Shown: positions 1 through 64,000 of the stretch, in pieces
Layout: each line of letters opens with the position of its first letter
Position numbering within the stretch: the first letter of the stretch is position 1
Origin: Dehalococcoidia bacterium
GTDB taxonomy: Bacteria; Chloroflexota; Dehalococcoidia; Lucifugimonadales; UBA2962
Direction of reading: 5' to 3'
Assembly (NCBI GenBank): GCA_965116605.1
Contig: OZ220697.1
Span: forward strand, 10,956-74,955
Length of the DNA stretch: 64,000 bases
The notes under the pieces: model-generated
Seen by the model: the letters and a program-made list of their open reading frames with translations, nothing else
Databases searched by the model: none
What the model was told of the DNA's origin: nothing
Translations under genes and position numbers: made by a program

Positions 1-89
1 CCTGGAACCGGTCTCCGACTAGAATCGTTCAGCTCGCCGCGCTCAGGGTGGCGGCGTTGTGGGTGGCGGCGACCTTGTAAGGCACCCCC

Positions 90-926
90 GTGCATGTAAC
101 CATGGAAAGGTTGCTGCACGCGCAAGGCGCGGGAGGAAGTTTGACCACAGAGGCTAGGATCGCCCAGATCAGGGCGCAGAGGGCCAGGAAGCTCCAACAG
201 GTAAAGGTTCTGCGGCGTGAGGACGTCACACCCGATCTGCTCAAGATGTGGATCGAAAAACCGCAGGGCTTTTCCTTCAAGCCGGGCCAGTACTGCACGA
301 TCGGTATCGACGGCATCGAGCGCGCCTATTCGATCGTATCGGCCCCCTACGAGCCCGACCTGGAGCTGTTCGTAGAGCTGGTGCCGGTCGAGCACGGAGG
401 TGTGCTGACGCCCCTCATCTGGGACCTTGAGGAGGGCGACACGGTCTCGATTCGGCCGCGCGGCAAGGGTCTGTTCGTCTTCCAACCGGACTGGCGAAAC
501 CACCTGATGCTGGCCACCGTGACCGGCGTGGTGCCCTATGTGAGCATCCTCCGCCAGTACCTGCATGACCTTGAGGACTGGAGCGAGCGGGGCGCCGAGC
601 ACCACCTGTACGTTCTGATGGGCGCAAGCTACGCCTCGGAGTTCGTGTACGACGCCGAGCTGAGCGATCTGGCGGAGCGATATCCCGACCTGATCACCTT
701 CGTCCCTACCATAAGCCGGCCGGGTGAGCCTCGAAACGACGGGTGGACGGGCCAGACCGGACGGGCCAACCAGGTGGCTGAAGAGTACCTGGCCCGCTGG
801 AGCCTCGCGCCGGAGGACTCCCTGATATACGCGTGCGGCCACCCGGGCATGATCGAGGATGTGAAAGAACGCCTCCTACCCCGCGGATACACGGTGGAGG
901 AAGAGCGCTTCTGGAAAGAGGACTGA
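90..926 (+). CDS. Ferredoxin/flavodoxin-NADP+ reductase (FNR family)
   Basis: FKPGQY, RAYSIVS FAD motif, ATVTGVVPY, YACGHPGMI and C-terminal EERFW; start uncertain (90-141). Confidence 0.88.
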   Translation: MHVTMERLLHAQGAGGSLTTEARIAQIRAQRARKLQQVKVLRREDVTPDLLKMWIEKPQGFSFKPGQYCTIGIDGIERAYSIVSAPYEPDLELFVELVPVEHGGVLTPLIWDLEEGDTVSIRPRGKGLFVFQPDWRNHLMLATVTGVVPYVSILRQYLHDLEDWSERGAEHHLYVLMGASYASEFVYDAELSDLAERYPDLITFVPTISRPGEPRNDGWTGQTGRANQVAEEYLARWSLAPEDSLIYACGHPGMIEDVKERLLPRGYTVEEERFWKED

Positions 927-1022
927 TCCCCGTCCCGTAGCGTTCGACCCCGGTGCCGGGCCCTGGGACGAGCGGGGTAACCGTCGCCCCGGCGGAGCGG
1001 TGACCGGCCCGGGCCGCTGCCT

Positions 1023-1028
1023 TAAAAT
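1023..1028 (+). promoter_or_regulatory. -10 element of a probable leaderless mutS transcript
   Basis: TAAAAT 6 nt before ATG at 1035, no SD sequence. Confidence 0.55.
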
Positions 1029-1031
1029 GGC

Positions 1032-3596
1032 GTGATGAGCACCCCGGCTCGACGCCAGTACCTGCGGATAAAGGCCGAGCATCCTGACGACATCCTCCTG
1101 TTTCGGATGGGGGACTTTTACGAGACCTTCGACGAGGATGCCGAGGTAGTCGCCCGCGACCTGGAGATCGCCCTCACCTCGCGCGAGTTCGGCAAGGGTG
1201 AACGCGTGCCCCTCGCCGGCATCCCCTACCACGCTCTGGAGACCTATCTTGGCAGGCTGATCAGATGCGGCCACAGGGTCGCTCTCTGCGAGCAGACATC
1301 GGATCCTTCCACCTCAAAGGGCCTGGTCGACCGGGAGGTGGTAAGGGTCGTGACCCCCGGCACCGTGGTGGAGGAGTCGATTCTCGATCCGTCCGCCAAC
1401 AGCTACCTCGCCGCTGTCTTCCCCCATGAGGGCCAGGTGGGTCTCGCCTACGCCGACATCACGACCAGCGAGTTCGCGACCGGCCAGGTGGCGGCGGAAG
1501 GCCTGGCGGACGAACTGGCCAGGCTGGACCCGGCGGAGGTGCTGGTTCCGGAGGGCTCCGATCTGGCAATCGACGGGCGGCCGATCGTCGATCTGCCGCC
1601 GGGGGCCTTTGGGCTTGAGTCCGCGGCAGAAAAGCTCAAGCGGCACTTCGGCGTCCTGTCCCTCGAGGCGTTCGGGTGCGAGGGACTCCCGCTGGCGACG
1701 AGGGCGGCCGGCGCCATCGTTGACTACCTGGCCCGCAGCCATCGTGCCGGCCTGGAACGACTTGACAGCCTGAACACCTACTCGGTTGCCTCCTACATGG
1801 TTCTCGACCTTCAGACGATGCGCAATCTGGAGCTGTTTGAGGGTGGAAGATGGGGCAGGAGCGATGCTTCCCTCGCCTCGGTACTGGACGACACCAGGAC
1901 CGCAATGGGCGCTCGCCTGCTCCGGCGCTGGATTGGAAGGCCCCTTGTGGATCTCGACTGCCTGAGGGCGCGACAGGAGGTCGTGGAGTGGTTCCATTCC
2001 AGTGCCTTCAGGAGGCTGAGGGTGGCGGAACTGCTGTCTGGCATCTCGGATGTCGAGCGTCTCATGAACAGGGTGCGGGGAGGCTCGGCAGCGCCGCGGG
2101 ACCTGCTGGCGCTCAGGGACAGCCTTCATCTGGCGCCGCGGGTGCGCGAGCTGCTGGCGGGGCCCGAGGAAACGGGTCAGGTCGCATCGCTGGGCTCGCG
2201 GATAGGTGTGCACGAGGAGGTTGTTGGGCTGATCGGGGCGGCAATAGCCGATGACGCGTCCGCTTCCGTTGGCGAGGGCAGGGTCATCAGGCGTGGCTAC
2301 TCGGCCGAGCTGGATGGCATCAGGGACGGGGCAAAGGGCGCACGGGACTATATAGCGGGCCTCGAGGTCAGGGAGCGTGACCGCACCGGAATAAAGTCCC
2401 TGAAGGTCGGATACAACAAGGTGTTCGGCTACTACATAGAGGTCAGCAAGGCCAATGCGGACCGCGTCCCGCAGGACTACGTGCGCAGGCAGACCCTGGT
2501 CAACGCCGAGCGCTACGTTACTCCCGAGATGAAGGAGTACGAATCCCGGGTCCTCGCTGCCCAGGACCGCATCGCCGAGGTGGAGGTGTCGCTGTTTCGC
2601 AGCGTGTGTGCGGAGATCGGACGGTCGGCCGACGGCGTACTTGAGACGGGGCGTGCGCTGGCGCGGGTCGACGCGCTGCGATCGCTGGGCGAGGTGGCGG
2701 CGAGCAACGGGTACGTCATGCCCGAGCTCCATGAAGGTGCCAGTCTCGAGATAGAGCAGGGAAGGCATCCGGTGGTGGAGAAGATGCTTGCCGCCGGGCG
2801 ATTCGTGGCCAACGATGCCCGCCTGTCTACGCGCGACGAGCAACTGGTGATACTTACCGGTCCCAACATGGCGGGCAAGTCGACGTTTATCCGGCAGGTG
2901 GCGATCATCGTCCTGATGGCCCAGATAGGGAGCTTCGTCCCGGCCCGGCACGCCTCGGTCGGCACCGTGGACCGCATATTCACCAGGGTGGGGTTGCAGG
3001 ACGACCTGACCGTCGGCCAGTCGACCTTCATGGTCGAGATGGTGGAGACGGCGGCCATACTCAACCATGCCGGTCCCCGGTCCTTGATCGTGCTCGACGA
3101 GATCGGCAGGGGGACCTCGACCTACGACGGTCTGGCCATAGCCAGGGCGACGGCCGAGTACATACACAATCATCCCGCGCTAGGCTGCCGCACCCTGTTT
3201 GCCACCCACTACCACGAGCTGACGCGCCTGGCCGATACGCTTCCGAGGGTGCGCAACTACAACGTCTCGGTCGCCGAGGACGGTGGAGAGGTCGTGTTCT
3301 TACACCGCATCGTGCCCGGCGGGGCAGATCGCAGCTACGGGGTCCATGTGGCCAGGCTTGCGGGCCTGCCCTCCGGGGTAATAAATCGTGCCTGGGACGT
3401 TCTATCCGAGCTGGAGGGCTCCGAGTCGCGCAATGGACCCCCTCCCAAGACCGGGCCGCCTCAGCAGCTCAGCTTCCTGGGGCCGCCGTCGGCGGTCGTG
3501 GACGAGCTGTTGTCGATCGACCCATCGGCGATGACGCCCCTTGAGGCGATCGCAAAGCTGTACGAGCTCAAGGAGAGGGCGAGCAAGCAGCCGTGA
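1032..3596 (+). CDS. mutS: DNA mismatch repair protein MutS
   Basis: FRMGDFYETF mismatch-binding motif, GPNMAGKST Walker A, DEIGRGTST, FATHYHEL, C-terminal QQLSF clamp-binding motif. Confidence 0.98.
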   Translation: MMSTPARRQYLRIKAEHPDDILLFRMGDFYETFDEDAEVVARDLEIALTSREFGKGERVPLAGIPYHALETYLGRLIRCGHRVALCEQTSDPSTSKGLVDREVVRVVTPGTVVEESILDPSANSYLAAVFPHEGQVGLAYADITTSEFATGQVAAEGLADELARLDPAEVLVPEGSDLAIDGRPIVDLPPGAFGLESAAEKLKRHFGVLSLEAFGCEGLPLATRAAGAIVDYLARSHRAGLERLDSLNTYSVASYMVLDLQTMRNLELFEGGRWGRSDASLASVLDDTRTAMGARLLRRWIGRPLVDLDCLRARQEVVEWFHSSAFRRLRVAELLSGISDVERLMNRVRGGSAAPRDLLALRDSLHLAPRVRELLAGPEETGQVASLGSRIGVHEEVVGLIGAAIADDASASVGEGRVIRRGYSAELDGIRDGAKGARDYIAGLEVRERDRTGIKSLKVGYNKVFGYYIEVSKANADRVPQDYVRRQTLVNAERYVTPEMKEYESRVLAAQDRIAEVEVSLFRSVCAEIGRSADGVLETGRALARVDALRSLGEVAASNGYVMPELHEGASLEIEQGRHPVVEKMLAAGRFVANDARLSTRDEQLVILTGPNMAGKSTFIRQVAIIVLMAQIGSFVPARHASVGTVDRIFTRVGLQDDLTVGQSTFMVEMVETAAILNHAGPRSLIVLDEIGRGTSTYDGLAIARATAEYIHNHPALGCRTLFATHYHELTRLADTLPRVRNYNVSVAEDGGEVVFLHRIVPGGADRSYGVHVARLAGLPSGVINRAWDVLSELEGSESRNGPPPKTGPPQQLSFLGPPSAVVDELLSIDPSAMTPLEAIAKLYELKERASKQP

Positions 3597-3708
3597 CCGG
3601 CGGGGGCTCAGAGGACGGCCTTATAATCTGCACGCGATGCGAGGCAAGTTTGAATCTGGTTAGACGGGCCGGATCGTTGTATGGTCCGGGTTGCGAGGAG
3701 GTGACGAC

Positions 3709-4503
3709 ATGCAGCTAACCGCACTGCCCAAGGCTCCGGCCGAGGTCAGACAACTCATCCGGACGGGCGAAGTGAACGAGACTACCGCGGGCATGGCCCC
3801 GGGGCACGTACAGGCCAACCTGGTTGTACTGCCCACCGATATGGCCTTTGAGTTCATGCTCTTTTGCCAGCGCAATCCCAAGCCCTGTCCGCTGCTGGAG
3901 GTCACCGAGCCGGGAGACTACCGGCCGCGACGCCTGGCGCCCGACGCCGACCTCAGGTTCGATATACCCAGGTACAGGGTCTACAGGTACGGTGAGCTCG
4001 AGGCCGAGGTGACGGACATCGACTCGTACTGGCGTGACGACCTGGTCGCCTTCCTGCTCGGGTGCAGCTTTTCCTTCGAGTCCGCCCTGATGCGGGCGGG
4101 TATAGAGATGAGGCACATCGACTGCGGCTCGACCGTTCCGATGTACATCACCAACATTCAGGCCGAGCCGGCCGGTTCCCTCTCGGGGCCCATGGTCGTG
4201 TCGATGAGGCCGATCGTCAGAGACCATGTGGTGCGAGCCACTCAGGTTACCTCCAGGTTCCCCGCAGTCCATGGCGCTCCGGTACACATTGGAGACCCGG
4301 GGGCCATAGGTATACGGGACGTCGGCAGCCCTGACCTCGGCGAACCAACGGAGATCAGGGAGGACGAGGTGCCCGTGTTCTGGGCATGCGGGGTGACACC
4401 CCAGGCGGTGGCGATGAATTCCAAGCCCCCGCTGATGATCACCCACTCGCCCGGTTACATGTTCATCACCGACGCCGTCGACGAGGACTACGCGGTATTC
4501 TGA
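3709..4503 (+). CDS. DUF1445 putative hydro-lyase (D-glutamate cyclase N-terminal-like)
   Basis: QANLVVLP, FCQRNPKPCPLLEV, GCSFSFE, HGAPVHIG, FWACGVTPQ, THSPGYM; SD GAGGAGG before ATG 3709. Confidence 0.9.
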   Translation: MQLTALPKAPAEVRQLIRTGEVNETTAGMAPGHVQANLVVLPTDMAFEFMLFCQRNPKPCPLLEVTEPGDYRPRRLAPDADLRFDIPRYRVYRYGELEAEVTDIDSYWRDDLVAFLLGCSFSFESALMRAGIEMRHIDCGSTVPMYITNIQAEPAGSLSGPMVVSMRPIVRDHVVRATQVTSRFPAVHGAPVHIGDPGAIGIRDVGSPDLGEPTEIREDEVPVFWACGVTPQAVAMNSKPPLMITHSPGYMFITDAVDEDYAVF

Positions 4504-4532
4504 CCGCTTCCGCGGCGGCGCTGTTAGGAGAG

Positions 4533-5393
4533 ATGGTGGAGACTATAGAAGATATCGTTTTGGACCATGACCGCCGGGGCATATCGGCGCTCAGGCCGCG
4601 ACTCAGCCCCGACTTTTGCACCCGCGCGGCAGACCTGATCCTTGACTCCCCGGGGACGGCGTTCATCGTGACGGGGTTCTACATCCTGGACGCGGGGGCC
4701 GGTGAGACCGACGGGCCCCCGGGGGCCGTGGTGATAGGCGAGGGTCTGGCCGCTCTCGGGTACAAGGTGATCTATGTGTCCGACCGCTACGCCGTCCCCC
4801 AGATCGAGCAGACGATAGGGGATGCGGCCGGCGTGGTGGAGTTTCCCATAGCCTCGGAAGAGGAGAGTGAGGAGTTCGCGGTCGACCTGCTTTCCCAGCA
4901 CTCGCCGTCGGTGGTGATTGCCATAGAGCGGTGCGGCATGACCGACGAGGGGAAGTTCCGAAACATGCGCGGCAGGGATATCACCGACTACAACGCCAAG
5001 ACCGACTTCCTGTTCGGGCCGCACGACCGCACCGTGGGCGTGGGCGATGGGGGTAACGAGATCGGCATGGGCAACCATGCGGACCTGGTCGCCTCAACGG
5101 AACAGCTGGTCGGTAAGCCATGCATTACAAGGACCACCGAGCTTGTCATTGCCAGCACCTCTAACTGGGGAGGCTACGGTCTGGTAGCCGCCCTGTCGGA
5201 GCGGTCGGGCAGGAACGTACTGGCCTCCGTGGAGCGCGAAAGGGAGATCCTGGAGAGCTTTGTAGAGGCGGGACTGGTCGATGGCATGACCGGTCGGCAG
5301 GAGCCGATGGTGGACGGCTTTTCCCAGGAGGAGAATTCCGCCATGGTGCTCCGGCTCCACGAGTACCTCGAGGCGCGGGGGGTTCCGGCCTAG
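4533..5393 (+). CDS. DUF4392 domain protein (D-glutamate cyclase C-terminal-like)
   Basis: TGF..ETDGPPGA, IERCG, NMRG, GVGDGGNEIGMG, SNWGGY; SD AGGAG before ATG 4533. Confidence 0.85.
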   Translation: MVETIEDIVLDHDRRGISALRPRLSPDFCTRAADLILDSPGTAFIVTGFYILDAGAGETDGPPGAVVIGEGLAALGYKVIYVSDRYAVPQIEQTIGDAAGVVEFPIASEEESEEFAVDLLSQHSPSVVIAIERCGMTDEGKFRNMRGRDITDYNAKTDFLFGPHDRTVGVGDGGNEIGMGNHADLVASTEQLVGKPCITRTTELVIASTSNWGGYGLVAALSERSGRNVLASVEREREILESFVEAGLVDGMTGRQEPMVDGFSQEENSAMVLRLHEYLEARGVPA

Positions 5394-5453
5394 ACGGCGA
5401 GAGCGGGCGGGCCTGGCCCGGCTCGCAGCACTGGCGGGCGGAGTGCCCGGAGG

Positions 5454-6353
5454 GTGGCAGAGGGTAAAGGCGACGGGCCCGGAGAGCAGCAGTTGAGGCC
5501 CGCCGTGCCCACCCGCGCTCTGATCTGGATCGTCGGTGCGGTGGTGCTGGCCGCCCTGATAGCGGCCCTTGCGAGACAGGCTGGTTTGCTGGACAGGTAC
5601 TTAATCTTCTTCCCTGAAAGCGAGGTGCTCGCCACTCCGGGCGACTACGGCCTGGCCTATGAGGACGTCTGGCTGGAGACCCGTGACGGCGTTCGGCTCC
5701 ATGGGTGGATCGTGCGGCCCGCCGCCTCGCCCGGCGGGTCGACCCGCGTGGTGCTCTGGCTGCACGGCAACTCCGGCAATATCGGGCACAGGGCGGCGGC
5801 CGTGGCTGCGATGGCCCGGGGAATCGGGGTCCCGGTGATGATCATCGACTACAGGGGCTACGGGCAAAGCGAGGGTTCGCCGGCCGAAGAGGGGCTGTAC
5901 CGTGACGCCGAGGCGGCGTACGACTATCTGGCGGCCCGCCCGGAGTTCTCCGGTTCGTCGATCGTCGCGTTCGGCCGCTCGCTTGGCGCAGCTGTTGCGG
6001 TAGAGCTGGCGATCCGCCGGCAGGTCGAGGCGCTGGTTCTGGAGTCGCCGTTCACCTCCGTGTCGGAGATGGCGCGACTCAGGAATCGATTCCTTCCGTC
6101 AGGGCTGCTTGTCCGCGCGCGATTCGACACCCTTGCCAAGATGCCCGAGGTGCGAGCACCGGTCCTGGTCTTTCACGGCACGGACGATGAGATCGTGCCC
6201 GTCGATATGGGCCGCCGGGTCCACGAGGCGGCTCCTGGACGAAAGCGCCTGTACCTGCTGGAAGGCGCAATGCACAATGATCCCCACCACGAGCCCGGGG
6301 CACCGTACTACTCGGTGCTCAGCGATTTCCTGGAAGGGGGGTCCGGCGGGTAG
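5454..6353 (+). CDS. Membrane-anchored alpha/beta hydrolase (ABHD13/BEM46-like)
   Basis: N-terminal hydrophobic helix, HGNSGN, DYRGYG, GRSLG nucleophile, HGTDDEIVP, HND. Confidence 0.88.
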   Translation: MAEGKGDGPGEQQLRPAVPTRALIWIVGAVVLAALIAALARQAGLLDRYLIFFPESEVLATPGDYGLAYEDVWLETRDGVRLHGWIVRPAASPGGSTRVVLWLHGNSGNIGHRAAAVAAMARGIGVPVMIIDYRGYGQSEGSPAEEGLYRDAEAAYDYLAARPEFSGSSIVAFGRSLGAAVAVELAIRRQVEALVLESPFTSVSEMARLRNRFLPSGLLVRARFDTLAKMPEVRAPVLVFHGTDDEIVPVDMGRRVHEAAPGRKRLYLLEGAMHNDPHHEPGAPYYSVLSDFLEGGSGG

Positions 6354-6355
6354 TT

Positions 6356-6634
6356 CTAGGAGTCGGACGCGGGGTGCGCGTCCCCCTGCGCTGCGGCGAG
6401 CTGCTTCATGATGCGCGACTTGCGGCGGCTGGCGTTACCCCGGTGCAGGGCACCCTTCTTGGCCGCCCTGTCGAGGGCCATGACAGCACTGCGCACCTGG
6501 CTCTCGGCCGCAGGCATGTCGCCATCGGCGATCGCGGCTCGTGCCTTGGCGATGTGAGTCTTGGCTCGGCTTCGCAGCGGTCCGGTCCTGGCCTGTCGGC
6601 GGGCCGATGTTCTATGTGATTTGGCGCTGGGCAA
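6356..6634 (-). CDS. rpsT: 30S ribosomal protein S20
   Basis: Basic 92 aa with LDRAAKKGALHRGNASRRKSR. Confidence 0.93.
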   Translation of the reverse strand: MPSAKSHRTSARRQARTGPLRSRAKTHIAKARAAIADGDMPAAESQVRSAVMALDRAAKKGALHRGNASRRKSRIMKQLAAAQGDAHPASDS

Positions 6635-6653
6635 TTGGGAATTCTCCTGGCGG

Positions 6654-8918
6654 TCACCCCGGGAGGACGGGCTGTTCCAACAACCTGGCCACGCTGATGA
6701 CGCCCCTGATGCCCTCGAGCTTGGCGAACAGTCGATTCAACTGGCCGATCCCCTTGATGTAGACGGTCATCGAGATGATGCTCCGATCCTCTACCTCGCG
6801 GGTGACGCAATAGGCAATGTTAACATGCTCCTCCGAGACCAGGGACGTCGCGTCCTTGAGAAGTCCGACCCTGTCGTACGCCTCGATCTGGATGTTGACC
6901 GGATAGAGCGTCTGCGTGCGACCCCAGCTCACCTCTATCAGCCGCTCCTGCACGCTTTCGGCGGCGATGTTGGGGCAGTCCTGGCGGTGAACCGTGACAC
7001 CCCTGCTGCGGGTGATGTATCCGATGATGGCGTCGCCCCGGATCGGCTGGCAGCAGCGGGCGATGCGAGTGAGCAGATCGCCAACGCCAAGTACCTCGAT
7101 GCCGGCCGCAGGACCGGTTGGCGTGAGCGGGAGAGGCCTCGCCTCCTGTGGGGCGACCTCCTCCGATGACAGCCGGTTGGCGATCTGCGAGACGGTCACC
7201 GAGCCCACCCCGAGCGAGTAGTACAGCTCGTCCGCCGAGTCCATGCCCAACAGCGTTGCGATCTGCTCGTCGTCCATGCCGGTGGTCAGCCGCCTGATCT
7301 GACGGCTGTAGAGCTCCTTGCCCCGCTGCACGTTGATGCGCCGCTCCTGCCGATTGAACCACTGGCGTATCTTCTGCCTGGCGGAGCTGGTCTTTACGTA
7401 TCCGAGGTTGGGATTGAGCCAGTCCAGGCTCGGCCCCCTGACGGTCTTGCTGGTGACTATGTGCACGGTGTCGCCGTTGCGAAGGGCGTACTGGAGTGGT
7501 ACCAGCTTGCCGTTGACCTGCGCGCCTACGCAGCGGTGGCCGATGTCTGTGTGGATGCGGTAGGCGAAGTCGAGGGGCGTTGAGCCGGCCGGCAGCTCCT
7601 TTACGTCGCCGTTGGGCGTGTAGACGTAGACCTGGTTGTCGAAGATGTCGGTCTTGAACGATTCGACCAGCTCCTCCGCACCCGTGACCTCCCGCTGCCA
7701 GTCCAGCAGCTGCCGAAGCCAGGTCATCTTCTTTTCGAACTGGGTGTCGGTGGGATGGCCTTCCTTGTAGAGCCAGTGTGCTGCTACGCCGTACTCGGCG
7801 ACCTGGTGCATGTCGTGGGTGCGGATCTGAATCTCGACGGGAGAGGCGCCTTCGCACAGCACCGTGGTGTGCAGTGACTGATAGAGGTTGTCCTTGGCGT
7901 TGGCTATGTAGTCGTCGAACTGGTTGGGCAGCGGACGCCACAGGGAGTGGACGACCCCGAGAGCGGCGTAGCAGTCGGAGACCTCTCGCACGTAGACCCG
8001 CAGGGCAAACAGATCGTAGATGTCGCCCATCGACATGTTCTGGGATTCGTACTTCTGGGCCTTTTTGTGGATCGAGTAGATGTGCTTGGGCCTGCCGGTC
8101 ACCTCCGCATCGATGCCCGCCGCTTCCAGGGAACCCGCGAGGGTGCTGCGGACCCGTTCGACGTATTGCTCGCGCTCGGTGCGCTTTGATTGCAGCATCT
8201 TGGAGATCTCGCGGTAGGCGGGCGGATTGATGTGCCTGAAGGCCAGGTCCTCCAGCCTCCACTTGATCTCCCAGATTCCCAGACGATGGGCCAGGGGCGC
8301 GTATATGTCCAGGGTCTCCTGGGCGATGGCGACTCTCCTGACCTTGTTGTGTGCCGTCAGGGTCCGCATGTTGTGGAGCCTGTCTGCCAGCTTTATCAGT
8401 ACGACCCTGATGTCCTCTGCCATCGACATCAGCATCTTCCGCAGGCTCTCTACCCTGACCCGTTCCTTCTCCGTCATCTCCTTGGAGAAGGCCGACATGT
8501 CCGGGTCGGCGTCGGCCGGCCGGTCGGCGCCGGTTCCGTTGGTGAGCAGGTCGGCGTCGGCGGCGAGCTCGGCCAGTACCGAGGCCTCCCTGTTGGCGAA
8601 CGCCTCGTTCTTGGTGAGTTTGGACACACCCTCTACCAGCTTCGCCACCTCGTTTCCGAACCGGGTCTCCAGCTCCTCAAAGGAGATGTCGCAGTCCTCT
8701 ATGACGTCGTGCAGCAGGGCGGCGGCAAGGGCGTTCGGATCGAGCTTTAGGTCCGCAAGGAACATCGCCGTCTGAAGCGGATGCTCGATGAACGGCTCCC
8801 CTGAAAGGCGGGTCTGGCCTGCGTGAGCCTCGTCGGCGAACTCGTAGGCATCGACGATCAGATCGATCTTGTCGTCGGGAAGGTACTTGCGTGCCTTCTT
8901 CAGCAGGGCTTCTACCAT
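6654..8918 (-). CDS. relA: Bifunctional (p)ppGpp synthetase/hydrolase (long RSH)
   Basis: LLHDVIED HD domain, KLADRLHNMRTL, GRPKHIYSI, YQSLHT, EIQIRT, TGS, CC and ACT domains. Confidence 0.96.
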   Translation of the reverse strand: MVEALLKKARKYLPDDKIDLIVDAYEFADEAHAGQTRLSGEPFIEHPLQTAMFLADLKLDPNALAAALLHDVIEDCDISFEELETRFGNEVAKLVEGVSKLTKNEAFANREASVLAELAADADLLTNGTGADRPADADPDMSAFSKEMTEKERVRVESLRKMLMSMAEDIRVVLIKLADRLHNMRTLTAHNKVRRVAIAQETLDIYAPLAHRLGIWEIKWRLEDLAFRHINPPAYREISKMLQSKRTEREQYVERVRSTLAGSLEAAGIDAEVTGRPKHIYSIHKKAQKYESQNMSMGDIYDLFALRVYVREVSDCYAALGVVHSLWRPLPNQFDDYIANAKDNLYQSLHTTVLCEGASPVEIQIRTHDMHQVAEYGVAAHWLYKEGHPTDTQFEKKMTWLRQLLDWQREVTGAEELVESFKTDIFDNQVYVYTPNGDVKELPAGSTPLDFAYRIHTDIGHRCVGAQVNGKLVPLQYALRNGDTVHIVTSKTVRGPSLDWLNPNLGYVKTSSARQKIRQWFNRQERRINVQRGKELYSRQIRRLTTGMDDEQIATLLGMDSADELYYSLGVGSVTVSQIANRLSSEEVAPQEARPLPLTPTGPAAGIEVLGVGDLLTRIARCCQPIRGDAIIGYITRSRGVTVHRQDCPNIAAESVQERLIEVSWGRTQTLYPVNIQIEAYDRVGLLKDATSLVSEEHVNIAYCVTREVEDRSIISMTVYIKGIGQLNRLFAKLEGIRGVISVARLLEQPVLPG

Positions 8919-9129
8919 GATCCTAGCTTGATTATACCCGTACCCGGGCCGTTTGAGCCCGTCCGGATCTCATGGAACCGTCTCCGCTCTGGCATGCGCT
9001 CGCTCCCTTGCCCACCACCTTCAGAGCTCGGGCCGGCCGGCGGTCTACCCTGAGACCGCTCGATGAGGCGTACCATTGGGAAGACTGTATGCAACGGTGC
9101 GGTCAACTCTGCATGGTGCCGATCAAACA

Positions 9130-10419
9130 GTGAGATTTCAGGCCCCAAGGGGCACATATGATCGTCTCCCCGGAGACCAGGCTCCCTGGGATCTGGTAGT
9201 GGGTGCCGCCCGCCGGAACGCCGATAGGTTCGGATACGGACGCATTGACACCCCCGCGTTCGAGGATGCCAGGCTCTTTGTCCGCGGGGTCGGACAGGTT
9301 ACGGACATCGTAGAGAAGGAGACGTATACATTCGAGGACCGTGGCGGCGATCCGCTGACGCTCAGGGCTGAGGGTACGGCACCGGTGTGTCGGGCCTACC
9401 TTGAGCACGGCATGCACAATCTGCCGCAGCCGGTCAGGCTCTACTACTTCTGCCCGGTCTTTCGTTACGAGAGGCCCCAGTCCGGCAGGTACCGCCAGCA
9501 TCACCAGTTCGGCATTGAGGTCATCGGGGGCCCGGAGCCGGAGGTCGACGCCGAGGTCATTGAGTTGGGTTGGAGCCTTCTCGAGGGGCTGGGCATCGGT
9601 CGGCTCAGGCTGCTGGTCAATACGATGGGTGACTTGGAGACGCGTGAGGGCTACGTGGCGATCCTGCAGCGCTACTTTCGCGACAACGTGGATCACGTCC
9701 CGCAGGAGATAAGGGCGCGGATTGAGACCAATCCACTGCGCGTGCTCGACTCCAAGGACCCACGCATGGCCGAGCTGAAGAAGGAAGCGCCCCGGCCCGT
9801 GGACCACCTCGGGCCGGAGGCGGCCGATCACTGGAGGGCCCTGCTCGGCCACCTTGATGCCCTGGGCTTGCCCTACGAGGTTGAGCATTCCATGGTCCGG
9901 GGGTTCGACTACTACACCCGCACCGTCTTTGAGATCGTGCCCGTTGATGCTGGCAGCCAGAGCACCATAATCGGTGGCGGTCGCTACGATGGCCTGATCG
10001 AACAGCTCGGGGGACGTCCCACTCCGGGCATCGGGTTCGGTATGGGCATAGAGCGCGTCGTCGCCCACCTGGGCTCGAACCAGGCGGGGGCGCCCGCAGA
10101 TGCCCTGAAGGTGGTCGTCGCTCACGTGGGGGGCCCCGCTCGGGGTGAGGCGGTGACGATCGCATCGGGTCTGCGCAGGGCGGGAGTGGCGGCGGTTGTG
10201 GCGCCATCACGCGGGCTGAAGAGCCAGATGCGCTACGCATCGTCGGTCGATGCCTCCCATGCTGTCATCGTGGGCGAGGACGAGATGCGCGCAGGCACGG
10301 CGACGGTGCGCGACCTGGCGGCGGGGGAGCAGCTGTCGATGTCGCGCGAGGTCCTGCCTGTCTGGCTCACTGAGCGCTCCGGGAGTGCCGTACGCGGGGC
10401 GGCGGCAGGGAGCTCATAG
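9130..10419 (+). CDS. hisS: Histidine--tRNA ligase
   Basis: APRGTYD, LRAEGTAPV, FRYERPQSGRYRQHHQ, RGFDYY, GGGRYDGL; GTG start inferred. Confidence 0.97.
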   Translation: MRFQAPRGTYDRLPGDQAPWDLVVGAARRNADRFGYGRIDTPAFEDARLFVRGVGQVTDIVEKETYTFEDRGGDPLTLRAEGTAPVCRAYLEHGMHNLPQPVRLYYFCPVFRYERPQSGRYRQHHQFGIEVIGGPEPEVDAEVIELGWSLLEGLGIGRLRLLVNTMGDLETREGYVAILQRYFRDNVDHVPQEIRARIETNPLRVLDSKDPRMAELKKEAPRPVDHLGPEAADHWRALLGHLDALGLPYEVEHSMVRGFDYYTRTVFEIVPVDAGSQSTIIGGGRYDGLIEQLGGRPTPGIGFGMGIERVVAHLGSNQAGAPADALKVVVAHVGGPARGEAVTIASGLRRAGVAAVVAPSRGLKSQMRYASSVDASHAVIVGEDEMRAGTATVRDLAAGEQLSMSREVLPVWLTERSGSAVRGAAAGSS

Positions 10420-10421
10420 GC

Positions 10422-11492
10422 GTGCTCGATAAACTGGCCGCCGTCGAGGAGCGCTTTGCCGAGATAGAGCGCCAGCTTGCCGACCCGGAGCTGTCGGCGG
10501 ACTTTCGGCGCTCGCAGGGCCTGCTCAAGGAGCACGCCAGTCTCCGGCATCTCGCCGAGCTCGGCGCGGAGTACAGGAGGGTCGTCAGCGAATCGGTCGA
10601 CCTCAGGGCCATGGTCCGGGATGAGTCGGACAAGGAGATGGTGGATCTGGCCCGTGCCGAGCTGGCGGTCCTGGAGCGTCGAAAGACAGAGCTTGAGGAA
10701 GGACTGAGACTGGCACTACTTCCCAAGGACCCCAATGACTCAAAGAACGTCATCATGGAGATAAGGGCCGGTACGGGCGGCGAGGAGGCGGCGCTCTTCG
10801 CCTCCGACCTTTACCGCCTGTACTCCAGGTATGCACAGAGGAGGGGCTGGGTGGTCGACGTGGTATCGACCAGTGAGTCGGAGACCGGAGGGATAAAGGA
10901 GATCGTCCTTCAGGTGCAGGGAGAAGGGGCCTACAGTGCGCTAAAGCACGAGAGCGGCGGCCACCGCGTTCAGCGCATCCCGGTTACTGAGTCCAGCGGG
11001 CGAATCCACACCTCGGCGGCCACCGTGGCCGTTCTACCGGAGGCGGAGGAGGTGGACCTGGACATCAGGGGCGAGGATCTCGACATCGACATCTTCCACG
11101 CAAGCGGCCACGGCGGCCAGAACGTTCAGAAGGTCGCCACCGCGGTGAGGATTACGCACAGTCCGACGGGCATCGTTGCGATCTGCCAGGACGAGCGCTC
11201 GCAGTACAAGAACAAGGAAAAGGCCATGTCGGTGCTCAGGTCCCGGCTCTATGCGCGGGAGGTGGAGCGCCAGCAGCGTGAGATCAGCGAGCAGCGCCGT
11301 TCCCAGGTCGGCACGGGTGATCGGTCCGAGCGCGTGCGCACCTACAACTTTCCCCAGAGCAGGGTGACCGATCATCGCACCGGGCACTCCCAGTACAACC
11401 TGGAGGAGGTGATGGATGGTGACATTCAGCCGTTCGTCGACGCCCTGATTGGCTACGAGCAGGAGCTCAAGCTCGAGGCCGCCGGTATCTGA
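10422..11492 (+). CDS. prfA: Peptide chain release factor 1
   Basis: EIRAGTGGEEA, HRVQRIPVTES (PxT motif), GGQ, RTYNFPQ. Confidence 0.97.
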   Translation: MLDKLAAVEERFAEIERQLADPELSADFRRSQGLLKEHASLRHLAELGAEYRRVVSESVDLRAMVRDESDKEMVDLARAELAVLERRKTELEEGLRLALLPKDPNDSKNVIMEIRAGTGGEEAALFASDLYRLYSRYAQRRGWVVDVVSTSESETGGIKEIVLQVQGEGAYSALKHESGGHRVQRIPVTESSGRIHTSAATVAVLPEAEEVDLDIRGEDLDIDIFHASGHGGQNVQKVATAVRITHSPTGIVAICQDERSQYKNKEKAMSVLRSRLYAREVERQQREISEQRRSQVGTGDRSERVRTYNFPQSRVTDHRTGHSQYNLEEVMDGDIQPFVDALIGYEQELKLEAAGI

Positions 11493-11505
11493 CCGGTCCG
11501 GTCCG

Positions 11506-12366
11506 GTGGACCTGCGCCGGGCATGGACCGAGGCCCGGGAGCGGCTCGTCGAGGCCGCCGTAGAGGATGCATGGCTCGAGGCCGAGGTGCTGGCGCGCCA
11601 CGTGCTGGGCATCGACAGGTCCACCTTCTACTCCCGACTCGCCGATGAGATCACCGCCGCACAGGCGAGTGAACTAAGGCGCCTGGTCGGACGCCGCATC
11701 GGCCGCGAGCCGCTCGCCTACATAACCGGGGTCAGGGAGTTCTACGGTATGGATTTCGCCGTCTCGCCGGATGTGCTCGTACCCCGCCAGGAGTCGGAGT
11801 TGCTCGTCGAGCTTGCCCTTGAGCGGATCAGGGGACTCACCCACCCTCGGGTGCTGGATGTCGGAACCGGGAGCGGGTGCATAGCGCTTGCCATCTCGGC
11901 GAACGCGCCGGGCGCCGTTGTCCATGCGATCGAGCCTAGCGAGGGAGCGCTTGCGATCGCCGGGCGCAACCGCCGGGCCCACGGCCTGGACGGTCGGGTC
12001 GCCATCCATCATGGGAGCTACCTGGCGCCCGTGGTCGGTGCGATGGAGCGGTTCGACCTGATCGTTTCCAATCCCCCGTACATACCCTCTCCCGTGCTGG
12101 AGACGCTGCCGGACGAAGTTCGGGCCGAGCCCGCAATGTCGCTGGATGGAGGCCCGGACGGGCTGGGGCCCACCCGGACCCTTCTTTCCCAGGCGCCGAA
12201 CGCGCTCTCGGACGGAGGGAGGCTGCTGGTGGAGATCTACTCTGACAGTGCCCGCCGCGTCGCCGCCTTATCGGCCCGCCTTCTCCCGGAGATCGATGTG
12301 GCACTGCACGACGATCTCCTCGGTTTGCCACGGGTTCTCGAGGTCGGCCCCATGAGGCGCTCTTGA
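11506..12366 (+). CDS. prmC: Release factor glutamine methyltransferase
   Basis: EPLAYITG, VLVPRQESE, DVGTGSGCIA, SNPPY; follows prfA. Confidence 0.94.
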   Translation: MDLRRAWTEARERLVEAAVEDAWLEAEVLARHVLGIDRSTFYSRLADEITAAQASELRRLVGRRIGREPLAYITGVREFYGMDFAVSPDVLVPRQESELLVELALERIRGLTHPRVLDVGTGSGCIALAISANAPGAVVHAIEPSEGALAIAGRNRRAHGLDGRVAIHHGSYLAPVVGAMERFDLIVSNPPYIPSPVLETLPDEVRAEPAMSLDGGPDGLGPTRTLLSQAPNALSDGGRLLVEIYSDSARRVAALSARLLPEIDVALHDDLLGLPRVLEVGPMRRS

Positions 12367-13268
12367 TGGCAGAATTCGAGTTCCGTCAGATCGATGTGTT
12401 TACTGATCGTCCCCTTGCCGGCAACCCGCTGTCGGTGGTGCTGGATGCCGACGAACTGGATGGCGAGACGATGCAGGCGGTCGCGGCCGAGACCAACCTG
12501 TCTGAGACGGCGTTTGTACTGCGACCTACCGAGCCCACTGCGGACTACAGGCTTCGTATATTCACCCCGAAAAGGGAGTTGCCGTTCGCCGGTCATCCCA
12601 GCGTGGGAACCGCCTTCGCGCTTCTGCAGGAGGGGCGTTTCGGGTCACCCGAAAAGGACCTGTCCGTGCGCCAGGAGGTCGGTATAGGGGTGCTGCCGAT
12701 CAAGATCGAATCGACCGGGAATGGCCCTCTGATCACGATGACGCAGGGCAGGCCCGAGGTCTCTGAGCGGGTGGAGGACGCGGTTGACATCGCGTCCGCA
12801 CTTGGATGCGCGGCCGATGAGGTGTCGCATTCGAGTCCGGGGCCGCGCGTCGCTTCGACCGGCCTGAGGCAGCTGATGGTGCCAATGGTGAGCGTCGAGG
12901 CCGTCTCCCTGCTGAGCCCCGAATGGTCTGCGCTTTCGCTGATGGAGCGGCGGCTGGACGTGACCGGGATCAGCGCCTTCGCCTGTGATGGACACGCCAG
13001 TGTCCGCTGCCGATTTTTCAGTCCACGATCGGGGATCATGGAGGACCCTGCCACGGGCAGCGCGGCCGGGGCACTGGGCGCCTACATGGCGGTCGAGGGG
13101 ATGCTGGATGTGGAGGGAGGAACGGCGGGCGTGACCGTTTATCAGGGCCTCGAGATCCGCAGGCCGAGCCGCATAGATGTCAGGGTGAGAGCCGACGGCC
13201 GCGTCCCGACGCTAGTTGAGGTCGGCGGGCGCTGCGTGACCGTCCTGAGGGGGAAGCTGTCGATCTAG
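12366..13268 (+). CDS. PhzF-family epimerase/isomerase
   Basis: DVFTDRPLAGNP, NLSETAF, RIFTPKRELPFAGHP, EDPATGSA; TGATG coupling to prmC. Confidence 0.92.
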   Translation: MAEFEFRQIDVFTDRPLAGNPLSVVLDADELDGETMQAVAAETNLSETAFVLRPTEPTADYRLRIFTPKRELPFAGHPSVGTAFALLQEGRFGSPEKDLSVRQEVGIGVLPIKIESTGNGPLITMTQGRPEVSERVEDAVDIASALGCAADEVSHSSPGPRVASTGLRQLMVPMVSVEAVSLLSPEWSALSLMERRLDVTGISAFACDGHASVRCRFFSPRSGIMEDPATGSAAGALGAYMAVEGMLDVEGGTAGVTVYQGLEIRRPSRIDVRVRADGRVPTLVEVGGRCVTVLRGKLSI

Positions 13269-13290
13269 CGGTGGGGGCCGCCCCGACCGA

Positions 13291-14430
13291 TCAGTGGCCT
13301 CCGAGTTGAAAGTGCTTGCCCTCGGTCTTTATCGCCGGTGCGACCACCATCTCGGCGCGGTGCATCTCCCTGACGTTGTAGGCGCCGATCATCCCCATGC
13401 AGATCTTCAGGGCGCCGACGAGGTTCTGTGTTCCGTCGGTCTTGGAGGTGGGCCCGAACAGTATCTGGCCGAGCGAGCCCTTGACGCCTACCTTGACCCG
13501 GGTTCCCCTGGGCAGATCGGGATGAGGGCTGGCCATGCCCCAGTTGTGGCCACCGCCCGGGGCCTCTTCCGCCTGCGCTAAAGGTGTGCCGATCATCACC
13601 GCGTCGGCGCCGCTGACGAAGGACTTGCACACATCCCCGCCCGTCCGGATGCCCCCATCGGTGATGATGGGCACATATCGGCCGGTGCGCCTGAGGTACT
13701 CGTCCCGGGCGGCGGCGACGTTTATCGTCGCGGTCACCTGGGGGACGCCCACTCCGGTCACCTCGCGGGTCGTGCAGGCCGCCCCCGGCCCCACGCCGAC
13801 CAGGACTCCGTTGATGCCGGTCTCCATCAGCTCCAGCGCGACGTCATATGAAACGCAGTTGCCGACCACTACGGGCACGTTGATCATCTCCAGCAGCTCG
13901 GAGAAGATCAGGCCGCGCTTGCTCTTGGAGAGGTGCCGGGCGGTGGTGACGGTCGACTGGACGAATATGAGGTCCGCACCTGCGTCGGCGGCAACCGGTG
14001 CCATGCGCTTGGTGCTGGCGGGGGTGACGGAGACGGCGCAGCGGGCGCCGGTCTTTTTTATGTCGCCCACGCGATCACCGATCAGGTTCTCCTTGATGGG
14101 CTCGGAATACACGTCCTGGAGGACCTGTGTGGCCTCTTTCTCGGGGGCTGCCACGACCCTGCTGAGGGGTTCCGTCGGGTCCTCGTAGCGTGTCTGCACC
14201 CCCTCCAGGTTCATGACGGCCAGGCCGCCGGCCTTCTCCATGTGTCCGGCGAACTCAGGTGAAACTATTGCGTCCATCGCCGAGGCGAGGACGGGAATGT
14301 CGAACGACTGGCCGTCGAGGGAGAACTGGGTGTTGGCCTGGTCGGGATTGATGGTAACGTCCCCGGGTACTATCGCAACCTCGTCGAATCCGTATGCCCG
14401 GGTCAACTCCTTCATCTTGGCAGCAGACAT
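13291..14430 (-). CDS. guaB3: GuaB3-family IMP dehydrogenase-related protein (no CBS pair)
   Basis: AYGFDEVAIVPG, ASAMD, GVGPGAACTT catalytic Cys, DGGIRTGGDVCK, WGMA. Confidence 0.9.
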   Translation of the reverse strand: MSAAKMKELTRAYGFDEVAIVPGDVTINPDQANTQFSLDGQSFDIPVLASAMDAIVSPEFAGHMEKAGGLAVMNLEGVQTRYEDPTEPLSRVVAAPEKEATQVLQDVYSEPIKENLIGDRVGDIKKTGARCAVSVTPASTKRMAPVAADAGADLIFVQSTVTTARHLSKSKRGLIFSELLEMINVPVVVGNCVSYDVALELMETGINGVLVGVGPGAACTTREVTGVGVPQVTATINVAAARDEYLRRTGRYVPIITDGGIRTGGDVCKSFVSGADAVMIGTPLAQAEEAPGGGHNWGMASPHPDLPRGTRVKVGVKGSLGQILFGPTSKTDGTQNLVGALKICMGMIGAYNVREMHRAEMVVAPAIKTEGKHFQLGGH

Positions 14431-14670
14431 GTGCTCATCCCCAAATGTGGTGGTAGGTTGTTGATCATTGAGAAAGAAAATGGTGGCTAGGTCAAGCATA
14501 TTCCTGCCTGAGAACCCCGGTCAACAAGGCGTCTCTGGAGGCCCCGGGAAGGTGTCCCGGTCCATTCGCAAGGGGGGCCCGGGACGCCCCGCCGCGGCGC
14601 GGGCCGGTCGAGGCTTCGGCCGGCATGCCGTCGGCCTCGCGCGCTTCGGGTCCTGGAGGGTTTTGGGCAA

Positions 14671-15816
14671 TTGACCGGCCTTGAGACCAGGGTAAAGAAG
14701 CTGGGCCTGTCCGCCGGGTTCGACCTGGTGGGCATAACCGGTGCCGAGCCGTTCCTGCGCGATGAGGAGGCGGCCGTTGAGCGTGTGCGGGCCGGCCTGA
14801 TGGACGGTCTGGACTGGTACACCGAGGATCGCGTCCGCCTGGCCAACAGACCGGCTGAATTGCTGGAGGGGGCTCGATCGGTCGTCTCGCTCGCCGTCAG
14901 CTACAACACCCGGAAGCGGGTTGGGGATCGCCAGATTACCGGCAGGGTGGCCCGGTATGCGTGGGGTGAGGACTACCACAAGGTGATAAAGCGGCGCCTG
15001 AAAAAGTTCGTTGAGGGGCTTCCCGAGGTCGTTGGACGTCCTGTCAGGACGAGGGTATTCGTGGACGACGGGCCCATGAACGACCGCGCAGCCGCCGAAC
15101 GCGCAGGGGTGGGCTGGTTCGGCAAGAGCACCAATGTGCTGACCACAGCGTACGGCTCCTGGGTCTTCCTCTCGCAGGTTGTCACCGACCTTCCCCTTCG
15201 GCCCGACCCGCCGCTGAGCAAGACCTGCGGGGCATGCACCGCGTGCATCGTGGACTGCCCGACGGGTGCGATCGTCGCTCCCTACGTGGTCGACAATTCC
15301 AGGTGCATCTCGTTCCTGACCATAGAGCTTCGGGGCGGCATTCCCCTAAAGATGCGGCCGATGATCGGCGACTGGGTCTTCGGCTGCGACATCTGCCAGG
15401 ATGTCTGCCCCGTCAACCGCAAGGCGATCGGGTCGCTGGAGCCCCAGTTCGCCCAGCGCCACGATTTCTCGGCACCTGCCCTGCTGCCGCTGCTGGAGTT
15501 GACGGACGAGGGATTCGCAGAGCGGTTCCGCAACAGTCCTATCAGGCGGGCGAAACGCGTGGGCCTTCAGAGAAACGTATGCGTTGCTCTCGGGAACATC
15601 GGAGACCCGTCGGCCGTGGCGGCCCTTGCACGAGTCCTGCGCGGGGCCAACGAGCCCATGCTGCGTGGGCACGCGGCCTGGGCGCTGGGCCGCATCGGCG
15701 GACAGGCCGCCGCCGATGCGCTCAGGACTGCCCTGGGAGCCGGTGACGAGCCTGAGGTCGAAGGCGAGATAGAGGCGGCGCTCGCGGCGGTAGGGACGGA
15801 ACCGGAGCTTCCATGA
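14671..15816 (+). CDS. queG: Epoxyqueuosine reductase
   Basis: ARYAWGEDYH, CGACTACIVDCPTGA, CISFLTIE, GCDICQDVCP, HEAT-like C-terminus. Confidence 0.95.
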   Translation: MTGLETRVKKLGLSAGFDLVGITGAEPFLRDEEAAVERVRAGLMDGLDWYTEDRVRLANRPAELLEGARSVVSLAVSYNTRKRVGDRQITGRVARYAWGEDYHKVIKRRLKKFVEGLPEVVGRPVRTRVFVDDGPMNDRAAAERAGVGWFGKSTNVLTTAYGSWVFLSQVVTDLPLRPDPPLSKTCGACTACIVDCPTGAIVAPYVVDNSRCISFLTIELRGGIPLKMRPMIGDWVFGCDICQDVCPVNRKAIGSLEPQFAQRHDFSAPALLPLLELTDEGFAERFRNSPIRRAKRVGLQRNVCVALGNIGDPSAVAALARVLRGANEPMLRGHAAWALGRIGGQAAADALRTALGAGDEPEVEGEIEAALAAVGTEPELP

Positions 15817-15901
15817 ACCGCCGACCGACCACGCCCGCTGTGGGAACATTTGCCCGAGTACTCGGGAAGGGAGGTACAGGAGTCTGTTTTCGATCGGATC
15901 T

Positions 15902-16198
15902 GTGATGAAACTCAGGCCCGGCGGATATGCCGGCTACAAAAAGGCGCATGACGAGCTCTGGCCGGAACTCGCCGAGGTGATCGCGGGCGCCGGGGTGAGC
16001 ATGGTGATCTACAAGCACGGAGACCTGCTATTCGTACACGGCGTGGCCCCCAGCGAGGAGGACTGGCACAGGGTGCGAGGGGAGGTGGTGGATCGCTGGA
16101 TGGAGTGGATGAGGGATTTTCTGGAGACCGACGAGACCGGGAAATCGATAGTGATTCCGCTCGAGCAGGCCTTTTCCTTCGGGATCTTCAGAAGCTAG
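15902..16198 (+). CDS. L-rhamnose mutarotase-family protein
   Basis: MKLRPG..Y.K.HDELWPEL and RW.EWM pattern of the RhaM/DUF718 family. Confidence 0.75.
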   Translation: MMKLRPGGYAGYKKAHDELWPELAEVIAGAGVSMVIYKHGDLLFVHGVAPSEEDWHRVRGEVVDRWMEWMRDFLETDETGKSIVIPLEQAFSFGIFRS

Positions 16199-16254
16199 GC
16201 AAGGATCGCCGGCGCCACGTTCCCCTGGCCTGCCCGGCGGAGCGGCAATGGCGA

Positions 16255-17148
16255 TTACAGGCTCAACTCGAGCTGTCTGGGACGGGCGCGGTCACGCGCG
16301 AGCTGCATGCCGGCAAAGCCCTGTTCCCGCCTGACGAGCGCCACCTTTTCGTCGATCCGGCCCGCCACGTCCCTTCGCGCGTATGCTCCCGGGTAGACGC
16401 TGAAGAGGTCGCCCTCGATATCCGGGTAGCTATCACGGACGAAGGCCGTGAAGTAGTCTCTTGTACCGTCCTTTAGGTAGAGGGTGCCGCCCCACAGGAA
16501 CTGCGCGCCGTGGTCGGCGGCCTGGGAGGCCACACGCTGCATGCCGGCCAGGTCATCTGTCAGCCCGGGAATGATGGGGGCCATGCTGACCCCCGCTCTA
16601 ATGCCGGCCTGAGCCAGCGCCTTAAGGGCCCTGAGCCGCTTTGCCGGGGGCGGCGTACCCGGCTCCAGGCGCCTGGACAGCTCCGGGTCGACGGTCGGGA
16701 TGCTCACCGTTACCGAGCTGTCCGTCCGGCGCGCCAGGTCGGAGAGGACATCGACGTCCCGGATTACCAAGGTGCCCTTGGTGATCAGCCCCACCGGGCT
16801 CCTCCAATCGGCGAAAGCCTCCAGGCACTTCCGTGTTATGCGGTATTTCCCCTCGATGGGTTGATAAGGGTCGGTGGCCGTTCCGAAGGCGACCGTCTCG
16901 CGGCGCCAGCATCGAGCCGACAGCTCCCGCCTGAGCAGGGTGGGGGCATTCGTCTTGACGAAAATGGTGCCTGTAAAGTCCCTGCCAGGTCCCAGGTCGA
17001 AATGGGAGTGGAAGCGGCGCGCAAAGCAGTAGTGACAGCCATGCACGCAGCCGCGGTACGGGTTCAGGGACCAGCGGAAAGCCATGCCCGAAACGCGGTT
17101 GAGCGCACTCTTGGAGGTTATTGGCCGGTAGTCGGGCCTCGGCTTCAT
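16255..17148 (-). CDS. SplB-like radical SAM protein (Rv2578c family)
   Basis: SLNPYRGCVHGCHYCFAR, GTATDPYQPIE, TKGTLVIRD, LEPGTP, APIIPGLTD; ATGA overlap with recQ. Confidence 0.92.
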   Translation of the reverse strand: MKPRPDYRPITSKSALNRVSGMAFRWSLNPYRGCVHGCHYCFARRFHSHFDLGPGRDFTGTIFVKTNAPTLLRRELSARCWRRETVAFGTATDPYQPIEGKYRITRKCLEAFADWRSPVGLITKGTLVIRDVDVLSDLARRTDSSVTVSIPTVDPELSRRLEPGTPPPAKRLRALKALAQAGIRAGVSMAPIIPGLTDDLAGMQRVASQAADHGAQFLWGGTLYLKDGTRDYFTAFVRDSYPDIEGDLFSVYPGAYARRDVAGRIDEKVALVRREQGFAGMQLARDRARPRQLELSL

Positions 17149-19130
17149 GCGTGGGCGGCGGCCCCGGCATTTATTATGCTCAGCACCTCCGGACCCAGCG
17201 TGCCCAGCTTGGCCGGTCCAACGCCCCTGACGCGCATCAGGGAATCGCGGTCCCGGGGCAGGGCGGTCACGAGCTCTTTCAGTGTCCGGTCCGAGAACAC
17301 CATGTAGGCGGGCACACCGTCCCGCCTGGCACGATCGGCCCTCCATTTCCTCAGCCTGGAGTAGAGGGGGTCGGATTCGGAGACCGCGGGCGCCGGGGTA
17401 GCGGTGCCGGGGGCGACAAAAGAGTGCTGCAGCCTGCGCCGAAGGCGAGGGGGCGCACTTTGGTTGGCCTGTTCCCATGCGGCGATGGTCCGAAGGATTC
17501 TCCGGCCGAACCAGTTCGCCTTGACCTCACCTATGCCCCAGGTCTCCATGAGCTCGTCAATGTCGCGAGGCCTGTAGGTTGCCAGCTCCCTGACGGACCT
17601 CGACTCCAGGACCTGGTAGGGCGCCCTGGATGTCCGCCTGGCTAACTTGTCTCGAAGGTCGATGAGCGCCTCATAAAGTGACGGGGGGTATTCGGTCCGG
17701 GTCTCGTCTGGCCGCTGGATGCAGCTATCGCAGGCCGTGCAGGACTTGGCAGGGCTCTCCCCGAAATACCGCAGGATCATCGCCCGCCTGCAGCCCTTCG
17801 CCTCGGAGTATTCGACCATCTGGGCCAGGCGGTCCTCGACGTATCGCTTGTGCGTGGTGACAGTGGAAAAGTCGATATGGGCGTCCGGATCGTCCGAGAG
17901 GGGACGCAGCGAGCCGTGGTCCACCAGGCCACAGGCCCTCAGGGCGGCCAGCGTGGCGGCAAAACCGTCCGCTCCACGGTCTAGCCCTGCGTTCAGCTCA
18001 GGGTCAGACGCTCCTGTCGAGCAGGCTGAGACCAGCGATATCCAGGCCTGCCGCACCTGCCGTTCATCGGGATGGCCGCGCTCGATGAATTGGCGTTGGG
18101 CGGCGATGTCATGGCCCCCGTACAGGAGGATGCAATCGGCGGCCTCGCCGTCCCTCCCCGCCCTGCCCGCCTGCTGGTAGTAGGCCTCCAGACGACCGGG
18201 CATGTTGAAGTGGATCACGAAGCGTACGTCGGGCTTGTCGACTCCCATGCCAAAGGCATTGGTGGCGACGATCACGGGTGCGTCGTCGATCGTGAACCGG
18301 TGCTGCGCGGCGTCGCGCCGCTCCATGTCCATGCCTGCATGGTAGGGCTCTGCCGGAATGCCGGCCTCGGTCAGCATGCAGGCGAGTTCGTCGACCATGC
18401 GACGGGTGCGGGCGTAGACGATGCCGGGCCTGGACCTGCGCTCGGTGAGCAGCTGCGTCAGGCGCTCACGCCTGGCCGACAGATCCGGGATGTGCTCGAC
18501 GGAAAACCTCAAGTTGGGCCGGTCTACAGAGGTGACCACCCGTTCGGCCTCGCGGATGCCCAGTCGATTCAGGATGTCGTCCTGGACGGCGGGCTCGGCC
18601 GTGGCGGTTAGGGCCAGGGTCCTCGGCGATCCTATGGTCTGGCGCACGGAGCCCAGCGTCAGGTAATCGGGCCGAAAGTCGTGGCCCCACTCAGATACGC
18701 AGTGGGCTTCATCTATAGCCAGTAGATCTACTCCGGCCTTTCGCAGACCTTCGACGAACCTACCGTTGGCAAATCGCTCCGGAGCGACGTAGAGCAGATC
18801 CACCTCTCGCCGCACGAAGGCCAAGTAGCTGGCGTTCTGGCCGCCCCTGTCGAGAGAGGAGTTGATGAACGCGGCGCGCACGCCCGCGCTCCTGAGCGAG
18901 TGGACCTGGTCGCGCATCAGCGCTATGAGCGGGGAGACCACGACCGTGCGTCCGTGCGACATGGCCGGCAGCACATAGCAAAGACTCTTGCCTGAGCCGG
19001 TGGGCATGACGCCCAGCACATCGCTGTCAGCCAGCCGTGTCAGCACCTGCTCCTGGCCTGGCCGAAACTCCGGGTATCCGAACACCCTGTTCATAAGTGC
19101 CCGGTGGGAATTTAGGTCGGACGCGGCCAC
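17145..19130 (-). CDS. recQ: RecQ-family DNA helicase with two HRDC domains
   Basis: MPTGSGKSLCY, DEAHCVSEWGHDFRPDY, ATNAFGMGVDK, QQAGRAGRDG, CRR..CTACDSC, two HRDC-like repeats; the ORF-track extension to 19961 is antisense to the VWA gene. Confidence 0.95.
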   Translation of the reverse strand: MAASDLNSHRALMNRVFGYPEFRPGQEQVLTRLADSDVLGVMPTGSGKSLCYVLPAMSHGRTVVVSPLIALMRDQVHSLRSAGVRAAFINSSLDRGGQNASYLAFVRREVDLLYVAPERFANGRFVEGLRKAGVDLLAIDEAHCVSEWGHDFRPDYLTLGSVRQTIGSPRTLALTATAEPAVQDDILNRLGIREAERVVTSVDRPNLRFSVEHIPDLSARRERLTQLLTERRSRPGIVYARTRRMVDELACMLTEAGIPAEPYHAGMDMERRDAAQHRFTIDDAPVIVATNAFGMGVDKPDVRFVIHFNMPGRLEAYYQQAGRAGRDGEAADCILLYGGHDIAAQRQFIERGHPDERQVRQAWISLVSACSTGASDPELNAGLDRGADGFAATLAALRACGLVDHGSLRPLSDDPDAHIDFSTVTTHKRYVEDRLAQMVEYSEAKGCRRAMILRYFGESPAKSCTACDSCIQRPDETRTEYPPSLYEALIDLRDKLARRTSRAPYQVLESRSVRELATYRPRDIDELMETWGIGEVKANWFGRRILRTIAAWEQANQSAPPRLRRRLQHSFVAPGTATPAPAVSESDPLYSRLRKWRADRARRDGVPAYMVFSDRTLKELVTALPRDRDSLMRVRGVGPAKLGTLGPEVLSIINAGAAAHA

Positions 19131-19136
19131 GTCCAG

Positions 19137-19154
19137 AGTATAGAACAAACGTGC
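19137..19154 (-). promoter_or_regulatory. recQ -10 element (TATACT) abutting a LexA-type box GAACAAACGTGC (19143-19154)
   Basis: Same GAAC-N4-GTGC pattern as the two boxes in the lexA promoter. Confidence 0.75.
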
Positions 19155-19262
19155 GCATGGCGGCAATTGGAACAAAGTGGCTCTCGGCTTCGTCCATATG
19201 CCACGAGCATGGAGTCGGAAGTTTCCGGCAGGAGTGCGCAAGTTCGAATGGGAGGTGCACGG

Positions 19263-21074
19263 ATGAGGAACTCGCTGAAGATGTCGATGGTGGCGCTGGC
19301 CGTCCTTGCGGCCGTGGCCGCAGTTGTCGCCTGCGCGGGCGATACCGAGGTCGTGGAGAAGATAGTTGAGGTTCCGGTGGTAGAGGAAAAGGTCGTCGAA
19401 GTGGAGGTAGAGAGGGTGGTGGAAATCGAGACCGAGAGGATCGTCGAGGTTCCGGTAGTAGTGGAAAAGGTTGTTGAGGCTGGGGTGGTAGAGGAAAGGA
19501 TCGTCGAGGTGGAGATCGAGAGGATCACGGTTGCTACGCCGACTGCCAATGAGGCGTACGGCGTGGAGACCGAGAAGATCACGGTGGCCACTTCGCAATC
19601 CGGGCCAGAGGCGAGCCCGAGGTACGGTCCCCGTGACCGGCGGGACCCCGGCAGGCGATATGCTCGCGCCGGTGCGGACAGGTCCGGCGAGCCGTACGAT
19701 GCCACCTTCTTCAGGGACTACGGCGTCAACCCGTTCGTGGACACCTACAGGGACAACATGTCGACCTTTGCGGTGGATGTCGACACTGCCTCTTACACCG
19801 TGGCCCGCAGGTTCATCTCGGACGGCTTCCTGCCTGACCCGGATTCCGTACGAGTAGAGGAGTTCGTCAACTACTTCGACCAGGGCTACACGCCCCCTGC
19901 AAACCAGGCCTTTTCGATACACGTCGACGGTGCGCCATCCCCCTTCGGCGACCCGGGACACTGGCTGCTGAGGGTCGGTCTAAAGGGCATGGAGATCTCA
20001 AGGAGCGAACGAAAGGACGCCACCTTGGTGTTCGTCATCGACGTTTCCGGCTCGATGAACAGGGAGGACCGCCTCGGGCTGGTAAAGGAGTCTCTGAGGG
20101 TGCTGGTCGACGAACTGCGCGTTTCCGACAAGGTCGGAATCGTCACGTACGGAACCAGTGCGAGGGTAGTGATGGAGCCGACGTCGACCCGAAGCCGCAG
20201 AGCCATCCTCAGGGCGATCGACTCGCTGGCTGCGGGAGGTTCAACCAACGCGGATGCAGGACTGACCCTGGGGTACCGGATGGCCTTTGAGCACCTTGAC
20301 CAGGACAGGACGACGAGAGTGATCCTGCTGTCGGACGGGGTGGCCAACGTCGGCCTTACATCTCCGGAGGGCATACTCGGGAGAATCTCGGATGGCGTGA
20401 GTGAGGGCATCGACCTTACGACCGTCGGAGTCGGCATGGGCAACTACAACGACGTGCTGTTGGAGCAGTTGGCCGACAGGGGGAACGGAAGCTATCACTA
20501 CGTAGACAGGCTCTACGATGCCAGACGAGTGTTTTCCGAGTCGCTTACGGGCACTCTGGAGGTAATCGCCAGGGATGCGAAGATCCAGGTCGAGTTCAAT
20601 CCCGAGGTTGTGGCGGCCTACCGTCTGATCGGCTATGAGAACCGGGAAGTGGCCGACAGGGACTTTCGCAACGACTACGTCGACGCCGGAGAGGTTGGAG
20701 CAGGACACGACGTCACGGCGCTCTACGAGATTGAGCTGCATGACCGCGCCCGCGGCCCGGTAGGCACCGTTTGGGTCCGCTACAAGGATCCGGACAGCAA
20801 CCGAGCCGTGGAGATCGACCACGAGTTCTTCCGCAGGGAGTTGGCCGATCGCTTCGAGGATGCGGATCCAAGTTTCCAGCTTGCGGCGGTGGTGGCCGAG
20901 TACGCCGAGGTGCTGAGGCACAGCTACTGGGCGAGGCCTGGCAGCCTGAGAGAGGTGGTGGATGCGGCGGAACGCGTGGAGCGGCAACTGCCATACAACG
21001 CGGATGTGGCCGAGTTCGTCGACCTCGCATCCCGGGCCTACGCCATAGAGTCGGGCGATTCCCGGTACAGGTAG
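19263..21074 (+). CDS. YfbK-like von Willebrand factor A lipoprotein (DUF3520 C-terminus)
   Basis: Lipobox VVAC, STFAVDVDTASY, RVEEFVNYF, DVSGSM MIDAS, LLSDG, YRLIGYENR, DAGEVGAGH; SD GGAGG. Confidence 0.92.
   Translation: MRNSLKMSMVALAVLAAVAAVVACAGDTEVVEKIVEVPVVEEKVVEVEVERVVEIETERIVEVPVVVEKVVEAGVVEERIVEVEIERITVATPTANEAYGVETEKITVATSQSGPEASPRYGPRDRRDPGRRYARAGADRSGEPYDATFFRDYGVNPFVDTYRDNMSTFAVDVDTASYTVARRFISDGFLPDPDSVRVEEFVNYFDQGYTPPANQAFSIHVDGAPSPFGDPGHWLLRVGLKGMEISRSERKDATLVFVIDVSGSMNREDRLGLVKESLRVLVDELRVSDKVGIVTYGTSARVVMEPTSTRSRRAILRAIDSLAAGGSTNADAGLTLGYRMAFEHLDQDRTTRVILLSDGVANVGLTSPEGILGRISDGVSEGIDLTTVGVGMGNYNDVLLEQLADRGNGSYHYVDRLYDARRVFSESLTGTLEVIARDAKIQVEFNPEVVAAYRLIGYENREVADRDFRNDYVDAGEVGAGHDVTALYEIELHDRARGPVGTVWVRYKDPDSNRAVEIDHEFFRRELADRFEDADPSFQLAAVVAEYAEVLRHSYWARPGSLREVVDAAERVERQLPYNADVAEFVDLASRAYAIESGDSRYR
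19344..19595 (+). repeat. Val/Glu/Lys/Pro low-complexity coding repeats (EKIVEVPVV-type)
   Basis: VVEKIVEVPVVEEKVVEVEVERVVEIETERIVEVPVVVEKVVE..., then ERITVAT/EKITVAT. Confidence 0.85.
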
Positions 21075-21118
21075 GGGTACGGCCAGGCGCTCAGGTGCCG
21101 GATTAGCCGGTGCATGTG

Positions 21119-21151
21119 GGGGCGGGTGCGGCCGCGGTGCCGCCCCGCCCC
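21119..21151. terminator. GC-rich hairpin between convergent units
   Basis: GGGGCGGG(T)GCGGC-loop-GCCGCCCCGCCCC; no U tract. Confidence 0.45.
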
Positions 21152-21159
21152 TGCGTCTG

Positions 21160-21315
21160 TCAAGCTAGCGGTGGCAGGGCCTTCGGCCCCTCAGGCTCCG
21201 CCATGCTCCGGTCCATCCCGCCCACCTTGCCGTCCTCCACCAGCAGGTTGCCCATCCAGTCCACGCCCTGCGATGGGTCGACGATCCTGGCGCCTCTTAT
21301 GAGCGTCCGTCCCAC
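21160..21315 (-). pseudogene. N-terminal remnant of a dihydroorotase (PyrC)-like amidohydrolase
   Basis: VGRTLIRGARIVDPSQGVDWMGNLLVEDGKV..., stops after 51 aa, before the PG.ID.H.H motif; absent from the ORF track. Confidence 0.65.
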
Positions 21316-21316
21316 T

Positions 21317-21727
21317 TCATCCGTTCCCCTGCGCCAGCGAGAGGATGGGTCCCACGTAGGGGTGCAGCGGCGTCGCCGTCGTCCCGTCCCACCAGGCGAA
21401 CTCGCAGTGCTCGTCGCTCAGCGTTACCTGTCCCGTCGCGTCCACCTGAAACACGCTGTGCACCTGTCCCCAGTGGTCAATGCCCTGGTCGCCGAAGAAC
21501 TCGCAGTAGTCGAACAGGTAGTCCGTCCGTCGCGCCGCCAGCCCCGTCTCCTCGCGCAGCTCCCTGGTCGCCGCCGCCGAAGGAGGCTCGCGGTCCTGCA
21601 CTCCCCCGCCCGGCAGGCCGAACAGGTCGTCATCAGGCTCTCGCACGAGCAGCAGCCTCCCGTCCCGCGCCACCAGCGCCGTCGCCCTGCGACGGATCCT
21701 CCGCTCCCTGCGCGGGCCCGCACCCAT
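21317..21727 (-). CDS. NUDIX hydrolase
   Basis: Nudix box GGGVQDREPPSAAATRELREETGL, SDEHCEFAW. Confidence 0.88.
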   Translation of the reverse strand: MGAGPRRERRIRRRATALVARDGRLLLVREPDDDLFGLPGGGVQDREPPSAAATRELREETGLAARRTDYLFDYCEFFGDQGIDHWGQVHSVFQVDATGQVTLSDEHCEFAWWDGTTATPLHPYVGPILSLAQGNG

Positions 21728-21758
21728 GCTCACCCAAGCTCCCGGGGCGCCATCGCCT

Positions 21759-21820
21759 GGCCATACGGTAGCGCCACCCCGTTCGTCACCTGCTGCTCCA
21801 TCGCCGACGCCTGCGGATCT
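21759..21820 (-). pseudogene. Frameshifted C-terminal remnant of aspartate carbamoyltransferase (PyrB)
   Basis: DPQASAMEQQVTNGVAL, one extra base, then RMA; resembles the PyrB tail EQVTNGVAVRMA. Confidence 0.55.
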
Positions 21821-21837
21821 GACGGCTTGGCGGTCGG

Positions 21838-22599
21838 CTAGGTAGAGGCCTGCCGCGCCTTTTCCAGCGCCTTGAGCCGGTTGCGGGTTCCGAGCTTGGC
21901 AAGCCATACGCCCGCCTCGTACAGAACCATGATCGGTACGGCAACCAGGGTCTGGTTGATCGGATCAAATGTCGGCGTGATGATGGCCCCGAGCAGGAAT
22001 GCCACCACCAGCGCGTATCGACGCCGTTTGGCCAGCCACTCGGAGGTGACGACCCCGATGCGAGACAGGAAAAACAGCACTATAGGTGTCTCGAAGACCA
22101 GACCCATCCAGAACAGCAGCGACAGCATCAGGTTCACGTAGGTACCTATGCGAGGCATCGGAGTGGCGATGTCGCTGCCGAACTCGAGCAGGAAGTTGAC
22201 CGCCGGCGGGAAGAGGATCCGGTAGCCGAACGCTGCGCCGGCCAGAAACACTATGAGGCTCATCGGCAGGAGGAGGAAGAGGTAGCGTCTCTCCGTCGGA
22301 TTCAGTCCGGGCGCAACGAACATCACCAGCTGGAAGAGCACGAACGGCAGTGACGCCGCGATGCCCACCAGCAGGGAGGTCTTCATCGCCACTCCGATGA
22401 ATTCGGTCAGATCCAGGTAGATGGGCTTGCCCTCGGGCACATTGGCAAAGCCCTGAGCAGGCTCCATCAGGAGCGTCAGAATCTGCTCGTGAAAGTAGAA
22501 CGCGGCCCCGGTGGTTATGAACACCGCCGCCGCTGACCACACGAGACGCCGGCGCAGCTCCGCGATGTGATCGCGGGTCGGCATGCTGCGATCCTTCAC
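21838..22599 (-). CDS. tatC: Twin-arginine translocase subunit TatC
   Basis: HIAELRRRL, FVAPGL, GLVFETP, AIITPTFDP, LYE. Confidence 0.96.
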   Translation of the reverse strand: MKDRSMPTRDHIAELRRRLVWSAAAVFITTGAAFYFHEQILTLLMEPAQGFANVPEGKPIYLDLTEFIGVAMKTSLLVGIAASLPFVLFQLVMFVAPGLNPTERRYLFLLLPMSLIVFLAGAAFGYRILFPPAVNFLLEFGSDIATPMPRIGTYVNLMLSLLFWMGLVFETPIVLFFLSRIGVVTSEWLAKRRRYALVVAFLLGAIITPTFDPINQTLVAVPIMVLYEAGVWLAKLGTRNRLKALEKARQAST

Positions 22600-22976
22600 C
22601 GGCTCGTCCCGTCCGGTCCCGCGTCGCCGCTGTCGCCGTCGGTCTCCTGCCCTCCTCCATCCTCCCCGGCGTCAGATGAGACGTGGAGACGGCTGGCCCT
22701 CCACGCCCGGAAGTCGACCGGTCCCTCGTGCAGTTGGCTGTCGGCAATCTCACCCTGCTGCTCGCTCTTACCTTCCTGTTCGGTCCGGGACTTCGGGTCG
22801 TCTTCCGGCTCTTCGATCGTAAGGGTCTCCCGCAGGCCGGAGTTCATCCTTCGCAGGTCGCCCACAAGGCGGCCAGCCTTCCTGCTCATCTCCATCATCC
22901 GCTCCGGTCCCAGGACGATGAAGGCGATGAAGAACACCACCAGGAGCTCAAGAAAGCCCATGCCAAGGATGTTCAT
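22596..22976 (-). CDS. tatB: Twin-arginine translocase subunit TatB
   Basis: MGFLELLVVFFIAFIVLGPERM, acidic tail; 4-nt overlaps with maf and tatC. Confidence 0.85.
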   Translation of the reverse strand: MNILGMGFLELLVVFFIAFIVLGPERMMEMSRKAGRLVGDLRRMNSGLRETLTIEEPEDDPKSRTEQEGKSEQQGEIADSQLHEGPVDFRAWRASRLHVSSDAGEDGGGQETDGDSGDAGPDGTSR

Positions 22977-23653
22977 GTCGCCGCCACCCTGTCCTTTAGT
23001 CCAGCGGTGGACGGGCAGGAGGCACACTCGCCCGGCAGGAGCATGCGATCGAGTCCGGGTCCCGCATCGGCTACCAGTCTCGACAGCCCGCACAGCGGGA
23101 GTCCGACCACGTTCAGGTAACATCCGCGAACTTGCTCGGCAGGCGCAAAGCGGATGTCCTGGACCGCATACCCTCCCGCCTTGTCGAAGGGCTCGCCCGA
23201 GGCTATGTAGGCTTCAATCTCCTCGCCGCTGTAGCGCCGCATGCGGACGATTGATGTCTCGTGCCCCACCAGCAGCTCCGCCAGCCATGGCGACGCCACC
23301 GCCAGCCCGGTCGTGACCGAGTGATCCAGACCCCTCAGGGCAGTCAGCATGCCCCTGGCCTCGTCCGCGCTCGATGGCTTGCCCATGATCACGCCGCTCA
23401 GTTCAACGACCGTGTCCGCTGCTATGACGAGGCCCGCGGCCGATTCATCGGCCACGGCCCGGCACTTGGCGGCGGCGATGCGAACGGCATAGTTTGCGGG
23501 CGTCTCCCCTGCCTCGGGGCTATCTTCTTCGATACCCGATGCGGACACCCTGAGCCGTCCCGTCCAGGAGCCGGAAAGGATCTGCCGGCGTCTGGGAGAG
23601 GCCGATGCGAGGATCAGTAGCGGATCGCCGCCGCCTGCGAATTGGCCGTTCAC
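22973..23653 (-). CDS. maf: Maf-family nucleoside triphosphate pyrophosphatase
   Basis: LILASASPRRRQIL, AADTVV, MGKP, DKAGGYAVQ, NVVGLP. Confidence 0.94.
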   Translation of the reverse strand: MNGQFAGGGDPLLILASASPRRRQILSGSWTGRLRVSASGIEEDSPEAGETPANYAVRIAAAKCRAVADESAAGLVIAADTVVELSGVIMGKPSSADEARGMLTALRGLDHSVTTGLAVASPWLAELLVGHETSIVRMRRYSGEEIEAYIASGEPFDKAGGYAVQDIRFAPAEQVRGCYLNVVGLPLCGLSRLVADAGPGLDRMLLPGECASCPSTAGLKDRVAAT

Positions 23654-23718
23654 AGCGTCCATTGTAACCAAGGCGGTCGCCGCCGGAGGGTGAAGATCCG
23701 GGCCGGGACCGGGGGCCC

Positions 23719-24951
23719 TCAGCGATCTTCCCACCGCAGCGTTGCCACGCATTCGACGTGGTGTGTCTGGGGGAACATATCCAGCGGGTCGACGTTTGTG
23801 ACCCTGTATCCGCCCGATACGAGCATTGCCAGATCCCGGGCCATGGAGATCGGCTCGCACGAGACATATGCCACGCGATCAGCCCTGATCTCTATGACCG
23901 CGCCGATGGCGTCCGGATGACATCCCATGCGCGGCGGGTCGAGGATAACCGCGTCGGGCGAGCATTCGAGGCTTGAGAGGACGTCTTCGGTCTTGGATTC
24001 GACGAATTCGACGTTCCCTAGTCCCCCAATGTTGACGGCCGCATCCCTCACCGCGGCGGTGGATTCCTCGATGGCGATCACCCTCTTGGCATGAGCGGCA
24101 ACGAGCGCTGCAAAGGTGCCCACACCGGCGTATGCGTCGACCACGGTCTCCGAGCCCGCGAGCTCAAGTCGGCGCAGCAGCAAGGCGCCCAGGGCCTCTG
24201 CCTGCCCGGTGTTGACCTGGAAGAACGAGGGTGAAGCGATGCGGAACGTCCTGCCGAATAGACGCTCCCGGTAGTGCGTCTGACCTGTGGGCATGGGTAT
24301 GCTCTCGCTCTTCATGGCCGGCTGAACCAGCCATTCGCCTGAGCCGATGCCGTAGCGCACCGAGAGCTGCGAGGTCTCGCCAACGTTCCCCTGGAGGCGG
24401 TCGAGGATGCCGTTTATACCCTCGTGCATCAACAGGCAGCGCTCTACGTCGACGAATCGCCTGGTGATCCGGTTGGTAAACCCGAGGCGTCCCTGCCGGC
24501 GGACCGTGAACCTGGCATGGTTGCGGTAACCGAGCTGTTCGGGACCCGGGATCGTTTCGGCGACCTCTATGCCGTCGAGCTCGGGGTGTGGAGCCAGGGC
24601 CGCGCGCACCGAATCGGCCTTCAGAGCCAGCTGGTGTCCGTAGGCGATGTGCTGCCACTGGCATCCGCTGCACGGCCCGTAGTAGGGGCACGGTGGTGCG
24701 ACCCTGTGCGGCGAGGCGCTGATAACCGTGACGACGGCTGCGGCCACGATCTTCCGTTTGCGTTTCTGGTGGCGGTGGACGCGGGCGACGACCCGCTCGC
24801 CAGGTATGCCTCCGAAGACCTCGATCGTGCCATCCTCGAATTCGGCGGTCGTATCTCCGGATGGGGCGATGTCGCCCAGAACCAGTTCGACCAGTTCGTC
24901 CCCGGTATCCGGCGTGGCGGCCGGCACGCCGGCTTTCTCTTGTGTCATCAA
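23719..24951 (-). CDS. rlmD: 23S rRNA (uracil-C5)-methyltransferase RlmD/TrmA family
   Basis: TRAM domain, CPYYGPCSGCQWQH Fe-S motif, SFFQVN, DPPRMG, YVSC, DMFPQTHHVE. Confidence 0.92.
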   Translation of the reverse strand: MMTQEKAGVPAATPDTGDELVELVLGDIAPSGDTTAEFEDGTIEVFGGIPGERVVARVHRHQKRKRKIVAAAVVTVISASPHRVAPPCPYYGPCSGCQWQHIAYGHQLALKADSVRAALAPHPELDGIEVAETIPGPEQLGYRNHARFTVRRQGRLGFTNRITRRFVDVERCLLMHEGINGILDRLQGNVGETSQLSVRYGIGSGEWLVQPAMKSESIPMPTGQTHYRERLFGRTFRIASPSFFQVNTGQAEALGALLLRRLELAGSETVVDAYAGVGTFAALVAAHAKRVIAIEESTAAVRDAAVNIGGLGNVEFVESKTEDVLSSLECSPDAVILDPPRMGCHPDAIGAVIEIRADRVAYVSCEPISMARDLAMLVSGGYRVTNVDPLDMFPQTHHVECVATLRWEDR

Positions 24952-25040
24952 ATTGCCCGCAAATTCGAACTCCGGTCAGGCCAATATAGCACCGGGGCGC
25001 GGCACGGAGGCGTCGATGGCGCCTCTGGTAACATGGCGCG

Positions 25041-25925
25041 GTGATCGAACGAGCTCCTCCGAGGCCCCGAAGGCGGCTCCCCGATTGGCTGAAGGTAAAG
25101 GCGCCCGGTGGCCCGAACTACCTGCGGTTGCGCAGCCTGCTTCGGGCCGAGGCACTCAACACGGTATGTGAAGAGGCGCACTGCCCCAACATCGGAGAGT
25201 GTTGGGACCTGGGCACGGCCACGTTCATGATCCTGGGCGACATATGCACACGTGCATGCACCTACTGCGCGGTTACGTCCGGCAGGCCACTGCCCGTCGA
25301 TCCTGCTGAGCCCATCCGTCTGGCCTCGAGCGTAGAGCGGATGGGCCTGAGGTATGCGGTGATCACTTCGGTGGACAGGGACGACTTGCCCGACGCGGGG
25401 GCGTCAATGTTCGCAGAGTGCATACGCCAGATCCGGAAACGCGTTCCGGGCTGCCGGATCGAGGTCCTGATTCCCGACTTCGGTGGGATGCGTGAGTCCC
25501 TTAAGGCCGTGATGGATGCCGGACCCGACACGCTCAACCACAACATCGAGACGGTCAGGCGGGTGTTCCCGCGGGTCCGCGCTAGGGGTGACTACGATCT
25601 ATCCCTGGAACTGATCGCCCGGGCGGGGGCGATGAGGCCGGAAGTTCCCACAAAGTCCGGCATGATGGTCGGCCTAGGCGAGACCTACTCAGAGGTCATC
25701 GAGACGATGAGAGATCTTCGTTCGGTCGACTGCAACCTGCTAACGATCGGCCAGTACCTCAGGCCGTCTCAGAAGCATGCGCCGATGACGCGGTGGTGGA
25801 CTCCGCAGGAGTTCGATGAGCTTCGCGAGGAGGGGCTGAGCATGGGCTTTCGGCACGTCGCCTCCGGACCCCTGGTGCGCAGTTCTTACCACGCGGGCGA
25901 ACAGCACGCCGCCGCGACCTCGTAG
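25041..25925 (+). CDS. lipA: Lipoyl synthase
   Basis: CEEAHCPNIGEC, CTRACTYC, NHNIETV, GQYLRPS, RSSY. Confidence 0.97.
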   Translation: MIERAPPRPRRRLPDWLKVKAPGGPNYLRLRSLLRAEALNTVCEEAHCPNIGECWDLGTATFMILGDICTRACTYCAVTSGRPLPVDPAEPIRLASSVERMGLRYAVITSVDRDDLPDAGASMFAECIRQIRKRVPGCRIEVLIPDFGGMRESLKAVMDAGPDTLNHNIETVRRVFPRVRARGDYDLSLELIARAGAMRPEVPTKSGMMVGLGETYSEVIETMRDLRSVDCNLLTIGQYLRPSQKHAPMTRWWTPQEFDELREEGLSMGFRHVASGPLVRSSYHAGEQHAAATS

Positions 25926-26027
25926 CCGCGTCAGTTCCGGCAGCACCTCTCGGGGGAAGATTTATCCGTCCCCGCTATGTCCCGGCCTCCGCGGTCCCTG
26001 ACGGCAGGCGATCAGGACCGATGGGGA

Positions 26028-26240
26028 CTAGCGGGCTCGGTCCGGTGGTCTGAGGGCTCTTGACTCGTTCTCGGTCGGGGGTCTGCGGCGCGCGTCCTCG
26101 GACTCTGCCTGGCCCCTGGTGAACTCCCACATGGCCCTGCCCAATGTGCCACTAATGTAAGGCAGCTTGGCTATCCCGAAGATCATCACTGCGATGATCA
26201 GGACGATGATGATCTCTGTTGGTCCAACCGAAAATGGCAA
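26028..26240 (-). CDS. tatA: TatA/E-family subunit, divergent paralog
   Basis: GPTEIIIVLIIAVMIFG.AKLP..LGRA..EF; TTG start with SD AAGGAG. Confidence 0.8.
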   Translation of the reverse strand: MPFSVGPTEIIIVLIIAVMIFGIAKLPYISGTLGRAMWEFTRGQAESEDARRRPPTENESRALRPPDRAR

Positions 26241-26534
26241 CCGACTCTCCTTATCCCTGTCCGCCGCCAGCCGGGCTGTTCGGCGCGTGAACTATTGGCG
26301 GCCGGATAACTCTCCTGGCACTAGCCATTGACTCCCGCGCGGGCGGTCTGTCTAGAACGATCACATTAACCCTAGGCTACGGGAAACGCCTGCCGAACAT
26401 AGCCGTATTGCGCTGTTGTGGCTAGTAGCGTCTGAGGGGCTTGCATCTGCGTCCCCATAGAGACGCTCGCCGGCAGCGTGCGGGCTTCACGCGGGCAACG
26501 AACCGCCGCCTTGCCAAGCGGGACTTAGCCCCGC

Positions 26535-27641
26535 CTAGCCAACAAAGAGCCTTCCCTTCTCGGTCTCCCATCCAATCTTCACCTCGCTGCCAACGTCAAG
26601 CTGGTCAGCGTAGAACTGCTCGGCCGGGATCACGGTTCGGAATTCCTCGTCCCCGACGTCACCGCTAACGAGCACCACGAGGTCTACCTGGTCCCCGTAG
26701 TAGAGCAGTTGGCCGATCCGGCCCTGCCACACCTGGCCCTCCTCGCCGTTGAGCCCGCTGCCCACCTTGACGTCTGTGGCGCGCACCCAGACCGTGGCCG
26801 CGTCGCCCGGAGAGATGGCCTCATCCGACTGGACCGTCACAAGGCTCCCTCCCAGGCACTTTACGAGAACCGAGCCGTTAGTGCGCTCCACGCACTGTCC
26901 GGAAACCGAATTGCCCACACCGACAAAGTCGGCTACGAACTGGTTTATCGGGCTTTCGAAAATGTCCCTCGGGGTGCCCTCCTGTTGGACTTCGCCATCG
27001 TTCATCAGGACGATGCGATCCGACAGGCTGATCGCCTCTTCCTGGTCATGTGTGACGAATATGAAGGAGACGCCCAGTTCATGCTGAATGCGCTTGAGCT
27101 CGAATCGCATCTCCTTTCGGAGCTTCGCATCGAGGGCGCCCAGCGGCTCGTCGAGTAGGAGCACCGCAGGCTCGTTGATCAGGGCCCTGGCAAGGGCCAC
27201 CCTCTGTTGCTGACCTCCGCTGAGCTCGTTGGGCCGACGATCTTCCAGACCCTCTAGCTGTACCAGGGTCAGCATTCGGTCGGCCTTTTCCCTCTGGATA
27301 TCCCTCGGAACCTTCCTGTTCTTGAGTCCGAAGACGATGTTGCTGAAGACCGACAGGTGGGGGAAGAGCGCATAGCTCTGGAACACCATGTTCGTCGGCC
27401 TCTTGAACGCGGGCACTCGTGTAACGTCACTCCCCTGGATGTAGATGACGCCACTCGTGGGCTCCTCAAGGCCGCCGATCATCCGAAGGGTCGTCGTCTT
27501 ACCGCAGCCGCTGGGGCCCAGGAGGGTGATGAATTCTCCCCTCTCAACGCTGAGGAAGATATTGTCGACGGCAGTTACCGGACCGTACTGCTTAGTGACG
27601 CCTTCTAGCCTCAGCTGCTCCACTTGGCTTGCCCCTCGCAT
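26535..27641 (-). CDS. ABC transporter ATP-binding protein, PotA-like
   Basis: GPSGCGKTT, VFQSYALFPH, LSGGQQQRVALAR, DEPLGALD, TOBE tail. Confidence 0.93.
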   Translation of the reverse strand: MRGASQVEQLRLEGVTKQYGPVTAVDNIFLSVERGEFITLLGPSGCGKTTTLRMIGGLEEPTSGVIYIQGSDVTRVPAFKRPTNMVFQSYALFPHLSVFSNIVFGLKNRKVPRDIQREKADRMLTLVQLEGLEDRRPNELSGGQQQRVALARALINEPAVLLLDEPLGALDAKLRKEMRFELKRIQHELGVSFIFVTHDQEEAISLSDRIVLMNDGEVQQEGTPRDIFESPINQFVADFVGVGNSVSGQCVERTNGSVLVKCLGGSLVTVQSDEAISPGDAATVWVRATDVKVGSGLNGEEGQVWQGRIGQLLYYGDQVDLVVLVSGDVGDEEFRTVIPAEQFYADQLDVGSEVKIGWETEKGRLFVG

Positions 27642-27723
27642 GAGCGCATGGCTTTTCTATTGATCCCGCGCGTGCAGCACAGGACGACGTGACGCGCATG
27701 CCGCCCGCCGTCCACTGGCCGCG

Positions 27724-27752
27724 ACTCTAGGCCTCTTTCGTCTGACTGTCAA
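27724..27752 (-). promoter_or_regulatory. Sigma70-type promoter for the ABC ATPase gene
   Basis: TTGACA-N17-TAGAGT on the minus strand. Confidence 0.65.
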
Positions 27753-28006
27753 TCTAGTGACCCTGTTCACAAGTAAGGGCGCCATGATCGGTGCCACTGG
27801 AGGCGATGATCTCTGTAACAGGGTTTGATACTTCGTCACTCCCGCAGGTGTCGGGTACGGAGGCAGAGAAGAGTCAAAGAGACCGTTGACGAGCTAAGGC
27901 AGCGCTCTTCGTAGCGTCCACCAGGGTGTGGCGAAACCGTCTTCAAGCCCCCCGCGCGGCGCAGGTAAAGTGGTCCCAGCGTGCAGCAGGCGACAGCTGG
28001 GGGCGA

Positions 28007-29251
28007 CTACCTGCCGGCCAGCCCCGCAACGTCTCCGGGTACCGGGCGGTGCTGCGTGTTCGGCGTGCCATCACCCAACTGCCCGGAACTGCCGATTCCC
28101 CAGCATTTGAGAGCTCCTGCGGAGGTGGTCGCGCAGTTGTGTGAAAGCCCGGTAGATATTGAGTTCACACCGCCGGAGAGGCCCTCAACATACACGGGCG
28201 CACTGCTCGGCAGGGTCTTCCCGTTCCCGAGCTGGCCCACACCATTGAATCCCCAGCACTTCACTGCGCCTGACGCGGTTAGGGCGCACGTATGCATCCG
28301 TCCAGTTGAAACCGCCTTGGCGCCTTCCGTCAGGCTGTCCACAGCCGTGGGCGTGCTGCGGTCGGTCACCGTTCCGTCCCCTATCTGGCCGCCGTTGTTC
28401 CATCCCCAGCACTTAACTGTGGCGTCGGACGTAACGGCGCAGGTGTGTTTCCAGCCCGCCGAGATTGACAACACTCCCTCGCTGAGACCGGATACTTCGA
28501 CCGGTGTGCCACTATCGGTCTTGGTCCCGTCGCCCAGCTGCCCTTCCCTGTTGTAGCCCCAGCACTTTACCCCGCCCGAGGCTGTGAGCGCGCACGTGTG
28601 CAGCGTGCCTGAGGAGACTGCGATCACCCCGGTGGTCAGGCCGTCGACGAATTCGGCGGTCTTGATGTCCCTGGCCATGCCGGTGCCGAGAGCCCGCTCC
28701 TGGACCGACAGCGGACCCAGGAGCATGCGCCCCCAGCATTTGACGCCGCCCGAGGCTGTGAGAGCGCATGTGTGGATGGTGCCGGTGGAGATGGCGACCA
28801 CGCCCCCGGTAAGGCCGACGGCGTCTACCGGAGTGGACCGGTCAGTCGTGGTACCGTCGCCGAGTTGGCCGTTGCCGTTCTCTCCCCAGCACTTTACCCC
28901 GCCGGCGTCGGTCAGGGCACATGTGTGCAGTTCGCCGGCGGAGACGGCGACCACGCCACTGGCCAGACCCGCAACATTCACCGGTGAAGTACGTCGCTTT
29001 ACCAGAGTGCCATCCCCGAGTTGGCCGTTGCCGTTGGCTCCCCAGCACACCACCCCGCCCTCGGTTGTAAGGGCGCAGGTATGGAAGGTGCCGGCTGATA
29101 CGGCCGCAGCCGAGCCATGGCTGGGACCCTGGCATGCGGTGGCGAGGACAATCGCCGCCAGGAGGGCAGGCAGCCCAACGGAAATGATTGCTACCGCCGC
29201 GACGGCTGGGAGAACTCGCCGTCCTGACGAGCCCTCCGCGTCCGGTCGTAT
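28007..29251 (-). CDS. RCC1/BLIP-II-type seven-bladed beta-propeller lipoprotein
   Basis: Seven repeats of SAG..HTCALT..GGVKCWG.N..GQLGDG after a hydrophobic stretch ending LATAC; start uncertain (ATA at 29251 assumed). Confidence 0.85.
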   Translation of the reverse strand: MRPDAEGSSGRRVLPAVAAVAIISVGLPALLAAIVLATACQGPSHGSAAAVSAGTFHTCALTTEGGVVCWGANGNGQLGDGTLVKRRTSPVNVAGLASGVVAVSAGELHTCALTDAGGVKCWGENGNGQLGDGTTTDRSTPVDAVGLTGGVVAISTGTIHTCALTASGGVKCWGRMLLGPLSVQERALGTGMARDIKTAEFVDGLTTGVIAVSSGTLHTCALTASGGVKCWGYNREGQLGDGTKTDSGTPVEVSGLSEGVLSISAGWKHTCAVTSDATVKCWGWNNGGQIGDGTVTDRSTPTAVDSLTEGAKAVSTGRMHTCALTASGAVKCWGFNGVGQLGNGKTLPSSAPVYVEGLSGGVNSISTGLSHNCATTSAGALKCWGIGSSGQLGDGTPNTQHRPVPGDVAGLAGR

Positions 29252-29267
29252 AGACGATTCCCTTTGC

Positions 29268-30494
29268 CTAGCCGGCTGCGAGGAACTCCGCCCAGGCGTC
29301 CTGGAACACCTCTGGCCGGGCGATCGGCCTGAGCAGGGACATCTCCTTAACGATCCCTGTCTCCCGCGCGGCCAGTTTGCGAACGCGCTCTGCGTTCTCG
29401 TCCGACTGCGACTCCAGGATCTCCAGGCACCGTCGGCTGGTGGAGGCCAGCCAGGTGTTGCCGATGATCTTCGCCTGCTGCTCACCCGAGTGGTAGTGCC
29501 TCATCCACTCCCACACCAGGTCGGGATTGTCCTCGAACTGCTTGTTCTTGATCACGCACTGCCCATCGATCCATCCCATCAGGCCGTGGGCTGTGGGGTT
29601 AACGAACTCGATGTCCTCACTGCCGGCGTCAAGGGCGTTCTGGGTGATGTAGTTTCCTGCTATCGCCAGGTAGATCTCCTCGTTGACCAGCGCCCTCGTC
29701 AGTTCGTCGATGTCCTTCCAGATCATCTTGAAATTGCCGCGGCGCTCGATCAGCGTGTCCTTGACCTGCTTTAGCACGTCGTCCGGTATGTCATAGACCT
29801 GCTCGACCGTTCCGTCGTCGAGGGTCTTTTCCGCATGCATGTCGGTGACCTTAAGGCCGGTGACGGCGGGAACGAAGTTGAGCATGTTTCGGTAGAAGGA
29901 GTCGTAGATCGCCACCTTGCCTTCCCACTTCGGATCGAGCAGTTCGGCAAGGCTGTCGGGGCGGGTTACAAACTTGCTGTTGTAGGCGATCGCGTCGGCG
30001 GACCAGGCATGGGGGATCGCCATCTGGCCGCCCGGCACCTGCCAGTCGGACAGGTCTGAGAATTCGGTGAAGTACTCGTCGTAGATATCCCAGTCTTTAA
30101 ACGGGATCGGGACGATGGTGCCCGCGTTCCAGTGGGTGTTGGCCCAGAGGCCGTCGATGAAGACGGTGTCGAAGGCCTCCTTGTTCTGGCGGATCTTGGC
30201 CAGCGCCTCGGGGTTCTCGGTGAAGATCGTGAACTGGGCCGAGCCGCCCGTGGTCTGGTTGAAGTCGTCGTTTACGTTGTCGTTGAGCTTGTCGCCCCAG
30301 GCGAGCACCTTGACTGTGCCGGACAGTCTCTTCTGGTCCCCGCCGGCCCCATCGGAATCGTCGGTCCCGCAGGCGGCGAGGATCTGCGATACAGGACCGG
30401 CCACTGCCACCCCCCCGGCCACTATCGCAACGCGCTTTAGGAAGTCGCGGCGATTCAGGTCCTTGTTGATAAGCTCATCAATCGTGCTTCTCAT
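29268..30494 (-). CDS. ABC substrate-binding lipoprotein, PotD/PotF-like, Tat-exported
   Basis: NRRDFLK twin-arginine motif, lipobox LAAC, AIAYN, SLAELLDPKWEGKVA, WIDG. Confidence 0.85.
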   Translation of the reverse strand: MRSTIDELINKDLNRRDFLKRVAIVAGGVAVAGPVSQILAACGTDDSDGAGGDQKRLSGTVKVLAWGDKLNDNVNDDFNQTTGGSAQFTIFTENPEALAKIRQNKEAFDTVFIDGLWANTHWNAGTIVPIPFKDWDIYDEYFTEFSDLSDWQVPGGQMAIPHAWSADAIAYNSKFVTRPDSLAELLDPKWEGKVAIYDSFYRNMLNFVPAVTGLKVTDMHAEKTLDDGTVEQVYDIPDDVLKQVKDTLIERRGNFKMIWKDIDELTRALVNEEIYLAIAGNYITQNALDAGSEDIEFVNPTAHGLMGWIDGQCVIKNKQFEDNPDLVWEWMRHYHSGEQQAKIIGNTWLASTSRRCLEILESQSDENAERVRKLAARETGIVKEMSLLRPIARPEVFQDAWAEFLAAG

Positions 30495-30609
30495 CTGCTC
30501 AGACCTCCGACGTCTCTAGGGGTGGGTCCTTTCGCACAGCACTACGTTGCCTGACCAGACTGATTAGATTGGTGAACGTACTTTGGTGACGGAACTTACC
30601 AATGTCAAA

Positions 30610-32361
30610 CTAGTGTGTCAAACGGCTAAGACGCGCTGAAATCATTCCCGCATATCGCCATGGCCTGATTATCGCCACCGCTACGATGGCTATTATTCCG
30701 AAAAGCAGCATCGAGCCGGCAGCGTTCACCGTCGGGGAGACGCCGCTCTTTAGGAGGCCGAAGATGTAGATAGGCAGCGTGGTGGTCGTCCCGGTGAGCA
30801 GGAAGGCGACCACGTAGTCGCCGAACGAGACCGTTACCGCCAGGAAGGCGGCAGCGGCGATCGCGGTGAGCATCGGGGGCAGCGTGACCTTGATGAAGCT
30901 CGCAATGGGTCCCGCGCCCAGGTCCCTGGCCGCAGCCTCGGTGTCTCGATCGAAACCGTACTGCTGGGCAAGTATCGTCAGAAACACGAACGGCAGGGCC
31001 AGAGTGGCATGGCCCATCGCAATCGTGTGGAGGGACAGGTCGGTGCCCAGCGCGTCAAGCGTGAGCAGGATCGACATGCCCAGGATGAATTCGGGGATAA
31101 GCATGGGCAGGATGCTCATGAAGATGATCAGGCCCCGCCCGGCCAGTCTGAACCTCGTTATGGCGTAGGCTGCCGGCGCGCTCAGGGCGATCGTGATCCC
31201 TGCGGTCTCCAGGGCGACGTATATGCTGGCCCTGAGCGAGCTCAGCAGTTGCACGCTGTTGGACATGTCCTCCCACCACCTCAGGGAGAATCCCATAAGC
31301 GGCAGCTGGGCAAGGGTGTTGGACTCAAACGAGAAGAATACGAGACTGACGATGGGCATGTAGGTAATGGCGATGATCAGCACTGTGTAGCCCAACAGCC
31401 ACGTATTACGGCGGGAGGCGGTCCTGGCTATGTTGGAGCCGATGCCCGCCCTGTATATGTTCTCGATGTTCAGACCCCGGCGCAGGACGTAGACCAGCAC
31501 CATCAGGATGATGATTATCGGGACTACGATCGCACCGCCCTTGGCGAAATTTAGTCCCGTCTTGACCACCGGCATAAGCACGCTGGCCAGCAGCGCCCCG
31601 TCCGTGCCTCCCAGCATGTTGGGTGTGACGTAGAGGGCCAGCGCAGGCATGAAGACCAACAGGGCGGCCGTCTGGTACGCGGACGAGGAAAGCGGGAAGA
31701 TCACCTTCAGGAAGGTGCGCAGGCGGCTGTAGCCCAGATCCATTGCGCCCTCTTCCAATTCCGAGCTTATGTTGCCCATGCTCCCGTAGAGCACCAGGAG
31801 GGCTATCGGTATAAAGAGTGTGATCCCGACGGCGGCGACCAGGAAGACCGTGAACAGCATCTGCAGTGGCTCGAGGCCCAGCGCCGTTCCGACCGTGTTG
31901 AAAACGCCCTTGTTGTTGACCAGGCTCATCCAAGCGTAGTTGCGGACAACGATGTTCATCCACAGGGGCAGTACGGCCACGAGCACGAGAAGAAGGCCGA
32001 CGCGCCTGCGGGCTATCCGCGCCAGGTAGTAGGCCATGGGCGAGGCGATTGCCAGCGAGACCACGGTTATGACCAGACTCACCAGGACGGTCTTGCCAAA
32101 CAGCTTGGCGAACTGTGGAGAGCTGACCAGGTTCTGGTAGTTCTTTACAGTCCAGGGCAGGTCGGTGTTGTAGTAGTCGTAGGTCTGGAAGCTGAAGGCG
32201 ACCGTAAAGCCGAACGGAACGGCGACAAAGAAGACAATCCACCCGATGAGGGGCAGGGCCGGCAGGGTCGGAAGCGTTCGGTCGAAGAGGCGAGCGTAGG
32301 CCGGAAGCCTTAGCGCCGACAGGCCAGCCGAGGCAAAGGGAATGGACCTTGCTAGGGCCAC
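30610..32361 (-). CDS. Fused double ABC permease (PotB+PotC-like)
   Basis: Two transmembrane domains with two EAA loops (LEEGAMDLG, TEAAARDLGA), LPLWMNIVVRNYAW, TTLPIYI. Confidence 0.88.
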   Translation of the reverse strand: MALARSIPFASAGLSALRLPAYARLFDRTLPTLPALPLIGWIVFFVAVPFGFTVAFSFQTYDYYNTDLPWTVKNYQNLVSSPQFAKLFGKTVLVSLVITVVSLAIASPMAYYLARIARRRVGLLLVLVAVLPLWMNIVVRNYAWMSLVNNKGVFNTVGTALGLEPLQMLFTVFLVAAVGITLFIPIALLVLYGSMGNISSELEEGAMDLGYSRLRTFLKVIFPLSSSAYQTAALLVFMPALALYVTPNMLGGTDGALLASVLMPVVKTGLNFAKGGAIVVPIIIILMVLVYVLRRGLNIENIYRAGIGSNIARTASRRNTWLLGYTVLIIAITYMPIVSLVFFSFESNTLAQLPLMGFSLRWWEDMSNSVQLLSSLRASIYVALETAGITIALSAPAAYAITRFRLAGRGLIIFMSILPMLIPEFILGMSILLTLDALGTDLSLHTIAMGHATLALPFVFLTILAQQYGFDRDTEAAARDLGAGPIASFIKVTLPPMLTAIAAAAFLAVTVSFGDYVVAFLLTGTTTTLPIYIFGLLKSGVSPTVNAAGSMLLFGIIAIVAVAIIRPWRYAGMISARLSRLTH

Positions 32362-32679
32362 CGCGCACCCCCTTGAGACCTTCCGAGGCTGCCTGTCTTC
32401 TTGGGGATGGAGCCTGGGGCGCGTCCGTCGGGTCCGAGCAATGCGGCCGAACTATCCCCCTCCTTCCCTGGAGTCAGGATGTCCACCGCCCCGATGGACC
32501 CATAAGGCTGTGCCATTTTTCGGCCCCTGACCGTTTACGCTAGTCGAGCCCTGGTCGCTCCCGGTCCCTAACCTGGAGAGCTGAATTGTCAGCAGTTGGG
32601 GGGCTTGGTTAGGTGTCTCGACGGCCCTGCGCCCTCCAACCGTTTACGGTCGCCCGGAGCCGCCCCGAGAGTGGACCGG

Positions 32680-32709
32680 AAGCTAGCAGATCCGGCCGAG
32701 AAATGTCAA
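32680..32709 (-). promoter_or_regulatory. Sigma70-type promoter upstream of the fused permease (leader about 310 nt)
   Basis: TTGACA-N18-TAGCTT on the minus strand; same hexamers as the lexA promoter. Confidence 0.5.
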
Positions 32710-33027
32710 CGAACAGATTCCCATGGAACGCTGTGGATAGCGGCCGATCGGAGACCGGGTTCCCGGGTGCATCGATGTCTTCGCCTCGTGGGTTACGAAT
32801 TCATAGCGATCCAGCCCGGACAGGGCCGTCGGGACAAGGGAGAAAGGTACGGGGGCGAGGGTCAATTCGCCTTTGAGGAGGAGGGGCTCCTGCGCGCCGC
32901 ATCCTTTGCCGACGCTCACTCGGCAGTCGTTGACGACGCGCCCGGGGCCGGTCGCCTGGAAGTTCTAAGAGCCGCAGACCGTTCGGCGCCCCAGCTGCGG
33001 GCCGTAACGCCTGCGGAAAGCCGGCAG

Positions 33028-33225
33028 CTAGGCCTTACTCTCGGTCTTTTCCTCGGTCGAGTTGACCGTTTCAGCCTTCTCGTCGTCGCCGGTGACCGAT
33101 CTCTTGAACGAACGTATCGACTTGCCCAGCGCGCCTCCGATCTCAGGTAGACGCCCGACACCGAATACGATCATGACGATCACCAGGATGATGATTAGCT
33201 CGGTAGGCCCTATTCGAAACGGCAT
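33028..33225 (-). CDS. tatA: Twin-arginine translocase subunit TatA
   Basis: GPTELIIILVIVMIVFGVGRLPEIGGALGKSIRSFK; SD AGGAGG. Confidence 0.93.
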   Translation of the reverse strand: MPFRIGPTELIIILVIVMIVFGVGRLPEIGGALGKSIRSFKRSVTGDDEKAETVNSTEEKTESKA

Positions 33226-33396
33226 CTGTTTCCTCCTGCGCGCCTAGGCCACGCGGCATAGGAATGATACCGCCGCGCAGGATACCGGTCAACGGAGATC
33301 CCGCGCCGGTAAGCCGGCAGCGATAGGTGTAGATGGGCCCGCTCGTAGCGAGAAAGGTGGCCTTTCGCCAGGGCGTACGGTCGACCTAACGTGTGT

Positions 33397-34041
33397 CTAG
33401 TTGACCGAGCGTATGACGCCGACGACGCGACCCTGCACGGACACCTTGTCTGCCGGGACGTAAATGGGGTCCATGGACGGATTTGCGGGCTGAAGACGGA
33501 CCCGCCCGTTCTCGAGGAAGAAACGCTTAAGAGTCACCTCCTCGTTGTCGCGCAGCCAGGCGGCCACCATGTCGCCGTCGGAGGCGTTCTCGATCGGCTC
33601 GAGCAGGACCAGGTCTCCGTCCGTGATGAGGGCATCGATCATGGACTGGCCCTTGACCCGTACCCCGAACACGTTTTCCTTGCCCCTCGTAAGGAAAGTG
33701 GGCAGGTCCATCGTCTCGGTGTTCTCGTTGTTCCAGGTGTCCTGTGTCGGCACCGGCAGCGGCTCTCCCGCTGCTATGTTGCTCAGGATGGGTATCGTGA
33801 CCACGTTTGGCGCGCTGCGCCTGGCGGTACCGAGCAGCTCGATGCCGCGCGAGACCTCGTTTTGCCTCTTGAGGAAACCCTCGCGCTGCAGGATGCGGAG
33901 GTTGTAGTCGACGACCGAGGTGGAACTGATCTCGCACCCGGTCTGTATATCCCTTACGGTGGGAGGATAGTGGTGCTCGTCCAGAAAGAGCTGGATGAAC
34001 TCCAGGATACGTTTTTGCTTCTCAGACAGCTTCTTGGCCAT
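33397..34041 (-). CDS. lexA: SOS repressor LexA
   Basis: YPPTVRDI HTH, SRGIEL, AAG.P cleavage site, GQSMID, VTLKRF. Confidence 0.96.
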   Translation of the reverse strand: MAKKLSEKQKRILEFIQLFLDEHHYPPTVRDIQTGCEISSTSVVDYNLRILQREGFLKRQNEVSRGIELLGTARRSAPNVVTIPILSNIAAGEPLPVPTQDTWNNENTETMDLPTFLTRGKENVFGVRVKGQSMIDALITDGDLVLLEPIENASDGDMVAAWLRDNEEVTLKRFFLENGRVRLQPANPSMDPIYVPADKVSVQGRVVGVIRSVN

Positions 34042-34053
34042 CGTGGATTCTCC

Positions 34054-34101
34054 GCACGTATGTTCCGGTCAAAAGCTAGCACTATCGTTCTTATGTGTCA
34101 A
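34054..34101 (-). promoter_or_regulatory. lexA promoter with two LexA boxes (34054-34065, 34079-34090)
   Basis: TTGACA-N17-TAGCTT; GAACGATAGTGC in the spacer and GAACATACGTGC downstream of the -10. Confidence 0.82.
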
Positions 34102-34144
34102 GGCGTTGACAACCCTCCCGCCCCGGAATTAGGGTGGCGCCGCT

Positions 34145-35119
34145 ATGAGATTCGGCTTTGTGGTTCCGAACAGAGGGCCCCTGGCAAACCGCGCCGGGGC
34201 GACCGAGCTGGCGCGTCGGGGGGAGGAGCACGGCTTCGACTTTATCGGGGTCTCCGATCACATCGTCATCCCCCGGTCGATAGCATCCCGCTACCCGTAC
34301 TCGGACTCGGGAGAATTCCCCGGCGACGAGATCGTCGGCCAGTGTCTGGAGCAGTTGACGACGCTGAGCTTTCTGGCGGGCGCAACCACCCGCGCGCGTC
34401 TGCTCACGACGGTGATGGTGGTTCCATACAGGGCGGCGGTGCACGCCGCCAAGGCCATCGCGACTATAGACGTGCTGTCCGGCGGTCGGCTCGACCTTGG
34501 CATCGGGGCCGGATGGATGAGGGAGGAGTTTGAGGCGCTGGGGGCTCCGTCGTACGAGCGGCGCGGCAGGGTGACGGACGAATACATCGCCGCCTTCAAG
34601 GAGCTGTGGACCTCTTCGAACCCGGAGTTTGGCGGCGACTACGTCAGCTTCTCGTCCATCGCCTTTGAGCCCAAGCCGGTCCAGAAACCCCATCCGCCCA
34701 TATGGACCGGCGGAGAGAGCCCGCCGGCGCTGAGGCGCGCCGGGCGGATTGCGGACACCTGGTACCCCATAGGCAATAACCCGAACTATCGTCTCGGAAC
34801 CCCGCAGAAGCTGGCCGAGTACTACGGGCGGGTCAAAGGGCACGCAGAGGATGCGGGCCGCGACCCCGAGTCGGTTTCCCTCGCCTATGCTGCGAGCTGG
34901 TACGACGAGCGCCGGGCCCGTCACACCGAAGACGGGGAGAGGGTGATATTGACCGGAGAGCCCGAGCAGATCGCGGGCGACATCCGGGAGCTAGCCGATG
35001 TTGGCGTCAAGAACATCTTGATCGATGTCCTCGGGTTTGACCTGCTGACCACTTCCACCGCCGGGTCCGTGGAGCGAATGGACTACTTCGCGCGCGAGAT
35101 CAGGCCTCTCGTCGACTAG
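34145..35119 (+). CDS. LLM-class (probably F420-dependent) oxidoreductase
   Basis: SDHIVIP, ATIDVLSGGRLDLGIGAGWMREEF, PKPVQKPHPPIW; TTGACA-N18-TAGGGT upstream. Confidence 0.92.
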   Translation: MRFGFVVPNRGPLANRAGATELARRGEEHGFDFIGVSDHIVIPRSIASRYPYSDSGEFPGDEIVGQCLEQLTTLSFLAGATTRARLLTTVMVVPYRAAVHAAKAIATIDVLSGGRLDLGIGAGWMREEFEALGAPSYERRGRVTDEYIAAFKELWTSSNPEFGGDYVSFSSIAFEPKPVQKPHPPIWTGGESPPALRRAGRIADTWYPIGNNPNYRLGTPQKLAEYYGRVKGHAEDAGRDPESVSLAYAASWYDERRARHTEDGERVILTGEPEQIAGDIRELADVGVKNILIDVLGFDLLTTSTAGSVERMDYFAREIRPLVD

Positions 35120-35131
35120 ATTGGCGGGTTC

Positions 35132-36124
35132 TTGAGGTACGGTTTGGAGGTGCCGGCGACCGGCGCCCTCGCCGGCCCCGAAGCCCTGGCCCGGGTCGCC
35201 CGGCATGGAGAGGAACTTGGCTTTGACCATCTCGCCGTCGGTGACCACATCGTAATTCCCCGCGATATCTCCTCGCGCTACCCGTACACCGAGTCCGGCG
35301 AATTCGCCGGCGAGTGGGCGCACACCGAGGAGTCAAGCGGCACCGGCATCATGTTCGAGCAGCTTACCGTGCTCGCCTATCTCGCGGCCCTGACAGAGAG
35401 AATCAGACTGCTGACGTCGGTTACGGTTCTTCCCTACCGGGAGCCGCTGCTGACGGCGAAGATAATGGCGACGATAGACGTGCTGTCGGAAGGCAGGCTG
35501 GATGTCGGCTGCGGCGCAGGTTGGATGGAGGAGGAGTTCATAGCTCTTCAGTCGCCCCCGTTCGCAAGGCGCGGCGCTGTCACCAACGAGTACATCCTTG
35601 CCCTAAGGGAACTTTGGACCTCTTCGAACCCGGAGTTTTCCGGGGAGTACGTGAGCTTTGCCGGGATCGCCTTTGAGCCAAGGCCGGTGCAGGTACCCTG
35701 CCCGCCCATCTGGGTCGGCGGAGAGAGCCCGCCCGCGGTGCGTCGAGCCGCCCGCCACGCCGACGTGTGGTACCCGTTCGGCAACAATCCACGCCACCGC
35801 CTTGACTCGGTTGAAAGGCTCAGGCAGGGCATCGGTCGTCTCCGCCATGAAACGGAGAAGGCAGGACGCCGCGCAGACTCGGTTAGAATCGCCTACAGCG
35901 CCGAGATGTTCTATTCCGATGGCGGGCCGCAGTACGAGCCCGATGGCACGCGTCGACTTCTCACCGGGGAGCCGGCCCAGGTCGCGGAGGACATCGCGGC
36001 GCTGGCCGATCTGGGCGTCGAGCACCTGATGCTCGACTACGAGGGGGCCAGCATAGACGAGACCCTGGCGCGCATGGATCGGTTCGCCGCCGGGGTCAGG
36101 CCGCTGGTGGGAAAGACCGTCTAG
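35132..36124 (+). CDS. LLM-class (probably F420-dependent) oxidoreductase, tandem paralog
   Basis: GDHIVIP, ATIDVLSEGRLDVGCGAGWMEEEF, PRPVQ..PPIW. Confidence 0.92.
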   Translation: MRYGLEVPATGALAGPEALARVARHGEELGFDHLAVGDHIVIPRDISSRYPYTESGEFAGEWAHTEESSGTGIMFEQLTVLAYLAALTERIRLLTSVTVLPYREPLLTAKIMATIDVLSEGRLDVGCGAGWMEEEFIALQSPPFARRGAVTNEYILALRELWTSSNPEFSGEYVSFAGIAFEPRPVQVPCPPIWVGGESPPAVRRAARHADVWYPFGNNPRHRLDSVERLRQGIGRLRHETEKAGRRADSVRIAYSAEMFYSDGGPQYEPDGTRRLLTGEPAQVAEDIAALADLGVEHLMLDYEGASIDETLARMDRFAAGVRPLVGKTV

Positions 36125-36163
36125 GGCGGCCTCAACCCGGCTGGCAGGCGAGATGCGCACATC

Positions 36164-37204
36164 ATGAGAGCAGTCTACTTCGAACGACACGGCCCGCCCG
36201 ACGTGCTGACGCTGGGCGAACGGCCCGATCCGAGGCCCGGACCCAACGACGTGCTGGTCCGCGTCAGGGCCTGCGCCCTTAACAGGCTAGATCTGTACAC
36301 GAGGGCCGGCCAGCGCGGCACCCGGCTTTCGCTCGGCGAGCCCCATATCCTCGGCGGCGACATCGCAGGTGACGTGGTCGAGGTCGGAGGTGAGGTGGAG
36401 CGCGTAGCCACGGGAGACCGGGTCGTCGTGAACCCGACGCTCAACTGCCGCCAGTGCACGGTGTGCCTGGCCGGTGAGACCGAGCTCTGCGAGCGGCGAG
36501 GCATGATCGGTTCGACGGTCAATGGTGGCTACGCGGAGCTTGCCGTAGTTCCTGCCGACAACTGCGTGACATTCCAGGACGGGCTTTCGTATGAGCAGGC
36601 GGCGTCTCTTCCGACGGTGTTTCTGCCCTGCTGGTCGATACTTGTGCGCCGCGGCCGGCTGAGGCCGTGGGAGACTGCGCTGATTCTCTCAGCGTCCAGC
36701 GGGGTCGGTACGGCCGGGATTCAGGTGGCCAAGCGCGTCATCGGGGCCCGGGTCATCACAACAACCAGCACCGAAGAGAAGGCGGAAAGGGCGCGTGAGC
36801 TCGGGGCGGATGAGGTGATCGTCTATGGACGGGAGAGCATCGCCGACCGTGTGAGGGAGCTGACGGCCGGCCGCGGGGTTGACGTGGTCATCGACCACGT
36901 GGGCGCCGATTTCTGGCAGGATGCCTCGCGGTCTCTGGCGACCGGGGGCCGATATGGCATCTGCGGGGCAACCACGGGCCTGAAGGTGGAACTGCAGGTG
37001 GGATTGCTGTTCGTGCGCAACCAGAGCGTCTTCGGGGTCTTCATGGGCCGCACGGCGGATCTAGTCCGAATCATCGATCTGGCCGCACGCGGCACGATCA
37101 AGGGCGTCATCGCTGCGAACCTTCCGTTGGAGGAGGCGCAGGAGGCCCACCGACTGATGGAGAAGACGAACTTCTTCGGCAAGATCGTGCTGACGGTTCC
37201 CTAG
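36164..37204 (+). CDS. Zinc-binding MDR-family dehydrogenase/quinone oxidoreductase
   Basis: ALNRLD, structural Zn CRQCTVC..C, ASSGVG, FFGKIVL. Confidence 0.9.
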   Translation: MRAVYFERHGPPDVLTLGERPDPRPGPNDVLVRVRACALNRLDLYTRAGQRGTRLSLGEPHILGGDIAGDVVEVGGEVERVATGDRVVVNPTLNCRQCTVCLAGETELCERRGMIGSTVNGGYAELAVVPADNCVTFQDGLSYEQAASLPTVFLPCWSILVRRGRLRPWETALILSASSGVGTAGIQVAKRVIGARVITTTSTEEKAERARELGADEVIVYGRESIADRVRELTAGRGVDVVIDHVGADFWQDASRSLATGGRYGICGATTGLKVELQVGLLFVRNQSVFGVFMGRTADLVRIIDLAARGTIKGVIAANLPLEEAQEAHRLMEKTNFFGKIVLTVP

Positions 37205-37289
37205 AGATTACCCGGCTATGGCCGGTGCCGCCGGCCGGCTGGCACTGCCGGGCCGTGCAGGTTAGGATGCCATCGAGATCGCACCGAGT

Positions 37290-38057
37290 GTGATGGACAT
37301 GGGCGAGTTCGAGGGAAAGACAGTGCTGGTTACCGGCGCGGGCTCCGGAATAGGGCGGGCGACCGCGCTCGTCTTTGCCCGAGAGGGGGCGAGGGTCGCC
37401 TGCTCGGACATCGACGCCGGGTCGGGTGAGCAGACGGTGCTCATGATCGAGGACGTTGGCGGGCAGGCATCGTTCTTTTACGCCGATGTTGCCGTCTCCG
37501 CGGACGTTGAGGCCCTGGTAGGGGCGGTGGTCGAGCGCTACGGGCGGCTCGACATTGCCTACAACAACGCCGGCATAGGGGGCCTGGGAAAGTCCACCGA
37601 CCAGCACACGCTCGACGATTTCGAGCGAACCATGGCGGTCAACACCAAGGGCGTGTTCCTCGGCATGAAGTACCAGATTCCACAGATGCTGGCCCAGGGC
37701 GGCGGGGTGATAGTCAACACCGCCTCGATGGCGGGCCTGGTGGGCATGGCGGGCATCAGCGCCTACGTGGCCTCCAAGCACGCTGTAGTAGGCCTGACTC
37801 GCTCGGCGGCGCTGGAGTATGCGGACAAGGGTATCCGGATCAATTGCATCTGCCCGGGCATCATTCGGACCCCGATCAACCAGAAGTTCTGGGACAAGTT
37901 TCCCGAAGCCGAGGAGGAATGGCTCCCGATGGAACCCATCGGCAGGTACGGAGAGCCCGAGGAGGTTGCAGAGGTGGTGGCCTGGCTTTCATCCGACGAC
38001 GCCTCCTTCGTCCACGGCCACGCGATGACGGTTGATGGCGCGGCGACCGCCCAGTAG
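37290..38057 (+). CDS. Short-chain dehydrogenase/reductase
   Basis: [20 protein letters not shown]. Confidence 0.93.
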
Positions 38058-38071
38058 GTGACACCCAGGGG

Positions 38072-38836
38072 ATGAGCGGCCAGGAGTTTTCTGACAGGGT
38101 GGCTCTCGTGACCGGCGCCTCGGCCGGGATCGGGCGGGCGGCGGCGCTTCGCTTTGCCCGGGGAGGGGCTGCGGTCGTCTGTTCGGACATCGCCGATGAA
38201 GGTGGACACGAAACGGTATCCCAGCTGGCCGCGCTGGGGGCCGACGCCTGCTTTGTGCACGCCGATGTCTCTTCGGAATCCGACGTCGCCGCGCTCGTCG
38301 ACGCCGTGACGGACCGCTACGGCAGGCTGGACATCGCCTTTAACAACGCCGGAATAGGCCTGTTCGACAGGACCATCGATCAGCATTCGGAAGAGCAGTA
38401 CGACCTCCTCATGGCGGTCAACTCCACGGGCGTGTTCCTGTGCATGAAGTACGAGATCCCCGCCATGCTGAAGGGAGGTGGTGGTTGCATCGTCAACACG
38501 GCCTCCGGTGCGGGTCTGGTGGGGGCCAAGGGCTTGTCCGTCTATTCGGCGACCAAGCACGCCGTGGTGGGCATGACCAAGTCAGCGGCCCTCGAGTACG
38601 CGCGCCAGGGCATTCGGGTCAACTGCGTTGCGCCGGGACTCATCGACACCGAGATCAACCGGCCCTTCTGGGACGCCAACCCCGAGCTTTACGACGAGTG
38701 GAAGAGCATCCCGCCGATGGGCCGCTACGGCACCGCGGCGGAGGTCGCCGAGGTAGTCGCCTGGCTGTGCACCGACGATGCCGCATTCGTGCACGGCCAC
38801 GCGATGTCGGTAGACGCCGGGTTGCTCGCGCAGTAG
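38072..38836 (+). CDS. Short-chain dehydrogenase/reductase
   Basis: TGASAGIG, NNAG, YSATK, APG. Confidence 0.93.
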   Translation: MSGQEFSDRVALVTGASAGIGRAAALRFARGGAAVVCSDIADEGGHETVSQLAALGADACFVHADVSSESDVAALVDAVTDRYGRLDIAFNNAGIGLFDRTIDQHSEEQYDLLMAVNSTGVFLCMKYEIPAMLKGGGGCIVNTASGAGLVGAKGLSVYSATKHAVVGMTKSAALEYARQGIRVNCVAPGLIDTEINRPFWDANPELYDEWKSIPPMGRYGTAAEVAEVVAWLCTDDAAFVHGHAMSVDAGLLAQ

Positions 38837-38838
38837 CC

Positions 38839-39599
38839 ATGGGCATGCTCGACGGCAAGGTAGCGGTGGTCACCGGTGGTACCTACGGTATCGGGAGGGC
38901 GGTCGTGGAGCGCGCCGCCGCCGAGGGTGCCAGGATCGTGATCGGCGCCCGCGACCCTGAGCGTGGTGCCGAGACCGTCAGGGCCGCCGAGGCGGCGGGG
39001 GACAGGCCACGTTCATACCCACCGATGTCGCAGACCCGGACCAGGTTGAGGCGTTGATAGACGGTGCGGTTGCCGCCTACGGGCGCCTTGATCTCGCCTG
39101 CAACGGCGCTGGCATAGAGGGCGAGCGAAAGCTGGTCCACGAGGTGACGGAAGAGGACTGGGAATCGGTGATGGCCCTCAACCTTCGAGGGGCGTTCGTT
39201 TGCCTCAAGCTTGAGATCCAGCAGATGCTCAGGCAGGGTGCCGGAAGCATCGTCAACGTCTCCAGCGCCAATGGCCTCATCGGGACCCCAAGGTTCGCCG
39301 CCTACACGGCGAGCAAGCACGGCCTGATCGGCCTGACCAGGGCGGCGGCCCTCGAGTACTCGGACAAGGGCATCCGGGTCAACGCGGTCTGCCCGGGCGG
39401 TGTCGACACGCCGATGTTTGAGCGACTCTACGGTCCCGCCGACACTGATGCCCGGGCGAAGGCTACGGGCGCCCACCCGACAGGTCGAATAGGCCGGCCG
39501 GAGGAGATCGCGGGGGCGGTCGTGTTCCTCTGGTCGGACAGGGCCTCATACGTGACGGGGTCCTGCCTCACCCTGGACGGAGGTCTTACGGCAAGCTGA
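38839..39599 (+). pseudogene. Short-chain dehydrogenase/reductase with a single frameshift
   Basis: TGGTYGIG half and NGAG/YTASK half lie in different frames; adding one G to the G5 run at 38997-39001 joins them (..AAGGQATFIPTDV..). Confidence 0.85.
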
Positions 39600-39618
39600 C
39601 CGGGCGGGGTCCCGCCCC

Positions 39619-40533
39619 TCAGGGCCTGTTGCGGCGATCGTGGAACAGGTAGTGATTGGCCCAGCCGGCGTAGCGGCCGAATCGCTCCTGTCCCCACTGC
39701 CTTAGTCGGTCGCGCGCGATGATGGCGCCGTCCCTGCGTCTGCCCGGCCTGGGCCGCCCGGGGCCGGCCCGGCGCATGAGCCTGCGCCGAAATGCACGGA
39801 TCTCCAGCGGGTAGATCTCCTCCAGCGCTCTGTGGACCCACACGTCGACCGGGAACGCGCCGGGCTTGTCCATCGAGAACAGGAGGGCGCAGTTGGCCAC
39901 CTTGTCCCCAACGCCGGGGACGTCGAGCAGCCGGTCGAGAGCCTCCTCGTAGGCGGTCTCCCTCAGGGCCCAGGGGCTGACTCGCCCCTCGGCCACGGCG
40001 ACGGCCGCCTGATGGAGGTACTCGGCGCGGTACCCGAGCTTGAGCCGCCTGAGCGGGGCAGGTCCGGCCGAGGCCAGCTGCTCCGGTGAGGGGAATGCGT
40101 GCCGGGAATGTCCGCGGGCCCCGATAGGGTCGCCGCAGAGTCTTGCGATGGCCTCGATATTGGACTGTATGCGCGGCAGGTTCGAGTTCGACGAGCATAT
40201 GAACGAGGCCAGGCACTCCCAGGGGTCCTGCCGCAGCACCCTCATGCCCCGGTAGCGGGCTATTGATGCGCTGACCACCTCGTCGGTCCCTATCGATTCG
40301 TAGATCGCCTCCAGATCTTCGTCCAGGGCCAGGTAGTCGGCCAGAATGGGCAGCACCTGCGGCTCGGGCACCGGCTCGCTGAGGAATTCGAGGCCGCCGG
40401 GGGCCATCCTGAGCGAGACGACCGAGGAGCCTAGCACTCCTTCGAACCACGCGCCCCGCCTCCGCCAGCGAAACGCCTGTCCGCTCTCGAGCGTGGCCTC
40501 CAGGTCCAGCGGACCCGCAAGGTGAATGATCAC
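39619..40533 (-). CDS. 8-oxoguanine DNA glycosylase/AP lyase (OGG1-like, HhH-GPD)
   Basis: TLESGQAFRW, LRQDPWECLASFICSSN, PGVGDKVANC, PVDVW, YAGWA. Confidence 0.92.
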   Translation of the reverse strand: MIIHLAGPLDLEATLESGQAFRWRRRGAWFEGVLGSSVVSLRMAPGGLEFLSEPVPEPQVLPILADYLALDEDLEAIYESIGTDEVVSASIARYRGMRVLRQDPWECLASFICSSNSNLPRIQSNIEAIARLCGDPIGARGHSRHAFPSPEQLASAGPAPLRRLKLGYRAEYLHQAAVAVAEGRVSPWALRETAYEEALDRLLDVPGVGDKVANCALLFSMDKPGAFPVDVWVHRALEEIYPLEIRAFRRRLMRRAGPGRPRPGRRRDGAIIARDRLRQWGQERFGRYAGWANHYLFHDRRNRP

Positions 40534-40545
40534 CCGGCGGCCGGC

Positions 40546-43434
40546 TCAGCCCCCGGCGCCCAGGAACGCGCCGATTGCGCGGGGCACGTCGGCGAGCGGC
40601 ATGCGGGAGAGGGTCGCCGGGGGCAGAGAACGGGCGAATGACTTGCCGTAGCCCTTGGAGATGATCCGCCGGTCGAGGATGACCGCAACGCCCCTGTCAG
40701 AGCTCGTCCGGATCAGGCGGCCGAATCCCTGCCGGAGCCGCAGGATGGCCTCCGGCAGGGAATACTGGCGGAATGGGTCCTCGAACATCTCCGAGCGTGC
40801 GGAGACGATGGGATCGGTGGGCACCGCAAAGGGCAGGCGCGCTACCAGCAGGACCTTGAGGGAATCGCCGGGCAGATCCACGCCCTCCCAGAAGCTGGCG
40901 GTGCCGAGGATAACCGAGCGCGGATTTTCCATAAAGTCGGCGACGATCCGGTGCGGAGTGCCGTCCGCTCCCTGCGCCAGCACGGAGATGTCGTGCGGCA
41001 TCAGGGATGGGCGGACCGCCTTGGCGGCCTGCTGAAGCGATGCGTAGGACGTAAAGAGCACCATGGTGTGCCCCCCGGCGGCCACCGCCGCGTCTACCAC
41101 GGCCTGTTCCAGCACGCCCTGGTAGGCCCACGACGACGGCTCCGGCAGATCGTCCGGCAGGCAGATGAGCGCTGCGTTCGGGTAGTCGAAGGGCGAGCCG
41201 ACCAGGAGCTGTTGGGCGTGGTCGAACCCCGTGCGGTCTACGAGGTGGCCAAAGCTCCCTTCCGCGGCGAGGGTGGCGCTGGTCATGACGACGGCACCGG
41301 TGCGCGAATAGACCATCTCCTCCAGTTTGTCGCCGACACTCAGCGGGGCGGCGTGCAACCCGATGTGCGGCGGTCGCCTGCCCATCTGGGACGATCTCGA
41401 GACCCAGTAGACGCTTTCGCTCTGCGGCTGTGGGACGAACTCGGCGAGCCGAAGGCGTAACTGTTCGTTCTCCCGGCCCATCTCGGCCGCGTCCACCATC
41501 AGGCCCGTGTAGCCCGGGAGGTTCGCCTCGTCCATATCCTCCATCGCGATGTTCAGGCGCGAGAGGGCATCGGAGAGTTTGGCCAGTAGCAGGTCGGTGC
41601 GCTCCCACGTGGCCTCGAGGCCGGACCATGCCGGCTGGGCACGTGTGGCCCGCGTCACCCGGAGTTCCCTTCTCGGTCTATCCCCTCCGCCGGATCCCTC
41701 GTCTGAAGACTCGGCTACGCTGGCCGCTTCGGTGAGCAGCCCGGCCAGAGACTCGCGGATCTGAGGACTCATGGCCGACACTTCCTCGGTGATCTTTTCG
41801 ACCGCCTGGCGCCGGCTGTCTGACACTGGCTCGGCCCTGACCATTTCCGCGGCGCGCGCCAGCAGGCCGCCCTGCCCGGAGATAGCCGCCACGTGTTCCT
41901 GAGAGCTGGCCTGGCCGACCTCAAATCCGAGCTGCCGCGTGGCCGACTCCTCTAGGTGATGCGCCTCGTCGACGATCAACAGGTCATGTTCCGGCAGGAT
42001 CGAGCCGTCTGTCGCAAGGTCGGCCATCAGCAGTGCGTGGTTGACGATTACCAGGTGAGCCGAGGAGGCCTGCTCCCGGGCCGATCTGAGAAAGCAGGTC
42101 CCGGCCACGCCGCTGCATCCGCCCGCCCCCTGGGCTGACAGTCGGTTCCAGGGCTCTGCGGCTGCGCGGTTGCCGAGGTTTAGCTCGGAGCGGTCCCCGG
42201 TCGCGGTGGAGCGCAGCCAGACCAGCAGCTTGGACAGCATCCGCGCTTCCGGCTCGGAGACGAACTCGCTGGCCCGCAGGCTCAGTAGCTTGCTGAGGCA
42301 CAGGTAGTTTGATCGTCCCTTGAGCTGTGTGGCCCGAAGCCTGGAAGCATCCAGACCCTTATCACCGGATCCCGCCATCGCCGTGATCGCCTCGGTGACG
42401 ATCGGCAGGTCCTTGCTGAGAAGTTGCTCCTGGAGGTTGATCGTGTTGGTGGAAACGACGACCCGGGCGTCGTTGCTCAGCGCGTAAAGCGCCGCCGGTA
42501 GCAGGTATGCGAGCGACTTGCCCACTCCGGTGCCCGCCTCGACTATGAGCCGACCCTCGCCTCCCGCAGCGTGGGCGTTGATGGTCTCAGCGACGGCCCG
42601 CGCCATCTGCACCTGCTCTTTCCTGTGCTCAAAGCCCTGCATAGACCGGTCCAGGGGTCCGCCCACTTCCAGGGCGGCCGCGACCGCGTCGGTGTCCACA
42701 GGCGTGGATTCTCTAGCCGGCCTCAGTGCCGGCGCCGAGTGGCTGCGCCGACGGATCGCCGCCATGTCGAAGCCGAGGGTGGGGCTATCGCCGGCCGCCG
42801 AGAGGTCCGCCGCGGCGGTCTCGGCAAGGCCCGCCATGGCGTAGGCGAGCCTGGAGTCGGATCGTCGCGCCGTTCTGTGGAGCTCTGCTAGCACGTCGAT
42901 CTCGAGCTCGGCGGCCTCGGCGATGAGACTTGCAAATACCCTGGCGGTCGCCGCCGCGTCATCCAGAGCACGGTGCGGCCTGTCGTGACCGACCCCGAGT
43001 TCGGAGGCCAGCTTGGACAGTGCGTATGACGAGGCCCCGGGGCGGATGACGAATGCGAGTTCCCACGTGTCGCAGGTCGGGTTTTTCAGGCTGAGGCCCG
43101 CCGCCGCGAGGAAGCCCAGGTCGAACCTTATGTTGTGGCCGACCACCGGGTCGGCACCGACAAAGTCGCTCAGGGAGTTGAGCGCCACGGACGGGGACGG
43201 CGCCGAGTCGACTTCGGCCTGAGTGATCCCCGTGTAGCCGACTATGAAATCGCTCAGCCGCCGTTTGGGATTGACGAAGGTTGAAAGGGTGTCGAGCGTC
43301 TCGTTCCCGCGGAACCGAACGGCCCCCACCTCGATTATGGCGTCCGATGAGGGCGAGAGCCCGGTTGTTTCAAGGTCGAGGGCGATCCACTGCTGCTGGA
43401 GGATCGGCTCGCTGGGCGTGAGCAGTTGCCTCAC
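40546..43434 (-). CDS. dinG: DEDDh exonuclease-DinG helicase fusion
   Basis: DLETTG/HN..FD/HRALDDA, EAGTGVGKS, DEAHH, SATL, FWEGVD, QGFGRLIR. Confidence 0.93.
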   Translation of the reverse strand: MRQLLTPSEPILQQQWIALDLETTGLSPSSDAIIEVGAVRFRGNETLDTLSTFVNPKRRLSDFIVGYTGITQAEVDSAPSPSVALNSLSDFVGADPVVGHNIRFDLGFLAAAGLSLKNPTCDTWELAFVIRPGASSYALSKLASELGVGHDRPHRALDDAAATARVFASLIAEAAELEIDVLAELHRTARRSDSRLAYAMAGLAETAAADLSAAGDSPTLGFDMAAIRRRSHSAPALRPARESTPVDTDAVAAALEVGGPLDRSMQGFEHRKEQVQMARAVAETINAHAAGGEGRLIVEAGTGVGKSLAYLLPAALYALSNDARVVVSTNTINLQEQLLSKDLPIVTEAITAMAGSGDKGLDASRLRATQLKGRSNYLCLSKLLSLRASEFVSEPEARMLSKLLVWLRSTATGDRSELNLGNRAAAEPWNRLSAQGAGGCSGVAGTCFLRSAREQASSAHLVIVNHALLMADLATDGSILPEHDLLIVDEAHHLEESATRQLGFEVGQASSQEHVAAISGQGGLLARAAEMVRAEPVSDSRRQAVEKITEEVSAMSPQIRESLAGLLTEAASVAESSDEGSGGGDRPRRELRVTRATRAQPAWSGLEATWERTDLLLAKLSDALSRLNIAMEDMDEANLPGYTGLMVDAAEMGRENEQLRLRLAEFVPQPQSESVYWVSRSSQMGRRPPHIGLHAAPLSVGDKLEEMVYSRTGAVVMTSATLAAEGSFGHLVDRTGFDHAQQLLVGSPFDYPNAALICLPDDLPEPSSWAYQGVLEQAVVDAAVAAGGHTMVLFTSYASLQQAAKAVRPSLMPHDISVLAQGADGTPHRIVADFMENPRSVILGTASFWEGVDLPGDSLKVLLVARLPFAVPTDPIVSARSEMFEDPFRQYSLPEAILRLRQGFGRLIRTSSDRGVAVILDRRIISKGYGKSFARSLPPATLSRMPLADVPRAIGAFLGAGG

Positions 43435-43513
43435 CCCGTTGCGGGCCTCGGGCTCTGTCTCGATCGTCCGTGGTCGGCTCTTGCGGGGCTCTTTCGCATG
43501 GGTCTGGACCAGT

Positions 43514-43930
43514 TTATCCGGCGAAGTGGGGCAGGGCCCAGCCGAACAGACCGGCGAACGCAAGTCCCATCGTCACCACGGCGGGCGCAGAGCGCCTCAG
43601 GAGCATGGCCGCCGGGGCCGAGACGAGCAGTGTGAAGCCCAGCAGGGCCGCTGTAAAGGCGAGATTGGGGCTGCCGAGTCCTCCTCCCGGAACCCCGCGC
43701 TCAAACGCCACGAGCACCAGGCCCGCGAGCGCGCCGATGGCCGCCCATGCCGGGTAGAAGGCCAGCACCACCATTACGAATCGCCTCGAGTTGCCGCCCC
43801 TCTCAACGAGCATCTGCACCTGGGGCGACCTGGGGTCGACGTAGGGCAGCAGTATGATCGCTCCTACGGCCACGAAGACGGAGGTCATCATCAGCCCCAT
43901 GAGGGCCCCTGCGATCACGCTGTCGGTCAC
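43514..43930 (-). CDS. Hypothetical four-helix membrane protein
   Basis: Four hydrophobic segments; GTGA overlap with the ispE stop. Confidence 0.65.
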   Translation of the reverse strand: MTDSVIAGALMGLMMTSVFVAVGAIILLPYVDPRSPQVQMLVERGGNSRRFVMVVLAFYPAWAAIGALAGLVLVAFERGVPGGGLGSPNLAFTAALLGFTLLVSAPAAMLLRRSAPAVVTMGLAFAGLFGWALPHFAG

Positions 43931-44808
43931 CCCGACCCTCCGGGCCACGGAACCGGGGGCGTCGGCGAGACTAGGTGCGAGCGCCAGCCGTGCCTGTGGG
44001 CGAGAAGGAGCTGGAGCGTGGATCCGACCTCACGCCGCGAGACCAGGGTGAACAGGGATGGGCCCGCTCCGCACAGGTGGATCTCGGTGGCACCCATCGA
44101 TGCGAGGGTCTCGCGGTAGCGAGCAAGTCCGGGGTATGCCCGGTCGGCCTCGGCGTCGAAGCGGTTGTAGAGAAACTGCGCCGGCACATCACCTCCTCCC
44201 CTGATCCGGGCCTCCAGCTTTCTCGTGAGGGCGCCCCGGTCAGAGCCGCCTCCCGAGAGCATTGAGAACATGGAGGCCGTCTTGTTCTGCAGCTGGATAT
44301 CGGGGGTGACTATGAGCACGTGCCTTAGGTCGGCGGCAGGCAGGGGCCTGACTATCTCGCCGCGGCCCTGGATCATCGCCGTTCCGCCGTAGAGGAAAAA
44401 GGGCACATCCGAGCCCAGCTCGGCGGCGATCGGCGTCAGGTCCTGTGCCGACATGTCACTGTTCCACAGTCGGCTCAGGCCGATCAGCACCGCCGCCGCG
44501 TCGCTGCTGCCGCCGCCCAGGCCTGCGGCCTGGGGGATCTTCTTTGCAAGGCGTATCCTGACGCCGCCGCGGTGCCCGGTCTCGGCGCGAAGCCTCTCTG
44601 CGGCGCGGAGCGCCAGGTTGTCAGGGCCGGATAGGGCGGGGACATCGCATTCCAGGGACACCTCCTCGGCGTCCTCGAGTGTGATCTCGTCCTCCAGGTT
44701 CACCGCGACCAGGATGGATGCCAGATCGTGGTAGCCGTCCGACCGCTTACCCACCACCTCGAGCGTGAGGTTGATCTTGGCCGGCGCCGCAACGTGAACC
44801 TGACTCAC
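43927..44808 (-). CDS. ispE: 4-diphosphocytidyl-2-C-methyl-D-erythritol kinase
   Basis: APAKINLTL, GYH, AGLGGGSSDAAA, LGSDVPFF. Confidence 0.94.
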   Translation of the reverse strand: MSQVHVAAPAKINLTLEVVGKRSDGYHDLASILVAVNLEDEITLEDAEEVSLECDVPALSGPDNLALRAAERLRAETGHRGGVRIRLAKKIPQAAGLGGGSSDAAAVLIGLSRLWNSDMSAQDLTPIAAELGSDVPFFLYGGTAMIQGRGEIVRPLPAADLRHVLIVTPDIQLQNKTASMFSMLSGGGSDRGALTRKLEARIRGGGDVPAQFLYNRFDAEADRAYPGLARYRETLASMGATEIHLCGAGPSLFTLVSRREVGSTLQLLLAHRHGWRSHLVSPTPPVPWPGGSG

Positions 44809-45599
44809 AGCCCGGCCTCCCGTGCGGCCGTGTACAGGGAGCCCCACTCGGTGAGCGAAAGCGTTTGAGCCCGACGTCCGCCGTCGATGCCGGCGGCCTT
44901 AAGAAGGCCCTCGACCGTTTCGGTCTGCAGGATCAGACCGTGCCTGAGGGAGTTGCGAAGCTGTTTTCTGCGCGCGGCGAAGCCCGCCCTGACCATCCGT
45001 AGGAACCTCTCTTCGGAGTCGATGTCGAGAACCGGACCTGCGTGCGGGACAAGCGAGACGACCGCCGAATGCACCCTCGGGCTGGGCCTGAAGGCCGTGG
45101 GAGGAACGACAAACAGCCTGCGCGCGGAGGCCCGCAGCTGTACCTCGGCCGACAGGTAGGTCATTTCGCCGGGCACGGCGGTCATCGCCTCGGCGACCTC
45201 CCGCTGCACCATCACCACCATCAGCGATGGCCGGTGCCCTGCGGTGAGGAAGCGGCGAATGAGCGCCGAGGCGACGTTGTACGGCAGGTTGCCGACGACC
45301 TTGTAGGGTCGTTCGGGTCCGGGTATCTCCGCCATGTCGACCGTCAGGGCGTCGTCGTTGATGATGGTCACCGCGTCCTCGCGGGAGAATCGCTCGACCA
45401 ACGAACGGGCCAGCGCATCGTCCATCTCTACCGCGATCAGGCGGCCAGCCTCCTCGGCGATCAGGCCTGTAAGGGCGCCCCGGCCGGGACCTATCTCCAC
45501 CACGGTGTCCGCTTCCGAGAGCTTGAGGGCGGCTACGATCCTGCGGGCTGTGCCGCGGTGCCGCAGGAAGTTCTGGCCGAGCGAGCGTTTGGGACGCAA
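44805..45599 (-). CDS. rsmA: 16S rRNA dimethyladenosine transferase KsgA
   Basis: KRSLGQNFL, EIGPGRGALT, GNLPYN, MVQREVA, RRKQLRN; TTG start with AAGGA SD inferred. Confidence 0.95.
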   Translation of the reverse strand: MRPKRSLGQNFLRHRGTARRIVAALKLSEADTVVEIGPGRGALTGLIAEEAGRLIAVEMDDALARSLVERFSREDAVTIINDDALTVDMAEIPGPERPYKVVGNLPYNVASALIRRFLTAGHRPSLMVVMVQREVAEAMTAVPGEMTYLSAEVQLRASARRLFVVPPTAFRPSPRVHSAVVSLVPHAGPVLDIDSEERFLRMVRAGFAARRKQLRNSLRHGLILQTETVEGLLKAAGIDGGRRAQTLSLTEWGSLYTAAREAGL

Positions 45600-45673
45600 G
45601 GTCGTCCTTGGACTGGACGGCGATCGCGTCGGTTGCCGCGCAGTATCGCCGTTCTGGCGAAGATCTGTACTGC

Positions 45674-45942
45674 GGCCGTGCACCCCTTGTTCGATCTCCT
45701 CCCGAGACTTGACCTCCGGGGCCGGCTCAAGCCAGGTGGACCCACGGCACCCGAGAGACCCTGCTTACCGCTGCTTCCTTCCGGACCTGACGGGGTTCAC
45801 AGGCTCTCGCCGCGTGGGACCCGGCTCTCAGCACCGGCGTCCGTGGACAGTGGCCTTGGGAGGGGGACCTCCGAGGGGAATTCAGCCCCGCTGGAGCGGA
45901 TTGCGAGTAGAGGGCACCGCTAGCTCCCCGCCTAGCACGGCC
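45674..45942 (-). ncRNA. ffs: Large (Alu-domain-containing) bacterial SRP RNA
   Basis: Helix 8 core CCCGTCAGGTCCGGAAGGAAGCAGCGG; 5' GGCCGTGCTAGGCGGGGAGCTAGCGGTGCCC Alu part; ends pair GGCCGTGC/GCACGGCC; -10 TACCAT 6 nt upstream. Confidence 0.95.
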
Positions 45943-46048
45943 AAGGCCATGGTAGGCAACCGGTCTGCTGAGCGCAACATCCACGGTCCCCCAAAGTCCG
46001 GGCTCGGGGGCGCAGGACCTCAGCGCGCCCGCGGGTCGACGAGGGTGG

Positions 46049-47887
46049 TTACCTGTCGACCTTGAGTATGCTCAGGAAGGCTTCCTGGGGAATCTCGACG
46101 CTCCCTACCTTCTTCATGCGCCTTTTGCCCTCGGCCTGCTTTTCGAGCAGCTTGCGCTTTCGGGTAACGTCGCCGCCGTAACACTTGGCCAGCACGTTCT
46201 TGCGCAGTGCCTTGACCGTCTCGCGCGCAAGGATCTTGTTCCCGATCGCGGCCTGTATGGGCACCTCGAACAGCTGACGGGGTATCAGGACCTTCAGGCG
46301 GGCCACGAGGTCCCGGCCCTGCTGGTAGGCGGTGTCGCGGTGGGCTATGACCGAGAGCGCATCGACGGGCTCGCCGCTTACGAGTATGTCCACCTTGACC
46401 AGCTTGCCCGGCCTGTAGTCCGCAAGCGAGTAGTCCATCGACGCGTACCCCTGCGTCCGGGACTTGAGCTGGTCCGCGAAGTCCACCAGCACCTCGGACA
46501 GGGGCACCGAGTACTCGAGCATCACCCTCTGGCCCTGCGCAACCGCCAGCCCCCCGCCGCCGGTGTCGCCACTCTGAACGTACTCCATTCGCCGCATGGT
46601 TCCGCGCCGTGCGGTCACCAGTTCCATCACGGGACCGATGTAGCTGTCCGGGACCAGGATGGTAAGGTCCAGCCACGGCTCCCTTACCTCGTCGATGGTC
46701 TGGGGTGTGGGCATGTCGGCAGGGTTGTCCACCTCAAGGACCGTGCCGTCCGTCAGGACGACGCGGTAGGCGACGCTCGGCGCGGTGGCGAGCAGCGACA
46801 ATCGGTATTCGCGCTCGAGCCGCTCCTGAACTATGTCCATGTGCAGAAGGCCCAGGAATCCACAGCGAAAGCCCGGTCCCAGAGCGACCGACTGCTCCGG
46901 CTCGTAGACCAGGGCGGCGTCGTTGAGCACCAGTCGCTCGAGTGCTTCGCGAAGGTCCGAATACTCCTCACCGTCGGCGGGGTACAGCCCGGCGAAGACC
47001 ATGGGCTTCATGGGTCTGTAGGTCTCCCAGGGCTCGGAGGCGCCGTTGGCGGCGACGGTGACGGTGTCGCCTACCGGGGCATCGCCCACGCGCTTGAACC
47101 CGGTGGCTATGTAGCCGACCTCTCCGGTCCTGAGGCCGTCGACCGGAGTCTCCTTGGGCGAAAAGACGCCGATCTCTAGGGACTCGCCCGTCGTTGACTT
47201 GCCCATCACCCTTATCCTGGCGCCGGACCGGACGGATCCCTCAAAGACCCTCACGTAGGCCATCACGCCCTTGTAGGGGTCGTACTTGGAGTCGAAGATC
47301 AGGGCCTTCAGGGGAGCTGAGGTTTCACCGGACGGGGGAGGCACCCGGTCGATTATGGCTTCGAGGAGGCCTCGCACGCCCTCCCCGGTCTTGCCGGAGG
47401 CGTAGATCACCTCGTCGGTGTCAAAGCCGAAGGTTTCGCACACCTCGCTTGCCACCCTCTCGGGCTCTGCCGCCGCCAGGTCCGTCTTGTTGATGACGGG
47501 GATGATCGACAGGTCCCTGTCGAGAGCCAGGTAGACGTTGGCAAGCGTCTGCGCCTGTATACCCTGGCTCGCGTCAACGACCAGGAGCGCACCCTCACAG
47601 GCCGCCAGCGAGCGAGAGACCTCGTAGGTGAAGTCGACGTGGCCGGGAGTGTCGATCAGGTTGAGCTGGTAGGTGCGACCGGAGTCCGATCTATAGGAGA
47701 GGCGGACCGCCTGCGCCTTGATCGTGATGCCCCGTTCCCGCTCCAGGTCCATCGTGTCCAGGTGCTGGTCAACGAGTTCCCTTGGGTCGACCGCACCGGT
47801 CTCGGCCAGCAGCCGGTCGGCCAGGGTCGACTTGCCGTGATCAATGTGGGCGATGATGCAGAAGTTGCGAATTGCCGAGGCGTCCAT
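46049..47887 (-). CDS. lepA: Elongation factor 4
   Basis: [45 protein letters not shown]. Confidence 0.98.
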
Positions 47888-48060
47888 GCCATTTGAGTAT
47901 ATCAGCGCCGCGCCCGGCAGCATCCGCCTTCCGCCCCTTGGGCATGGGGCTTACGTTGCTGTACTGGGTGTCGGGGACGTGTGGTAGGATGCGCCTCGCC
48001 TTCGCGGGACAAGGTGCCCGGTCGGCCCGGAGATTCGAGACGATCCACAAGGAGGAGCAC

Positions 48061-48507
48061 ATGTCTGTGGTAAGGAGAGCGGAGGCGGTCTGGCACGGCG
48101 ACCTGATGTCGGGAAATGGAGAGGTTAGCGCGGCGAGCAGCGGGGCGTTTACCGGTCTGCCGGTGAGCTGGGCGGCTCGTTCAGACCAGCCCGGCGGTAA
48201 GACTAGCCCGGAGGAGCTGGTCGCGGCCGCCCACGCCAGCTGCTTTTGCATGGCGCTATCGGCGGGCCTGGGGGGTGCCGGGACGCCGCCTGAGCGCCTT
48301 TCCGTCAGCGCTGAGGTCACCTTTGCCCCCAAAGACGGTGGAGGCTTTTTCGTTAAGTCGAGCGCACTCAGGGTCGTCGGCAGGGTTCCCGGCATAGACC
48401 AGTCCAAGTTTGCAGAGGCGGCCGAAGGTGCCAAGGACGGATGTCCGATCTCCGGCGCCATGAAGGGCAATGTGGACCTCAGCGTGGAGGCATCGCTGGA
48501 GCAGTAG
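48061..48507 (+). CDS. osmC: OsmC-family peroxiredoxin
   Basis: AVWHG..GNG, SPEELVAAAHASCFCMAL, AKDGCPIS; SD AAGGAGG. Confidence 0.92.
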   Translation: MSVVRRAEAVWHGDLMSGNGEVSAASSGAFTGLPVSWAARSDQPGGKTSPEELVAAAHASCFCMALSAGLGGAGTPPERLSVSAEVTFAPKDGGGFFVKSSALRVVGRVPGIDQSKFAEAAEGAKDGCPISGAMKGNVDLSVEASLEQ

Positions 48508-48607
48508 CCGGGGCCTGTCGGTCCGGCACAAGATCACCCGGAGGTAGCCCTCAGACGGTCACAGGCCGCCGGGGCTGCCGGACGGGTCGGAGAGAGGGCC
48601 TTATCAC

Positions 48608-49186
48608 ATGAGTACTCAGGACGAATCCCAGGTCGCCTCACGCATAACGGGAGAGACCGTATACGAGGCGAAGTTCGATCCCAGACTGATCGGCTACAGC
48701 GCCTGGCTCGTCTCCCTGTTTCTTGCCGTCACCGTGGTAGGGGTGCTGCTCATACCCTTCTGGCTGGCGGTAAGCGGCTGGTACGGCCGCGAATTCCTGA
48801 GGCGCGTGTCCGCGAGAGTTACGACCCAGGCGGTTGAGATTCGCAAGGGGGTGTTCTTTCGCAAGGAGGCGACGATCCCGCTGAACAGGATCACCGACGT
48901 GCGCCTGCACGATGACCCGCTGATGCGCTTTTTCGGGCTGCGGGGCCTTAAGGTCGAGACGGCCGGACAGTCCGGTCCGTATGCCGGCAGCGAGGGAGAT
49001 CTTGTCGGGGTAATTGACGCCGTTGATATGCGCAACACCATCCTCCTTCAGCGCCAGCAGGCGCTCGATGACGGTGGAGAGTCCACCGCCCCGAAGGCGG
49101 CCCCGGAGGAATCAACGCACGTTCTCGCGGAGATCCGAGACATCCTGGCGCGGATAGAGCAGCGCATTCAATCGAGGGACGGTTAG
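48608..49186 (+). CDS. Membrane protein with bacterial PH domain (bPH_2/DUF304)
   Basis: N-terminal TM, G.FFRKE.TIPL.RITDV, PL.RFFGL..L.VETAG. Confidence 0.82.
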   Translation: MSTQDESQVASRITGETVYEAKFDPRLIGYSAWLVSLFLAVTVVGVLLIPFWLAVSGWYGREFLRRVSARVTTQAVEIRKGVFFRKEATIPLNRITDVRLHDDPLMRFFGLRGLKVETAGQSGPYAGSEGDLVGVIDAVDMRNTILLQRQQALDDGGESTAPKAAPEESTHVLAEIRDILARIEQRIQSRDG

Positions 49187-49430
49187 GGCCTGCCGTTTCC
49201 GATAGTGGCGCACGGGCGTAGGCCGCGCCCTGTGCGACTCCCGTAGCACCTCAGGGGTCGGTACCAAGGGTCTGGTAGAATCTGCTCGCATGCGGCCTGC
49301 GAGCCGCATCGGGGCGGCCTTCCTACCGTCCCGGTCACAACGCTTTCCCAACACATCTCGCCTCGAAGTCCAGGGCCCGGCAAGCCATGGACCGACGGAA
49401 TTCCGACCATGCCCCAGGAGGTAGAGACCG

Positions 49431-50516
49431 ATGGCAAATCAGGTTAGCGGAGTGATAGCCATGTCGGCCGGCGCCCCGGTCACGCTCGAGGACATCGTGG
49501 TGCCCGACCCGGGCCCCGGGGAGGCGCTGGTCAGGGTGCAGGCGTGCGGGGTATGCCACACCGATCTTCACTACCGGCAGGGAGCCATAACCGATGAGTT
49601 CCCGTTCCTGCTTGGGCATGAGGCCGCCGGGGTCGTGCAGGAGGTCGGAGACGACGTGACCGGCGTTGCGCCGGGGGATTTCGTGATCATCGCCTGGCGC
49701 GCTCCCTGCGGGGATTGCCGGTCCTGCCTGAGAGGCAGGCCCTGGTACTGCTTCGCTTCGATGAACGCCGCCCAGAAGATGACTCTCGCCGACGGGCGTC
49801 CATTGTCACCGGCCCTCGGGATCGGCGCCTTCACCGAGCTTACCCTGGTCCACGCCGGTCAGGCGGTGAAGGTTGATCCGGCGGCGTCGGCTGCGGCAGC
49901 CGGGCTAATAGGGTGCGGTGTGATGGCCGGTCTGGGAGCCGCGGTCAACACAGGAGGCGTGACGCGGGGTGACTCGGTCGCGGTCTTTGGCTGCGGGGGC
50001 GTCGGCGACGCGGCGATAGCGGGGGCGCGCCTTGCCGGCGCGCACACCATAGTCGCCGTGGACATAGACGACAGGAAACTCGAGTGGGCAAAGGGATTTG
50101 GAGCCACGCATACGATCAATTCCACAGAGACCGACCCGGTGGAGGCCATACGCGACCTGACCGGCGGCAACGGAGTGGACGTGGCGATCGAGGCGGTCGG
50201 CAACCCGGTGACATACGAGCAGGCGTTCCTTTCGCGGGACCACGCGGGAACCGTGGTGCTCGTCGGCGTCCCGAGCCCGGACATGAGGATCGACCTGCCG
50301 CTGCTGGAGGTGTTCGGAAGGGGAGGGTCCCTTAAGTCATCCTGGTATGGGGACTGCCTGCCGACGAGAGATTTCCCCCTGTTTGTAGACCTGTATATGC
50401 AGGGGCGTCTCGACCTGGACGGATTCGTCTCCGAGACGATCGCGCTGGGAGATGTCGAGGAGGCGTTTGCCAAGATGGAGCGCGGAGAGGTACTGCGGTC
50501 CGTCGTTCTCATGTGA
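49431..50516 (+). CDS. mscR: S-(hydroxymethyl)mycothiol dehydrogenase-like Zn dehydrogenase
   Basis: [59 protein letters not shown]. Confidence 0.88.
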
Positions 50517-51081
50517 CCTCTCGCAGATCCAGGGATCACAGAAGCCCGCTGTGAGCACAGAGGACCACTCGTCCAGCTGCGGGCGCAGCCCGCCCTGTGC
50601 GCACCGCGCGCAAGGAGGGCGGCTCGCCCTAGGGATCTGATCCACCGGCGGCCGGGTCACGCTGAGGGGTCCCTCCCGAGGCAGCAACGGGATAGCTCAG
50701 GCTCCCGAAGTCGCAACCGACGTCCGGGGCCTTTGCTAAGTGTGTCCGGCGTGGAGGGATCCTGTGCGCTCGGCCGCCCACCGCTCCAATCGTCTTTAGG
50801 GAGACGATCAGGCTGCGCCGAGCGCACCCCCGCAGGTCATCAACATGATCGTGGTGTTCATGTCCATAGCTACGGTGACCGCGACCGTCTTCCTCTGCCG
50901 CCGACATGCTGAAGGCGGGGTGGGACGGTTCCCTGCGCCAGCACCCTATCTGGCGGCGCAGGGAACATGCGGGGTCTATTGCTTTCGGCCTGAGGAAGCC
51001 CAGGACGAATCCTGGCGCCTACGGGAGGTTCGTGAGACCGCAGATGTCTTACGAACCGCTTAGCCCCGGTGGCCTCCAGGT

Positions 51082-51179
51082 CCAGATCTACAGGAAACTG
51101 CCAGCGCCCGGTCGAACCTGCGGCCTGGTGTTTCGGCCGCAAGGTCTAACGGGCGCTTCGACTGGCAGGTTAGATCTGG
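51082..51179. other. Long nested imperfect hairpin (about 98 nt)
   Basis: CCAGATCTA/TAGATCTGG, CTGCCAG/CTGGCAG, CGCCCG/CGGGCG, ACCT/AGGT and TGCGGCC/GGCCGCA nest in order. Confidence 0.7.
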
Positions 51180-51230
51180 CGAAGAAAAGTCGGCTCCTCC
51201 AGGTACACCGCCCGGAGGGGCCGCCGATAT

Positions 51231-51443
51231 CTAATGTCCGTGGTGTTCGTGGGTGTCGCACTCGTGCTGGTCGTGCACGTGCCCGGCCTCATCGCCGTGG
51301 TGTTCGTGGTCGTCGCACTCATGCTCGGCGTGCTCGGCGTGATGCTCATGGGTGTCGCACTCGTGCTGGTCGTGCACGTGCCCGGCCTCATCGCCGTGAT
51401 GCTCATGGGTGTCGCACTCGTGCTGGTCGTGTTCGTGGGCCAT
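51231..51443 (-). CDS. 70-aa His/Glu/Asp/Cys repeat protein, putative metal storage or chaperone
   Basis: SD GGAGGAG then MAHEHDQHECDTHEHH...; 24 His, 4 Cys, four HECD(T/D)HEHH units; in-frame repeats with synonymous variation. Confidence 0.8.
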   Translation of the reverse strand: MAHEHDQHECDTHEHHGDEAGHVHDQHECDTHEHHAEHAEHECDDHEHHGDEAGHVHDQHECDTHEHHGH

Positions 51444-51653
51444 ATGCTCCTCCATCAAAGCTCTTTTTGCTGCACGTTCCTACGGCTAGTGTCCTCGTCA
51501 CTCTCCATACTTGCACACGATCAGTTTGCCAGACAAGCCCCACGTCAATTTCCTGTTGTTTGACTCAGCAAGCTGGCCAAAAGCGGGAGGTGGAACCGGT
51601 CGCCTTTAGCCCCGGAGACGGGGACTGTACCTTCGCTTGAAAAGGCATAGTAT

Positions 51654-51778
51654 TGCGACTTATGAGAGCCAGTATCAGGATGTTCAGGCCGAGATAATGA
51701 TTCCTCTTGTTGCCCGTGTTCGTTGCCGTGATTATGCTCCTCAGTGACGCGCTTGTAGGATCACGATATCGAGTCGCA
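51654..51778. promoter_or_regulatory. Zur/Fur-like 7-1-7 boxes between the His-rich gene and sthA
   Basis: TGAGAGC-C-AGTATCA (51663-51677) and CGATATC-G-AGTCGCA (51764-51778) resemble the boxes upstream of znuA. Confidence 0.55.
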
Positions 51779-51999
51779 ATAAGCGTTTAGTTGGAGCAGA
51801 CAATTGGACAGCGGGGCTTACCGATCAGCGTAGGCGCGCGGAGGATTGCTGCTAGATCTTGAGTAGGGCTCGGCCGTAGCGGCCTCGACGGAGACCTGAA
51901 TCCGTCGCATGGGCTGCTGATGCGGCTTGACGCGACTCGCCCGCCCAGTACATGATCAGCCCGCGTGTCATAGACATCTTCAGGGCGGGAGCATCTGCG

Positions 52000-53403
52000 G
52001 TGACCAGCTACGACTATGACATGGTTGTGATCGGATCCGGTCCGGCCGGACAGATGGCTGCCATTCAGGCATCAAGATTCGGCGGGCGCGTGGCCGTGAT
52101 CGAGAAACTCGGGGAAGTTGGCGGCGTGAGCGTCAACACCGGAACCGCTAGCAAGACCCTGCGTGAGGCCGTTCTGCACTTTACCGGCCACCGTGAGCGC
52201 AGCGTCTACGGCAGGTCGTACTCGGTAAAGCGGAACGTCACTATGGCCGACCTCATGGAGAGGGCCCGGCACGTGATGCGGCAGGAGGTGGATATCCTGC
52301 GTGGGCGCCTCGCCGCAAGCAGAGTGGAGATGATAAACGCCGAGGCCTCGTTCGTGGACCGCCACACCATTCGGCTCCGCGCCGACGGTGGAAGAATGAG
52401 CCGTACCATCAATGCCGATAAGGCGGTCATAGCGGTCGGGGCGTTTTCCACCAGGCCACCCGTAGTGCATGCGGACGGGAGGCTCATATTTGTAAGCGAC
52501 GACGTCCTGAACCTGCCCGAGCTACCTCGTAGGCTGACCATCGTGGGGGCCGGATCGATCGGCCTGGAGTACTGTGGCACCTTTGCAACCCTGGGGGTGC
52601 GAGTCACGCTGGTGGATAAGGAGGCGCGGCTGTTGCCGTTCGCCGACAGAGAGATCAGCGACACTCTCGCCTACCACCTTCGCCAGACGGGAGTGACACT
52701 TCGCCTGGGCGAAGAGGTTTTTGATATCGAGTATTTGAGGGATGAACTCGGCGATAAGGTGAGGGTGCTTCTCGATAGCGGAAAGCAGATAGTGAGTGAT
52801 GCCGTAATGTACTGCGTCGGCAGGACGGGAGCCACCGGGTCGCTGGGGCTCGAGGCCGTGGGCATAACTCCCGATGAACGGGGCCGCCTGAGCGTCGACG
52901 ATCACTACCAGACCAACGTAGAGGGCGTATATGCGGTCGGCGGGGTCATCGGGTTTCCGGACCTTGCCTCGACCTCCAAGCTCCAGGGTCGTCTGGCCGC
53001 CTGCCACGCGTTTGGAGTCTCTACGAACGGGTTCCCCGATCTCTACCCGTACACGGTCAAGACCGTGCCCGAGGTGGCGATGGTCGGGAAGACGGAGGAC
53101 CAGCTCACCGGCGAGGGTGTTCCCTACGAGGTGGGCAAGGCGATGTACAGGGAAACCATCAGCAGCGTCATCCAGGGCGACGACGTCGGCCTCCTTAAGC
53201 TGCTGTTCGATCCCGATACCCGCAGGCTGCTGGGAGTCCACACGATCGGGGACGGCGCGGCCGAACTGATACACGTCGGACAGGCCGTAATCGCCCACGG
53301 CGGTACGATCGACTATTTCCTGGAGTCCGTGATCGGCTGCCCTACGCTGGTCGAGTGCTATGCGGACGCCGCCATGAACGGGATGAGCCGGCTCACGTCG
53401 TAG
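52000..53403 (+). CDS. sthA: Soluble pyridine nucleotide transhydrogenase-like flavoprotein (divergent)
   Basis: IGSGPAG, GT.SKTLREA, GAGSIGLEY, VIGFP.LASTS..QGR, AAELIHVGQAV. Confidence 0.85.
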   Translation: MTSYDYDMVVIGSGPAGQMAAIQASRFGGRVAVIEKLGEVGGVSVNTGTASKTLREAVLHFTGHRERSVYGRSYSVKRNVTMADLMERARHVMRQEVDILRGRLAASRVEMINAEASFVDRHTIRLRADGGRMSRTINADKAVIAVGAFSTRPPVVHADGRLIFVSDDVLNLPELPRRLTIVGAGSIGLEYCGTFATLGVRVTLVDKEARLLPFADREISDTLAYHLRQTGVTLRLGEEVFDIEYLRDELGDKVRVLLDSGKQIVSDAVMYCVGRTGATGSLGLEAVGITPDERGRLSVDDHYQTNVEGVYAVGGVIGFPDLASTSKLQGRLAACHAFGVSTNGFPDLYPYTVKTVPEVAMVGKTEDQLTGEGVPYEVGKAMYRETISSVIQGDDVGLLKLLFDPDTRRLLGVHTIGDGAAELIHVGQAVIAHGGTIDYFLESVIGCPTLVECYADAAMNGMSRLTS

Positions 53404-53674
53404 GCCAGACCGCATCGGATGCGGGAACTAATGGGCCTTGGTAGGAAGGGACGGTGGAAACCGCCGGCGCGCCGGCAATCTGGCATTCGGATGAGACCCG
53501 GCCATCTCTACCGGGGCCCGTCTGGAGAGACCTCGCATCATACCGGTGCCGGGGGCCGCTCCGGCCAGTACGTTTGCTCACTCGGTGAGTCGGAGATCGG
53601 ACCCGCACGTTTGCGCCGGCATAGATCGCTTGGTCAGTGGCCGCGATTCCCGTGGCAAAGGCGCGGCGTCGGGT

Positions 53675-53704
53675 TTGACGCGCAAAACAGATCACCGATA
53701 GGAT
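53675..53704 (+). promoter_or_regulatory. Sigma70-type promoter for the Fur-family gene
   Basis: TTGACG-N18-TAGGAT. Confidence 0.55.
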
Positions 53705-53748
53705 GTGGGCTCCCTGCATTCAGCGCTGAGGGTGTCCTTAACCAGGTC

Positions 53749-54186
53749 ATGACAACGCCGCCCACCGCCTCCCGCCCAGATATGATGGCCGTCCTTGAGG
53801 ATCGCGGTTATAGGTCCACCGCCCCCAGGAGAGCGATCATCCGCATTCTGGAGGGCAAGGAGGAGGGCTTTACCGCGGAGGAGATCGGCAGTGAACTGCC
53901 CGGGGTGGGCAGGGCGACGATCTTCCGGACCATAAAGCTGCTCATGGAGGTCGGCGTCATATGCAGGCTGAACCTCCTTGACGGCGCTCCAAAGTACAGC
54001 CTGTCGCGCATTGAGCACCATCACCACACGGTATGCGTCAGGTGCGGCATCGTAGGGGAGTTTCGGGCCACTACGGTTGAGCGCTTGATGCGGAGCCTGG
54101 GCAGCGAAATCCCCGGCGAAATAATGGGTCACCGGATCGAGCTCTACGTCACCTGTGACCGCTGCGTCGAGGGCGAGGGCAACTAG
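53749..54186 (+). CDS. zur: Fur-family regulator, probably Zur
   Basis: GYRSTAPRRAI, GRATIFRT, HHHHTVCVRCG, CDRC; directly upstream of znuACB. Confidence 0.85.
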   Translation: MTTPPTASRPDMMAVLEDRGYRSTAPRRAIIRILEGKEEGFTAEEIGSELPGVGRATIFRTIKLLMEVGVICRLNLLDGAPKYSLSRIEHHHHTVCVRCGIVGEFRATTVERLMRSLGSEIPGEIMGHRIELYVTCDRCVEGEGN

Positions 54187-54228
54187 AGACAGATCAAGGC
54201 CATTTTAGGCGTTTGCGTTGCCCCGCAT

Positions 54229-54302
54229 TGAGACCTATTATCATCGATTACACACCGACATTTTGTAGATTTCGTGTTGTCCTATATTGAGACAAATTAT
54301 CA
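54229..54302 (+). promoter_or_regulatory. Two Zur-like boxes upstream of znuA
   Basis: TGAGACC-T-ATTATCA (54229-54243) and TGAGACA-A-ATTATCA (54288-54302) in an AT-rich spacer. Confidence 0.72.
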
Positions 54303-54395
54303 AAGGACTGGATGCGCAAGTGACCCCTTCTGGGGCAAGCATATGGATCGCCAATCGGGGGTTTCTGGCTAATGATGACGTCTAAACACAGGTAC

Positions 54396-55808
54396 ATGAT
54401 TTCGCGTGCGGCCAAGAGCTCCTTTTTCGCGCTTGCTGTCGTCTTGGCGGCGGCCTTTGGGGCGTGCTCGGATGACCGCGGCACGACTGTGCAGACTCCG
54501 CAGCCGCAGGTTGAACCTACTGCTGCCACGGAGGAAGTAACTGAACCTGAGGGCCGCGACCTGCTCGTCGTAACGACCACCAACATCGTGGCCGACTGGG
54601 TTGAGAACATAGCCAGCGACAATGTCGAGGTCTTCAGCCTGGTGCCGGTAGGTGCCGACCCCCACGCATATCAGCCTGGTGCCAGGGACGTTGCGAGGGT
54701 CGCCGACGCCGACCTGGTGCTCAGCATCGGGCTCGGCCTAGAAGAGTCATGGCTTCGGGATCTCTTGCAGAACGCCGCGCGCGACCCGTCGGCCATAGTC
54801 GAGCTGGGCGAAATGATAGACCCGATCGAGTTTGGCGAAACTCACATCGAGGAGGTCGAACTACTGGAGGAGATCGCCCACGTCGTCGAGGAGGTGGAGG
54901 GTGGTGAAATCGGACCCGAGGAAGCACTGGACGAGGTTCGGGAACTGCTCGAGGCCGTCGCAGAGGGCGAGGACCACGGGGATGAAGAGGCGGAGGATGA
55001 AGACCACATGGATGAAGAGGCGGGGGATGAAGACCACGGGGATGTAGATGAAGACGAGGGTGAGGACCACGCGGGTGAAGATGAGGATGAGGGCGAGGAC
55101 CACGGGGATGAAGAGGAAGAGGGAGAACACGGGGACGAAGAACACGGCGAAGAGTTGTTCGCGATGGTCAAGGCGGTGCTCGACGATTTCGATGAAGGCC
55201 ATATCGGGGCTGGCGAGGCCGTAGAGGCTTTTGAGGCCCTTTCGCACGAGGGCGAAGAAGAGCACGAGGGCCACGGCCACGGCATCCATGATCCGCACTT
55301 TTGGTTCGATCCGATTCGCGTAAGGCTCGCGGTCGATGACATAGCCGAACGCCTGTCCGTCCTCGACCCGGCCCGGCGCGATACCTACCTTGCCAATGCC
55401 TCGGCATATGGCGTCGAGCTCGACGAACTGCACACCTGGACCGAGCAGCAGTTGGCCGCGGTACCGCAGGCCAACAGGCTGCTGGTGACCTCGCACGACA
55501 GCCTCGGCTATTTCGCGAATCTCTATGATTTCGAGGTGGTCGGGGTGATCCTGTCGATCACGACGGAGGTTGAGCCGTCTCCAGAGGATCTTGCCGATCT
55601 GGTCGATGAGGTCAGGGAGTATCAGGTTCCGGCGGTGTTCGGCGAGACGACGGTGAGCGATCGCCTGGCCCAGGCGGTTGCCACGGAATCCGGCGCGGAA
55701 TTCGTGAGGCTGTACTCTGGGTCTCTTGGAGGCGACGGTAGCGGAGCGGCCACGTATATCGGGATGGTGCGTACCAACGTCGAGCGCATAGCCGAGGCCC
55801 TGAACTGA
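54396..55808 (+). CDS. znuA: Zn ABC transporter substrate-binding lipoprotein with a very long acidic/His insert
   Basis: Lipobox FGAC, DPHAYQP, GLGLE, DPHFW, TSHDSLGYFA, VFGE; upstream ATGs at 54372/54375 also possible. Confidence 0.92.
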   Translation: MISRAAKSSFFALAVVLAAAFGACSDDRGTTVQTPQPQVEPTAATEEVTEPEGRDLLVVTTTNIVADWVENIASDNVEVFSLVPVGADPHAYQPGARDVARVADADLVLSIGLGLEESWLRDLLQNAARDPSAIVELGEMIDPIEFGETHIEEVELLEEIAHVVEEVEGGEIGPEEALDEVRELLEAVAEGEDHGDEEAEDEDHMDEEAGDEDHGDVDEDEGEDHAGEDEDEGEDHGDEEEEGEHGDEEHGEELFAMVKAVLDDFDEGHIGAGEAVEAFEALSHEGEEEHEGHGHGIHDPHFWFDPIRVRLAVDDIAERLSVLDPARRDTYLANASAYGVELDELHTWTEQQLAAVPQANRLLVTSHDSLGYFANLYDFEVVGVILSITTEVEPSPEDLADLVDEVREYQVPAVFGETTVSDRLAQAVATESGAEFVRLYSGSLGGDGSGAATYIGMVRTNVERIAEALN

Positions 55809-55911
55809 GGACGCGCCAGCTGACCGGATCGTGCGGGACGGACCGTATGGCTATCGCCGATCGAGGGGCGAGAGTGCGCCGGTGAGTAGCTGACTTAATC
55901 GGACGCCGAAG

Positions 55912-56658
55912 ATGGACTCCACGCTGGGCATATTTGTCAAGGACGTTACCGTCGAGCGCCGCGGCTTTAAGGCCCTGACTGACATAACCTTCGAGGTGGG
56001 GCAGGGAACCCTGATGGGCGTCTTGGGCCCCAATGGTGCCGGCAAAAGCACCCTCTTCGACGCGATTGCGGGCATCCTGCCCATAGCGAGCGGAACCGTG
56101 GACCTGCGCGGCGCGGATGCCCGCAACGGGTCGCTGGCCTACGTACCACAGCGAGACAGCATCAACTGGCGCTTTCCGGCCACTATTATGGACGTCGTGA
56201 TGATGGGGCGATCCGGCAATGTCGGTTGGTTTCGTCAGCCGAGCAGGAGTGACCGGGAGAAGGTGCGGGAATGTCTGGATCGAGTTGGACTGTGGGAACG
56301 GCGCTCGTCCCTGATGACGGAGCTGTCCGGCGGGCAGCGCCAGCGCGTGTTCATCGCGCGAGCTCTGGCCCAGGAGGCGAGCATCGTCCTGCTGGATGAG
56401 GCCTTCAGCGGAGTGGATGTCGGAGCCCAGGAAGGCATCATCGAGGTTCTCCAGTCACTTCGCGACGATGGCATGATAGTTCTGCTGGCCACGCATGACC
56501 TTACGAATTTGGCCGAGCGCTTCGACCAGGTGCTGTGCATCAATCGTCACGTCTGCGCGTGCGGTACACCCGAAGAGGCGTTCACGCCGAAGGTACTTGA
56601 GGAGCTCTACGGCTCGCACGGCCTGGACTTTGTGCTAAATGGGCCGACAACGCTGTAG
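55912..56658 (+). CDS. znuC: Metal ABC transporter ATP-binding protein
   Basis: GPNGAGKST, AYVPQR, LSGGQRQRVFIARAL, DEAFSGVD. Confidence 0.92.
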   Translation: MDSTLGIFVKDVTVERRGFKALTDITFEVGQGTLMGVLGPNGAGKSTLFDAIAGILPIASGTVDLRGADARNGSLAYVPQRDSINWRFPATIMDVVMMGRSGNVGWFRQPSRSDREKVRECLDRVGLWERRSSLMTELSGGQRQRVFIARALAQEASIVLLDEAFSGVDVGAQEGIIEVLQSLRDDGMIVLLATHDLTNLAERFDQVLCINRHVCACGTPEEAFTPKVLEELYGSHGLDFVLNGPTTL

Positions 56659-56668
56659 GTAACGCGTA

Positions 56669-57493
56669 GTGGGGTTTCTGACCGAGCCCTTCCAGTACGG
56701 ATTCATGGTGCGGGCGCTTATCGTCTCCGTGCTCGTCGGCATCATGTGCCCGGTACTCGGCGCATACGTAATCACGAGAGGGCGTGCCTTCATGGGAGAC
56801 GCGCTCGCCCACTCCGTGCTGCCCGGCATGGTTGTCGCCTTCATGCTGGGCATCAGCCCGTTCTTTGCGGCTGTGCCCGCCGGGATAGCGATTGCCCTCT
56901 TGATGGGTTCGGTCAGCCGCCGCACGGGCATCAGCGAGGACACCTCGATCGGCATTATCTTCGCGGGCATGTTCGCACTGGGCCTTGTGATGCTGTCGGT
57001 GGCCACCTATGTCAATGTAAACATCGAGGACCTGCTCCTGGGGCAGGTCCTTGGAGTGTCGCGCAACGACGTATTCGTCTCGCTAGGGCTGACTGCACTG
57101 GTAGTTGTTGGGCTGTATGCGTTTCACCGTCAGCTCGTTTACACGACCTTCGACCCGGTGGGCGCTACGGTCGTAGGGATTCGGACGGGCGTCGTTGAGT
57201 ACGTGCTGCTCGCCCTGCTGGCGCTTGTCATCATCATCGGCATACAGGCCGCCGGCATCGTCCTGGTTATGGCGATGCTCATAACGCCGGCGGCGACCGG
57301 CTATCTCCTTGCTAAAAGGTTCGTCGGAGTCATGGTCATCGGCGCGCTGGTCGGTGCCATATCGGCGGTGGCCGGCCTGTACGTCTCTTTCCATGTAGAC
57401 CTGCCATCGGGTCCTGCGATGGCGCTGGTAGCCACACTGGTCTTCGGAGTGGTAGCCACTCTAAAGACCAGGTGGAACGTACGCAGGCTGTAA
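56669..57493 (+). CDS. znuB: Metal ABC transporter permease (ABC-3)
   Basis: MGDALAHSVLPG, EDTSIG, FDP, MLITPAA, PSGP. Confidence 0.92.
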   Translation: MGFLTEPFQYGFMVRALIVSVLVGIMCPVLGAYVITRGRAFMGDALAHSVLPGMVVAFMLGISPFFAAVPAGIAIALLMGSVSRRTGISEDTSIGIIFAGMFALGLVMLSVATYVNVNIEDLLLGQVLGVSRNDVFVSLGLTALVVVGLYAFHRQLVYTTFDPVGATVVGIRTGVVEYVLLALLALVIIIGIQAAGIVLVMAMLITPAATGYLLAKRFVGVMVIGALVGAISAVAGLYVSFHVDLPSGPAMALVATLVFGVVATLKTRWNVRRL

Positions 57494-57734
57494 GGACGCC
57501 TCAGGCGGCCCTCCCCTAGCCGCGCCCCTGCGGCAGAGCGTCAAAAGTGGCTCGAAAGCGAGCCGGCCGACCTGTGAATCGACCTCAGCCGTTCCGAGCC
57601 GATGCAGAGGTCCGAAGTCCCGGTCTGCCTATCGATGATGGCGACCTAATGCGGCCGACGCCTCGCCCTCGAAGTGGTCCAGCCAGCCCCTGACATGGCC
57701 ATGTGATCGACCCAGCGTCAGGTCCGGCAGGTCG

Positions 57735-58214
57735 TCAGAACCCCCGCCAGCCAGGAAGGGCGGCCGACTGGCCGATCCACTCCGTCATCTGGACCTCGTC
57801 TAGCTCGCCTTCATGGATGTCGACCCAGCGTGCCTCCTCGTCCTTGCCTGAGCCGGGTGGCACTGGGCTCAAAGACGCACCATTGAGGAAGGTCACCTTC
57901 ACGTACCGGGTGAACACGTGGTAACTGACGAACCAGCCCTGGCCCTCGATGCCGTACCAGGGTGAGTTCCACCTTACGGCCTTGCGCACGTTGGGCACGG
58001 TGCGCACGATGAGTTCATCCAGGCGGCGCCCGACGTCGCTTTTCCAGCCCGGCATGGCAGCGATGTAGGCCTGCACGGGCTCGTTGCCGTCCCCCTTCGG
58101 AATCTGAGGGTTGCCGCCCGAAAGCAGGACCACCTTCGAGCCGCCTCCCCTGGACGCGGCACCATGTGCGACCTTGGCTGACCGTCTGGACGATCTGTCG
58201 GCCTTTGCGTTCAC
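57735..58214 (-). CDS. DUF1801 (YdhG-like) protein
   Basis: LLSGGNPQIPKGDG, AMPGWK, KAVRWNSPWYG, FLNGASL. Confidence 0.85.
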   Translation of the reverse strand: MNAKADRSSRRSAKVAHGAASRGGGSKVVLLSGGNPQIPKGDGNEPVQAYIAAMPGWKSDVGRRLDELIVRTVPNVRKAVRWNSPWYGIEGQGWFVSYHVFTRYVKVTFLNGASLSPVPPGSGKDEEARWVDIHEGELDEVQMTEWIGQSAALPGWRGF

Positions 58215-58855
58215 CTTAGCCCCCCTATTGCTTGCGGACCCTGGGGGTTTGAACTCCGAGTCTCCGGCTGTGGCGGGTCGATCAAACCACCCCGGACTGC
58301 CCCCCGTGTTCCGGATGGTAGGGGGAGAGAACCAGGTACTTATTTGGAGAGTGCGTCACGCGGACCTAGAACCCCGGCTCCTTGGAATTGAGAGGTTGGT
58401 AGTTTAGGCTACCGGCTCACACAGCAACCCCTTGATGGTGTTCCGTCCAGCTTGACTCCCTCGCGAGTGTCTATCGCCCGCCGCTTATTCCCGGCTGGTC
58501 CGGCGCCTGTGAGGACATGGGGTCGGGGAGCCGGGCTCGACGGGAGAAGGCGGGCCTTACCTTCTCCCTGGTAGTCGCAAGCGTACTTTCCCTCCTGCGA
58601 CCAGGCGGGTGTCCCGGCCACTCCCGGCCCCTGGCTAAATCCGCATCTCGTCGGGAAGTCTCAACGGGCCTGCTCTCCCAGGTCTGGGACAGTGTCGACG
58701 TCAATGGGGCTAAGATAGCGGGGACACTGAGAAACGGAAAGCAAGCTGCTACCAAGAGGCAGAGTCGTCAGACAGCACCCACCAATGAAGGTTGATTCGA
58801 TCGCATACTCGCGCTCCGTCCGCAGGAATTCGTGCATAACGCCTGGAGACAACCC

Positions 58856-60433
58856 GTGCGGGTAGGCGTACTTGAGATCCTGCGTCCTGAGAGAAACAGG
58901 CATTGGTCTCACGCGGCCTACGCTTACTACTTCCTCAAGCAATACGCCAGCGTCATGCCGCAGGCGATTAGTGTTTGGTGCCGGCAGATGGGCCACGACA
59001 CCTACTACGCGACCTACTATGGCCAGGGTGACGCGAAGGATCTACTGCCGGACGACCTGGACGTCGTGTTCATCTCGACGTATACGCAGGCGAGCGCGCT
59101 GGCCTACGCTCTCGCCAAGGCCTTCCGGCGGGACGGCGTTCTCACGGTCATCGGCGGCCCACATGCAAAGTCGTTTCCGGACGACTGCCGCCGCTTCTTC
59201 GACGTGGTTGTGCTCGATTGCGATAAGTCCCTGCTAGAGGACATTTTGAGAGAGGAGCCACGGGGAGAGACCGTGACCAGCGGTCGTCAGCTCAAGGATC
59301 TACCGACCGTCCAGGAGCGGATGCCGGAGATCGAGACCTCGATCTTCTCCCGTGGAAGGCCCTACATATCCAGCACCGTGCCGATGCTCGCGAGCATCGG
59401 CTGCCCGTACGCGTGCGACTTTTGCATCGACTGGGCCAATCCGTTCATGTTGCTGCCCTTGGACAGACTAGAGGCCGACCTGCGGTTCATATTCGAGAAC
59501 TACCCCAAGCTGTACGTCAGCTTCCACGACCCGAACTTTGCCGTGAAGTTCGACGAGCTGTTCTCGGTGTTGGAGAGGATCCCGCACGGAGGCCGCAGCT
59601 ACTACATCATGGAGAGTTCCCTGTCCATCCTGCGTCCGAAGAGACTCGATAGGCTCCGCTCCAGCGGATGCCTCTATCTGGCTCCGGGGGTCGAATCCTG
59701 GAGCGCATATTCCAACAAGTCCGGCGTCGGGTCGAAACGTGCCGACCACATCAAGCTCGACCAGGTGGTCGACCATTTCCATCAGATCCGAGAGTACGTA
59801 CCAGGGATGCAGGCCAACCTGATTTTCGGGCTCGACGGGGACGAGGGATATAGGCCGGTCGAACTGACCAAGGACTTCATGTCGCGCGCGCCCTTCGTGT
59901 GGCCGACCATCAATATTCCCACCCCCTTCGGTGGAACCCCCTTGTTCGATAGGTACCTGGACGAGGGGCGCATCCTGGCCTCGATGCCGTTCGCCTTCTA
60001 CTACGCACCTCACGTCGTCACGACGCTCAAGAACTACGACCCGGTCACCTACTATGAGCACCTAGTCGATATGTACGCTCACATGGCATCTCCCCAGGTC
60101 GTGCTGAAGAGATTGGTGGCGACCCCGGGCTACCCGCTCCGTGTGCTCCACACCCTTCGCTCCCAGGGCGCGTGGCGCATCCACCGAGAGTACAAGCGAA
60201 TCCTGCACGTGATGAAGACCGATCGCCAGTTCAGGGCGTTTCATGAGGGGAGATCCGAGACGCTGCCGGAGTACTACCATCGCAAATTGGACGCGGCGCT
60301 CGGCCCATACGCTGAACTGCTAACGCGAGAGGACCGTCGGCCCTTGCTGCAGTCCAATGGCGCAAGGGCGGCATCGGCGGAGCCAGCGAGGGCCAGGGCT
60401 AAGGCAATGCCTATCGAGGTGGACGCCGGTTAG
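58856..60433 (+). CDS. Cobalamin-binding-domain radical SAM protein
   Basis: VIGGPH B12-binding-type region, GCPYACDFC, DPNF, GVES, IFGLDGD, TPFGGTPL. Confidence 0.85.
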   Translation: MRVGVLEILRPERNRHWSHAAYAYYFLKQYASVMPQAISVWCRQMGHDTYYATYYGQGDAKDLLPDDLDVVFISTYTQASALAYALAKAFRRDGVLTVIGGPHAKSFPDDCRRFFDVVVLDCDKSLLEDILREEPRGETVTSGRQLKDLPTVQERMPEIETSIFSRGRPYISSTVPMLASIGCPYACDFCIDWANPFMLLPLDRLEADLRFIFENYPKLYVSFHDPNFAVKFDELFSVLERIPHGGRSYYIMESSLSILRPKRLDRLRSSGCLYLAPGVESWSAYSNKSGVGSKRADHIKLDQVVDHFHQIREYVPGMQANLIFGLDGDEGYRPVELTKDFMSRAPFVWPTINIPTPFGGTPLFDRYLDEGRILASMPFAFYYAPHVVTTLKNYDPVTYYEHLVDMYAHMASPQVVLKRLVATPGYPLRVLHTLRSQGAWRIHREYKRILHVMKTDRQFRAFHEGRSETLPEYYHRKLDAALGPYAELLTREDRRPLLQSNGARAASAEPARARAKAMPIEVDAG

Positions 60434-60589
60434 CCGGTCTCGATTGGACTCTTGGTCTGGGTCCCCATGGCCGGGTCTGACTTGACGGTAAGCAGAACCA
60501 AAATCTGAGTTGCCGCTGGCGTTGTGAGATTCCCACAACCTTCCGACTGTGGATCCTTCGCCGGGAGATAGTTCCTACCGCGGATCGTA

Positions 60590-62341
60590 CTAGCCCTTTG
60601 CCTTGCGGTATCTTCCTTCCTGCCAGTCCCGGTAAGTATCGGAGTAACCGAGGAGGTTCGCTCGCTTTGCCAGGCGCCTTCCTCTCTTGCCGTCACCTAA
60701 CAAGAAGGCACAATGGGCGGCAGCGTCCAGGGCCGAAGCGTGGTCCGGTTTGACTTCGGCTGCATAACTCAGGGCACTCAAGGCTCCTTCAAGCTCACCG
60801 CACCGCAGCCGTGCCATACCGAGGTTGAAGGCGAGGTGTGCAGAAAGATCGCTTTGGCTAAGTCCGACACTCTCAAGATGGTCTCGTGCCTCTTCCTCAC
60901 GCCCTGCATTCAACAGGATGATCCCCACCTCGACCTTAGGCAACTCCCAGGCGGGATCAAGACCGGCCGCTATCCGGCACTCTTGGATACCCTCGTCAAC
61001 TTCACCGGCCATGCCGAGCGTTGCTCCGAGATGAAAGTGGTACTCGGCACTTTCCGGCTGAAGCTCGACCGCCCGCCTGACATGAAGGATGGCTGTATCC
61101 AGGTCCCCCTCAGACTTTGCCTGAGCGTACTGGATCATCCTGTTTCTGGCGCTGAACTTTGCGTCCCCCTTAACCCTGACCGCCGTCATCCCATCCAGTT
61201 CTGAAGGGTCTGTGAGTGGGGGGAGGGTGGGATCGGCTTGAACGTCCCGGAGTACCTCTTCCAGCAAGGACTCCGCATCCTCCTCCGGGATGCCGAACTC
61301 GTCACGGACGAGCTTAACCACCTGGTCTAGTTCTCTCAGGTGCTGCATCACGTACGTGAGCCGGAGGTGCCAGGGCTTGGAGGCTGCCAGCAGGTCCGTG
61401 GACCACACGGGATCGCGTTCCCGGCGCCAGAGTGCCCGCAGCAGATGCTCGGTACCCACACACCGGGTTCCAAATAGGAAGATGAGTAACTGCCGCTTCG
61501 CAGCATCCTCAGGGCTAAGCTTGCTGAATTGTCTGAGTCCCTCCAGGGTGCGGCTGACGAATCGCACCAGAGCTGTCGCCAGTTCGACAGTTGCATCCCG
61601 CCCAACGTGACCTGATAGGAGATCGCAGAGACCGGACAAAGCGTAGTGACGGTGAAGGCGACCCTGAAGGTTCTCCGCGCCGAGGGCGGCATGGTAGGGT
61701 GCTAGTTCTTCGGCGAGCCGGTTGACGTGGGACCATGTCGGCCGAGTATCGGTGTCCAACCAATTGTCGATGGTGTTATTGGATACCTGCAGCCGTTCAG
61801 CAAGCTGGTCACGCGTCGGACCATCTGGCCCGCAGCCGTCCAGGAGTCGTCGCAGATAAGTCGACCGACCCTTGTGCTTGGCCCACAGAGGCGTCCCCTC
61901 ATCCGGAGCCGGCAGTTCCCCCAGCCACATGGCCGCGGTGGTGCGAAGGGACAGATCTATCGTCGCTAGCCTGAGGTACGCGATGGCAGCCAGATCAGGC
62001 CTGTCCACAGGGGCCGACGCGCTTTGCATGTATCCCACAAGTCGATCCCACTGGTCAGCGTACCAAGCGATCGTTGATGAGATGACTTTGGTTAGGGAAA
62101 TGTCCTCCTGTTCCAGAAAGGGCGACGGCGGGATGATGCCGTGGTCAACAAGTGCCTGGCCGAGGACCTCAAATATCTCTTGCTTGCTGTCGTCCTTTAT
62201 CCGACCGCCATTGAAGTAGCGGGCGGCAGTCTTCCTCCTTAGAACTTCGTCTTGGAGACGAAGCTCCCTGACCACCGCTCCTATGATCTGCCCGCTGAGC
62301 GGTGCACTGTATCTTTGTGTTTCTCTCTTCGCTTTCGCCAT
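60590..62341 (-). CDS. Uncharacterised protein with internal Xre-like HTH and C-terminal TPR repeats
   Basis: TRDQLAERLQVSNNTIDNWL..TRP HTH; about 4 TPRs (AVELQPESAEYHFHLG, LAFNLGMA, AEVKPDHASA). Confidence 0.75.
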   Translation of the reverse strand: MAKAKRETQRYSAPLSGQIIGAVVRELRLQDEVLRRKTAARYFNGGRIKDDSKQEIFEVLGQALVDHGIIPPSPFLEQEDISLTKVISSTIAWYADQWDRLVGYMQSASAPVDRPDLAAIAYLRLATIDLSLRTTAAMWLGELPAPDEGTPLWAKHKGRSTYLRRLLDGCGPDGPTRDQLAERLQVSNNTIDNWLDTDTRPTWSHVNRLAEELAPYHAALGAENLQGRLHRHYALSGLCDLLSGHVGRDATVELATALVRFVSRTLEGLRQFSKLSPEDAAKRQLLIFLFGTRCVGTEHLLRALWRRERDPVWSTDLLAASKPWHLRLTYVMQHLRELDQVVKLVRDEFGIPEEDAESLLEEVLRDVQADPTLPPLTDPSELDGMTAVRVKGDAKFSARNRMIQYAQAKSEGDLDTAILHVRRAVELQPESAEYHFHLGATLGMAGEVDEGIQECRIAAGLDPAWELPKVEVGIILLNAGREEEARDHLESVGLSQSDLSAHLAFNLGMARLRCGELEGALSALSYAAEVKPDHASALDAAAHCAFLLGDGKRGRRLAKRANLLGYSDTYRDWQEGRYRKAKG

Positions 62342-62364
62342 GCCAGATGCAGAAGTCCCAATAG

Positions 62365-62402
62365 AAGGGCCGGGCACTCCGCCGCTAAAGGGCCCGACCC
62401 TT
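62365..62402 (-). terminator. Hairpin between the small ORF and the HTH-TPR gene
   Basis: AAGGGTCGGGC...GCCCGGCCCTT then CTATT on the minus strand. Confidence 0.4.
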
Positions 62403-62411
62403 GTTTGCCTC

Positions 62412-62585
62412 TTACTCCCTATCGCCGGGTTTGCCGACTGATTTCTGTCTTGGGAGACTGTCCTCCTTGCCGGAAAGCTCCTCCCAATCCTCTGGGCGAG
62501 CATCCTGTCCTCTCGCCTGCCAGTATGCGTCGTTGTTAGGGTTCATTTGGTTTGCATGATTGTCGCGGTCAGCTTGTTTACCCAT
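62412..62585 (-). CDS. 57-aa hypothetical protein with DNHANQMNPNNDAYWQARG motif
   Basis: Strong SD AAGGAGG before ATG; non-random Asn/Asp-rich motif. Confidence 0.75.
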   Translation of the reverse strand: MGKQADRDNHANQMNPNNDAYWQARGQDARPEDWEELSGKEDSLPRQKSVGKPGDRE

Positions 62586-62723
62586 GGCATCTCCTCCTTC
62601 TATGGTCATTGCGGCCCTCATCCATGCTATGCAGGTGAAAGAGGGCAGGTCAGCCCAAGTCTCTCGGACAAAACTGGAGATGCTCCGACTCTCGGCACTT
62701 TCGCCATCCTGATGCGACCGGAG

Positions 62724-63605
62724 TCACGGATCTCCTCCCGCTATTGGGAGCGCTGCCACCTGCGGCCGCAGTTCGCCAATAACCGTGTCGAAGGAGGGCA
62801 ATCCGGGCACCAAGGGGCCGAGCCACTGTTCCCAGGTCTCTTCGATGTAGGCGAGCATGGCGTCGTGAAAGAAGTCATCGGGCCCTGCGAAAGAAACGGC
62901 CCGGGCGGAGCACTTCTCACGAAGCAGTGAGTCGAAGCCTTCCAGATTCATGCGGCCGCCATATTCACTAAGCACCCTCCAGAGATCGTAGTAGTCCCGG
63001 GCTCGTGAACGACTCCAACCGCGTCTCTCGAGCATTTCCGCCTGCTGAAGGAGCGCACGCAGTTTTTCGGCGACTATCTCCTCAAGTGAGTACACCTGGA
63101 GCTCAGCGCCAAGAGGTTCGCCATACTCGTGAACGATCCGCCGCCTCCCAGGTGGCCACAGGACTGTCTCATCCACGGTTATCTCAATCATGATGCTGGT
63201 CTGCAGGCGGCCTTGCCACGGGAACCTTGCTCGAATCCTGAAGGCCTCCTGGCCTCCCGGATGTGGCTCACGCTCCAGATACCGCTCGCAGGCGATCTGG
63301 ACGGGAGCGTATTCGTCCAGGAGTCGAACCGCACTCTCGCACGCTTCCATCACCGAACGCTGCATCTGCCCACCAGTTGGAACCCCATCGAGTCCAGAGA
63401 AATCCAAATCCTCCGAGAAGCGGTAGTCGCCGAAGTAGCACTTCCGGAGGGCCGTTCCACCTTTGAGCAGCAGCGTGTCCTTGAGCACTGGCACCTGGCT
63501 GATCCCGGCCAACACCCAGGACAACAGGTAGTCTCGTTCAAGCACCTCCCAGGGGATGCCCAGCCGCCTACGCGCTTCTTGGAGACGGGTGCGGAGGGGT
63601 CTCAT
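62724..63605 (-). CDS. abiEii: AbiEii/DUF1814 nucleotidyltransferase toxin (type IV TA)
   Basis: LERDY, KGGTALRKCYF..YRFSEDLDF, AEKLRA, RARDYYDL; ATGA overlap with the antitoxin. Confidence 0.92.
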   Translation of the reverse strand: MRPLRTRLQEARRRLGIPWEVLERDYLLSWVLAGISQVPVLKDTLLLKGGTALRKCYFGDYRFSEDLDFSGLDGVPTGGQMQRSVMEACESAVRLLDEYAPVQIACERYLEREPHPGGQEAFRIRARFPWQGRLQTSIMIEITVDETVLWPPGRRRIVHEYGEPLGAELQVYSLEEIVAEKLRALLQQAEMLERRGWSRSRARDYYDLWRVLSEYGGRMNLEGFDSLLREKCSARAVSFAGPDDFFHDAMLAYIEETWEQWLGPLVPGLPSFDTVIGELRPQVAALPIAGGDP

Positions 63606-64000
63606 CCCGCAATCATGCCGGGCAGGTTCTCCTGGACCATCCAGCGCCTGTTGCACGGCCCTCGTCGAGGTCCCGTGGGATCTAGCTTGCGGTAACCCTT
63701 GATGGGCAACGCTGCCAACTCCCCCAATTGGGCCAGGGGAACTCCCTGAGACTCTAGCGCCCACCCCAAACGCTTGGCAGTCGTTACCCCTAGCCTGATG
63801 GCGTATTCCGTGATGCGCTCGGTGTTCAGTCGCTTCAGTCCCAACTCGAAGGCGTGGAGCACCTCGGCAAAATCGCCGCAGTGCTGGGGCATGGACAGAC
63901 CATCCAGCAATGTACGTTCCAGATCGGTGAGGGACACGCGGGCATCGCCGACCCAGGCCTTCTCAGTGCCGAAGAAGCGGTCACGCATTACCTGCGCGAA
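63602..64000 (-). CDS. abiEi: AbiEi-family antitoxin, 5' part outside the window
   Basis: FFG..TDLERTLLD..P..CG, KRLGW.LE, LDP, RW.V.EN; coupled to abiEii. Confidence 0.85.
   Translation of the reverse strand, partial: FAQVMRDRFFGTEKAWVGDARVSLTDLERTLLDGLSMPQHCGDFAEVLHAFELGLKRLNTERITEYAIRLGVTTAKRLGWALESQGVPLAQLGELAALPIKGYRKLDPTGPRRGPCNRRWMVQENLPGMIAG

Follow-up and report, generated by a model that had tools for sequence, protein, structure and literature searches.

A conserved gene for a His/Cys-repeat miniprotein, linked to CDF and Znu genes and most likely encoding a cytoplasmic zinc buffer or hand-off protein

The bacterial metallothioneins SmtA and BmtA hold a Zn4 cluster with about 9 Cys and 2 His in ~55 aa, and the Hpn and Hpn-like proteins of Helicobacter are very His-rich small cytoplasmic proteins with a few Cys, thought to be stores or buffers of divalent metals. 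To our knowledge, metallothioneins are rare in bacteria, and little is understood of how the labile zinc pool is held and routed between importers, exporters and client proteins. The logic that joins CopZ to CopA is so far known to us for copper only, and we know of no zinc chaperone described for a CDF pump.

Here, we analysed a 64-kb stretch of Dehalococcoidia DNA (the window) that encodes a miniprotein built from HECDxHEHH units (Table 1). Judging from its sequence and its relatives, this miniprotein most likely serves to buffer cytoplasmic zinc or to hand it on, and would represent a hitherto undescribed kind of protein.

Table 1. Features of the miniprotein locus and the neighbouring zur-znuACB locus in the window.
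Feature	Position	Strand	Basis
Remnant of ZitB-like CDF N-terminus (His-rich stretch, then DDLRGCARRSLIVSL)	50785..50898	-	tblastn
Miniprotein CDS, 70 aa + stop, four HECD(T/D)HEHH units, GDEAGHVHDQ or AEHAE linkers	51231..51443	-	translation, homologues, substitution pattern, tandem repeat
Shine-Dalgarno GGAGGAG, 3 nt 5' of the ATG (51443-51441)	51447..51453	-	sequence
Half-site-like TATTGCGACT, miniprotein-sthA intergenic region, 208 nt upstream of the ATG	51651..51660	+	inverted repeat, TATTGMGAC scan
Second, inverted TATTGCGACT, 329 nt upstream of the ATG	51772..51781	-	inverted repeat, TATTGMGAC scan
Fur-family regulator, presumed Zur; start inferred, mechanical ORF from 53419	53740..54186	+	PF01475
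znuA operator copy ATTGAGACCTATTATCA, inside 32-nt direct repeat	54227-54243	+	box pattern scan
znuA operator copy ATTGAGACAAATTATCA, inside 32-nt direct repeat	54286-54302	+	box pattern scan
znuA, long acidic/His-rich insert	54372-55808	+	PF01297 E 2e-77
znuC	55912-56658	+	metal ABC importer, 54372..57493
znuB	56669-57493	+	product matches ABC-3 (PF00950) genes in related loci

A conserved gene read in the His-rich frame

Translation confirmed the composition given in the preliminary description, a 70-aa product rich in His, Asp and Glu (24 His, 13 Glu, 10 Asp, 5 Ala, 5 Gly, 4 Cys, 3 Gln, 3 Thr, 2 Val and 1 Met) without a single Lys, Arg, Phe, Tyr or Trp. The four HECD(T/D)HEHH units are indeed present, starting at residues 8, 27, 41 and 60. 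The four Cys, at residues 10, 29, 43 and 62, had been called evenly spaced; their number and regularity stand, but a spacing of 19/14/19 is not strictly even. The longest His run is 2 and there is no CxxC. The computed mass is 8.2 kDa, with a pI of 5.2 and a net charge of about -23 at pH 7.5. The coding DNA is itself a 57-nt (19-aa) tandem repeat of 2.2 copies with 84% matches, and the gene has the strong Shine-Dalgarno sequence previously ascribed to it. Within the 64-kb window there is no second HECD-type ORF, and scans for sigma-70 promoters and terminators around the gene gave no result on the minus strand.

A homologue search, suggested in the preliminary description, did find relatives. 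Small homologues (n = 25 at E<=0.01, best 1e-16) all consist of HECDxHEHH units with a GDE(P/A)GHVHD linker. In contigs of species-representative genomes the pattern matched 526 times, and 285 of these loci were confirmed by tblastn. The best 80 of the 285, from Dehalococcoidia/SAR202 and Acidimicrobiia MAGs, were examined further and are referred to below as the best 80. The number of units is modular: among the best 80, 65 loci have 4 units, seven have 8 and four have 10, the rarer counts being 3 units (two loci), 6 (one) and 7 (one), and two-unit forms of 38-45 aa are found among database proteins. An alignment of 57 four-unit members has 37 invariant columns, among them all His, Glu, Cys and Asp positions of the unit cores. 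In 68 of the best 80, a start codon could be selected that is preceded at 4-16 nt by GGAGG or AGGAG, a count biased upward since starts were chosen by the best Shine-Dalgarno match.

The strand on which the gene is read was also considered, since the preliminary description had itself named an antisense hydrophobic ORF (51234-51563, plus strand) as the case that would overturn it. The antisense frame is open over 109 aa in the window, antisense ORFs are open in many loci, and the region is a DNA tandem repeat, so that a wrong frame or a non-coding repeat could be envisaged. An open antisense frame, however, follows automatically from the His/Asp/Glu codon usage, and the substitutions tell against both ideas. 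Over 405 same-length pairs, differences at sense codon positions 1, 2 and 3 number 2418, 2616 and 10712, being mostly at third positions; of the codon changes, 8179 are synonymous and 3995 non-synonymous when read in the sense frame, against 567 and 11607 when read antisense. The Shine-Dalgarno sequence and start are conserved for the His-rich frame, and the antisense product has no Pfam match. The antisense ORF shows no conservation; we reject it as the true gene on the substitution pattern, and we hold any such misreading to be exceedingly improbable. The miniprotein gene is real, conserved and under purifying selection in the His-rich frame; the loci are phylogenetically related, so that these counts exaggerate the number of independent events.

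No match to a known family was found for the product. The window miniprotein matches nothing in Pfam (E<=0.01) or NCBIfam, and the 57 family members gave a single Pfam match at E<=0.1, a chance hit to Antistasin (E 0.086). A sequence search of the PDB returned one chance match (E 1.1) and no relative, the ESM Atlas only unnamed clusters without a lead (best scores 0.77 and 0.75), and an Rfam scan of 50300-52100 two chance matches below threshold. A tblastn search of plasmids was without matches, a weak negative because the low-complexity filter was on. Four motif strings of the miniprotein were searched in the literature and occur in no paper. Broader literature searches gave only general papers on zinc, CDFs or metallothioneins, and no such protein is named in the passages of two reviews on His-rich proteins and metallothioneins, on storage (PMC6103462) or on Hpn (PMC11672702). 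As proposed earlier, the His/Cys repeat miniprotein is thus apparently undescribed.

A library of 1.84 billion proteins yielded only 29 representative matches. Pfam and NCBIfam both miss the miniprotein, and many gene callers have probably overlooked so small a protein of such composition. The metal-homeostasis annotations of SAR202/Dehalococcoidia and marine Acidimicrobiia therefore lack it.

Genomic partners and the state of the locus in the window

The best-conserved partner of the miniprotein gene is a ZitB-like CDF exporter. A CDF gene lies within 6 kb in 63 of the best 80 loci, mostly at 73-240 nt and in convergent orientation, and the closest called downstream ORF is a Cation_efflux (PF01545) gene in 56 of the best 80, of which 47 are convergent and nine co-directional. 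Within the same distance, a ZnuB-like gene is found in 24 of the best 80, and a Fur-family gene is near in 12. A CDF or Znu gene is nearby in 72 of these loci, and neither occurs within 6 kb in the remaining eight. Upstream neighbours are varied (MFS, M24 peptidase, aminotransferase, CoA-transferase, methyltransferase, ZnuB and others), so the pair of miniprotein and CDF persists through rearrangement, and does so in two phyla. The preliminary description had proposed a zinc homeostasis system formed with zur-znuACB. Its zinc side is borne out by zinc homeostasis neighbours in two phyla; zur-znuACB as the conserved partner is not, since that place belongs to the CDF.

The same repeat module is also found within exporters. 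Four of the six longer homologues (P0026-P0029, 405-448 aa, PF01545) are CDFs with four units at the N-terminus, and the loci L060 and L075 each encode a 408-aa CDF with a two-unit module at its N-terminus plus a separate four-unit gene. The database name of P0027 is "cation transporter". The tails of most neighbouring CDFs carry Cys-free HDHxGHD-type repeats, not the HECDxHEHH module. The transport-site HxxxD motifs of TM2 and TM5 are kept in all 46 aligned CDFs.

Since the module exists as a CDF N-terminal tail, the stand-alone gene might be regarded as an evolutionary by-product, namely a tail that has split off or is soon to fuse, or a leader-type ORF of little function. In nine of the 56 pairs the miniprotein gene does immediately precede the CDF in the same orientation, with a gap of only 12 nt in L054. 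Nevertheless, the convergent pairs, 47 of the 56, cannot be split genes or leaders, the stand-alone genes are under strong purifying selection and have their own Shine-Dalgarno sequence, and L060 and L075 keep both forms; the gene is also retained where the CDF has been deleted (see below). This explanation is already largely refuted by gene orientation, and we consider it very improbable. The same orientation means that gene order does not imply co-expression, most pairs not being operons.

The window is a case of such a deletion. Five locus CDFs searched against it by tblastn had their best matches (E 4e-5 to 2e-4) in a remnant of 114 nt, downstream of the miniprotein gene and on the same strand; the remainder of the gene is gone, and this search revealed no CDF elsewhere in the 64 kb. 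Among the closest relatives, L008 has N- and C-terminal CDF scraps side by side, and L056 has the synteny of the window with an intact CDF gene. The miniprotein is under purifying selection in the window and its three closest relatives despite the adjacent CDF deletion. Its function therefore cannot be strictly dependent on that neighbour.

The zur-znuACB locus does lie about 2.3 kb away, as previously stated, with the zur-like gene most likely starting at ~53740 and followed by znuA, znuC and znuB. Such proximity is common to the window and its closest relatives only (L005, L007, L008 and L056). In the Fur-family regulator, residues 129-243 of the long ORF match PF01475 (E 3e-21); its gene stands directly upstream of znuA, and its NCBIfam matches to Fur, PerR and Zur are all below cut-off. 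The top NCBIfam match of the znuA product is AztC (253 bits, also below cut-off).

The identity of the metal may be approached through these neighbours. Composition alone would equally suit Ni, Co, Cd or Cu, and a nickel/cobalt (or cadmium) store, comparable to Hpn and Hpn-like proteins or to the His-rich tails of HypB, SlyD and UreE, is conceivable: a His content of 34% together with scattered Cys and acidic residues resembles that of Ni-binding His-rich proteins, the DmeF model gives 104-116 bits on the neighbouring CDFs, and ZitB/CzcD-type CDFs transport Co and Cd too. We think this alternative to zinc improbable. On the same CDFs the ZitB model scores 240-274 bits (below its equivalog cut-off), 2-2.5 times the DmeF score, and MntE 67-80 bits. 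Urease, hydrogenase, CODH and Ni/Co-uptake genes are lacking among the nearest neighbours scanned (80 of 80 downstream and 60 of the 79 listed upstream, the other 19 being near-duplicates or already identified by tblastn). Moreover, the miniprotein gene is found repeatedly next to importers of the znuABC type, in which the binding protein carries a His/acid loop. A RiPP precursor was rejected as a candidate, there being no modifying enzymes among the neighbours.

Operator-like elements and regulation

Zur-like boxes had been reported upstream of the miniprotein gene, and this holds in part. The full box ATTGAGACNNATTATCA, allowing <=3 mismatches, matches the window only at znuA (54227 and 54286) and nowhere upstream of the miniprotein, whose upstream region harbors only two variant half-sites, the inverted TATTGCGACT pair resembling the left half of the znuA operator. 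The window has three TATTGMGAC matches against 0.35 expected, a number reached by 2 of 100 shuffles, and the copy at 51772-51781 is conserved as TATTGCGACT at the corresponding position in L007 and L008. Boxes equivalent to the znuA operators are found upstream of znuA in other loci.

Across the loci, 41 of the 94 sites of the related element ATTG[AC][GT]AC in 937 kb fall within the 500 nt upstream of miniprotein genes. This element precedes the miniprotein gene in 31 of the best 80 loci and the CDF gene in 14 of 56, versus five of 222 control windows. The longer GAGACTGAT is restricted to promoter regions in 9/9 occurrences, three each at miniprotein, znuA and CDF genes. No universal palindromic operator (5-mer arms, gaps 0-14) upstream of the miniprotein was common to >5 of 81 regions; the shared element behaves as half-sites in varied arrangements. 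In some Acidimicrobiia promoters (L035, L053, L071) it lies, in our reading, between -35-like and -10-like hexamers. According to passages of a review (PMC6103462), Zur boxes are palindromic, of the 7-1-7 or 9-1-9 type, and CDF genes can be activated by Zur acting at boxes of a similar kind; in the light of those passages, the element fixes no sign of regulation.

This material bears on a rival explanation, close to the view of the preliminary description, in which the miniprotein belongs to the Zur regulon and is made under zinc starvation. Zn-Zur would repress its gene along with znuABC, and the protein would serve in the cytoplasm as acceptor, distributor or reserve for imported zinc, with no functional tie to export. 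In about 13 of the best 80 loci, znuB directly precedes the miniprotein gene in the same orientation, 109-650 nt away (L010, L021, L023, L026, L039, L041, L042, L048, L064, L065, L068, L070, L078), and elements of the GAGACTGAT and ATTGAGAC types are common to miniprotein promoters and znuA operators. These loci and the repressor-type position of the element between the hexamers suggest co-repression with the importer and expression under zinc scarcity, which fits a hand-off to an exporter less well. In the window, the zur-znuACB locus 2.3 kb away, the two half-sites and the survival of the gene after CDF loss would also agree with a starvation role. On the contrary, among the six longer homologues the module is fused to CDF exporters only and never to importer components, a CDF neighbour is commoner than a Znu neighbour (63 versus 24 of the best 80), the same element stands upstream of CDF genes, and, given the activation of CDF genes by Zur in the review passages, it fixes no direction of control. 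We regard this explanation as rather unlikely.

Proposed function and comparison with described systems

The miniprotein gene is conserved and repeat-modular, is linked to CDF and Znu genes, occurs fused to CDFs and has a cis element in common with the promoters of both. With moderate confidence, we propose that its product buffers or relays Zn(II) as a disordered chain with several binding sites, and that it corresponds to a CDF N-terminal tail in free-standing form. A role in zinc buffering or hand-off appears most likely because the genes of its relatives adjoin, or are fused to, zinc export pumps. The protein would be cytoplasmic, intrinsically disordered and very acidic. Each 19-residue repeat would supply some six imidazoles from His, the thiolate of one invariant Cys and several carboxylates. 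From these ligands we infer that the 70-aa chain should take up several divalent ions, Zn(II) being the most probable metal and about 4-8 ions the likely load of a chain, and that it should adopt a fold only in the loaded state. AlphaFold2, run with 57 sequences, gave a pLDDT of 45 and a pTM of 0.11, a predicted disorder such as would be expected of a protein that folds only on metal. A complex prediction for the L035 CDF (residues 60-372) with its own miniprotein and 4 Zn scored 0.00, a result that speaks neither in favour of binding nor against it.

Such a protein would most likely buffer the labile cytoplasmic zinc pool and deliver zinc to the CDF pump on its cytoplasmic side, the free miniprotein doing in trans what the fused tails would do in cis, according to the logic of CopZ and the CopA N-terminal domain transposed to zinc. 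In the genome of the window, where the adjacent CDF is deleted, it may act as a buffer alone or serve a partner CDF encoded elsewhere. The operator-like element shared by miniprotein, znuA and CDF promoters makes control by the same zinc-responsive regulator probable, presumably the neighbouring Fur-family Zur. A bolder form of the proposal is only tentative: CDF exporters might have in this miniprotein their first dedicated zinc metallochaperone of the cytoplasm. As a disordered chain of His/Cys repeats homologous to the pump tail, it would carry Zn(II) from the cytosol, possibly directly from ZnuABC, to the transport or regulatory site of the CDF, and it would be controlled by the operator that importer and exporter also use.

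If this were true, the CopZ-CopA logic would extend to zinc export, and one regulator would set uptake, buffering and efflux together. The HECDxHEHH family offers a very small and concrete candidate, with natural fused and free forms, 2 to 10 repeats and cognate CDFs. Its nine-residue repeat (one Cys, four His, three carboxylates) is a compact motif that could serve in metal-binding tags or sensors.

The comparison with metallothioneins, already drawn in the preliminary description, is fair as a functional analogy and fails as a family assignment. The miniprotein shares with SmtA/BmtA (Metallothio_Pro) and MymT small size, low complexity, a context of metal-homeostasis genes and, as predictions for the miniprotein, metal-induced folding and the binding and buffering of several ions. 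Unlike them, it has 4 Cys versus 24 His in 70 aa, so that its ligands are not dominated by Cys, it consists of highly acidic repeats (about -23) in variable copy number, and it matches neither the Metallothio_Pro profile nor any other Pfam family. Hpn and Hpn-like proteins are likewise small and very His-rich with a few Cys, but the miniprotein lacks long His runs and has an ordered 9-residue motif with an invariant Cys flanked by Glu/Asp; its neighbours are zinc transporters, not urease or hydrogenase, and it occurs in other lineages.

The pair formed by CopZ/Atx1 and CopA is a functional analogue. In both cases the metal-binding domain at the cytoplasmic N-terminus of an exporter has a homologue in a small soluble protein encoded nearby, and fused and free forms coexist. 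CopZ, however, is a ferredoxin-like HMA domain with a CxxC, whereas the miniprotein is a predicted disordered repeat (pLDDT 45) with no HMA match in Pfam and no CxxC. CopA is a P1B ATPase, whereas the partner pump here is a CDF antiporter, with a putative transfer of metal to it. With the His-rich tails of ZitB/CzcD-type CDFs the likeness is one of sequence: the module HECDxHEHH-GDEPGHVHD-HECDxHEHH, in two or four units, forms the N-terminus of the CDFs of L060, L075 and P0026-P0029, and the stand-alone gene adjoins such CDFs in most loci. The miniprotein differs from these tails in being a separate 70-aa protein, with no intact CDF adjacent to it in the window. The family is marked by at least two HECDxHEHH units with short His/acid linkers, of which the window miniprotein has four, and by a ZitB-like CDF gene next to or fused with the module, of which the window holds the 114-nt remnant.

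The miniprotein family and its coding frame

The miniprotein gene comprises 70 codons and translates as MAHEHDQ-HECDTHEHH-GDEAGHVHDQ-HECDTHEHH-AEHAE-HECDDHEHH-GDEAGHVHDQ-HECDTHEHH-GH, a chain of 24 His, 13 Glu, 10 Asp and 4 Cys devoid of Lys, Arg and aromatic residues (8.2 kDa, pI 5.2, net charge about -23), with no evident signal peptide. GGAGGAG lies 3 nt ahead of the ATG, and the coding DNA forms a 57-nt tandem repeat (19 amino acids, one unit and linker; 84% matches). Translation thus reproduced the composition, units and Shine-Dalgarno sequence of the preliminary description, its "Zur-like boxes" excepted. The window miniprotein matched nothing in Pfam or NCBIfam, none of 57 family members matched Pfam, no relative was found in the PDB, Atlas gave no lead, and a literature search for four of its motif strings found them in no paper. 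AlphaFold2 predicted no structure from the 57-sequence alignment (pLDDT 45, pTM 0.11), as expected of a chain folding only around metal ions.

A word-seeded search recovered 25 small relatives (38-103 aa, best E 1e-16), none of them named and each built from the same unit and linker, and a profile search across 1.84 billion representative proteins gave 29 matches at E ≤ 1e-3, all small except one unrelated repeat protein. Scanning a single genome for each species yielded 526 pattern matches, 285 of them confirmed by tblastn; the best 80 (loci L001-L080) were examined, all from MAGs, with gene calls from a simple ORF/GC3 heuristic checked against Pfam and with locus counts inflated by shared ancestry. 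Sixty-two of these 80 belong to Dehalococcoidia, Chloroflexota or SAR202 MAGs, 13 to Acidimicrobiia (including three Candidatus Spongiisociaceae), and five carry no label beyond "bacterium". The window itself belongs to Dehalococcoidia; its closest counterpart among the 80, L008, has a LepA of 98% identity. Units number four in 65 of the best 80 loci, eight in 7, ten in 4, three in 2, and six and seven in 1 each, and two-unit proteins of 38-45 aa occur among the database matches, which makes HECDxHEHH-GDEPGHVHD-x-HECDxHEHH the basic module, tandemly duplicated. One locus, L010, carries two tandem four-unit genes (its positions 6001-6228 and ~6363-6600, forward strand).

In each of the best 80 loci the His-rich frame is short and uninterrupted, and a start codon preceded by GGAGG/AGGAG could be selected in 68, an upper estimate given the SD-guided choice. 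Among 57 distinct four-unit members, 37 alignment columns are invariant, and all H, E, C and D residues of the unit cores are among them. A hydrophobic antisense ORF had been named beforehand as the rival gene; its codon boundaries coincide with those of the sense ORF, which permits a codon-wise comparison of both frames. In 405 pairs of equal length, differences at sense codon positions 1/2/3 number 2418/2616/10712, and changed codons are 8179 synonymous vs 3995 non-synonymous in the sense frame, but 567 vs 11607 in the antisense frame; the pairs are mutually non-independent, and the direction of the signal is unambiguous. Window comparisons give 12/4 changed codons (synonymous/non-synonymous) with L005, 9/5 with L007 and 6/5 with L008. 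The substitution pattern, a decisive strand test, rules out the antisense ORF as the real gene and makes it a side effect of the His/Asp/Glu codons; that the region is non-coding or coded on the antisense strand is extremely improbable.

Linkage and fusion to CDF exporters

The nearest called downstream ORF is a Cation_efflux protein (PF01545) in 56 of the best 80 loci, in convergent (47) or co-directional (9) orientation, with gaps mostly of 73-240 nt. According to tblastn, 63 of the 80 hold a CDF within 6 kb, 24 a ZnuB-like permease, 16 ZnuC and 12 a Fur-family gene; a CDF or Znu gene is found in 72, both in 15, and neither in eight (L001-L003, L016, L036, L038, L074, L079). The other flank varies among these loci (MFS, M24 peptidase, aminotransferase, luciferase-like oxidoreductase, CoA-transferases, methyltransferase and more), and the miniprotein-CDF pair is therefore the item conserved through rearrangements, across two phyla. 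In L001-L003 and L016, seven- or eight-unit forms (129-147 aa, TTG start) adjoin an MMPL-family transporter and a DUF2207 membrane protein, which may represent a different partner.

The ZitB model gives the neighbouring CDFs their highest scores (240-274 bits, under its 408-bit equivalog cut-off), far exceeding those for DmeF, MntE or FieF. His/Asp at the TM2 and TM5 HxxxD positions, the transport-site pattern of Zn/Co/Cd CDFs, are kept in all 46 aligned sequences. A nickel or cobalt store, as an alternative function of the miniprotein, is unlikely.

Six matches fell among longer proteins: four are CDFs of 405-448 aa (PF01545) whose N-terminus carries four units, one bearing the source name "cation transporter", and the remaining two come from small genes whose ORFs were extended too far. 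In both L060 and L075, a two-unit module lies within the N-terminal tail of a 408-aa CDF, and each locus additionally carries a separate four-unit gene. No fusion to a non-CDF domain was seen among the six longer matches and the best 80 of 285 loci. Such restriction to CDFs suggests that zinc-type CDF exporters naturally bear the module as a cytoplasmic N-terminal domain, with the window gene as its free-standing form; that the miniprotein is a mere evolutionary by-product of tail fission or fusion seems very unlikely.

In the window, sthA is followed by the Fur-family gene, znuA, znuC and znuB (see table). The window ZnuA has an unusually long acidic/His-rich insert (residues ~150-290, with E/D runs and GEDHGDEE-type repeats), and the ZnuA of L065 (Acidimicrobiia) a still more regular repeat, EEDDDHA. 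The 714 nt between the miniprotein gene and the alcohol dehydrogenase hold no convincing gene. They contain a CDF remnant, the end of an N-terminal His-rich tail followed by ...DDLRGCARRSLIVSL..., the junction of tail and first helix (TM1). The same synteny is found in L056 (LepA, OsmC, bPH and Zn-ADH on one flank, Fur and Znu on the opposite flank), with an intact co-directional CDF at the exact place of the remnant, then the same Zn-ADH gene. L008 has N- and C-terminal CDF scraps side by side, indicating an internal deletion. The window lineage has therefore lost the central part of its CDF gene by deletion and retained the miniprotein.

Features of the miniprotein locus in the window
Feature	Position	Strand	Remarks
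Zn-dependent alcohol dehydrogenase	49431-50516	+	convergent to miniprotein gene and CDF remnant
Interval without convincing gene	50517-51230		
CDF remnant	50785-50898	-	sole window match of CDF queries, E 4e-5 to 2e-4 (window-sized search)
Miniprotein gene	51231-51443	-	
Antisense hydrophobic ORF	51234-51563	+	rejected
SthA-type transhydrogenase	51952-53403		upstream of and divergent from miniprotein gene; NF003585, 534 bits
Fur-family gene	53419-54186	+	mechanical ORF, 255 aa; Pfam domain covers only residues 129-243; true start probably ATG ~53740
znuA-promoter direct repeat, 32 nt	54212-54243 and 54271-54302	+	59 nt start to start
znuA	54372-55808	+	

Promoter elements and proposed function

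Both repeat copies at the window znuA end in ATTGAGACnnATTATCA, readable as a 7-1-7 box (TGAGACn-n-ATTATCA), and probably form a double Zur operator; comparable boxes precede znuA elsewhere, e.g., ATGAGACTGATTATCATTATC in Acidimicrobiia. As to the earlier claim of Zur-like boxes upstream of the window miniprotein gene, a full ATTGAGACnnATTATCA-type box was not found there; two inverted TATTGCGACT copies lie 208 and 329 nt upstream of its ATG. In 937 kb of loci, ATTG[AC][GT]AC occurs 94 times, 41 of them within 500 nt upstream of a miniprotein gene; with A also permitted at position six, it is present upstream of the miniprotein in 31/80 loci and of the CDF in 14/56, vs 5/222 control windows. 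The 9-mer GAGACTGAT occurs nine times in the 937 kb, always in promoter regions and in two phyla, upstream of the CDF (L004, L034, L037), the miniprotein gene (L035, L053, L071) or znuA (L064, L070, L078). No single palindrome common to all promoters was found. One group of Dehalococcoidia has three copies of the promoter element, which flank a -35-like TTGAC and extend into the -10 region. In L018, L035, L051, L053, L057 and L071, one to three copies of a TGCAAA-N9-TTTGCA palindrome, possibly the operator of a second regulator, closely precede the GAGACTGAT element, at ~110-190 nt from the miniprotein start.

We infer from these elements that miniprotein, CDF and znuA are under a common zinc-responsive regulator, most simply the Fur-family Zur. 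Zinc-loaded Zur is usually a repressor. In Streptomyces coelicolor and Xanthomonas, Zur is reported to activate CDF genes through boxes of a similar type (PMC6103462).

The miniprotein is real, conserved, repeat-modular and cytoplasmic; its gene is linked to those of ZitB-like exporters and in some cases fused with them, frequently lies near znuABC, and has a promoter element in common with these genes. We lean, by a modest preference, towards a multi-Zn(II) binder that would buffer labile zinc and hand it to the CDF, a task that the fused tails would perform in cis. Each chain, presumably disordered when empty, would bind several Zn(II) through His, the invariant Cys and carboxylates; His and Cys alone offer 28 ligands, or at most seven four-coordinate sites. 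The main rival, a Zur-repressed role in zinc starvation coupled to import, is a possible but distinctly less probable reading, favoured by the same-strand order znuB-miniprotein in ~13 of the best 80 of 285 loci and, as we read it, by the position of the element inside some core promoters. The buffering role in export and the starvation role in import are compatible with a single picture, a relay between importer and exporter.

Comparison with known systems

The miniprotein is not a member of the SmtA/BmtA group, with no profile match and only 4 Cys, nor is it an HMA chaperone, as it has neither the domain, CxxC nor the fold. By analogy, it would resemble metallothionein and Hpn in working as a small, low-complexity, multi-metal binder, and CopZ/CopA in its relation to the N-terminal domain of a pump. 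It fits best as a new sequence family of a known kind, the small cytoplasmic metal-binding proteins, whose unusual feature is a testable tie to CDF exporters.
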